Below, one piece after another: positions 1 through 53,728 of a stretch of 53,728 bases of DNA. How positions within the stretch are numbered: position 1 is the first letter of the stretch; every line of letters starts with the position of its first letter. Origin of the DNA: Catajapyx aquilonaris (lineage: Eukaryota). The stretch lies in assembly GCA_000934665.2 (NCBI GenBank), contig KZ538687.1, positions 1 to 53,728 on the forward strand, in the 5' to 3' direction. Position numbers and translations under genes: made by a program. Below the pieces are notes generated by a model that was not told the DNA's origin, made no database searches, and saw only the letters and a program-made list of their open reading frames with translations.

Positions 1-314
1 GTAAACGAACCGATCCGTTCGAAACGAAATAGTTCATTTCGTTCGAATCCCAAAAAATTTGACCCGCGATTTTTAAACGCGTTTAAAAAACCCGAATATC
101 AACCGTTTTCAATTTTTTAAATTAACTATAACAATGTCATTTATACAATTTAATGTTTAAAAATTTGGGTACAACTATTGTCCATTTTCATAGCAGCTAA
201 ATAGTACCCATAGTATTTATGATACTAGTCATTTTACTGGAGTTAATAGACAGCGAGGCTTGATTGTTTCTAAGGAAAACAATTGTAGACAAAACGGTGC
301 AATGAAGTAGACAC

Positions 315-1672
315 ATGACGTACTCACAGGTAATTGAAGTTGCGGTTAGTTCATGCGGTACCACCAGTTGAAGCAGTACAACTGGTGCGGGTCATACCAG
401 TTCATGCGGTACGACCAGTTGAATTGGTACAACCGGTATGGTACGTACCAGTTGAATTGGTACAACTGGTACGGTATGTACCAGTTCATGCAGTACGACC
501 AGTTGAATCAGTACAACCAGTACGACCAGTTGAATCAGTACATCCGGTACAGTACAATACTGGTTCATGCGGTACGACCCGTTGAATCTGTACAACCGGT
601 ACGGTATATACCGGTTCAATCAGTACAACCGGTACGGTATATACCGGTTCAAACAGTACAATCGGTACGGTACATACCGGTTCATGCGGTATGACCAGTT
701 GAATCGGTACAACTGGTACAGTACATACCAGTTCAATCAGTACGACAGGTTCATTTGGTACACACTGTTAATTGCAGTACTGGTTCAATAGGTTCGTACC
801 GGTACTTGCATCTTGTACGTACTTTGCAGGTGCAGGAGCTGAAGGAGAAGGGAAACGAGTGTACTCGTGAGGGCAAGTATGCGGAGGCCATCTTCCATTA
901 CACCCATGCGCTTAAGTTGGACTCGAAGAATGCGGCTCTGCACAGCAACCGGTCCTTGGCGTTCCTTAAGATGCAGCAGCACTTCTTCGCGATGCAGGAC
1001 GCTGAAGCCGCAATCCGACTGGAGCCGGAGTGGCCCAAGGTGAGCGTGGCAGTTGAGTACGTAGCTGATGTGTAATCGTGCGATTTGCAGGGTTACTTCA
1101 GACGGGGCGAGGTTGAGTTTGCGACGTTTCATTTCACCGAAGCGCTGCATTCGTACCGGATGGCCTTGAAGTACCAAGGCGGGGAGGATCCGGGGCTTGA
1201 AGACACCATCCAGCGCACGATCAAAGAGCGGAATAAGGACAGGCGAGGTACGTACACTCATTGTAATGTAACCGCAATGTAACACCGTACTTGCAGCGGA
1301 CTTACAAGTACCGTGGCTGAGCGCCGCGATTGGCATCGTAATCGGCGTCACCATCGTAATCGGCGATCATGTCATGCCGCATAAGCCGTCAATGGCCGTA
1401 AGTAATCCGATGTGTATGGAACATGCCATGTAAGTAATTAGCATTTTCAGCACCCAGTAGTCAAGACCATTTTCACGATGCTGGTGGCTATGATCGGCTA
1501 TGGCCTCGGAGTCATATACCGCCATTACATACGGTACCAGCGGGCCTCGTTGCTTCAAGCGCCGGTTAATCTGTTTCCTGATGAGAAGGACGATGCTGCG
1601 GACGAACCCGAGCCAGAACCTGAACCAAGACGGCCATCGACTCGAGCCAGGCAGAGGAGAGGGAAAAGATAA
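315..1672 (+). CDS. TPR-repeat (Hop/STIP1-like carboxylate clamp) protein with two C-terminal transmembrane helices; 5 exons
   Basis: Exons 315-329, 830-1039, 1091-1247, 1297-1397, 1451-1672 join in frame via GT-AG. TPR signature ELKEKGNE..KYAEAIFHYTHAL..LHSNRS..WPKGYFRRG; hydrophobic VPWLSAAIGIVIGVTIVI and IFTMLVAMIGYGLGVIY. AATAAA at 1740. First exon is the least certain. Confidence 0.8.
335..805. repeat. Degenerate short-unit tandem repeat (GTAC/ACCAGTT/ACCGGT) filling intron 1 of the TPR gene
   Basis: Recurring units such as accagttgaatcagtaca, accggtacggtatat and gttcatgcggtacg; they produce the repetitive ORFs 334-791. Confidence 0.85.
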
Positions 1673-1898
1673 ACATGCGAAAAGTCAACGCCAACATTCC
1701 ATAGTAGTGCATTTTTATGTACATGTGCATTTTGTACCCAATAAAAATGTCCAGCGCCGGTACAAATGTACAGTTATTTACAATGGCAGAATTTATGGAG
1801 GAAAAGTGTGCCGGGAATCGCTGCGGTAACTACATGACTTGTTTGGGTGAAGGCGCAAATATCCTTAAATGCAAATAGAATGCGACCCTGTACGCATA

Positions 1899-3819
1899 TC
1901 AAAACCAGGCGTATATTTTAACCATTGCGATGACCATTAGTAGGAATCCGATGAGGGTCAGCACCTTTCTGGCTACGGCCATGTTGGCCCCCTTCACGCT
2001 CCTGACTAGCTCGTTGTTCAGCGCAAACACTCTCCGTCCTTCCTCCAACACCTGCTGACACTCCAGGTCAGTCAGAACCCCTCCGACCATCCCGTCCAGG
2101 GTGTCCCTGAGGCGTCTCTTGAGCGATGAGATGGATTGCGGAAAGTCCATGACGGCCATTCCGCCTCCTGGGTTCCTCCCGTGGCTGGACAGGTGTAGCC
2201 GCTGCTTCAGGTCCATCTTTTTCCGCAGAAGCTGCCCTCCCGAGAGCAGCCCCATGTACAGGTGGTACACGTACGCTGCCAGCAAGTACGGCGAGCGCTG
2301 CTCGATCTCTTGAAGGTGGAGGAGGTAGCTGGAACATTCCTTACAATTAGTTGTGCACTGGGGCCATACAGCCGGTCCTCTTACCTTGCGACGCTGTGCC
2401 GCACTTGGTAGTCCTGCTGCCACTTCTCGCCCAGATAGTGGGTCAAATCTGCCTCGAATGCCTCCGTCCGCCTCATCCCCTCCAGATCGATCTGGGCCAA
2501 GCAAGGGTGAGGCTGACGGTCCACCGCCTCCTCCAGGAACCGGAATATCTCGTAAAACACCAGGAGGCCCTCCGCCCACACAGTCTCATCCGACAAGGCT
2601 ACAACGGAATGGAAATTCAGAATCAACTGCACTTCCCCATCTCTACAACCACATAATGTTAATTAACACAATATAACTAATAATATAATACACCCGAAAA
2701 ATTGTCCGCATCGACCTGCAAAAGCTCATAATCTCCGGACCAATGAAACTGGGTGTTTAGGTCCCGCTGCAAAACCACTCCTCCGATAGCTCACCGAGAT
2801 CGGTCGTATTCCGTTCACCAGCCACAATGGCGGCAGTTCCTGTTGGCGATCACGTAGGCTTACATAAGGCAGTTACCACACCTACACTTACGCCCATGAG
2901 GGACAGAACCTCTTCATGACGACAGGATTATTGTCTAACAATAATGATGCAATCAACCCACAAAGAAAAGTAAATAATGTATAGGTTTTGCAAGCCACTC
3001 ATCCACCGTGTAAGCAGAAATTCTGCGACGTTTTGCATGAACATGTTTTTCCTTGTCCTGTAAAATGAATGACATTATCGCGAGATACGACGTTTTGCAT
3101 TGCCGACGACGACATGATATCAGGGTTGTGAACCGAACCCTTACTCCGTGAACCCGATAACATCGGAGCCACTCCGGAGCAAGTGTCTGAACTGGGTTCG
3201 GGTTCAAGCCGGTTCAGCCAAGGTCGGAGCAGGTCCAGAGTTTGGTTGGGAGCTTCCCAGCTTGCTCCGGAGTTTGGTTCAGGGCAACGTCTCCGGAGTT
3301 GAACCCGGTTCCAGAGGGAGGTTCGGAGCGGTTCAGAGCTTGGTTAGGTCCAACATACCAACGCAACGGTGGGAAAGGCAGAATGTGACATCCAAAAAAC
3401 GGACCGTCAGACACAAAAAATGCGTATTACATAAAAATGCGACATTTGCGGTACACTCTGTATCGCGGGTGCTTGGAAATGGTCATTCTGCCAGCATGAA
3501 AACACTCGTGAAAACATGACGCATACGCTGGAGTAAATCCAGCGGTTTTTCTGCCTTTCTCCCCCGTTGCATTGGTATGCTGCACCTAACCAAGCTCTGA
3601 ACCGCTCCCAACTTCTGCCCCACCCTGTATAATGTAATGATACGTAATGCAACTAATATTATTGACTGTGAATAATATTGAAGAGTTATTACCAAACCCA
3701 AGTTTTGCGTTGACAAGTGCGTCGCTGATGCTGTGGATGTCCCTGGTGGACCTCCGCATCTGCTTGCTCAGGGGGACGGACTTGTCCAGCGGTGCAGATG
3801 AGTCAACGATGCCCTCCAT
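1899..3819 (-). CDS. Ho: Heme oxygenase; 3 coding exons
   Basis: Exons 3819-3693, 2598-2385, 2328-1899. Proximal His helix MRRSTRDIHSISD, FYEIFRFLEE, distal motif LLAAYVYHLYMGLLSGGQ, FALNNEL and a C-terminal TM anchor. Probable 5'UTR intron ~3941-3830. Confidence 0.93.
3325..3630. mobile_element. MITE-like element with ~60-bp imperfect terminal inverted repeats in HO intron 1
   Basis: ggagcggttcagagcttggttaggt..ggaaaggcagaa (3325-3382) is inverted at ~3550-3608. The right end extends to caccctgTA, a Tc1/mariner-like terminus. An adjacent gaacc/ggttc-rich repeat starts at 3121. Confidence 0.6.
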
Positions 3820-4504
3820 ATCTCTTCTCTAAAGGCTGGGGATTGGGGAGACAATTTTTTTTTCAAGATAAAAGGTGAAAGGTGACATGTTGTGAGAGTG
3901 TCACATGTGGACAGGTGTCCAAGGGGGTGCTGTAGTGTCACCTGTTCTATATCCTGTGTGGACAACCCTTCCACGCTGCTTCTAGGTCCGGACGATGCGG
4001 GGAAGATGGCCAAAGAGAAGAAGAGGACAGAGGAAAACTATCGCTTTTTGTCCGCAAATCGAACTCATCTCTTGCAGACAGAGATTGTCTACAAAAATCG
4101 TCTTCCTCTATGGACAATCCGGACGCCATCTTTGATATTACGACTGCACTTATATAGCTATAACATTAATATTTTTTACTTGCTTGTTGGTGCCACCTAC
4201 ACGCATAATTAACACATATTGAGCTGTATTGTTAAAATTATATTAATTAAATACGCCACAACTTGGCAACATTGTCTTCCCCACACTTGAACGTAGTACG
4301 AATAGTCCACTACCAGTTGGCGCTCTATGCAAACTACTGTCGCGCTCCCAGGCGAAAAGTAGTACTACATGAACGTTGGTGATGAGGTCAACGCGGTTAG
4401 AGACAGAGTCACACATAGCCTATTATACATTTCAACACTATAACCATGAGCAGGTCAATCTTTATTTATTAGTTTTCCATCAAAAAATAATAATCTATCT
4501 GACT

Positions 4505-4800
4505 CTTCCGTCCGTCTGTCTGTGGACATGTATCAGGGCCTAAACCGCAAGAGATAGCGACAAACGGGTTTCGGATTCGGGTTCAACATGCTGATGACCC
4601 CCCCAAATATGGTTTCATGCTGGACATCCGGATGTGGATAGTACTGGACATCTGATCTGGATTTCTTATTTTATTTCCTGCATGATATGTGGATGTCTGT
4701 GGGATATATCTACGGAAGCCCCGAAGATATCCACAGGACGATTATCCAGGAATCCACGCTTGGATCTCTCATGGACGTCTCTGGGATATTGTATATCGAT
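4505..4800. repeat. Interspersed repeat remnant: (GTCY)n tract followed by ggatatcc/ggacatcc short-motif repeats
   Basis: ccgtccgtctgtctgt at 4508 (DINE-1/HINE-like microsatellite), then repeated tggacatc/ggatat/atcc motifs 4620-4790. Confidence 0.4.
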
Positions 4801-4953
4801 ACAATGTAAAGTTATAGCATACATTACTTGGCGGGAAATGAGACAGACTCAACGTTCTATGTCGTTGTGAGAGAAAAGTCTACTCGAATCACGCCAATCT
4901 TGTTTATTTGTCTTTTGATTTGTATTGTTTCCTCTCCCTCCTGGGAAGGAGAG

Positions 4954-5144
4954 GTGGGTCGGCCCATGGCGGTACTGCAATGCCGGGGCCAACCCGTGGC
5001 GGGGGAGGAGCAAGCCCCTATGCACCCCGCCCCTTCGCAAAAATCAGATTAATATACTGACCCTCATTAGAGGGACTATCAGATATTAAGCTGATAAGAA
5101 CAGATACTACACTTTGATCGGAGCCATTAAGCCCGAGAAGCGAT
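4954..5144 (-). ncRNA. U2: U2 spliceosomal snRNA (variant stem I)
   Basis: Minus strand reads ATCGCTTCTCGG..GATCAAAGTGTAGTATCTGTTCTTATCAGCTTAATATCTGATAG. Branch-point recognition GTAGTA, stem IIb CCCTC-TAAT-GAGGG, Sm site ATTTTTG, stem III GGGGCTTGCTCC and stem IV loop ATTGCAGT are all present; ~191 nt. Confidence 0.97.
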
Positions 5145-5439
5145 AGCAATAGCGGTGGACGAAGGGCCACTAGCCAGCCGCCCAATCCCTACTGGGGACA
5201 CGCAATGGTTGGTCTGACAGCAGATTACGATTGGTACGAGGCAGGCTGTGGTATGTAGTCGGTTCAAACGACGGAACAGATCGTACTGGATCTGTTGTGC
5301 ATGCCTTGTTTCGTGCTGGTCCGATATTTATACTTCAAATTAATTATGATAAGTCGAATTAGTGTCTGGGACCGCAGCGCCATCTGTCCACGGACGATAA
5401 AGATGGACTCGTAGCTGAGTGCATTGACGCCTGATATTG

Positions 5440-5500
5440 AGGCCGCCATATTGGAACTCCTGCATCACGTGACACTAAATACTGGCCTCTGATTGGCTGA
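5440..5500 (+). promoter_or_regulatory. Probable COX16 promoter motifs (YY1/Pho-like, E-box, CCAAT)
   Basis: gccgccatatt at 5442, tcacgtga at 5465 and gattggctga at 5491, 80-140 bp upstream of the ATG. Confidence 0.45.
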
Positions 5501-5580
5501 TCGGGGACTACGAGCTCAAAGATGGCCGGGTGAGCAGTGCTGCCAACAGTACGAGTCACAGGGGACCACCACGACGGGTG

Positions 5581-6030
5581 ATGTGGGATGGTCTGGTGTC
5601 GCTGTACCGTCGCAAGTCGGTCAGGTACGGCGTGCCCTTCGTCCTCTTCGTGGTCGGGGCCTCGTTCGGACTGAAGGAGTTCTCCCAGCTCAGGTTGTTG
5701 GCAACATAAGCCATGCGGTGTACTGGACATACTAATTGCGACAATTGGGCGCAGGTACAAGTACAGGAGAGTGCAGTCCGTGACGCCAGAGGATGCCGCC
5801 AAGTACGGGGTCCGGATGAAGCAGAAGGGGGAGGTCACGCTGGAGTCGGAGTACCACAAGGTCCAGAAGGTACACGGCAGGGTTCGTACTCATTGCGTAG
5901 TGCGATTAACACAATGTTGCAGATGGACATAGACACCTGGGAGAACAAGAGGGGCCCGCGTCCCTGGGAGCCGGACAGCGAGGCCATGCAGCAGCTGAGG
6001 GAGCGTGCGGCCATGAGGAGGGGTCGGTGA
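5581..6030 (+). CDS. COX16: Cytochrome c oxidase assembly protein COX16; 3 exons, 111 aa
   Basis: Exons 5581-5693, 5755-5869, 5923-6030: [67 protein letters not shown]. Contains the diagnostic YGVPF..G.FGL.EF.Q.RY and W.[9 protein letters not shown] motifs. Confidence 0.95.
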
Positions 6031-6466
6031 GGAGTGGCCAGGCGCCCTACGTGGCGTCCAGCGTAGGGGAGCTGGCCTGCGTACGGGGGCTGGACAGGTG
6101 GGGGAACAGGAACGTGCGGGTGGCTGGCCGCCTCAGGAAGGTGGCATCCGACTGGTGGCTGGAGGCCCTGGCCGAGGAGGACGGGAGGGCAATGGTCAAG
6201 GTCCTCTTCGACCTCATGGACGCACTGCCCGCGGAGCAGACCAGGCCGGTGCAGGTCTTCGGGGAGCTGCGGATGGACAGGCAGGAGCTGCTTCTGTACG
6301 CCAAGGTGCGTACCATGCACTTGTACCGTACCCTACTGTAACAACACGCTTTCAGATCGTACGTCCCGCTGACGACTTGGACCTGGCCCTGTACAACCTA
6401 GCCATCGACCTGCAGAAGGATTACGTACCGCCCTTCATCGCAACCGACTGTAATATGTTAGACTGA
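6027..6466 (+). CDS. TEN1: Small OB-fold protein, most like CST-complex subunit TEN1; start codon unresolved
   Basis: Exons 6027-6305 and 6356-6466 (50-nt GT-AG intron). NVRVAGRL..VKVLFDLM..VQVFGEL..LLYAKIVR..DLDLALYNLAIDLQKDY fits the TEN1 pattern better than its paralogue RPA3. No in-frame ATG before the middle of the domain. Confidence 0.72.
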
Positions 6467-6539
6467 ATAATAAGTTCACATTGTTGCGTTGCTGCGACTT
6501 CTCCTTTTTCTTCATGAACAGTACAATCGTTTCCAACTC

Positions 6540-7265
6540 AACGATAGACAAATGTGCTTTAAATTAAACCAAAAGGGGCCAAAAAATATATTTTATATTA
6601 CAAACATATAGTTCATATTTACACTTTTTATTTCTTGTGCCTTCTATTATATTTACATATTTTTATTTCAATTATTCGTTTATTCATTTTCATATTAATC
6701 AAATTCGTGCAATTTATATTTTCAAAAAAAGCTGGTAAATATGAAAAGAAATAAAAACCGGTAAATTTTATCCATTTTTATTTATTTTCATATTATTTTC
6801 TATTTTATTAATTTCAATTATTATTGGTCTATTTATTGCGTTTTTAAAAATCCTCAGCCCTTCAAATATATAACAATTTAAATAAATATTGATAACAAAT
6901 TTTCTACTTGCTTTTATTTATTTCAATTATTAGGTTATCAGTTTTCATATAAATAAAGTTCATACCAAGGAAATTAATAAAGTTCATATTTTTAATTAAT
7001 AAAATTCATATTTTAATGAACAAAATACATATTTTTAATTTAAAAAAATTCATATTTTTAAATACCTAAAGATTGCTGGTAAGTATGAAAAATAAATAAA
7101 TTGATAAAAAATACCAATTTTTATTTTCATATAAACATGTTTTTTATTAATTTTAATATTTGTTTCCATTTTTATTTAATACGTCAATTATTCAGTAATT
7201 TTTTCATTTTAATATGCAATTCATTCAAAAATAAATAAATAAAAATATTTGAATTTATAAATAAT
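6540..7265. repeat. Very AT-rich tract with degenerate ~345-bp duplication
   Basis: gctggtaaatatgaaaagaaataaa (6731) recurs as gctggtaagtatgaaaataaataaa (7075); many ttcatatttt units. Confidence 0.5.
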
Positions 7266-8274
7266 GCCATGCTTAAATTTCTACTGCTTGTACAGGGTGA
7301 CGACGGGTGTTCAAATCAAAAGTCGTGGGATGTTCAAAAAACGAGTTTTATTTTCACATACCATAATTGGCTATGTAAAATACTTTTTATTTTACCCAGG
7401 AGGAAAAAAAAAACTATCCTGTATGTATGTATGTAAACCAGGGTGTGTCGAATAAACAGTGTTGTACACAGAGAGGAGGGGGAGGGGGGGAAAAAAAATT
7501 GCAATAAACTGTCTGCAGAAAATATTCCGAAGCAGTACCGAGGTACACATGATTTCAAATTGTTTGCTCGTTTAAATACTGGGCAATTATCCTACTCACT
7601 AACAATATAAATAGTTGTTTTTTTAATAGGAAATATTGGATGGCAAGGTGAGAACTTAAAAACAAGAAGAGGTAAAAATCTATACAACGAGAGACCCTTA
7701 CTTTTGAACAATTCAACTACTGTACAAGAAAATATTCAAATTGTCCCACATGCTTTAATTTTAAACAAAAATTCACTGGCCAATTTTTCAAGGGTGGTAA
7801 AAAAAAAATCGGTAGGGTTTGCCGCTGCGTTAATTAATGTTTTGCGCTAAAACATTCACACGTTATGTACACCCATTCGCTCAGCCAAGGAGAAAAAATC
7901 TTGCGTTCATATAAAAAAATAACATTCTCGCTCCCAAATTTCTTCACATGTAATTTCTTTTTTTTTCCTTTCCCTTTTTTTTTTTAAACGTGATAAAACC
8001 AATATGTACATGCTTATTTACACTTGCGAGGCAAGAAAAAACAATTATTTTAAAAACATGTACGTACGGGGTCAGGGCGGGGGAGAGAGTAATTATATAC
8101 ACACATACGCAACATTATTGCTAAAGCTTACAATATTATTATTAATTTTTTTTTTTGCATATTTTCATTTTTTTTACTATAAAAAGTTTCACTGGAAGAA
8201 GCTAAAAAACATTTTGTTTTTTTGTTTTCCTGCAATAATAATTCTCATCATAGTTCTAATAATAAGTGATGATG

Positions 8275-8275
<1 letters not shown>

Positions 8276-8322
<47 letters not shown>
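8276..8322. repeat. (AAT)n microsatellite
   Basis: Perfect aat run in the presumed long ash1 3'UTR. Confidence 0.95.
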
Positions 8323-10038
8323 GAGTATTACAATACCCATGAAATGCAAAGTTGGTTTTGGTGTGAATGTACTTTTTTTTTCTTCTTCTTTAAATAAAAA
8401 ATATATAGATTAATTATTTATATGTACATCCAAATGCAACGTTACTTTTTTGACTCGTTGCAACCATTGAAAATTTTATGATGCAACAATGATCATGATT
8501 ATTATTTTTTTTGTTTAAGTACAGACATAATTGGCGGAGACATTTTTTAAAAGTTTTTAAAATTCTTTAGGTCCACACTGGGTCTTATTTCGCGGTACGT
8601 TTTCTCTGAAAGTGTTTGCAATTGTCGCGATTAGAAAATCTAATTACTGCCAACAACCAGTCGCATCTTCATCAATAAATTTTTTTCCCCCCGATTTCAC
8701 TTGTTCGCATTATTAAAATTACTTGGTAGTCAATCAGTCGTAATAATTACTCGACGGTCCTCGGCAATTGAAAAGACTTTCAGACATAAACGTATCTTCA
8801 CAATAATTATCTTTAAAAAAACAATCGTGGCGACTAGTAGATTTAAGCTGCTTCCTAATTGCCAACAATGGTGCTATTTGTACTTTGAGATAATTGCTGT
8901 CGTCATTAGGCATGGGACGCTGTTGATTACGTTTAAAAAAAAAACTGGCCATTTTTAAAAAATGAAATGCGTTTGCTCCTGCCCTATACATTTGGCCTTC
9001 ATTTTTTTAGTCACAAAAATAATGACCGTTCATTCGTCAAGTATTTTTTTAAAAAAAAGCTTTTCAGATGGCAGATGCCGTTGCCTTCTCTCGTCAAAAC
9101 CTGTTCGCAACACTTTAAAACAAAAAGCAGTTATTTATCAATATGAATCAAGAGTTTGATATTAATGCAATATTTGTTAAAAAAATTGGCACAACGGCCC
9201 TGTCATCTGAAAGCAGGGAGTCGATGAGATTCTTTTCGCCAAAACCCACACACAATATTATTATTTCCCCCAGAACTTCAAACAAGTGCCTCGGTATGAG
9301 ATACGTGCGTTGATGCAAAGCTACCGAAAAATCACTCTCCCTTCAACATATTAAAAAAAAGTGCAAGCATTTGGCAAAAAAAAACTAGTAATACAAAAAA
9401 ATGCTGTGATGTCATTTTGCAATCCACCTCAAAATACTGATAAAAAGAGATTCGTTAAAAAAAACGAATATTTTCATTTATGACACAAATCAGTCTAAAA
9501 AATTTATCAACTTTGGCCCACATACGATGCGCCTTTAAAGAAATGCTTCAAAGTATCACACCTCAATGCTTCGGTAACGAGTATTGAGCAATTAGGATTT
9601 GGCAAATCACTGGGCTTTGTTACAAGCTGGAGGAAGTAATAAAATTAACTCGCTCCGTACTTCGCAAAAAAAAAAAAAACAATTGCATTAATCGCAAAGG
9701 CGCATAGGAATAATATTGCTGTCTTTTCGGGAGCTTTCCTGGCACTACGAACAATAGCAAAACAGCAGCACAGGCTTCATGGCAGACACGCTCTTAAGAA
9801 AAAAAAAACAAATTACGGAGAGTGATAGTGCAGGTGCTGGCATCGTAACAAACCCTGAGTCTCTTGAAAGCAAAAAAATCAGACGTAACATACGACGTGC
9901 CGAATTTCAAAAAAAATAATTATGATTGAACTTTTCGTCCCAGTCCTCATGTCCTCTGATTCTTCAAGGAAGCGCGGATCCGCTCCTTGAATGCTTCTCT
10001 CCGTCTCTCTCAACGCCCTGTTTTCAGATGAGCCATTC

Positions 10039-13000
10039 TCAGGGATTCAGTATAGTGGTCTTCTTTCTCTGCCGCTTCCCGGTGTCCAGAAGGTACGACA
10101 GGTCGATGGGCTGCTTGGAAGGAAGGGCCGAGAGAAGGCGAAGCAGGATGCGGTTCAGCCTCTCGCGTTGTCTCAAACCCTGCAAAAATATAATTATGAA
10201 GCAATGCGGATAATTATACGAGCAGATGTGACGTACCTTCGGCTGAACTTCCTTGGTCACCTCTTTCGCCACCTCCTTTGCGACTTCCTTCACTTCCTTA
10301 ACCTCCCGCCTCTCCCGCCGCCTCCCAGTCTTAGATGCGTCTGACTTGCTGGATGCAGAGTCGTCGTCTCCGCCCTTCTTCCTGCCCACCCCGACGCTGA
10401 CAACGTGCGGGGCGTACGTCCTCTGCGGCCTGATCCTCTCGTCGAATCGCTCGAAAGCAAATGCCTTCGTGCACACCGGGTACTGCGACTTGGAGGCCTT
10501 GGAGAACAGGCGTGCAGATCGATCCACCCTGTACTCGCAAATGTACACATGCTCCTCCTGGGAACCGACGGGCCTTCCTTTGCAGTAAGTGTTGAGATCC
10601 AGTACCCAGCACCGACCCATTATGAGTTCGACGGGCACTATTTCGTAGAGCGGGACCCGCATGACCTCGTTGTTGAAGAACTTTCGGGTCGGCTCATGGT
10701 AGGTCTCGTGCGGGCGGAGGTAGTGGTGCCCGAAGGCAAAGCGGTCGCCCCTGCGAGAAAGCAACATTAGCAACTGCAATTCGGCAATGCACACAGACTA
10801 CGGACTCACTTCTCATCGATCCATAGCCTCTCGACCCTGAAGATGTCGCATTCGTCTGGCTTGAACTCCCTGACAGTGAGGTAGGACAGCTTCGCAGGAG
10901 GCGACGCATCTTTGTACTTCTCATGCAAGGGCGCAGAGTCCCTAAGAACGTACACGGTGTCGCTGACCCTCAGCTGAAGGGCCTCCCCTCGCATCAGCGT
11001 GACGTAGTGAGTGAGGCCGGCCGTCCCGTACGACGGCTGCGGCTCCATTATGATCTCGCTCTCAACCGGACGCGGCTGGCACCGCTCGCACATGTAGTGC
11101 TCCACGGAGGAGCCGTCAGTCTTCACGCAGTCGCAGTGCTGCCAAACCAGACACCGCTCGCACTGGATCATCAGGCCCTCATCCCGCGGAAGGCCACAAA
11201 TGCACCGTATCACATCCTCCTCCTCATCTGTAACACAAGTCGTTAGAAATCTGGCGCTGGTGCAACCGGCCCTGATTTACTAACCATCTTCAGGTCCTGG
11301 CACGAAGCTGCTTGGGAAGCTGTCCCCGAGGATTTCCTTGAGAACTCCCAGGACGTCCATCTTGGCACGGTTGTACACCTTCCTGAGCCTGGCCGCAACT
11401 GTCCCGATGTCCGAGGTCCGTCCGAAGAATCGGATGGCGTTGGTGAACAGGCGGACGAAGTCGTTTTCGTACGCTTCGACAGACCGGTAGGCGCCAGTCA
11501 CAATGTTGCGCTCGATTGTGCCCAGGTCGATCGGGTCGTGGATTTTGGTGTAGTAACCCGGATGCTTGCGGCGGGATGGGAGGGTCGCAAGTGGAAGACC
11601 CAGAGGCTGGCCGTCATCATCTGCGAATGTAAAACATGGTTTTTGAAGCATAAGCGACTCCATAAATCCAACCCACTCACCTTTAGTGGACGCAACGGCA
11701 GTGTAGATGTCCTTGAAAGCCTGAGCCAGCCTCGCGACCTTGGTGACCTCCGGGTCATCCTCCGCCCTGGCCAGCCTCCTGGTCTTGACCGACCTGGGAG
11801 TGGACAGGGCGTTCAGCTGCGTTAGGAACACATCAGAGGCCTTGTACGCCGAGGAGGAAGCGCAGTTGGAGGACTTCTGGTTTTGGTGGTACGGCGGGTG
11901 GTGGTGGTGGGTGGAGTTGTGCGAGTGGCCGTGGTTGTGGTGGGGCTGGCGGAGGCTTAAGTTGCCGTTGTGCTCCGAAGTGTCCCTCTGCTGGAGTCGC
12001 AGACACTCCCGCATCCTCTTCACCTGAAGGGAATGATCACGGGTTAGCAAAGCCAAATCTTAAGAAGAGTCACCTAAGCGATCAATGGCGGACTCACCTT
12101 TTCGAGGTTCCGAAGCAGGAAGCAGTGATGCGACTGGGCGAAGCATCTCTGCTGGTGGGACATGGGCCTCACCGACTGCCTCTGCAACTGATTAGCACCA
12201 GAGCCGCAGCCTCCCGCGCCGCTCCCGTGGTTCCCCCCGCTTCCCATTCCGCCAAATCCGCTTCCTCCTCCTCCCTGGTCCGCCCTCTCCTTATTCCTCA
12301 CTTTGACCGGGTCCTTCCTGGGCCGACCCACCTTGTTCTTCTCGCTCGTTCGCTCCTTCTCGTCCTTGTTCACAACCGTACCGTTCAACCGCTGGCTCTT
12401 CCCGCCGATCACGCCACGGCATTTGGCACTCCCGCACTTGCAGGGCTGTCCCTCCGCCGGGTTGAACAGTGAGAAGTTGTAGTCGTAGGCCAGCTCCTCG
12501 AACGGATTGATGTCTCTGAGGGCGAACAGCGCCATCCGAAAGAGCCCATTGCAGCTCCACTTCTGCATCTCGCAGTTGGGTTCGCATGAGTGGTTAACAA
12601 ACCGACCGTCCCCGCCCATCCGATGCCCGTCGATGACCAGCCCGCCATCCAGATTCAGGCAGTAGTGGTGCGTGTCCGAGGTGTACCTGGTGGCCATCCT
12701 CTGCTTGAACTCCTTCTCCGACACCACCTCTCCGACGTACTCCAGTATGAACGAGCTGGTACGTATGGTCTTTTTGGTCCGCACCCCCCAACCTTTGTCC
12801 TTGGTCATGAATCGCTCCAAGCCAGGCGCCCACTCGTGCCTCTGTATCCGCTGATTTGAACACAAGTCGTCGCATGGACACAGCTGCGGAGAGCACTCCG
12901 CATACACCATGCGATTGATACAGTCGTCACCACAACCTTGTTCCGATCGATCAGAAGGAATGGTGCAGTTGCAGGCCTGAGCCTCGTACGTGTAAGTGGG

Positions 13001-16000
13001 CTTCACGTCATAATACACATCTGGAAAAGCGACTTCTCATTAGAATCAACGTCACGATAACTACAACAATGTTAGGAAAACTATTTGCTTCCTCTTAATT
13101 GCCTACTACTGGGAACTAAATGAACAACTCACTGGTGCGTATCTTCTTGTAGTTCCAGGACGGCACCAGATCCCTCCCTGGAAGCTGGTTGTGCAGATGA
13201 AGCCACCAGAGGTCGAAGGGCAGCTGGAAGTCCACCCGCCTCTGCCTCAACCACTTCCCGCAGTGGTAAGGAGGGGGCAGCAGCCCATGTTCATGCTCCT
13301 GCGGGTTGTAGGCCATCCTGCTGCTGGCCGCCTTCGGGTGGGGGCCGGAGTCCGCGGATCTTCTGGAGGAGCTCCCGTTCTCCTTGTAGTAGTTGGAGAA
13401 CAGGCCCGCGGCCAGGAACTTCTTCCGCCAGCGAGGCTGCTTCCTCTTGGCCGTCCCCTTGCAGATCTCCTCGGGGGGAACGTCCAGCACAGGTACAAGT
13501 TCGCACGCCACTTCACTGGTTTTACGCATGGGGGGGGGGGAGAAAAGATTGCGGAATGTCATTCACCGCAAATAACTCGGGTGGAAAACATGACAACGCG
13601 CAACTTGGACAATAAGAGCGATCCCTACCTGTCCTCTCTCTCCTCTTCCTCCTTGGGCTTCCTGCCTCTCCGTGTCATGCATGGAACCGCCACCGGGACA
13701 GGCGCCGGAACCGGGTTAGGCGCAGGGGCCGGCAGAGGCGGAGTTGCCGCCTTGACCTCCTCCGCTTTACTCTTCCCCTTCTTCCTCGTCTTCTCCAGAA
13801 TCCTCTCGGGTTCCGCCGCCTTCTCCGGCCCACGCTTCCTCAGCTTCACAGTTTCGCTTGCGGAAGGCGGCTCGGGAGTCGGCTCGACCACCCGTTTCTT
13901 TGGGACTTTGACGCTGGTGCTGGTGCCTGCTTCGGGGCTCTTGATCTTCTTCTTCTTCTTGGTTGACGGGAAGCCCGTCCTATTGATGGCCTTCCGTCTT
14001 CTGGCCCGCTTCTTCTTGTCGCCTTCCGCTCCGCCACCGCCGCTCTTGCGATGCACCTGCATGGGAAGACACTGAAGTTAAAATAAACGCATGAATGAAA
14101 CCTTGTCCGTGATTTTCTTCCTAGACAACTCAGGTTGTAGTCGAAGTGTGCTTAACTTTCATTACGCAAGACCTGAGTGTCCGGCCACCTTAACAAACAG
14201 AACATTCCTCCAACTGCGCGACTCATAAATCTTTGACCTAGAGCAAACTGAACATGAAAAGCAGAAAAAAAATTTCACCTCCTCGGGGGTCAGCTTGGTG
14301 ACATGGACCCTGATGTCCTTAATAATTTTCCGTCTCTTCCGCCTCACCCTCTCGTCGTCCCGCCTTCCACTGGAGGAGGTGTCCTCGTCGCTGTCCACCT
14401 CGGACTTCCGTTTCGCCCTCGGGACGTACTCTTCCCTGGCCGAGCCCGACTGGCCTGGTGAAGAGGATGGAAACGACGGACCGGGAACAGTGTCGGAGGA
14501 GCTCGAGTCGGCTTCAGGTGCAAACCCCGCCCACCCTTCCTGGCATTTGCAATCCCAGTTGGCTGATGCGGAAGGAGGATTCACCAGATTGACGGCTGGG
14601 AACGTCACCACACCAAACACGTGTGTAAGGCAGTGCTGGTTGCTCACCGCTGGAAAAGAGAAGGAACACTGTTGATGCCTACTGATGTGTCTAACACTAA
14701 ATCGCACTCACCCAGCAAGGGAGCAACTCCTGAGGATCCGACAGACCTGGCCGTTCCCGACCTGCCGGTTGGCTGCTGAGTTGATAACACAGATGACTGT
14801 CCTGTACAACCTGACGACGATGCAGCCACACCACCAACGCCAGAGGTCGGTGATGTGGCCTCCATCCGGTGCCTCTTCTTCGGGGTGGTCGCAAACGCAG
14901 CACTGCCGCCTCCGACGGAGCACGCGTCCGGAAATACCACGTACCTGAAAAGCACACGTACGTTTTTGAGTCCTGTACAATGCGACAGCAATAACGAACT
15001 CAGTACCTGCTGATGCATGCTTCGATAGCTTCGTCTATTGAGTTGCGGTTCGGCTGATCTTCTCCCGACAAGCGACTTTTCACCCCAGACACGCTGACCG
15101 GATTGTTGCTGCTCTTGTTGGATGCAACTCGACTGGGGGCCGAGTTGCTGACGGACGACGATGCACCGGAACTGGCTCCAGGGGCAGAGGTGTCGGCAGC
15201 CTCAGAAGACGAAGTGGATATGTGGTGGTGGCGCTTCTTCAGAGGGAGGCGCTGCTCGTTGGCGTCTGACCTCTCCCGATTCTGTTAGTGACGAGTAATG
15301 TCAGAATATTTGCCCAATTGGTACACACTGTAATACTAGCCTTTGGTGCTTCAACCACCGCCTTCTTGGGTCTTCTCTTCCCTGCCCCCTTGTCCTTGCT
15401 CCCTTCCCCGTCCGTCCCCGAGTCTTTGTCGCTGGCCCTGCCCTTGTCGACTCCCTTCCGCTTCTTCAGGTACTTCCGTAGTCGGAAGATGGATGGACCC
15501 GTCACCTCCTCCCTCGCCCCACCTTCTGCCGCGCCGTTGGTCCCGCTCTGCAACGCACTTGGACCCCCCCTGGCTATCTGACACTGCTCCAGATGCTGCG
15601 TCACCTCCTCCACATCCGCTAAAAACACCGGGTCCACTATGTTCTTGTGCTTGCTCCGCCAGTGCTTCGGAGGCTTTTTGCGCTTGCGGCGCTGGGCTAG
15701 TTTCGCCGCAACGCCGTTCGCGGGTGGGGCTGGCATCGCAACTAGACTCGCTGGAGGTGGAGGAACAGTCGGCGGCGGTGGGGGAGGCGGAGGTGGAGGC
15801 GATTCGCTTTCCTTCTTGGCCCGTCCGGGTTTGCGCTTTTCGGGGGTACTCTTGCACTTGGCAGCACGGCCTTTGGGAGCCGGTTTTGCATCAGGTTTAC
15901 GATCGCCATTGGCATAAGCACCACTGGCATTGCTGTCGACCACATTTTTCCTGCGGGGCAATCACATTCGGGAATTGTTATACAAGCTCCACTTATTTTA

Positions 16001-19000
16001 GAAGAGTGTCTTACCTCAGTCCAGTTCCATTTCCGCTACCTCCGACACCCCCACTACTCCCAGACGCCCCACCTCCTCCTTCGTCCTCCTGTGGGGTACG
16101 TTCCCCTCCTCTTCTGCTGCCCCCGGGGATCCTGGGTGGTCCGTGAGCTGCCCCTCCGCTGTCGTCACTTGCGACGCATGTTGTTACCCTTCTCCTCTGC
16201 TCCCTCCTGTCAGGAACCACAGGCTCCAACACCGGAGGCGCCTTCTTCGGCCTGCCAGGTCCGCGTCTGGCGGGCGGGGTTATTGCTTCAGGGCTCGGGG
16301 GCGGCTCCCCATCCACCACCTGGGCCAAACCCTGGACCACTCCAGGCGCAGTGGTTGTCGTTGCTACTGCCACGACCAACACTGGTGGGGAAGGCCTCTT
16401 CTTGCGGCTGTCCAGCTTCTCCGCTTTCCGTCCGCGCCTGGACGCTGCCCTGCCAGTGGAGATCTTGGGCGCAGGGACTGAGGCAGGCATCTTTGGCTCC
16501 GAGACAGAAGGAGACACCTTGTGCCTGGAGGTGGCAGTGATCTTGTGAACTCTTGGTCTGCCTGGGCCGCGCTTCTCTTCCTGCGTGCTGCCACTCACCT
16601 AGGAAACAAATTATGAAAAAAAAACGCTATTGCTCTGCCGGTTGTGAAGAGTTGGCAATATATATTCAAGTTAACTGAACTCACTGATAGTAGTCCAGAT
16701 CTCACTCTAACGGCCGTCGCTGTTTGCGACTCAGGGGATCCTACTGAGCCAGACTGTGTCGCCAGCGCCACAATCTTGGATGGCGGAGGTGACACCGGCG
16801 AGGGAACGACTACTGCAGCGATTGGGGAGTCCACAGGAAACATGGGCGAAGCTGGTTTCAGGCTTGGCGGTGGGGAACAACCGTGGTTGGTGGCAGGTGG
16901 GGAGCAGGACTGCGGAGGGACAGGGGAGCCGGCCACCGACTGGATCCCGCTGTCTGGTGACACGTTTGACACAGAGCAGTCCAGCCGCATGTAAGAGTCA
17001 AGTTCCACTGGCGGCTGGGCCGCTTGGGACGACACAATGTTGCTCGTTGATGAATCAGGCTCTGCGTCCCCCTGGCACTTGGACTTGGCCACGCGTCCTC
17101 TGCGTCTGTTGAAGATGCAGCCGTGAGTGTTGACCATATTAATAATCGCAATTTTAATTGCTTTACCTGCGATCCGCCCTGGCAGGCATCTTGCTGCAAG
17201 CTCTCCGGGGTTGCCACCTGGACTGAAAGAGCTTCCCTCCAGATCGCGTTGTGTGGCCCTCGACCGCCAGGGGCTGCGAACTACCATTCCCGACCACCCC
17301 TCCCTCACTGGGGCAGTCTTCGTCTAGCTGCATTCCCTTGATGGCCTCGCTCACCATCTCCTCTGACAGCTCCACGTCGCTTCCATCTGAGTGCGCTTCC
17401 TTCGACGGGTGGTCCTCCTCCTCTCCATCGTCGCTCACATCTTCAAAGCCCTCAAACGCTGCCTCGACGTCTTCGTGTGTCGGGCTCGCAACTGATACGT
17501 CTGGAAGGATAGCGGCCAGGTCCTCCTGGTTTATAACCTGAAATGAAATTGTGGTGATTAGCAATGAAGTAGTGGGATTAAACTTTGAAGTGCATACCTG
17601 CAGGTCGATCCCATCTGCATTATCATCCATTCCTTCCAGATCCTCAGCAAGCTGCGACAACTCTTCGACGGCCTCGTCTCCCTCCTTGATGATAGACTGC
17701 GGGTGGAGGTGTGGGTGATGGTGGTGATGCAGGTGATACGAGTGGTGGTGGTGGTGGTGGTGGTGATGCATCACCCCACTGCCGCCTCCCTCCACCCCCA
17801 TCAGGGTGCAGGCGTACAGGGCCGACACAGGAACCCTCATGTCGCCCTTCCTTCCACCACCTTCCTTTGCACAGCAAGCCTGAGAAAGGGACACAATAAG
17901 TGAGTGTACGGCATTATCGTTGGCACAGTTACCCTTAAAGGGACGACGCCATGTTCGAGGAAAATGACATTGCTCCAATGTAGGTCGGGCGGTCCCATGA
18001 ATATGCATGGGGGACGTTTTATCTTTGGACTGCCCCCCCTCCCAACAGCGCAGTGCTAGTTCTCCTTTATATTGTAATACACAGGCCGTGTGCTACCTGT
18101 CATGTAACTTGCAAGCCTCAGTGTACGTTATGACATGCTATTGATGCTCTAATATCACAACCTATCACCCAACTTTAATAACGCCATCACAAGTGGCTAC
18201 TCAACATATTGATTAATTGGCTGGCAAATGATTAGGACACATTTGATTACCCGCATAAATTGCCCTCGCCATTTATTTCTTTAAATAACCCTATATTAAC
18301 ACTGCGTTATCAACATCCAGCGGTCCTAGTTACACCAAGTCAAATCTCTAGGCGCAGAACCAGTTAATTAATAAGTTATTAAACTCTCATTAGCCACTTG
18401 TGCAATTTCAGTGCACTACTGGACATTAATATCACAAAGCACCGTAAAAAATTTACATACTGAGCGAAACTGAAAAGTTGCATCCCACATTACTGCACCC
18501 ATTACGCAAACAGCTTCAATCCCTCCTGTTGCTTCAGATGTTATAAATAAGCATCACACACAAAGTTTAAGCGAAGTGAACGCAGCCATAGTAATGTTGA
18601 AGCAAAAAGCGAACGCAGCCGTAGTAATGTTTCGGTGAAAAGGGAAAGCAGCTATAGTAATGTTTCGGTGGAAAGTGAACGCAGCGATAGTAATGCCAAA
18701 CGGTCAAGCTTCTCCGAACCCTTACATTTTAGCTCCTGTCACATCTCCGCAGCATTTTCCAACTCGCAATGTATCTAATTAAGTCCATCTTAATTGCTCA
18801 ATGAGCTCACTCCATTATAGCCAACGGACAATGCGACGACAACCGCTCCTGCTTTCTAAACTGTATTTCACATCTCGCCAAACCCCAACGCTGGACAGGT
18901 ATCAAGATATGTATAAAAAAAAAGAGAAGCTGGCAGGTGTGGCGCCACAAACCTTGAACCACTTCAAAGGTCATTGCAAAATCTACCATAAAAAAACATA

Positions 19001-22000
19001 TATATGGGTCACCCCCTCGTATGCCGGCCAACTTACTTTTTCCACCCAAATCACTCCGTACTCATGTCTCCTTCTTCTTAAAACCTTGTCAGCTTCCGTG
19101 GAGCCAGCGGAACACCCCGCAACCCCCACTCATCTCAGACACCACCATTTCGCACCTGTCTCACAGCACATTAACAAAACACCTTTGCGGTGGCAAAAAC
19201 ACTGCAAAAAGACAACTGCCTTCTCCTGTCGCACCCACTTCCACCCCCACATTGCCTGGCTGACCAAAACCACCCCCACAAAAAAAAAAACTCCTCTGCC
19301 CCACTCACACACACACTTATTCAAGGTCTTCCTTTCCCAAGGTCTCTAAGAGGACACCATACCTTTTCAGTACAAGAAAATGCTTCCCAAAAAACTGTGT
19401 TCCACCCCCTTTCTACTAAGGGGAGCTCAATAAGTGATACAGACGTCAGATTTCGTGACAACACGCACCTTCAAACACGCACCTGGTAAGGTGGGGTGAT
19501 ATGCTACACACAATATCAAGCACCCCCCAAAATCCCAAAACTTCAAATCCGAACCAGTAACGTTTTCCAATTTCAGGGTCATATGGCGCAACAATCACAA
19601 AGTGTCACGGTCACAAAAATTTCGCGAATTGTGCAAGGTCGCTTTCTCCCAAAAAAATTTCGCAAACACCCAGCACCCTTACTAATAATAAAAATAAAAA
19701 ATAGCACGTGGTCACCCCCACTTCCAGCATGGTCCCATTCACTCGAATCAATGCCAGACACACTTTAGTCCACCACACCAAGCCCAACCCCCCATACAAA
19801 ATTCTTTACACTTTCTGCGCAGCCAACCCTGTGAAAATGACGTCTGTCGATTTACGTTACGTAAATGACGAATTAGACCTGCCCCCCCCCCCNCCGGCCA
19901 ACTTGTTTTTATGTTATCCAGATCAAAGTGGACCGCAGACCCAAATTGCGTCGAAAACGTGCCTGAGAATTAAGCTTGAGATCATCCTATGCATATGCAC
20001 ACCACTTGACGTAACGATGACAAGGACACCAGATTTCCAACAGAAATAAGTCCAGGTTGGGACACTTTGGGATCCGCTGGGCCATTTTGAATCCCCCAAA
20101 CAAGTACAGCCAACGCACATCTTTACATTTAATAAAGCCAGACAGTATATGTCCGAGCTACCTAACCCACTTTCGGACTAATGACAGTCCTGAAAACTTG
20201 CCATCTTAACTATCCGGGCTGCCTAACCCACTTTCAGAAAACCAAAACCAAAACTTTCAGCCAGAAAACCGCACTTTTTAAAGTCAAAATACCCCAAATT
20301 TAGGATTTTGGTGTATACAGTACATGTAGTTCCGGTATACGCCACGGATGGCGGTAGCTGGCAGGGCCTAATCGGAGGCTACAGCTTCCGGCTAAGCATC
20401 ATAGATGGCGCTGCTGAAATGGCGCGGTATGTTCGAAAAGTACCAAAAAAAGTAGGGCTGTGCGATATTTCGATACATCGACTGTCGATACGATATTTTC
20501 CTAATATCGAAGTTGCGTTATCCGACGCTTGGCATGTGCGATGTATCGAATATCGCAATTTTTCGATGTCAGTTTTCGATATTTTTCGATGACGGGTTTC
20601 GATATTTTTCGATGTCAGTCTTCGATATTTTTCTATGTCGGATTACGATATTTTTCGATGTCGGATTTCGATATCGGTTTTTCGTTTTCGATATATCGAC
20701 ATCGATTCGATATTTTTTGAGTACCGTATCGAAAGTCGATATGTAATTTCGCATATCGCACAACCCTATACCAAAAAAATGTGTCCCTGCTAGTCTTCGT
20801 ACATAAATAAATCAGAATGTTTTGTCTGTATGTCCGAGCTACCTAGCCCACTTTCGGACCACTGATAGCCCTGAAACTTAGCACACTGATGCCACGTGAA
20901 GTGCTGCTGATCGATCGAAATGCCTGAAAACACCACTGTTTGGCGTCATTGTTGACAACAATGGTGGCTCTGGCAATACTTGTTGTAACCGATGTTCTGA
21001 GGCCTATCTGCGGCTACAAACAGGGTGTGCGAAGAACGGGCTCCGCTGCTAGCTACCAACACGCCCGGAGTAATTAACAATAGTTTTAAGTGACAAAAAA
21101 CAGGTTCCGTGCGAACATTTTCGTCTCTCAATAATTTTTTCGCACGCCTTTTTTTAATTGATGGAGCCAACAACCGCGGGACAGGAATCCTCATTACTTT
21201 CCAACTCAACACTTGCTTGAATATTCCATCAACTACCCTGCAAACAATACCCCCCCACAAAATGGGCTATGAATAACAGTGTTTTTCTGTTGAAGAGGTA
21301 GGTGTGGTATTGAGGGGGGGGGGGTGTTACTAAAAAAAGACAAGTTTCGATCCCTTTCGGCGAATGTCCTCACTTGTTGTTTTTTTTTNNNNNNNNNNNN
21401 NNNNNNNNNNATCTCCCCCTTAGTAGCCCCCCCCCCCAAAAAAAAAAAAGATGCAGGTAATTTATTAAGCTTATCCAGAGCCTCCCTAAAATGCAGACAA
21501 TTGTCTTATTAGCAACCGACAATGTACCCAAAAAAATGCACAAATTTGGCATCGTTTCAGTACCCACCAAAAATAGTTCAAAAAACATGTCAGATTGCCA
21601 AAGTTTACAAAAAAAAAAAGACAGTTTGATGCAACTTGTTTCGTCACAACCCCCCCTGTCCTTCAATCGTCTGTATGTCCAAACATGACCTTCGTCCATT
21701 TGCAAATATTTCGGACCCCCCCCCCCCTTTTCAACACACCCTGTTCATACAGTTTACTGACCTACAGATCAATAATGAAATCACCACTAAAGCCCCTCCC
21801 ACACACAAGTGGAGTCTATAAAATTCGCACGCAAACATGAGGGAGGGATATATATCAGATTCGCACGCTTTTCAAGCCGGTCCCCCCATATTTTATTTTT
21901 CAACAAAGCACGTGGCCAACTCCCCAAAACTTCTTACATTTATTGAGCAATCAGTGCATGAAAATTTAATCATCAAAAAATCTGGCCATATCTACTTACG

Positions 22001-25000
22001 GTAAAACATGGCCCCTAAAGGTCGAAATCATTTTTGTGTGTTATGTGCCCACCTTAAAAATTAGATGACTTTATCTATTGAAGCTAGTGGCCACACGAGG
22101 GCACTAATTGTACTAAAAGGTCAACCATCCCTTAACACCCACAAAAAAAAAACCATTTGAAAAAAAAAAAAGAGGCTCGCTTTCAACCCCCACTAACCTA
22201 ACCGGTATTCCAACTTCTCCTCCAGAGAATGCTGAGAGAGTATATACACACACTAAAATAAATGTAGAGGCTACCATCTTTTTCTCTAGGTGTAATCAGG
22301 GTGTAACATTGTTCCCTGTAAACAATCAACCAATTCTGGAAAAAAACTGCCTCAAAATTTTTTTTATTAAACATATTTCCCACCTATTACACACCCTGTT
22401 GTCCACAAAAGGCTATCAACATCCCCCCCCCACTCTAATTATGCTAACCAGAGCGTGGGTTCGAAAAAGGGACATTGGAGGGTGAGGTCACTGTTCCAAT
22501 CGATCACAGGTCGATTCCTCTTGAAGGGGAAGTTTTTAATCAAGGTTTTTGTGTGGCGGAAAAGGAAGTTTGGTACATATATATACTAGCTCCGTCAGCT
22601 GCAAGGCGTCCATTTTCAACCCTCCTCTTATTTTTTTTTTCAAAGGGTGTCCTCTCAACCCCCTCACTTCCCTTCAAGATAATGAGGCCACCTTGGTTGT
22701 ATACAAGAGTGAAAATAAGGAAGCTTCTTTGTGGCTAATTTTTACATGGAAATCGTCTCCCTCAATATTCCCCCTTATTTTTTTCGCCTCCGGAACGCTC
22801 CGGAAGGAGAACGGTCCCTGGTGAGTGCTGCCACCTTCTGATCGCGGCGGAAAGATAGAAGTGCCCCTGGTGAGTTCTGCCACCTTCTGATTATGGCACT
22901 AAATCATCAGGCCTTGCCAAATTTTGGCAACGGGTGCGCTAGTTAATTATGATAGTCTATTTGGCAAGGGGTTAGCAACTCCCCCAAAAAAGTGTACACC
23001 AGATACTGGAACCAGGAGCAGCCACCGGTTCCAGGAAGTTGCTAACCCCTTGCGCTTTGGCCACTGTGCTAAATAAATAAACAAATATTAATTTCAACCC
23101 CTCCTCAATATTAATTTACATCCACAAACCCCCACATTCCTCATTTTTTTTTTAAAGCAGATATGTATCCCCCCTTCTGGAAAAACGTGTGTTTTCCGCA
23201 AGCATGACAGGGGTTTTACCAGACGCACAAAACCGGTCGTTTCGTGTTCCGGATTTTTATCTTATAAACCACCCCTATATTTTCGTGACAGCCCAACAAT
23301 TCCGCTGCTATAGGTACGAACCACCTGAAAAAAAAAAAATTATAAACAGTTTGACGAATCCAGTATGGGATTCAAAGATATGCACACCAAGTATCCCCCC
23401 CAAAAATAGCTAAGATTACAATCAGGTGTCCATTTTTCCTCGAAGTCTATAAAACAGTTTCTTCGAAATGGGGCCAAAGTGCGACACATGTCAACTGGAA
23501 TCCAACTCAGGAAATGATTCACACACGCTTCTAACCGCCAATTGCAGCCGTTGGTTGAATGCAAAAAATCATTTTGAAACCCTTTCTCAGAATATGTTTT
23601 GTACCAGAATATGTTTTCAAAATTAGAAATTAATCCAACAGTTGGCATCCTGCTAAACACACCCTGTGAATATCAGACCTCCTCAAAACTACACAAAAAA
23701 ATATTTACAACTACAAAAAATAAAAAAAAACCAGTGAGAACTCAGAACCTGAACTGCAACCGAAATGCAATGAAAGGAGATACTATATTATCCAGTTGGC
23801 CCTGTCTGGAAGACAAGGTGAAGGTCAAACAACCCCTCTACACCTCCCCACCCCAATTCCCCCTATGGAAAATCCCGGTTAGTGTCCTCCACATGCTTAG
23901 AAATAACGCCCCTCAAACTTTTTATTCTCACCAAATTAATGGGCGTGGTCAGAATTAGCCCCTTGCCTAATTAAGAAACTGGCTCATCATTAGCAAGAGC
24001 TTGGACATAATAGCTGAGCATATAATTTGAATAAATTCAAGATACTTTCCCTCCCCAGTATTGGTGACAGCCATTTGGAAAAGGGGGGGGTGTCAACATT
24101 CCAAATGTTATTTCCAGGCCTCCAGTTCAAAGGGAGGGGGCTTCCACTCAACTGGTTTTTTTTTGTTATACTGCTTCTTTTAGCACCTCCTGTGTGGCAA
24201 GCTGATGTTTCGCAAAATAAAAAAAAATTGACAAAACCACGCCCCTGACCTCCCACAAACATCACAAAGAAATAGTGAAAAACTGCCTAATTAATTAACT
24301 CAAAAACATGCCCAATTTACACACACTAAAAACACTAAATTAATTTTAAAATGTGTGCCGAATCCAATTGCAAACATTCATGTCCATATCTGTAATAAAC
24401 ATATGTAACGATTAGTCACGGAATGTCCATATCTGTAATAAACATAACTTATATAAAAATTAGTCTCCCTGTAACATAACTCCAATTAATTACTGTTTCA
24501 GGCGTTACAAGTACATGACCCAAATAGTAAGCACTTTTTTTTAAAAAAACTCTCAAGGGGAGTAGATTCCTACCCCTCCTCCTTTGTACTTGATAAAAGC
24601 GATAGGATGAAATGAGCCATTTCCGGAGAAGCAAGTGCAACAGGCGTAACAATTGCCTTCACCTTCTCTTTTCTTTTGTGCTGTCATTTTTTTTTTTTTC
24701 CTTTCAACTTCTTTTTTTTTCTTCTTCTTCCAAGACTCGTGCTTGGTTCAAAGTATACGCTCCGCTGCATTTTAAGACGCTGAATGCTAAAAACTCACTT
24801 GACGTCATAGCCTGGAATGCAATAGCCAATTTTTTAGTGCCACTAAAAAATAAAGACCGGTTGCAACAATGCATTGAATACAATACCACTCTCTTCTAAA
24901 TATATTATTCGGACAAATTGCAACAATGCAGTGCTTTCATAGGTGTTGTCACCGATGCAAATGGAAGACAGCAATTGGGCCCCAGGTCGTCCAATAGAGG

Positions 25001-28000
25001 ATGACAGCTGCTTCTGGCAATCGGAAAATCAATAAGAATCTACCCCCCCTCCCCTCCCCCCTCTCCACCCCCCCTCCCCTCTTTTTGCTGATGAGGGCAG
25101 CCACCTCTCTGACGTCACAGGACAAAACCACACCCCACACNNNNNNNNNNNNACGGACCCCCCTTTTTGAATTTGGCGCCCCCCCCCCCAAAAAAAAATG
25201 TCAACAATGATTATGGAAGCTAATAAATTAATCAGAATGGCCTCTTTTTTTTTGATGGCATTGCTGTTAATGCTTTATGGTTCATCGAGTATCCGGATTG
25301 CATTACGAGCCAATTACAAATCAAACGGGCGGTTTAAATGGTTTATCATAATCCGGCATGGGCTGCGCTTAAAAAATGGTCAGTGTGAATCAGTTTTTAC
25401 TATCTAATAACAGCACATGCTATGTAACTAGCAATGGCCTGAAAAGAAAAGAAAAAATGTTTAAAAAAAATCAAATACACAATGACACCTCGTTAACATC
25501 CCCCTTCAAGAGTGATTGATCAGGTTTTTAGTGCATGAAAGTCCAGTCCAGGTGAGACAGGTGAGCTTGGCCTTGATCCAGGCTAGTGATCCAGGATCAC
25601 CTCCCATTCACCCCACAACAGACTTAAAAAAAAAACACACGCTTCTTAAAAAACATTAAAAAAAGAAGACAGTTTGTGTAAAAGAAGATGGACGTTTCTC
25701 TCATCCCTCCCACGCAACACCCAAAATTTTTTTTCTTTTTCTTTCCCCTCGGTTTCATTCTTCTTCTCCGCTCCGTTACACTTCTCCAGGAAAAGCGTAA
25801 TGAAGCTAGGCTTTTAAAGAGATTTACGGCTCGCATTCCCAACCTTAATTTCAACCCCCCCACACCTTAAATGCTGTTTTTTTTATTCAGTACCTGAAAA
25901 AAAGGAGGGGGGGAATAAATGAGATGCTTCCTGCCAGACCCCTTGGATGCAACGCATTGTCAACACTTTCACATAATGCTAATGTAATGGCCATTGTTAC
26001 AATGAAATGGGTATTACACGTTACTCTCACATTGGCATAAAATGTGTCCCAGCAACAATTTTTAAAAAATTGAATTAATTCTACAGCAGACGTAACGACA
26101 TGCATAACCTTGCCAGTACGCGCAACTGCATTGTTTACAATTGCAGATGCAAATATGTATTGACGTAAACAAACAAGCCCTGGCAGCCAGTTTCCCTGAT
26201 GCCAATCACACAACTTCCTCCTCTTTTTTTTTCTCTCTCTCCCCTTTTCTCTCCATGTTGCAAGGTCATAACCTACTGTCAGCTATCATGCAATCTCTTC
26301 CTACCGCTCATCTATGTTATTAACTTGGCAGGCTATCTGGTGGAGTCCTGCGTTTCCACAGCACAGCATTATGTTAAAAATATGCGCACATAACAAATTG
26401 GTCCATTAGGCAACCATCGCTCTGATTGGATAATTAAATTTGCGGCAAGCTTCGCCGCATTGAGATTGCGCTTCCTAAAATCAGATTCACGCAGGCAGCC
26501 CAGTAAGAAAAATATCACACGTTACACTGCACGTAATGTACGGTGTGACTAGTTTTACTCGTCAAAAGTAATGATCATGTTCAGTACTAGCATTTGTACG
26601 CACTAAATTCTTCCAATAATAATTCAACATCTTGGTTTACACTCCCATTATCTACAGGCCTACTCGTAAAACATAGCATGCACAATCCAAACAAGATTGT
26701 AAAATACGACAACTAAAAATGTTGAAATTACCTGAAAATTTATTCCAGCCCCCACTATGTTGTCAAAATGTGTTAGTGTTTTCTGTTCCCCTCTTTGGAA
26801 CCGTTTCGCTTGGTTGTCATTATTCAGAGAGAGGTTTGGTGAACTATTTTTGGCAGTTGTCTTCTCCCCATTTCCCCTCAGCAATGCAGAACACCCACAA
26901 GCTATGCGACCGTTTAAAAAAAAGGTTTCGGCGAGGTTTTGCGAAGTAACAGGTAACCGCAAAATAATTCAGCACACAGTTCAGCTCAGGCCTGTTCGGC
27001 AATGGTGGTTACGTCATTGATACCAATTTCAGGACCGCCCAGACGACCAATCAGTGGATAACGAAAATTCAAGTAACGGCGTGAAACATTTCCTTTAAAT
27101 CCCTCAACTGCTTCTCGATTGTCAGGAAAAAAGTTGCACCGTCAGTGTGTGTGTGCAGCAAGGTCAGGTTCTGTTTGTCTGCTTCAGACCATAGCATCCG
27201 ACTGCGTAAGTCTAACGGTGCTTGACAAGCAAAATCAAGACTTTTCTGTTGTTTTTTTTTCCTGACAGCAAAAAAATTCTTGTAAAATTTTTTTCTTACC
27301 TTATCCCTCCTGTCTGCGATTCCCTTGGCTCTCCTCGTCTGCATACCATTCCTCACCACTGGCGGCGCAGCCGCAAGGGCTTTTCTTGCCTCCTCCAACT
27401 TCCTACTAACACTGCTATTACTACCACTGGCACTACACACCGGATGTTCACTGGGTCTTGATTGTTGCTGCTGCCTTTTATCCGAACTGGCAGCAGCTTT
27501 GGCCATGACTACGTCCGCACTGCACGAGGAGTCCGTGTCCGTCTTGGCTGCTGAATCACTACCGTTGACACTGCCTCCCTTATGCCCCATGGGTTTTGGC
27601 ACCTTCAGAGCAGCAATCTTCAGCTTGAGCCCACCCTAAAATACATGCAAAATATACCATTACATTTCTGGCAAAATTACCCGTTCCCATATAATTAATG
27701 TCGTCATTACATTTCGGCCTGTTACATTTACTCATTTGGTCGTTACGACCTGGGTCATAAACCAATTTACTCCCAAGGCTTGCACCACACTTCCAACGCT
27801 TCAACGTCTGCTATAATGGCTATGAATGCGACAAGACTAGCACAGTACACCAACTTCATTCTGATTCGAAGCTCCTGACAACCAACGTAAATAAACAACA
27901 AAATAATCGTACCGTCGCATTTCCATTAAAAAACTAATCTGGTTTGCCAGAAAAATACTCGATAAAGTGCCGGCATTTTCCAGCATGCTAAATAATTTTG

Positions 28001-29531
28001 CAATCATAATTCTAACAAATTGTACTACTTTTTTGCCTTACGGACATAGTGACGTCCTCTTACAAATTCTGGCAGACAATTTCCATTTTTGGACTGTCAC
28101 CATAAAGAGAATTCAAGATGTCTCTCCTTTAAGATCCAGTAAAATATGTAATGTGGCTCATAATCTTTCAGCGTTTTTTCTTCTTCCGCCATGATAACTT
28201 CGAAGGCATCTCTACCAAATTACCTGGTCAAAATTGGTCTCCCTGATTGAAAAGGTGTGCTCATGCGAATCTTCACTGACGGAGCTCCCTCCAGAACTCT
28301 GCCTGCTCCGACTCCTGCTGCTGCTGGCAACGCTGCTCCCTGAATCTGAATCGCTTCCGCTGCAGCTGTCGCTGTCCGAGTCCTGGAAAATGGCAAGAGC
28401 GTATGAGAGCGGACCCTTAAAACTGCAACCGTCAATACCAGGTTATGATTCCGTTTTCTGATGCTGCTGCTCTCAATAAATTCCGCATCATTCAAAAGAT
28501 TTACAGTCATGCCAGTATGCATTATGACCAAATACATTATGGAAAGCAAGGCTTGTAATCATTTGTAATATTACTTTACTGACAGCTACAAAATTATGTT
28601 ATTTGTCCACTGATATTCTTCATGAGGCTTGCTTGTACAGAGAGCGATACTTCTGTTGAGCCATATACATTACGGCGGATATTAATATAATTCTTACATT
28701 AATGCTGGGCAGGTCGTTTTATCCATTATATATTTTCCCTGCCTCTCCCAAACATTTCGCAAAATAATACTCACATCTGATGAGCTGCCAGAATCCTCAT
28801 CACTGTCCGAATTGCTCGATTCCGATCTAGATTCAGATGACACAGTGCCTGCCTCTTCCTCCGCAACAAACTTGCGATTCTCCTCCAATCTGGTGTCCAT
28901 CTCCTCATCATCTTCCTCCTCCTCCTCTTCCTCATCTTCCTCCTCTTCAGACTCCTCCTCCTCTTCGTCCTCATCCTCCTCGTCTTCAGAGGCATCCTTT
29001 CCCTCCTTGTCGACCGAAGCCCAGTTCTCCGCTATGGTGGTCAGCGGGCCTTTTTGTGGAAGGCCAGGCGTTGGAGGTTCCTGAAAAATTGTGCATCCAC
29101 ATTAAGACCCTGTGTGTGCGTGCCTACAAACTCTGACAGGAAAATAATGGCATAAGTTACAGCACAGTACTGCCAATTGGCAAAAGTAAAATTTATGTGC
29201 AGTACATTGTCAGTGAAAATGGCAATATTGTTAGCATCGTCTTGATCCTGGGTTATTCCAGTACCTTGATGGCTTCCATATCAACTGTCGAGGGCAGGTC
29301 CTCCGGCTCCGAATCATCCGACGGGTGGTGACTCATCACTGACTCCCACCCGGGTATGGCCGCATTAAGAAGAGGATGGGACGTCCCTGAAGACGCTGAA
29401 ATACTGCTCTTTTCTACTGGCTCGGGAGAACCACCATTGAGGAACTGCGTGCTGTGATGATGATTGTGGTGGGATTGATAGGTAGACCCGCCGGCTTTCT
29501 CCTGAGGCATATTGCACAGCTGTGACGCCAT
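10039..29531 (-). CDS. ash1: Histone-lysine N-methyltransferase Ash1 (H3K36; AT-hooks, AWS-SET-postSET, bromo, PHD, BAH); ~20 exons
   Basis: Probable ATG 29531; 5' exons 29531-29265, 29080-28775, 28382-28224, 27635-27300; ~9.4-kb intron; then exons from 17879 to stop 10039. Motifs: AT-hooks [17 protein letters not shown]-binding [29 protein letters not shown], bromodomain ([15 protein letters not shown]), PHD (IRCICG..MIQCERC.VWQH), BAH ([17 protein letters not shown]). The N-terminal exon linkage is less certain. Confidence 0.95.
18571..18695. repeat. 33-bp minisatellite, ~4 copies
   Basis: gaacgcagc..tagtaatg units; gtaatg at 18591, 18624, 18657, 18690. Confidence 0.85.
20147..20880. repeat. 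Dispersed direct repeat (three partial copies) flanking the MITE
   Basis: tatgtccgagctaccta.cccactttcggac at ~20148 and ~20829; partial copy at 20211. Confidence 0.7.
20453..20768. mobile_element. MITE with TAGGG..CCCTA termini and an interior of CGATA/TCGA repeats
   Basis: TIRs tagggctgtgcgatat / atatcgcacaacccta (1 mismatch). Flanking direct repeat taccaaaaaaa at 20441 and 20769. Confidence 0.85.
22816..22891. repeat. 49-bp-period direct repeat, 2 copies
   Basis: ccctggtgagtgctgccaccttctgat (22816) / ccctggtgagttctgccaccttctgat (22865). Confidence 0.8.
22964..23053. repeat. Inverted repeat / hairpin (mini-MITE-like)
   Basis: Perfect 17-bp IR gcaaggggttagcaact / agttgctaaccccttgc, with inner ctggaacc/ggttccag stem. 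Confidence 0.75.
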
Positions 29532-29726
29532 ACAGGCTTACGTTATTTATATTTATATATATATTTAATTTATATATAATTTTCTGTGGGTGCCTGCAGG
29601 CTTCCTCTGCGGGGTTGCAGGAGGGAATGGGTGGGCTGTGGAGGGGGCCTATTTGAGGCCACACCTGGAAAGCAAAGCACACGTTAATGTCACATACAAG
29701 TTGAACCATGTATAGCTATACACTAC

Positions 29727-29727
<1 letters not shown>

Positions 29728-29770
<43 letters not shown>
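29728..29770. repeat. (TTA)n microsatellite
   Basis: Perfect tta run just upstream of the first ash1 coding exon's acceptor. Confidence 0.95.
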
Positions 29771-29939
29771 CATTATCAAGAACCATATTTGACAGCATAT
29801 GACGCACTTTTCCCCCCAAAGTATGACTCAAAAAATCTCCCTGCGTCTTATAAGCGACAATACAGTGTCAGAGATGGCGATGATTGAGTAAAAATCTTAT
29901 GAATGAAATCTTATACATGGCATCAAGTACAGTACAATA

Positions 29940-30580
29940 ACTAAAATGCACTTTGTAATTAGCATGGACATGAGTCGTGTACTGCAATACCCACATCGCA
30001 CAATTGCAATTGAAGTACCTTGCATTGCTCAACCGCATGTGCAGACTGATATTCCAACATGTTCCTGCACACTGGAACGTTCCAGAAAAATCACAAATTG
30101 AACTGTACATAGCAATACAAGTATTTAAATACACATGTAATTAGCATGGGCATGAGCCATGTACTATTCACATCGCATAATTGCAATTGCAGTACTCCAG
30201 CAAAGGTCAACAGCATGGAGACTGACATTTCTCCAGAACGCTATGTAACAATACATAAAATTACTTAAATACACTGCAATTAGCATGGGCATGATCCACG
30301 TATTGCGGTACACACATCGCATTATTACAATTTAAGTACAGGTAACTAGCATAGTTCCAGTACGCCAACACAGTCCATTTAAAAATACATACAATTTGTA
30401 CTTAGCATGTGCTGTACACATCGCACAATTGTAAGTACCTAGCATTGACTGTCACTGTAATAATTCCCCCCTAATATTTAGGTCCCACACACACACACAC
30501 TTCGTACTTAGCAAGAGCCACATACTGCGGTACACGCACAGCATTGTTCAACCGCATGCGGCACTGACATTCCTCCAGCA
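29940..30580. repeat. Degenerate tandem repeat, ~5 units of 105-180 bp
   Basis: gtaattagcatgg..cacatcgca.aattgcaatt..agtac units near 29955, 30137, 30276, 30398, 30504. Confidence 0.7.
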
Positions 30581-31334
30581 GCCACACAGAAAATTCTCCA
30601 CCCCTTCCCGAAAAATTGTTTAGGTCCCACCCACACCTGGAAAAGTAGGTCAACTCCAACCGGTTGTCACAAAATCCCTCCAGCCAACCTGGACCACCTG
30701 TCTCCACCTCAGGGAACACTCCCAATTCAATCAGATTCCCCTCCCAAAATTAATTTAAAAAAATATTTCTTCTGTGGTCCACACTGTCTCTCTCCCTATC
30801 CACACATTCGAACACCTGAGTATAGTTGCGAACCGGGGGGGTTCCTTGTCTGTCAGTTGCCCCCAACAAACCCTCTGTGCGTGTGTGTGGGTACAGCCCA
30901 TTGGGAGGTATCCTGCCCTCCCTGGTTGCAACCCGTGGCCGCCCTCAGCCTCACCTCTCTTTAGGATCAGAACCCGGGCATCCTTTCCGTCAACATGACC
31001 CCGTCGCCATTCCACCCGAAAAACAAAATGGCGGTTTACTGGCTTTTTCGGGGGGGGAGGGGGGAGGGGGGGAGGGAGGAGAGCAGGGGGGGAAGGGGTN
31101 NNNNNNNNNNNNNNNNNNNNNNNNNNNNNNNNNNNNNNNNNNNNNNNNNNNNNNNNNNNNNNNNNNNNNNNNNNNNNNNNNNNNNNNNNNNNGGGGGGGT
31201 TGAAGGGTCAGGGAGTCCACCAACGACTATTGCCCCACGGATTGACCCGTGCTAGTTAATACTTGAATCACGATAACTGGTGAAGGCTACTGGCAGGGCA
31301 TCTCCAACTTGATTTTCCCACCTTTTCCTATAGC

Positions 31335-31440
31335 CAGGTAGTACAAAAAGTTGGGCCAATATTGGAGCCAATATTGGCCCAATATCTAAGATATTGGGCC
31401 AACATTCGTCCAATATTGGCCCAACTTTTTGTGCTACCTG
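31335..31440. mobile_element. Near-perfect palindromic MITE
   Basis: caggtagtacaaaaagttgggccaatattgga .. tccaatattggcccaactttttgtgctacctg; the whole 106 bp folds back. Confidence 0.8.
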
Positions 31441-32064
31441 TGGGAGGGTTCAGGGTTGTAATCGTGATGAGTAAGGTGCTGCCCAAAGAGCTCCTTAGTG
31501 TTGCCAATGGTGCTGCCTTTCCTATATGTAAGAATAATTTTGATTTAATTTAATTTATTGTAAGTAAATTGTATGGCGGAGTGACCTTGGGATCCATCGC
31601 GGAAACCGAAAATGACACCGACAACATTCCGTGTCATTGTCCTATTTTTTAATTTCCAAACTAAGGGTCCTGTTGGCAAAACTTGGCAAAAAGTGCGAAA
31701 GTGGAGGGTGGGAGACGCGCACCGCGATATCCGACGGTGACGCGCAGAAGTAATAGTCGCACTCAGCTGGTAACGCCACACAGCCTGTAACGTCAGAAAT
31801 GGGAACTCCGTGGTCGGCCATTTTTTGCGTGGGGTTTTTTTTTTTTTTTGCGTTTTTCCCCCTTCTTTTCAGGTTTACCAAGTTCCCCGGCACCGTTTCC
31901 AAAAACACAAAAGTTTATTGCAAATATAGAAAACGCGGGCTAAATTTTGACACCACTCCCAATGCTGTAGGCCATACACAGCGGGAGGAGTTGCCCTCAC
32001 AGAAGGATATTAATAATATCGAGTAGAAAAGGTCGACTCGAATCACGCTCGCTCGATTTTCGCT

Positions 32065-32325
32065 ATTTAACTATCGTTTATTTATTTAACTACCTATTAT
32101 TTAACTATTATTTAAATATAGTTTAACTAGTATTTAAATATTATTTAAATATAGTTTAACTAGTATTTAACTATTATTTAAATATAGTTTAACTAGTATT
32201 TAAATATTATTTAAATATAGTTTAACTAGTATTTAAATATTATTTAAATATAGTTTAACTAGTATTTAACTATTATTTAAATATAGTTTAATTATTATTT
32301 AACTGTTTATTTAACTATCGTTATA
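32065..32325. repeat. AT-rich 33-bp satellite built from 11-bp subunits
   Basis: (tatttaaatatagtttaactagtatttaaatat)n, ~5 clean copies plus degenerate edges. Confidence 0.92.
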
Positions 32326-32329
32326 GGCC

Positions 32330-33050
32330 GTGGAGGAGCTCCCCCATTGCCCATGACGTCACAACCATTAAGCCCCGCCCCTATGACTCACTTGGAGAAA
32401 CTTCATCTGAGCTAAAAGTAGGAGGAGCTCCCTTATCTCATATTGACGTCACCACCATGAAGGCCCCGCCCCCTTGGCCCACAGCCCCACAGTGATTGGC
32501 TGATTGATACTTGAAAATACATGGCCCTGAGCTCAAAGTGGGCGGAGCTCCCCGACGTCACGACCATTAAGCCCCGCCCCCTACCGGTCAGACCACCAGC
32601 GATTGGCTGATTGATACTTGAAGGTACGTGGCCCTGAGCTAAAAGTGGGCGGAGCTCCCGGACGTCACGGCCATTAAGCCCCGCCCCCTACCGGCCAGAC
32701 CTGCAACGATTGGCTGATTGATACTTGAAGGTACATGGCCCTGAGCTAAAAGTGGGCGGAGCTCCCCGACGTCACGACCATTAAGCCCCGCCCCCTACCG
32801 GCCAGACCTGCAACGATTGGCTGATTGATACTTGAAGGTACATGGCCCTGAGCTAAAAGTGGGCGGAGCTCCCCGACGTCACGACCATTAAGCCCCGCCC
32901 CCATACCGGCCAGACCCACAGCGATTGGCTGATTGATACTTGAAGGTACATGGCCCTGAGCTAAAAGTGGGCGGAGCTCCCCTCTCTCCTGACGTCACGA
33001 CCATTAAGCCCCGCCCTCTACCGGCCAGACCCGCAGCGATTGGCTGGATC
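32330..33050. repeat. 107-bp GC-rich tandem array (7 units) made of promoter-type motifs
   Basis: gacgtca at 32355, 32445, 32554, 32661, 32768, 32875, 32991. Core units carry ccccgcccc, gattggctgattga and gtgggcggag. Confidence 0.92.
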
Positions 33051-33947
33051 ATGTCATGTGACTATACTGCCAGGCGTGCCAACCACGGCCATGTCGGGGT
33101 GCCAACCGTATCCCCCGTCCATACGATCCTCTCTACTTCTTCTCCCTGCCCCCCGCCCGCGCCTCCTAGTCTCTAGTTAGCGGATCCGCCACCCGGCCCC
33201 ACCACAGAGCAACACCCTCTCCTGTCCCTCACCCCCTGCTCGCTCAGGAACCCACCCTCCCGCCACCTGTCGACGTCACTCCGAACCCCCAACGTCCATC
33301 TCCCACCACCGCTGGAAACACGACGGGACACCCCACGGCACTGGTGTCCCAGACCCCATCCTCGTGTTTCCAACCGTGCCCGAAGGTGTCCATTTCGGAA
33401 CCGCAGCGACGCTGGGGGTGAATCTGGAAAACAAGTGAGCGTCGACGAGTGGAACGGGGGTCTCTCCTCTTCTCGGTTGGTCGTCATCCTCTGTTGTTCT
33501 AAGTGTTCCTTCACTGGAAATCAGAGGGACTTCTTCGTATCAGGAGGCGGAGATGGAGGCAACAGGGGCGGCCCGTGGGTTGCCCATCGGGAGGATATGG
33601 AGGTAGTAGGAGGCAGAGGGGGCGATGGAACGGCCGGTGAGTCCAAAGAGGGTGGGCCATCAGGGGCTGTTCAGCAGAGGGGGGGCTCATCACCTGCCAA
33701 AATGTTTATGCGGAATGTTACCACTGGTTGTTATCGCCCAATTATGGCACACTAGGTACAGGCTCTACATGAAGGAGGTCATACCAAGTACGGTGGCGTA
33801 CGACCCGCTTTGCACCTGATCTAACAATAGACCTCTAAGGCCATTGGCTGGCTGTTGTCAATTTTATGCGACTTGTTGACAAACATGATCGCATCCATTG
33901 GCACTTTAATCGTATGGTTTTGCCTGATACATTGTTATGCCTTTAAA

Positions 33948-34733
33948 ATAACTCCGGCTGAAACAGACTTTCGGTTATAACAGACTCGAAAGGCCTGTCC
34001 CGCCATGCTTCTATAAGGCACCGTGTATTTTTGACTCCTGATGTAACAGACTCGTTTATTAACCTCACCTCAGCTATAATCAAGGGGTAAATCGCTCTTG
34101 TACGGTATACAAGGCGTGGGTGGGGGCCAATGGGTTTGGCGCGGGGCCTTTATGGTTGGGTCGCCATAACCAAAGTATATAGAAGTATATAGACCCTGGC
34201 CGTAACTCTGACAGTCCCCACAAGTACGACGAGTCCGCCTCTTTACAAGTCCATTGTACGCTCAACTGCTGAGTTATTTACCCCGTGGCTGTAACAGACT
34301 TGACAGGCTGGTCCCAACATACTTCCATAAGGCCCTGTGTAATTTTTTACTCCTGATAATTATAACAAGACTTGTTTTTCATCTCGCATTGGCTATAACA
34401 GACCATTTCTTGGCCCCTCGGTGGGAAAATATGGTGTTTTTTATAAAATTATTTCCAACCTGTCACTGATCCAACACTTGTCGAAAAGGTCAAAACCATT
34501 TTTATGGGTATATTTGGCTATGAAGGAGACTGTTGCAGATTTTTAATATCCGGCGTCATTTACTGGTCAGTTTATGTTGCATTTTTCTGTATAGTTTCAT
34601 GTACATTTATTACATTAATCAGTATGCGTTAGTGTGCATTAATTGCAAAAGTGGCGATAAGGCTATTAAAAGCCTCGGTTATAGCGTACTTTTTCCTGTA
34701 GTCCCTTGGAGTCTGTTATATCCAGAGTCATAT
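33948..34733. mobile_element. Degenerate non-autonomous DNA-transposon remnant with (T)ATAACAGAC subterminal repeats
   Basis: actccggctgaaacagact at the left versus inverted agtctgttatatccagagt at the right. Repeated taacagac motifs and an internal duplication (~33997-34055 vs ~34310-34375). Confidence 0.5.
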
Positions 34734-35203
34734 TATTAATTTATTTAAATATTTTAAAATGTTTTTTGCACATATTATATTGTAATATTAATTGTTCAAA
34801 ATAAAACTCGTACATGCAGAGAGTGTCTTAACATTTGAATGATGGAAAGGTATTTTAAAATAATCAGCCGCTGCAGTCGTAGGGCCAAGGAATAGTTCGA
34901 GATATTTGCATGCTGCATATTTGTGAATTTGTTACTTTGCAGCGATTAATCTTAAGTATGATAATTCCAGTTGCTACTGTTATCTAGCCTTTCCCAATGT
35001 TTATGAAACTGCGGGCCAAATTTTAACGTGAAAGGACTTGGGCGAGTGCGTGCAAAATTTTAATAGATTTGGAGCCGAAACATGTGCTGAATCTGGGCAC
35101 ATCGAATAACACGTTTTATTTATTTTCCAGGTGCAGATAAAATTATCGTTTGAGAAGAAACCTATGGGAGTCGAGAGGAATAGTCATTAAAAAAGCCACC
35201 AAA

Positions 35204-38200
35204 ATGTCGGTGCCTTTGACACCGAGGTGTGTCAAGGTTGACAACTGGGGAATATTTTTCCTCAATCGTCTGGAGCAGTCTTTTGAGAGGGGTGACTTCT
35301 GCGATCTCACCCTTCGATTTTCGTCCCAGGCCGAATTAAAGGCAGGTCCCGTAGCACTTGAAATCAGACAGTGCGATAATATCTTCTTCTTATTACGACA
35401 GGTTCACAGTTTGGTATTGAACGCATGCACCGAGTATTTCCTGGCGCTTGAAAAGCAAGGGCTACTCAAAAATGGGTACCTGGAGCTCCCTAGTGACTTG
35501 ATGCCGGAAGTGGTCATCCCTATTATACGGTGAGTCGCAGGATGCAATTGATTATTCAGTAACGAGGTTTGCTTGTGGAAACAGCTGCTTTCAATACGTT
35601 GCGAATACGGAGAGCAAGTAAAGTGTGACATGTATGGAATTAAAACGCATTTTTTTATCGCCTTTAGGTTCATGTACACAGGAAAATTGGAACTGGTGGA
35701 GGGCATGCAGCACGAGCTGTATGTTGCTGCACAGCAGTTGCACATGTCAGTTTTGACCAAATTGCTGGATGCGCAGAGAGAGCCCATGAAGCCCCTGGGG
35801 ATGCAGAGGGCAGGGGGTATTGCGGGAGGCGGCGGACTCCATCACCAGCAGATGAAGAAGCACCCTCCAGTCACCTATTCGTTGCAGGGAAAGAAGATTA
35901 CGCCAAAATCTCCTTTGCCTCCGATGAAGAGGGAGAAAGAAGACTGGCCTGACCCACTGCCAGGGAGGAAGTAAGTTGTGAGCCTTGCTAACCTGTCTGC
36001 GGCTGGGTACTGACAGAGAAATTTCATCCGGTAGACTCCCGATATGGAAGCGTCGTCCACCCAAGTCTCCGCAGAGTACGTCAATCTTAGGCCAGCCGAC
36101 TCAGAGCGAGGCAGCCTGGGCGGAGGGGAGAAAAGAGAGCTTCCTCCGTCCTCCCCCCGAGCCGCCTCGTCCGACTCGATTCGAGTGGCCTGAGAATGAC
36201 CCAGATATGGACAACGAGGCTCCTTTTGCCACCATAACGTACGAGTCACAGCTGCTGTCTAGACCAAAGAGCCCGACCAATGTAGGAGGACCTGCGCAGC
36301 CTCATAATGCCACTGCAGTAAAAGCAGAAGTAAGTAACGGTGTAATGACTGTACCGTCATAAAACTGCATGTTTTTCATCAGGTTTTTGAAGAGCTTCGT
36401 AAGACCATGACTGTCAAACGAGGTGCTGGCGACCATCAAGCCATTGCTTCGGCAATGGCGGCAGAGCAAATGTCGCACTTGGATGCTAAGAAGCCCAAGC
36501 TGGATATTGCTGAGGTGCGCGAGTATGTGGAGGAGCAGCGGGCTAGAAGGGAGCTGATGATCGGTAGGGTGCGGAGCAGAGAAGAACTCGGCGACGGGGA
36601 GGAAGGGTTAGCGGATGCGGAGATGGAGGAGGATGGAGTGGATGACTACGATGAGGATAATGTGATTGGGGACGACGACGACGACGATGAAATGGTGGAG
36701 GGAGAGGAGGGCGTGATGGGCGGAGAGGAGGTTGCGAGTGGGGAGGAAGTAGCAACGGCTGAAGAAGTGGTAGCAAGTGGCAGTGCTGTGTTGACACCGC
36801 TGCTAGCACCACCTGTGTTGCCAACCCCGCAGAAGTCCATTCTCAGGACGCAGAAAGCGGGACCAAAGGTACGTTCGACTAGTCGAGTCCAATGTGCATT
36901 GTGAAAATTAACTCTTTCAGGGCAAGGAGGTGGAGAACGGCGGCGAAAGCAACGGCGCTCAGCCCAAGAAGGTGCGCTTCCTCCTCAAGCCGGACGAGCT
37001 GGAGGGGGCTGACCAGGGAGGAAGCCAAGAGTCTGTTCCTGCCACTCCTCCCCCTACTCGGAAGGAAGCGTCTCTGCCGAAGTTGCCCACCGCGGCATCG
37101 TCGGCTAATCAGCAGAACAACCTGACCAACCACGCTCGCATCATATCGGAAGTGCTGAGGAAATACCCGCAGCTGGTTCGCGACAATAAGAATATAAAGC
37201 TGAAGATCATGCAGAGAGGGCAGTTCGGAGGGCTTGCTCCTGACGGCGGAGGGGGTGGGGCGGAGGAAGTGTCAGAGGATGGAGGAGGAGGAGGAGGCGG
37301 AGGGACTCCAAAGGTGGTGAAATCCAGAGTGTCTTACGTCGTGCTCAAGTCCGGAGACAAGTGAGTTCATGTTCATTTCTCTTGTCGCCTTTGTCTACTG
37401 ATTGTCTTTCAGGCTTCCTGGCGGCAAGCAGTCTGTCGTCTTGCGCACGGGAAACCAGACCCTGAGCGAAATAGTCAGCACAGAGCCGGCCCCCAGTATT
37501 GCCTCAGGAGCTGAGAACACCACAGGTCCGTGGCTGTGCTACACGTGCGGTAGTGGAGCGGACGATCCACAGAACTTCGAGACGTACTACCTGTATCGCA
37601 AGCACTTGCAGGAGGTACACAGAGAGAAGATCGACAGCCGGATCTGCGAGCACTGCGGGCACCGTGCGAGCAAGCGAAATCTTCTTCTCTACCACTTGTA
37701 CACCAAGCACAATGTGCAACCGCCGAGGAACTGCCAGTTCCCCAAGTGCGACCAGTGCGGATACATCGCTCTTTCCGAGTCCCTACTAATCAAGCATCGG
37801 AACAGCCATTCCCATGCCAGGGACTTTGTTTGTAAGGTGAGTGACTGCGCACAGTCAATCAGTGCTGTCTTACATTATGATATTAATTCGTCAGGAGTGC
37901 GATGCGAGCTTCAAGAGCAACGGTGCCCTTCAGGGACACATCCAGGCCAACCTGCATGGGAACCACACGTCTCGGAAAACGTACGAATGCAACCTCTGCG
38001 ATTCAACGTTTGCGCGGAACATCAACCTCAAAGCCCATCTGCGATCGGTCCACAAGAGAGCCAAGGGCGTGGAAGAGGCGGGAGGAGTAGTGGCGCCGAC
38101 TCCGCTGGGAGCAGGCAGAGGAACGCCAAGACGGAGAGGTGGCGGAAGAGGGGCTAGATCCACTCCGATACACAGGAGAGGAAAGATGAAGGCGGAACTT

Positions 38201-40604
38201 GTGGAAGAGGAGAGCGAAGAGGACGAGGACGACGAAGATCCGCTTGTCGATCCGCCTCACCTGGACCAGGTCTGTGATCACACGACATGTGAAGCAGGGT
38301 TTGTCGATAACTTCTGTTGCTTCGTTAAGGTGAGCCAGGCAGCTGACCATTCCCAGGTGGTAGCCCAGCATCACGCCCAGCATGCCCATCCCCCTCCGCA
38401 CCTGGACCCGTCCTCCGAGGCGGAGGCCCTTTCCAACGTGGCTAGTGGAATTGCAGCTTCTTTGGGGCTGGTGGAGGAACATTTGGTGGCGACGACTGCT
38501 GTTTCTGGTGGAGTCGGACAGGAGGTGATCGTCAGCTATCACCCAGCTACGTTAGTCACGGACGGAAACCAGCAGTACATCATACCGGAGGTGGACGCAC
38601 CTGATGAACAGGTGAGTGGTCGGAATCTGGATCTAGCAGATGCGTATGACGTACCGCTTATTTCTCCCCAACAAGGTGACGGTGACATACGCTGGCCCGT
38701 TGTCCGACCTGGAGCACTATGCTGCGGCAGTAGCCACTACCTCAACTTCCATCTCGGTGTGCGACCCTGATGCGATTGTGAGCATGTCTGGGCACCACCA
38801 CATGTCGTTGGGAAGTTCCACGGTGCAGGTCCACGAAATGCCGTTGCCGACGTCTCACCACCAGGAGGTACATCATGAGGAGATACATCATCATCAGGAC
38901 AGGGTGTCGGTGGACCAACAGAGTGGACCGAAGGTTGTGGTTGAGGAATGCCCGGTGCTTCCGGACGAGGGGATGACGGTGGAAGGGAAGCACCAGGTTG
39001 TGGTGGTTCGTCACGGAGAGGATCTCATGAGACTTCAGGGGGTGAAGATCGTGGTGCAGGAAGTGCCGCAGGAGGTGGTGCAGCGGCAAGTGGAACAAGA
39101 GGCCATGTACGAAGGGCAAAGGGCAGCGTTACTCCATGGGCATGTTCCGCAGGAGATGGCGGAACATTCGACCGGGGACATCATGTTGGATCAACCCGGA
39201 GACGCTGTCCTACAAGAGCACCCTGACGATGCAATGCTGCAGGAACAGCAACCGAGGAAGGTGGAAATTACCATCATAGAACATCCATCGGAAGGTATTG
39301 CAGAAGAAGTGTATGGGCACGCCTCCATTGAAGAGCACTCGCAAGACGAGAAGCCTGGCGACGTGAGCCTGTCAGAAGAGCAGCCTACAGAGCACGTGTT
39401 AGAAGAGGAGCCGGATGAGATGGCCACCATGGAGCAACCAGACAGGCTTGAAGAATCTGCCGAGACCCTTCTGGCCGAACAAGTTGAGGATTCCGAACTG
39501 GCCGAACAGGTCGAGGATTCTGAACTTGCAGAGCCTGCGGATGTTGAGCTGGCCGAGCCTGCGGATGTTGAGCTGGCCGAGCCTGCAGAAAGGACCATTA
39601 TGGAAGAGCAAGACGAAGCTAACATTTACAAGGCGGAAGAGGAAGCAGCCATTTTGCAAGAGCAGCCCGAGGAGCCGCCAGAGTTGGAAGAGGCGTCACT
39701 TTCGGAGGAACCTCCTCCAGCGGTGGGCTTACCGGAGGAACCAGAAGACTCCGCATCACTCCCAACTTTGGAGGAAGAACCTGGCGACTCCTCCGCAGCA
39801 CTCCCGCCTTTGGAGGAAGAACCTGAAGACTCCTCCGCAGCTCTCCCGCCTTTGGAGGAAGAACCTGACGACTCCTCCGCAGCTCTCCCGCCTTTGGAGG
39901 AAGAACCTGACGACTCCTCCGCAGCACTCCCGTCTTTGGAGGAAGAACCTGACGACTCCTCCGCAGCTCTCCCGCCTTTGGAGGAAGAACCTGACGACTC
40001 CTCCGCAGCACTCCCGTCTTTGGAGGAAGAACCTGAAGATGCAGCATCCCCAGAACAGCCTGAGCCTGCTTCAGAAGACCAACCTGCATTGGAAGAAAGA
40101 CTGCTAGACGAAATGCCGGTACTGGAAGAGGAGTCTCCACCCAAGGAAGACCAACCGGTGGAGGAGGCGCCGTTTCTGGAAGAAGCAGAAGAAGAAGAAG
40201 CAACGTATGCAAAGGAACCTGCGATAGCCGAGCCCACAGATTCGGCAGAGGAGGCTCCGGAAAAACCAGCGGCCGGACATTTAAGTGTGACGCCTGATGA
40301 ATCGGCGAGAGAGTCGCCTGCGGAGATGGACGTGGCGGTGGCACAGGACGAGCCAACGCCTCCTCAACTTGCAACCGCAATCTTGGAGGTGTCGGAGCAG
40401 GCACCGTCCATGCCAGTGCTGGAGCGCATGGAGGAGGAAATCGGAGCGGAGGGTCAGAGGTCGGAGGAGGCGATGGAGGTCGCGGACAACTCCAACTCTG
40501 CGATGGATGAAGGAACCGAGGACGTGGCTGCCGAAGCGATGGAGATGGGGGAAGCGCCGGACGTGTACATGGACGATGCGGTAATGGGACCAGACAAGCC
40601 ATAG
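35204..40604 (+). CDS. Cp190: Centrosome-associated/insulator zinc-finger protein CP190 (BTB, C2H2 fingers, E-rich tail); ~11 exons
   Basis: CP190-type BTB start VKVDNWGIFFL..CDLTLRF..LKVH.LVL.ACTEYF..VVIPIIRFMYTG.L, then LPGRKLPIWKR, five C2H2 fingers and a long acidic tail. Exons 35204-35341, 35402-35529, 35668-35970, 36035-36329, 36383-36868, 36921-37360, 37413-37836, 37895-38269, 38330-38611, 38676-40604. Confidence 0.88.
39765..40040 (+). repeat. Coding 42-bp minisatellite (LEEEPDDSSAALPP)n in Cp190
   Basis: Six to seven near-identical copies of ttggaggaagaacctgacgactcctccgcagc.ctcccg.ct. Confidence 0.95.
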
Positions 40605-41294
40605 TGACGGGTGTCACTGGACAAAGTGGCACAAGGCGTACGCCGCACCGAGTCAATCGAAGCATTGCAGATAATGTAACCGGTTGCAAACTGTACCAGT
40701 GTTGTGGTACGACAGGACAAATTGAGCGTTGGTGCTGACAACGCCCCCCTCTAATTATTATACAAGCCTGAATTTAAAAAAAATCAATTGAACTTATTGT
40801 GCCATGGATGCTCGGAACGAGGCAGTGGCGGTTTCACTTTTTGGGCAAAAAATTGCGTACGTGTTTAACCCTCCCCCCCCCCCAGATTATTGTTCCTCCT
40901 CCATCCCGGACACGCTTTCAGATAATTTTATCTGTAAATAGCCAACACTATTATGTAGAAATATTTCGCATGCTAGGTTAAATGTTTCTTGCTATATTAC
41001 GTGGTCTCATTTGATTCCTAATGTAGATTTGCGTTCTTTGGGCGTCATGTTTTTTTTTTCTCTTCTTTTGGCTCCCTTCGGTTTTTATTTTTCCGCATTG
41101 CTTTTCGTTGAGTTGGAAACGAAGTATGTATGGTTTATGAAACTGAGAGAAAGAAAAAAAAAAAAAGAGGAGACGGCAGCGTATGAAATAAAAAAGGTAG
41201 CACAACAACAGAGCAACAATAAATTCTTAAATCTAACGACATGTATTATTTGGGTCTAATTACAAGTTTCAGTTGCGATGAAGGGCAGGTCGAT

Positions 41295-41443
41295 GGGCAA
41301 GGTGCATAGGGGGCTTGCTCCACCCCCGCCACGGGTTGGCCCTGGCATTGCAGTACAGCCACGGGCCGACCCACCTCTCCTTCCACGGAGGGAGAGGAAA
41401 CCGTGCAAATCAAAAGATGAACAAGAGCGTGATTAGAGTAGAC
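41295..41443 (+). pseudogene. 5'-truncated U2 snRNA copy including 3' genomic flank
   Basis: ggtgcatagggggcttgctccacccccgccacgggttggccctggcattgcagtac..gggccgacccacc matches U2 stems III-IV. It continues ctctccttcc..ggagggagaggaaac..caaatcaaaaga..gagtagac, matching the flank at 4878-4953 (minus). Lacks the 5' half and the Sm site. Confidence 0.88.
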
Positions 41444-41651
41444 TATTACTCGTTGCTTCTGATTGGATCACCACATATTGTTACAGAGACGCTTCCTATT
41501 GGCCCGCATCCTCCGCCGCTGGTGGGTGGCAGGAGGAGCCAACAGGACTATAGATACGCAACAATGCAACCGTGGATATGACCTGGCTCATTATTGTCGG
41601 AAATTTAATGTTTAATTTTTTTGTGAAAGAGTGAGCCCATTTTATTTCGCC

Positions 41652-42404
41652 ATGCCTATCCTGTCCTTGTGCGATCTGGACACCAGTGCGCGTCCGATAG
41701 TCTTCTTCGCAGCCACAGTCAGCCTGGTATAGTACACATGCTGAAGTCGGTCGTTGTTAAGTTAACCCTAATTAAATCGCCCTTTCTTTTCTTTTTTTTT
41801 AATGTAGTTGGTGCACGTGAAGCAAACATTCGTGAGCATCCAGGAAATCGACATCAACGAGAAGGACCACGCAAATGCGCGGTTTTCGAACCGGACCGTC
41901 ACCGAGGCTGAAAATGAAGATAGTTATCTCACAGGTTCATATTTACCATTTAATTAACAATATTTTAAGTAAGCTACAAAATTAATAAATTTCAGCTGTA
42001 CGTATTGTCAGCATTGTCTCGCTCGTGCTGAGCCTCTTCTTGACTCTCGTCACCATCGTCTTGGTGTTTGGCGTGTATAAGGTCAGTTGTAATTAATAAT
42101 TAATATGCAGTATATAATTATTATTTCTCATCAGATGAAGGAGAAGCTGATGATGCCGTACTTCGTAGTCCTCCCTCTGTCCTGGGCCATTTGGATAGGC
42201 GTGTACGGAAACATGTTCGCGAAGAAGAAGATCTTCAGGCCGCAGCAGTCCGAGACCATCCAGATCATACAGATGATCTTCGCCACCCTGTACATGATGA
42301 TATTCTTCGCCATTCCCTACTCGTACTATCAGGAGATCAAAGCGACAAGGATCGTCGCAGACAAAGCAGATACCGTCTCGGCTGTTACATCAGCGTCCCA
42401 ATGA
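41652..42404 (+). CDS. Small four-TM protein, DUF4728/LAPTM-like, copy 1
   Basis: Exons 41652-41726, 41808-41934, 41996-42081, 42135-42404. Motifs LVFGVYK|MKEKLMMPY and PYSYYQEI. Confidence 0.75.
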
Positions 42405-42496
42405 AATTAAAGATAATAATGTACGTAATAATTATTGGTGTCAGTGTTTTTCAATAATTATGTTACATCCATGGTTACATCATATGTGAAATAACA

Positions 42497-43209
42497 ATGT
42501 CGACTCTTGCCAGTCTGGTAGGGTCGCGCACCATTGCAATTCTTGTAGGAGTCTTCACACTGGTATGTTACAATAATTGTTGCAATAAATAGACATTTTA
42601 AATATTAATATGCATAAATTTTAAAAGATGGAAAGTGTGGAGAAAATTGCGATCAGAAGTCGAGATTTGGCAAACGTATACAAACTTATGAAGCCATACG
42701 AGCCTGACCGGCCTCTTTTGCTGTCACCTAGTCACCAACTGGAGCTGGTGCATCTTATAGGCAATGCACTTATTTTAATGTTAAAAAATTATTTAAATTC
42801 ATTATTTGATTTCCCTTACACAGCGACTCGAAATTTCATCGTGTGTGAGCTCATATTTAGCCTGGTTTTCATGGTCCTGTCGCCCCTCATGGTCTACGGA
42901 GTCTGCAAGGTACGTATGCGGACGGAACAAACAAACAAAGTAGCGAAATGAGTAATGGATACTTTGTCCCGACAGAAGGCGAGGAAGTGGATGGTGCCGT
43001 TTCTTTTGGGACGTCCCATCGGACTTGTCCCGTGCTTTGTGACCAACGTGATCAGGCACAAGAGGATGGCGACATTCCGACGGTACAACTCGGAGCAGGT
43101 GTCCAGCACGGACGCTGTTCCGGGACTGGTTCTGTCCCTCCTGGAGAACTACCTCTTCATCGTGGCCACCTTCCTGCACTGCCAGGACCTGCCTGTACAT
43201 GACACGTAG
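42497..43209 (+). CDS. Small four-TM protein, DUF4728/LAPTM-like, copy 2
   Basis: Exons 42497-42562, 42628-42760, 42824-42909, 42976-43209. Motif LMVYGVCK|KARKWMVPF; same intron phases as copy 1; AATAAA at 43215. Confidence 0.7.
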
Positions 43210-43326
43210 CCATCAATAAACTAGGGCTAAACGCAACATGCCCTGGGCGGTTAGTCTCCCTGATCCCCACCCGAGGCGAAGCCTGGGACGACCTAACTCC
43301 TTCCAATGAACAACGTGATGAACAGT

Positions 43327-44103
43327 TTACAACACAATTTTATTCGATGCTCTCGTATTGGAACGCAACTCGTTGTAGTACGAACGGATGACGATGAGGA
43401 AGGTGGCCACGGTGAAACCCGAGGTGGCGAACAGGTAGAAGGAGACGTAGCACCTCTGGACTTGCTCTGCCTGGGTGGGACTCTCGAACAGACTCACGCA
43501 CTTGGAGACCCTCACCGTTTCGACCGCCATCCACGACAACCAACAGATGGGCAGGGACACCATGTACAGGAACAGGTACACCGTCCTCTCCTGTCAAGAG
43601 ATAATCAATCAATCAATCAATCACATTCGATGAACGCGGTAACGTGATCCGTACTTACCTTGCAAACTCCGTAGAGCAAGAGCCAAGATACGACGAACAT
43701 AAAGATGCTAACGGACAGGAAACACACTGCGATGTCTCTCACTCTTTGAAAATCTGTGGTACCGAATATAACGATTTTAAATTGTGCAATTAAAATATTA
43801 CGTACGGGCAAACGCACATGAGAGTGTCTTCTCGCTCTTGTCGTGCTGGTAACGCATGTTCTGGTAGGTGCGAAAGATATGGTCCGACATGATCATGTCT
43901 TTCCTTCCTTTCCAAACACCGACGGAAAATCCAGCCTGCATTGTTGTCAGCAAAATTTTTTTAAAAACGATGAAAGGAAAATATGAAATGTGCGGACAAC
44001 TCACGAGGTTCATGACCGCGCAAAGGAGGGCCACATGTTGCAGGTTGATATAGTACCGCATGCTCCTGAGCATCGCTGACGTTCCATGTACTTTTATGCC
44101 CAT
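43327..44103 (-). CDS. Small four-TM protein, DUF4728/LAPTM-like, copy 3
   Basis: Exons 44103-44005, 43935-43806, 43753-43659, 43590-43327. Motifs LLLYGVCK| and VIRSYYNEL. The start could be a downstream ATG. Confidence 0.72.
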
Positions 44104-44181
44104 CAGAAGATCGGTTACCCTTAGCGATCAAACAACAATGTAGCCACCGCAATCAACAGTCTCTTTATTGTTCGAACATGT

Positions 44182-46502
44182 TCAATGGTTCCATTCGACC
44201 TTGCAGAATCCGGGTCCGTTCGCAGGCTCCACCGGGTATCCTCGGGCCAGCAGCCGGCAGCGGTGCTCCTCCAGCCTCTTCTCCGCGTCGTCCAAGTCCG
44301 TTGTCTGCCGGCTGGACCACAGCCTCTCTGCCACGACGCTTGCTCGGGGCCAAAGCCTCGGAGTCAAGTTCGTGGCGTCGACAAACTCGGCCCACATGCA
44401 AGCCTCGCCTCCGTGCACCAAGTCGTACTGGGCTTGAGTCCCGTTGAATTTGTACGGGTCGCAGTCGTAATACTTGTGCCAGTCGATCCCGTACGAGATG
44501 TAGTTCAGGTACCAGCAAGACGAGAGGATCGTCTGGTATCCCAAGCTCGTCACCTACAAATGATTTGTCATTATTGCGATTTAAACAGGTTAACGGGGCT
44601 TACCTTTTCCATTTCCGCAGCATAGTCGTCTCCTCCTATCCAGACATGAACTATTGTCTTGTTGTCGACATGTACGCCGTTGTCTACGACTTCCTGCCAT
44701 ACCAGGTAACTGCTGCCTTGTTTAGCCACAATGTCCACTAGCCGCTGGATGTAATACTCTTCCAACTTGGCGTAATTACCGGTGAAGTTGTGCGCTTTCA
44801 TGAACTCCGTCACTTGCGGATTGCTCTTCCTGGCGGAACAAAATTGGGAAAAATTTCAAGCGAAAATGATGGCCGGTCTGTTATGAAATGTACGAAACAT
44901 ATTATGAAATGTATGAAACATGTTACGAAAGTCTCCGCAGCAAATTAAATTAAGTCTCATGCAAAATGTACGACACGTTACGAAATGTAAGAAACATCGA
45001 TTATGAAAATGTGACGACCCAGGGTTCGCCCCGGGTCCGCCCCTCTAAAGGTCAAACCCTTACAAAAATAATGTATGAAACGTCTCATGCAAAATGTATG
45101 AAACATTACCAGCATGAGAAGGACACTTCGTCTCCTCCGAGATGCACGTATTTATCCTGGAAGACGTCCCTTGCGTCCTGGAAGAACGTCCGGAGAAACT
45201 GAAAATTAGCCTCGTTCGTCGGATCGATGGGTCCGTAAGTTCCGTCCGGCTTCTTTCCGCTGTAACATGGAGTCAAAAGTCCAGGTTGTCCAGGACCCCA
45301 AGCCTCGGTATGACCTGGACTGTCGAACTCCGGTACGACTCGTATTCCACGGACCCTTGCGAATTCAATCACCTCCGAGATGTTATCGCGTGTGTAGACA
45401 TGTGTCGGGTCGTACGCACCTTTCTCGCTGGAAAACACATTTTCTTACTAATCCGCCAGAGTTAAATCAAACAAGATTTTTTTACCTAAGCGCCGGAAAA
45501 GCCTTGCATTCGTATGGAAAGGACTGGTCGTCCACCAAATGCCAGTGGAATACGTTGAATTTGTTGAACGCCATTAGCTCGATATTCTCCAGGATTTTGT
45601 CCAGCGGTAGGTAATGTCTGGCCGTATCCAGCATTAAACCGCGGTGTGGAAAGCGTGGAAAGTCCTCCACCATTGTGCTCCCAATCTTCAGCTGTGGATT
45701 AATCACGATTAATCACGATGAAAAATGTAAGTAACGAGAGAAACACTCACTCCAGCACCATCCGCAGCTGGGTACATCAGTTGAACCAACGTCTCCAATC
45801 CTCGTATCACGCCCCAAACTGTCTCGGACACAACGCTTCCAGTGTTGGGCTCATCCGGATTGTTAATCTTGATCAAATCTGCAATTCGTTCAAAAAAATA
45901 TTAATGAAACACGCAATGATTAATTAACAAAAAAAAAATGGCTTACAGTGTTCGTCCATGTTGAACACGGGCCAGTCGTCACATTTGCTCATTATGTTAA
46001 CCTGAACGACGTCCAGGTATCCTTCGAACTCCGGATCCTTTTTCCACGGCTTGTAAGAGTTCAGATCATGCGTCGATTCGGTTGCGGACTCGATAAGATT
46101 CAGGTAGCGCTTCAGAGCGTCGCGGAGAATCTGGCAGTCCTTTCCGACAACCTGCGGATTAATTAATGATGCGAACAATTGTGACGAAGATGATTTGACA
46201 GGTGTTCATGTTTGTTTGAGTAATTGCGGTTGGAAAAAAATAGGTCATGAGAAAGCCTCGATCGGTACAAGCTGTACCTAGGCCAGTAAGTGCGATACCT
46301 TGAATTGAAATGCGGACGGCCGGACCACCATGTAACCTTGGTAGTCTTTCCGCATCTGCGGCTTCGGCCACGGCTGCCCCTGGGTCGGCACCACCTGCGT
46401 TCCCCTCACTGGGTCGCCCCTACCTTTTGCCCTCAGCTCATCCTCCGTGTAGTAACCCAGCGTAACGCCAAGAAGGCACAGTAATGCTACGACAACCTTC
46501 AT
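44182..46502 (-). CDS. Beta-hexosaminidase (GH20, HEXA/HEXB-like), copy A; 7 exons
   Basis: Signal peptide [58 protein letters not shown], catalytic [36 protein letters not shown] at 44164-44169. Confidence 0.95.
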
Positions 46503-46535
46503 TGTCAGACTGACACGTCCAGTGCGCCTCAACAC

Positions 46536-46546
46536 CTTTTATATGT
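46536..46546 (-). promoter_or_regulatory. TATA box of hexosaminidase copy A
   Basis: CATATAAAAG on the minus strand ~35-45 bp upstream of the ATG. Confidence 0.5.
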
Positions 46547-47163
46547 ACGGAACATGCCGCGACCACTCAAATGAACTACTTATTTAATCAGGAAGCAAAG
46601 TCATGACAAGCCCAAGGACGTTGCCACTTTCGTTTATCTGAAAGTGTCAACAATCACCACCTGATTACGAGTTGCAGCTGTTTTTATCAGTACGGCGATT
46701 ATATTTGTGAAGTGTCATTGCTGCGGTGACATTCAAGATCGTACACTTATCAGGTAACATGTACGTTTACCGTAATTTACCTTCACTACGGAGGTCATAC
46801 AAAACGAGAAGGTTCAATGTTGTTTTATCTGTTCACAAGTTAACCCGATTCAAGTTAACGACTGATATTAACAAGGTAACAACCATCGAAAACATTCCAG
46901 AATATGTTTGTTTACTACCGACGGATATCCTCGGGCATTAGCCTTCGAAATGTAATTGATAAATTGTCAGACAGAACCTTCGCGTACAATCGCAGTTCAT
47001 TAGCCTTCGAAATTTGTATGCTCAAATTGTCCAAAATGGAACATTTTTATTGCCATTTTTTCCGCATACAGTAAGCAAAGGCGCCCTATGCAAAAACAGT
47101 CAAGTGAACACTACTTGAAGGGCGTCTTAAAAGTAATAAAAAGTGTAATAAAAATTGCTGAGT

Positions 47164-49293
47164 TTAATCAGCATGATCCCACTCGATTGGGCAGAATCCC
47201 GGCCCATTCGGAGGCTGCACTGGATGTCCCCGGGCGACCATGCGGCATCGGTGCTCCTCCAGTCGCTTCTCCGCATCGTCCATGTCCGTCGTATCCTTGC
47301 TGGACCACAGACGTTCAGCCACCGAACTAGCTCGGGGCCAGAGTCTCGGAGTCAAGTTCGAGGCGTCTACGAACTCGCCCCACATGCAAGCCTCTCCGCC
47401 TAGAACCAACCGGTTCTGCGACTCAGTCCCGTTGAAATCATGCGGGTCGCACTGGTAGAACGCATGCCAATCGGCGCCGTACGAGAAGTCACTGAGGTAC
47501 CAGCAAGCGGACAGGATCGTCTGGTAACCCATGCCCGTCACCTGCAAATTTTCCGTTAGTAACGTCGGACTGTCAGCCTCGGAATAAATCGAACCTTGTC
47601 CAGCTCCTCTTTGTATCCGTCCTTCCAGACCTCGACTATCGTCTTGTTGTTGACCGTCACATTGTTGTCCACTACTTCCTGCCACACGATGTAGCTGCTG
47701 CCCTGTTCGTCCATAATGTCCACTAATCGCTGGACGTAGTACTGCTCCAGAAGCGAGTAGTCGCCGGTTATGTTACGCTTCTCCATGAAGTTGGTCACTT
47801 GCGGATTGCTTTCCCTGCGGACACAACATTTACGTACAAATGATGCAACAAAAGGACAGTCGACTGAACAATAGCGAACCTTACCAGCACGAAAAGGACA
47901 CCTCGTCTCCTCCGAGATGTATGTACTTGTCTTCAAACAAGTCCCGTGCGTCATGGAAAAACGCTTTCAGGAAATTGAAGTTATCCTCGTTCGTCGGATC
48001 GATCGGTCCGTAAGTTCCGTCCGGCTTCTTCTTCGTGTAACATGGGGTCAGAAGTCCAGGTTGTCCAGGGCCCCAAGACTGCGTGTGACCTGGAGTGTCG
48101 AACTCTGCGATGACTCGTATTCCACGAGCCCTCGCGTAGTTTATAACTTTGGAGATGTTCTCATGGTTGTAGACGTGTGTCACTGGATTGTATGCGCCTT
48201 TTTCACTGGAACGTGAATCGTACATTACAAGTCAGAATCTGTTCATCGGAGAATTGTACTGTACCTTAGTTCGGGAAATGCGCTGCTTTGGTACGGAAAA
48301 GATTGGTCGTCCACCAAATGCCAGTGGAACACGTTAAACTTGTTCATGGCCATCAGATCAAGCGTCTCCAGAATTTTCTTTGTCGGGAGAAAATGTCGGG
48401 CCGTGTCCAACATCACTCCGCGGAACGAAAAACGAGGAAAGTCTTCCACTAGTGTGCTCGGTATTTTCAGCTGGAATAAAAGTCTCATGATTACTCAGCG
48501 ATGTGTCTCGAATAAATGCGCTCGATTTGACGACCGAAGTCATCGCCGAGGCTGAACAATCGATTGTCGCCTCAAACAATATTGCGTTACTCAGCCTCGG
48601 CGAAGATTTCGCTCGTCAAGACGCATTGTTGGCGGACATGTTTACGCATCGATAGTAAATAAAAGCTTACCCCGACGTCATCCGAAGCAGGATACATCAG
48701 CTGCACTATGGTTTCCAATCCTCGCATTATTCCCCACACGGTCTCCGATGTTAAAATCCCGGCTTTCGGCGTATCCGGATTGTTAATCTTGATCTCGTCT
48801 GCGAAAATGCGTACATTAGTGACTGCTTATTAACGAACTAGATGAGCACGCACAGTGTTCGTCCATGTGAGCTGACGGCCACGATTCGCATGGCTGCATC
48901 AGATAAACCTGGATTACGTCCAGATAGCCTTTGAAGTTACGATCCTTCTTCCATGGCTTGTACGCCTTGGGCGTGTCCGCATTTTTGGTCCAAACGTACG
49001 AGCTGATGAGGTCCGTGTAACGTGCGATTGCGCCTCGAAGAAGCGCACAGTCCTTTCCTGTCACCTGCAATGGAGCGGTTAACTAGGCGGAAACCACGTT
49101 ACATGCGACATACCTTGAACTGAAATGCGGATGGCCGGACGATCATGTACCCTTTGTAGTCAACCCGCACTTGCGGCTTGGGCCACGGCTGCCCCTGGGT
49201 GGCCACCACTCTTGGCCCAGGGTTACGTATCTCGTCATTTGTGTAGTAACCAGTTGCCACGCCCAGGCAAAGCAGCACGACGAGGAGCTTCAT
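47164..49293 (-). CDS. Beta-hexosaminidase (GH20), copy B; 7 exons
   Basis: Same exon layout; signal peptide [43 protein letters not shown]. Confidence 0.95.
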
Positions 49294-49574
49294 TGCGACT
49301 GACTCCGGATGCTCCACGCCCATTGTGAAATTCGACCCCATTCTTTTGCAGCCCTGCGCAGATCTCCAGCTGGCACCAAGGCCGGTCTTATCAGACGCAA
49401 AGCTGCTGATCTCTCAACATTGGACAAAGACATGGCAACAGCGTCAAGGTCAACATAGGTACAATCTAGATAAGATATTGGCGATAGATCGATTGATACA
49501 TGTTTATTTACGGTCGTCACACATGTTCGCTACTTCTAATTAATTAGAAAAAACAATTATTTTATGGTAACCAG

Positions 49575-51545
49575 TCAATGATTCCACTCGAACTCACAGA
49601 ACCCGGGTCCGTTCACAGGCTCCACTGGGTACCCCCTGGACAGCAGTCGGCAACGATGCTCCTCCAGCCGCTTCTCCGCGTCCACCGGATCAGTCGTCTC
49701 GTTGCTGGACCAGAGACGTTCAGCCACCGCACTAGCTCGGGGCCAGAGTCTCGGAGTTAAATTCGTGGCATCGACATACTCGCTCCACATGCAGGCTTCA
49801 CCGCCGCGGACCAACTCCTTCTGAGCCGGAGTTCCGAAGAAATCATGCGGATCGCACTCGTAAAAAGAGTGCCAGTCGATTCCGTACGAGATGTAGTTCA
49901 GGTACCAGCATGACGAGAGGATCGCTTGATAGCCCATACTTGTCACCTGAAAACCATAATGTCCATGTGAAGCCATCGGTATAAGTCGTGGCTATCCAAA
50001 CCTTGTTCAGCTCATATTTGTATCCGCCTTTCCAAATGTGGACAATTGTCTTGTTGTCAATATCGACGCCATTGTCTACGACCTCCTGCCAAACTAAATA
50101 ATCGCTGCCTTGGTCCGCAATGATATCGACTAGCCGCTGGATGTAATACTCCTCCAGCATTGTGTAGTCGCCCGTAAAATTGTGCGCCTCCATAAACTTC
50201 CGTACGTCCGGGTTGCTCTCCCTGTAACGAAAGTTACCTGTACGTTACGTCGGATAATACATGACCGATACTTACCAGCACATGAACGAAACTTCGTCTC
50301 CACCCAGATGCATGTATTTATCCGGAAAGACCTGTCGGACCTCATGGAAAAAATCTCGTAGAAACCGAAAGTTCCGCTCGTTCGTCGGATCGATCGGTCC
50401 GTATGTTCCGTCCGGCTTCTGTCCATCGTAACATGGCGTAAGTAGTCCAGGTTGTCCAGGACCCCAAGACTCGGTGTGGCCTGGAGTGTCGAATTCCGGA
50501 ATGACTCGTATCCCACGAACTCTTGCGTATTCAATCACCTCGGAGACGTTCTCTCGCGAGTAGATGTGCGTTACGGGGTTAAACGCACCTTTGCCACTGG
50601 AAGTTAAAGCACATTGCGGTGAGAATGTTCGTACAACTCGAAGTGTACTTACCTCAAGTTCGGAAAGGTGCTGCTCTGATACGGAAACGACTGATCGTCC
50701 ACCAAATGCCAGTGAAACACATTAAACTTGTTCATCGCCATCAGCTCGATCGTCTCAAGTATTTTCCGGACAGGCAGGTAATGACGGGAAGTGTCCAGCA
50801 TCAGTCCGCGGTACGGAAAGCGAGGGAAATCCTCGACCATCACGCTGGCTACCTTCAACTACATTCGGAAACAATTAATTAATCAGTGGCAATGTACCAG
50901 CTACTTACTCCAACACCGTCCGGAGCCGGAACCATAAGTTGTACTAAAGTTTCCAATCCGCGTATGATGCCCCATACGGACTCGGCAGTCAAAACAGCAG
51001 CTTGCGGCACATCCGGATTGTTAATCTTAATCACATCTGCAACATAACCAGCATTAGTTAAACATCGTTGAGGTAATAATTACGAACCATACAATGCTCG
51101 TCCATGTACAGTTCAGGCCATTCGTCACACTTTCGCATCAACCGGACTTCAACAGTGTCCAAGTAGCCTCGAAAGTCCGGATCCTTCTTCCAGGGCTTGT
51201 ACTCGTAGGTACTTTTCGGTGCGGTGAATGAAACGATGAGATGCATGTATCGCTTCAGGGCGTCTCGCAGAATCTTGCAGTCGGCTCCGGTCACCTACGA
51301 ATAGATTATGAGTAGGACACGATTGCGATGAAGTTCGTACGTACCTTAAACTGAAACGTGGACGGCCTGACTATCATGTAACCTTGGTAGTCGAACATGT
51401 ATTGCGGCTTAGGCCACGGCTGTCCTTTAGTCGGAACCATAGTCGATCCAGGGCCTCTAAATTTCGCTTGTAGTTCCTCCTCGGTGTAATACCCGACCGA
51501 AATGTGCAGGAGACACGCTCCCAACAGTACAGCTGTAACCTTCAT
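49575..51545 (-). CDS. Beta-hexosaminidase (GH20), copy C; 7 exons
   Basis: Same exon layout; signal peptide [46 protein letters not shown]. Confidence 0.95.
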
Positions 51546-52093
51546 TGCGACAACATACACTGTGCCACGCAAACAACTTCCCTTTTTATTCCCCGCTTGG
51601 CAGGATGGGAATCATTAAACTCACAAGGTCATTGCCTGGGTGGCCTTCACAGTGTCATCAGCCGTGTGAGGATGGGTCACTCAACCGCAAATTGATAACA
51701 GCGTAAAAATAATATTGATGTCATCCTGTCCGTGGCTCTTAAGAAAATCGAATGTTCAAGAAAGGAAAAATTACATAAACTGTGTGAGAAAATCCGCATT
51801 AAAATATATTATGTACACGATTACGAACTGTGCGAGAAATTAGTTACAAAATTTGCAAATGACGTACCGAATCTGTCAGCTAAATAGTCGCAATCGGGAG
51901 TCAATAAAATCATCACGACTGTTACAAACTCAATTTTTAATGACACACATTTATACATTAGGGCAATGCCGAACAATCCACTTTTTTCTTTTTTAAACAG
52001 CCTTGCCGTTAAAACGAATCTGTTGACATGATTACAATAAGCTCGTTTTGTCCCCCGCTTGTTTTAAAAAGATGCGATTGTTGTACTCACGGC

Positions 52094-53362
52094 TCAGAAG
52101 CCGTACTTAAGTTGGGTCTGCTTACGAGTCACTCTGTTCTGGGCCCACTGGTTCTTCAGCTCCAGCTCACGTTCCTTTGCCTATAGTAAACGGGAAAAAA
52201 ATTAATTAAAATTGAGCACTTACAGCCATCGATTAATTTAATCAAGTTTATGAGTGTGCGCCTGAAAAAATTGATTAATTTAATGAGTCTGTCCCGAATA
52301 GTCGAGTTGCAGCTCACCTCGAAGGCTAAGTAAGTGATCTGATGCTTCCGTCTTTGCTGAGCCGTCGGCCCGCCTTTCTTCTTGTGGCTGTGGCTCCTGG
52401 TCTCCTGCTTCTCTTCAGTCAGCTGCTTCAGAAGCCACTCTTTTGCGTCCGGAATTATGGCGTCCGCGCTGATGTCGATTATGTTGATCTCTTCATTGCG
52501 GCGACGCTTTCCATGCAATCGTAGAATCTGTCGGATAGGACACATTGTGGATGCGGTGTTTAATTTAAGTGGGTTAGACGTACGGCAGCCTCGTCCATTA
52601 TTTCCTCTTCTGGTTCTGGCTGCGGTTGCGACCCGGACGCTCCGGCTTCATCTTCTGACTTGACGGTCACAGGCAGCTGCTTCAGTGTCGGATACTCCAT
52701 CGCCAGCATATCCGGCGGCATCTCCATAACCATATCTGGAGCCGCGTTCAGCGAGAAGAAATCGCCTGATCCGCTAGTCGATGCTTCGTCTGCATCCGGT
52801 TCAGGCTTTTGCGCCTTCGGTTTCGGCGCCGGCTTCTTCGTGAGTGAATACGGGATCAGGGAGGTGGCTCCAGCCTTCTTTTTCGGCGGCGGAAGAACAG
52901 CGAACAAACCCGAACCCTGTAAGAAGCGGGGATGTACAGGTGCATCGGATTAGTGCGGAACGTACCGTCGCTTTTGGTTGCTTCCGCTTCGGCTGGTCGT
53001 CCTCGGCTTTGAACTGAAATTAAAAGGCGGTGTTTCAGTAATGGCATGAGTGCGGTATGTACTGTACGTACCTGCGCTAGTGACGGCACAGTGATTTTAA
53101 CGGGCGCTCTTTTCTTGGGAACAGGCTTGGGGACTTCGACCTCCTCTTCCGGTACGTCCTCCCCCTCTTTCGGTGCCGGGAGTGCCGCAAACATCCCCGG
53201 TTCCTCCTCGTCCGTGTCCTCCTCTTCGGTGTCGTCCTCATTCATATTCTTCGGAGCCGGAAGCGACGCCGAAAGCGGCTTCCGTACTGCCGCAGCAACC
53301 ACAGTCCCCTGCTCCTCATCCTCGCTCTCCTCTCCGCTGCTTCCATACGCAACCAGCGACAT
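52094..53362 (-). CDS. PRCC: Proline-rich protein PRCC homologue; 5 exons
   Basis: N-terminal MSLVAYGSSGEES, LPAPK repeats, and the C-terminal signature RRKHQITYLAFEAKERELELKNQWAQNRVTRKQTQLKYGF-stop. Confidence 0.92.
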
Positions 53363-53728
53363 TATCTGCTGGTCACATATTTTATATTAATTAATTATTA
53401 ATTATTACACATACATTAAACAATCCATTCCGTTCTATGAATGTGACAAGTAGGCCTACCGTTCAGTGCATGAGTACATACTGTGTACTTGTCTATTGCA
53501 TGTGATACTAACTACACACTAATTGGCACACTAATTGGCACAGTAATTTGCTAATCATATTTACCGTTGATTTGATCGAAAGAGACGCAATGGAACAAAA
53601 TGAGTGAATCGTGTTGGCGACACTGGCTGGCTAGGGATGGGACAAAAATCGCTTAGCAGTTTAAAAAAGCTGCTATTTTCAAATAGCTCTGAGCATATTG
53701 CTATTCACTTGATCGCAATAGGCGATTT

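Follow-up and report, generated by a model that had tools for sequence, protein, structure and literature searches.

Komonyi et al. are said to have described, in 2009, a bicistronic Drosophila locus, CG31241, which encodes the telomere-capping protein Moi together with Tgs1. Each ORF of CG31241 has its own AUG, and to our knowledge no overlap of a stop with a start codon is known at that locus. Among viruses, the TURBS systems (calicivirus VP2; influenza B M1/BM2, at UAAUG) have a downstream ORF whose start codon is overlapped by the stop codon of the long ORF before it, and replacement of the restart AUG by a non-AUG codon still gives quite efficient reinitiation, according to part of the text of PMC3035654. 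ORF1 and ORF2 of the SART1 non-LTR retrotransposon are coupled at UAAUG in a manner that needs downstream structure, and reinitiation after a long ORF is given as very rare except in viruses and retrotransposons (both from an excerpt of PMC5972666). In yeast and in human, STN1, the partner of TEN1 in CST, is held in check by short upstream ORFs that terminate across its main start codon; these ORFs, of 6-19 codons, are non-functional, the protein is kept low, and STN1 has an AUG of its own, as set out in the relevant section of PMC6089452.

The locus analysed here lies on the + strand of a 53,728-nt stretch of the Catajapyx aquilonaris genome (contig KZ538687.1; the window). As in CG31241, a telomere-protection protein, in this case a TEN1 orthologue, and an unrelated housekeeping function, in this case COX16, appear together in one bicistronic gene; the proteins of the two loci differ. 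COX16 starts at ATG 5581-5583 and runs through three exons and 111 codons to TGA 6028-6030. When the exons were scanned separately against Pfam COX16 (PF14138; profile cut-off 27 bits), exon 1 (5581..5693, ending inside codon 38) scored 29.8 bits over profile positions 1-24, exon 2 (5755..5869) 14.9 bits over 31-62, and exon 3 (5923..6030) 19.9 bits over 64-79 of 79. All three exons thus match the family colinearly across the profile, and the gene is a full-length member. Intron 1 (5694..5754, 61 nt) and intron 2 (5870..5922, 53 nt) are both GT..AG introns that are skipped by joints of a transcript contig.

A second ORF follows in the -1 frame relative to COX16 and opens at the GTG of a GTGA (6027..6030), in which the proposed Ten1 start, GTG 6027-6029, overlaps the COX16 stop, TGA 6028-6030. 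The first-pass annotation of this DNA had placed the COX16 TGA inside a GTGA whose GTG opens a TEN1-like ORF, and its coordinates hold. The Ten1 frame comprises 6027-6305 and 6356-6466, or 129 codons counting from the GTG. Ten1-like exon 1 (6027..6305) has 93 codons from the GTG and covers an N-terminal helix and OB strands 1-5, while exon 2 (6356..6466) has 36 codons followed by TGA 6464-6466 and covers the end of strand 5 and a C-terminal helix. The intron that separates them (6306..6355, 50 nt, GT..AG) is as clean as had been annotated, and is removed in the transcript contig.

When Ten1 exon 1 was used as query, a word-index search of proteins gave no match, unlike an exhaustive HMMER search of 1.84 billion protein representatives, which returned nine relatives at E-values of 1.9e-6 to 6.4e-4. 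Pfam Ten1_2 (PF15490) was matched by 8 of the 10 aligned members, the window exon included (E <= 0.1; best 4e-14), and none of these members matched a Pfam RPA3 family at E <= 0.1, so that the comparison of Ten1 with RPA3 profiles suggested in the first-pass annotation came out on the side of Ten1. Scanned singly against Ten1_2, the two window exons gave 14.8 bits (profile 22-82) and 13.5 bits (91-114), which are colinear matches that each fall below the 27-bit cut-off. With a profile built from the nine relatives alone, the spliced Ten1 frame scored 98.7 bits (hmm 12-136 of 138), having scored 74.0 bits before the 50-nt intron was spliced out. The leave-one-out score of the window protein was 101.2 bits, with a family range of 97.3-153.3, and the invariant residues of the family are all kept. 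A PDB sequence-profile search gave archaeal RPA14 as its sole match (E 0.15), and the ESM Atlas yielded just prokaryotic OB-fold clusters of a generic kind, the highest score being 0.91. Two metagenome loci (L001 and L002) were considered as TEN1 relatives and rejected, being bacterial genes with one chance 8-residue word in common. On the evidence of these sequence comparisons, we take the second ORF to be a genuine and conserved member of the Ten1 family, Ten1 rather than RPA3. A COX16-like N-terminus was found in none of the nine relatives, and the COX16-TEN1 arrangement is therefore not known as a conserved one.

Structure prediction was consistent with this assignment. An AlphaFold model of window exon 1 (pLDDT 87.2) has five strands and gave its best TM-scores, 0.69, to 6w6w_D and 4joi_C, which were taken as human TEN1 chains from their length (117-121 residues) and entry titles; this bears out the earlier description of the OB fold as intact. 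The model of an orthologue (pLDDT 90.2) has a C-terminal helix (94-110), and its top PDB match was 8d0b_C, from a human CST entry (E 2e-6, TM 0.71), while its comparison with S. pombe Ten1 (3k0x) gave an E-value of 7.5e-5. Archaeal RPA14 scored almost as well as solved TEN1 in the structure comparison, and the sequence identity of the window and orthologue proteins to solved TEN1 chains is just 16-21%. TEN1 of human and of fission yeast, the small subunit of CST, likewise has a single small OB fold and a C-terminal helix, and the product of the second ORF is predicted to fold into one OB barrel of five strands followed by a C-terminal helix, nearest to solved TEN1. TEN1 is apparently functional in this animal, with putative STN1 binding and a putative role in CST.

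Both ORFs are carried by a single spliced transcript contig of 883 nt (5559..6605, +), which aligns to the window in the blocks 5559-5690, 5752-5867, 5921-6303 and 6354-6605 with 0 mismatches and 0 gaps. It has exactly three joints, at which all three GT..AG introns are removed, and because of these intron-less joints the run from which it comes (X5) was read as RNA. Run X5 represents a different sample and study from the DNA runs X2 and X4. The contig supports the presence of COX16 and TEN1 on one spliced two-gene mRNA, and the shared unit claimed in the first-pass annotation is thereby recovered from an independent sample; this is evidence at contig level, at which rare isoforms are dropped and a contig with two ORFs does not equal proof of a single molecule. 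When the junction was checked for a spliced leader, the contig had no break there and there was no X5 loose end among those listed. The + strand holds no AATAAA or ATTAAA over 4246-6563 and hence none between the two ORFs, as had been stated for the intervening poly(A) signal. The first canonical signal after either ORF is an ATTAAA at 6563..6568, and the transcript contig ends 37 nt later. Any COX16 mRNA polyadenylated by way of a canonical signal therefore has to include the whole Ten1 ORF.

In the profile alignment, homology to the family starts about 3 codons downstream of the GTG and none is found upstream of 6036, in agreement with the claim that the TEN1 N-terminus falls at the COX16 stop. 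The Met of the short orthologues stands 2-9 residues before the conserved motif, and the window GTG stands 6 residues before it; GTG 6027 and AGG 6030 are the only in-frame near-cognates between the COX16 stop and this motif. After splicing, the Ten1 frame of the mRNA stays open from the first base of the contig (5559) through 6466 and has no ATG before that at 6192..6194. This ATG is codon 56 and marks the start of OB strand 3, mid-domain as had been noted, and its position at strand 3 all but rules it out as the Ten1 start. Taken by themselves, the 54 codons that precede it match relative P0004 with 44% identity (E 8e-11), and they hold the invariant P7, W25, N27 and G34 as well as the N-terminal helix and strands 1-2. 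Going by conservation, the Ten1 start has to be placed no further downstream than about 6045. Four of the nine relatives have N-terminal extensions of 60-100 residues, which indicates that additional N-terminal sequence is tolerated. Given a TEN1 that has no ATG and begins at the COX16 stop, its translation would have to be unusual.

Among the four alternatives put forward in the first-pass annotation, stop/restart at the GUG best fits this anatomy. We infer, tentatively and as a possibility somewhat short of an even chance, both the start and the mechanism: translation of TEN1 by termination-coupled reinitiation at GUG 6027. COX16 and the TEN1 orthologue would be expressed from one spliced, polyadenylated two-gene mRNA, and ribosomes terminating at the GUGA would restart on the overlapping near-cognate GUG. 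The restarting ribosomes would come off either the 111-codon COX16 ORF or a 5-codon mini-ORF, which is opened by the last COX16-frame ATG (6013..6030) and ends at the same TGA. The output of TEN1 would be small and tied to the translation of COX16. Reinitiation after a long ORF for a cellular protein is described, in the portion of PMC5972666 concerned with it, as very rare and as normally needing special tethering signals, and this rarity weighs against a restart at the GUG. The context of GUG 6027 is poor, with T at -3 and A at +4; this context and the lack of significant structure in the flanking RNA count against reinitiation.

In comparison with TURBS, the overlap of stop and restart codon is present, in the form of the GTGA. 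Motif 1 of TURBS has a UGGGA core with complementarity to helix 26 of 18S rRNA, and UGGGA pentamers as candidates for this motif lie upstream of the restart codon, with a putative function: a TGGGA at 5938..5942, 89 nt before the GTG, which is a lead only, and another at 5965..5969, 62 nt before it. Both are forced by Trp-Glu codons of the COX16 protein, those of the second belonging to the conserved COX16 C-terminal motif, and the mRNA contains 3 copies of UGGGA, where its composition would lead one to expect 1.41. As regards motif 2 and structure, the UGGGA at 5965 lies in the loop of a local hairpin (5950-5988, -18.3 kcal/mol, z -1.10) that is not significant, being equalled by 31 of 200 shuffles. 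The RNA folds of 5990-6110 (z -0.17) and 5930-6035 (z +0.92) were likewise no better than shuffles. Stable structure is scarce also in real TURBS elements, as part of PMC3035654 has it. The TURBS systems are viral, whereas COX16-TEN1 is a cellular nuclear mRNA whose natural restart codon is GUG, and unlike TURBS it has UGGGA copies dictated by Trp-Glu and no significant structure of the motif-2 type. We regard as unlikely, though of interest, the fuller reading in which ribosomes pass from full-length COX16 to the GUG restart in an animal and UGGGA could act as the 18S-tethering motif; COX16, whose conserved Trp-Glu codons inevitably supply the pentamers 60-90 nt ahead of its stop, would then be pre-adapted as an upstream cistron.

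The likeness to SART1 lies in translational coupling at an overlapping stop and start on a eukaryotic RNA; in contrast, SART1 is a mobile element, restarts at an AUG and needs a downstream structure, and no such structure was detected for COX16-TEN1. With STN1 the locus has in common a CST subunit whose start is overlapped by an upstream stop, and the mini-ORF of 5 codons that begins at ATG 6013 likewise terminates at the shared UGA. Here, however, the upstream ORF is the functional COX16 gene and it is TEN1 that has no AUG.

An explanation of lower probability, and unlikely in our judgement, is a minor separate TEN1 mRNA, in which an ATG-bearing 5' exon is joined to an acceptor in COX16 exon 3 or which starts inside COX16. 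The CAG acceptors ending at 5978 and 6041, singled out in the first-pass annotation as being in the TEN1 frame for the exon-2 donor, are indeed so by frame arithmetic, the donor being of phase 0; in addition, relatives tolerate N-terminal extensions, and rare isoforms are lost from contigs. However, the sole transcript contig runs unbranched from 5559 to 6605 with three joints and uses neither acceptor, both of which are without a pyrimidine tract, and use of the COX16 exon-2 donor would join a COX16 membrane segment to TEN1. As for transcription from inside COX16, the Ten1 frame has no ATG before 6192, so that the GUG would again be needed.

It is rather more unlikely that TEN1 is no longer translated, or has only just ceased to be, its ATG gone and its intact ORF riding in the 3' UTR of COX16. 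Such a state would suit the lack of an AUG, the poor GUG context and an arrangement seen in 0 of 9 relatives, but leaves an intact 129-codon ORF with a 50-nt intron spliced in frame, the retention of every invariant residue and a leave-one-out score within the family range. The GC3 of the Ten1 ORF (0.85) is like that of COX16 (0.89), and GTG 6027 is the same in two samples, both of which again speak for a gene in use.

Initiation near the cap at a non-AUG codon (GUG 5583, or ACG 5571 or 5574) would give TEN1 an extension of about 150 residues and make COX16 dual-coding. GUG 5583 overlaps the COX16 AUG and is flanked by G at both -3 and +4, there is no stop in the Ten1 frame from 5559 onward to the Ten1 ORF, and long extensions are tolerated in relatives. 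The stop-free -1 frame across COX16, to which the first-pass annotation had pointed, is real; it does not go beyond chance for the gene's own codons, however, since, when its synonymous codons were permuted 5000 times, 20.7% of the permutations were equally stop-free, compared with only 0.6% when codons were drawn from the pool of the window's long ORFs (GC3 0.66). It was accordingly rejected as evidence of dual coding, not being significant against COX16's own codon usage. The extension would be rich in Gly, Ala and Arg, as expected off-frame in GC-rich codons, and shows no homology to the family profile upstream of 6036, and we consider a cap-near start very unlikely.

Highly improbable, too, is a truncated product of 74 residues made from AUG 6192 by reinitiating or leaky ribosomes. 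Although no in-frame AUG precedes this one and its context is good (G at both -3 and +4), the product would be without the N-terminal helix, OB strands 1-2 and the most conserved motif of the family, and conservation of the 54 upstream codons would be left unexplained.

A programmed -1 frameshift near the end of COX16, yielding a COX16-TEN1 fusion protein, would be in keeping with a Ten1 frame that is -1 and open and with the G-run, CGG and UGA just before the stop. No canonical slippery heptamer occurs in COX16, the sole formal X XXY YYZ being GGGCCCG at 5952. In functional frameshift heptamers YYY should be AAA or UUU, and GGGCCCG is of the non-functional type. Downstream structure is not significant (z -0.17), so that neither the heptamer nor the stable structure of programmed -1 frameshifting is found, and in the fusion TEN1 would be anchored to a membrane protein of the mitochondrion. 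In its favour is a paper that places potential -1 frameshift signals in about 10% of eukaryotic mRNAs and explores a link to yeast telomere-end maintenance (abstract of PMC3908577). Frameshifting, the second alternative of the first-pass annotation, is nevertheless extremely unlikely at this junction.

An error of assembly or sequencing, whether a missing G at 6020-6023 or a true ATG in place of the GTG, is scarcely credible: homopolymer runs are error-prone and a fifth G would bring ATG 6013 into frame, but the G4 run (GGGG, 6020..6023) is identical in two samples, and the DNA contigs of X2 and X4 agree here at contig level without substitution or indel, as does the spliced contig of X5, which represents a different sample and study. 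Leaky scanning from the cap, also raised earlier, is unlikely, since a ribosome would first have to pass seven AUGs in other frames (5581, 5588, 5793, 5816, 5923, 5986 and 6013), all ahead of the Ten1 region. Stop-codon readthrough was rejected since the COX16 frame meets another stop 12 codons on.

A conserved TEN1 that has no AUG and starts on the stop codon of a working gene offers a natural test case for coupled non-AUG initiation. The locus suggests that dosage logic of the STN1 type may have been extended here, the part of the upstream ORF being played by an entire gene. Were the restart at the GUG to be true, TEN1 output would be tied to how strongly a mitochondrial assembly factor is expressed, and the mRNA would be a natural animal example, neither viral nor transposon-derived, of a restart that makes an essential telomere and replication factor. 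A literature search found no prior report of the COX16-TEN1 arrangement and no paper combining COX16 with the term dicistronic; COX16 and TEN1 co-occurred only in an unrelated paper on a yeast-strain genome. Elsewhere, the window encodes a GH20 hexosaminidase, a heme oxygenase, a U2 snRNA and an AWS-SET/bromodomain/BAH gene, which we take to be of the ASH1 type from its domain architecture.

Two genes lie within 4800-7200, as read from the sequence with translation by coordinates: COX16 and, in its -1 frame, a second ORF, both on the + strand. COX16 (111 codons) runs from an ATG at 5581 through exons 5581-5693, 5755-5869 and 5923-6030 to a TGA at 6028-6030, and all three exons matched Pfam COX16 colinearly (29.8, 14.9 and 19.9 bits). 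The second ORF (129 codons) extends from GTG 6027-6029 to 6305 and, beyond a 50-nt GT..AG intron, to a TGA at 6464-6466; the GTGA at the junction contains both the candidate start and the COX16 stop. The first-pass annotation had described this overlap, the frame, the ORF ends and the intron, and each of these elements was confirmed, as was its report of no poly(A) signal between the ORFs, no AATAAA or ATTAAA being found on the + strand between 4246 and 6563. After splicing, the second frame stays open back to the very start of the transcript contig; its earliest ATG, at 6192 as annotated, is preceded by seven ATGs in other frames. While the -1 frame is indeed stop-free through COX16, this was not significant when the COX16 GC3 of 0.89 was taken into account: it was equalled in 20.7% of 5000 permutations of COX16's own codons, against only 0.6% with codons from the window's long-ORF pool (GC3 0.66). 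At 5581-5585 the COX16 ATG overlaps a GTG (5583) in the second frame, with G at -3 and +4, and ACG codons at 5571 and 5574 share that frame.

Five sequencing runs contain the stretch, four of them DNA from what is likely the source sample; the fifth, X5, is from a different sample and study and contains about half of the sampled words. When contigs of X1, X2, X4 and X5 were compared with the window, a single 883-nt X5 contig spanned 5559-6605 with no differing letters and no gaps other than precisely the three predicted GT..AG introns, including the one annotated as clean in the second ORF. Since the DNA contigs X2 and X4 retain the introns, we infer that X5 is RNA. Its contig crosses the junction without a branch and ends 37 nt past an ATTAAA at 6563-6568. 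Contiguity over two genes is no proof of a single molecule, and rare variants are lost from contigs, which leaves room for a minor isoform supplying its own start; against this, X5 is unbranched through the junction.

Scanned singly, the exons of the second ORF gave weak colinear matches to Pfam Ten1_2 (14.8 and 13.5 bits, cut-off 27), and a word-index protein search gave no match. Nine proteins (E 1.9e-6 to 6.4e-4, 35-43% identity) were recovered when 1.84 billion representatives were searched exhaustively with HMMER. Ten1_2 was matched by eight of the ten aligned members (best E 4e-14) and RPA3 families were absent from their Pfam matches at E <= 0.1, a result in favour of Ten1 in the profile comparison proposed earlier. 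A profile built from the nine relatives only scored 98.7 bits on the spliced frame versus 74.0 on unspliced exon 1, and the leave-one-out score of the window protein was 101.2 bits (family range 97.3-153.3). AlphaFold models of window exon 1 (pLDDT 87.2) and of the orthologue P0008 (90.2) are predicted five-strand OB barrels, in keeping with the intact fold claimed previously; a C-terminal helix is present in the full-length orthologue. With the orthologue model, Foldseek returned chain C of a human entry for the telomere complex CST as best match (E 2e-6, TM 0.71), closely followed by S. pombe Ten1 and archaeal RPA14. The window exon model had no match at E 0.001 or better, and its top TM-scores (0.69) were to human TEN1 chains, taken to be such from chain length and entry titles. 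A sequence-profile search of the PDB had archaeal RPA14 (E 0.15) as its sole match. Judged by sequence and modelled fold, the second ORF is a TEN1 orthologue without sign of decay, which argues against a silent or only recently disabled ORF. A metagenome scan with the window Ten1 gave only bacterial chance matches (L001 730-960, L002 2096-2221), which have an 8-residue word in common with it and are not relatives.

The family profile alignment starts at the fourth codon past the GTG. The Met of short orthologues lies 2-9 residues ahead of the conserved N-terminal motif, and the window GTG lies six ahead; between the COX16 stop and this motif, GTG 6027 and AGG 6030 are the sole near-cognate codons in frame. 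Non-AUG initiation further upstream, at GUG 5583, would make COX16 dual-coding; however, the open -1 frame is not significant and the family profile found no homology upstream in that frame. A truncated product begun at AUG 6192 is also improbable. That ATG is codon 56, located at strand 3, and the 54 codons ahead of it are by themselves 44% identical to the orthologue P0004 (E 8e-11), include the residues P7, W25, N27 and G34, invariant in the family alignment, and are predicted to encode the N-terminal helix and strands 1-2; on the model, the shorter product could not form the barrel.

A COX16-TEN1 fusion through -1 frameshifting, also proposed earlier, lacks canonical signals, the sole heptamer being GGGCCCG at 5952, and RNA structure was not significant (z -0.17). 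Sequencing or assembly error, in the form of a G missing from 6020-6023, was rejected at contig level because X2, X4 and X5 all carry the G4 run and the GTG unchanged. Stop-codon readthrough was discarded, the COX16 frame closing 12 codons on, and leaky scanning, part of another earlier alternative, is implausible because of the seven preceding AUGs. With leaky scanning, readthrough and canonical frameshift signals discounted, the reading left is that ribosomes terminating on the overlapping UGA would initiate at the GUG. We advance this start tentatively, as a real possibility that falls short of probable, because reinitiation past long cellular ORFs is very rare according to a passage of the review PMC5972666. 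The first interpretation is partly supported: the TEN1 identity, the absent ATG and, as one transcript contig, the shared unit held up, while the missing G was rejected at contig level and leaky scanning and -1 frameshifting are improbable.

Eukaryotic two-gene mRNAs and stop/start coupling are of kinds already known. In the calicivirus and influenza B termination-reinitiation elements (TURBS), a passage of PMC3035654 describes quite efficient reinitiation after an AUG is changed to a non-AUG codon, and a motif 1 whose core, UGGGA, is complementary to helix 26 of 18S. The window has UGGGA at 5938 and 5965, the latter within a hairpin loop; because Trp-Glu codons dictate both and folds around them were no better than shuffles, the pentamers and hairpin are leads, not evidence. 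In yeast and human, short ORFs with a stop overlapping the main start throttle STN1, which is TEN1's partner (from part of PMC6089452), and Drosophila CG31241 is a bicistronic telomere-capping gene (as cited in a portion of PMC8596017). In the literature searched, COX16 and TEN1 occurred together in one unrelated paper only, and COX16 nowhere with dicistronic. The oddity here is an apparently functional TEN1 without an AUG, beginning on the COX16 stop codon.

A ~110-nt element (5418-5528) immediately before the COX16 transcript start is multi-copy in the genome: contig depth is 100-600 versus about 25-30 on either side, and there are loose ends and several variant copies. The element, which includes CACGTG as well as an inverted CCAAT box (ATTGG), may represent a promoter module present in repeated copies or a piece of a mobile element. 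A full-length U2 spliceosomal snRNA gene (4949-5144, - strand; Rfam RF00004, 142.9 bits over model positions 1-192 of 192) lies some 440 nt ahead of COX16 in the opposite orientation. Also on the - strand are an exon of heme oxygenase (1899-2585, 51.5 bits), an exon of a glycosyl hydrolase family 20 hexosaminidase (47164-47772, 53.1 bits) and exons of a histone methyltransferase with AWS, SET, bromodomain and BAH domains (10039-13036), which we take from this architecture to be ASH1-type; the GC-rich minus-strand ORFs that extend it to about 18100 may belong to the same gene. ORFs upstream of 38637-40604 resemble C2H2 zinc fingers by eye, although 37402-38154 matched no Pfam family, and 38637-40604 itself (+ strand) is a 655-codon open frame for a highly acidic protein with tandem ~15-residue repeats rich in Glu, Pro, Ser, Ala and Leu. 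From 6600 to 9000 runs a very AT-rich spacer (29-30% GC versus 54-60% in genes) with degenerate repeats at 6972-7070 (period 21-23 nt) and several direct repeats of 57-60 nt.
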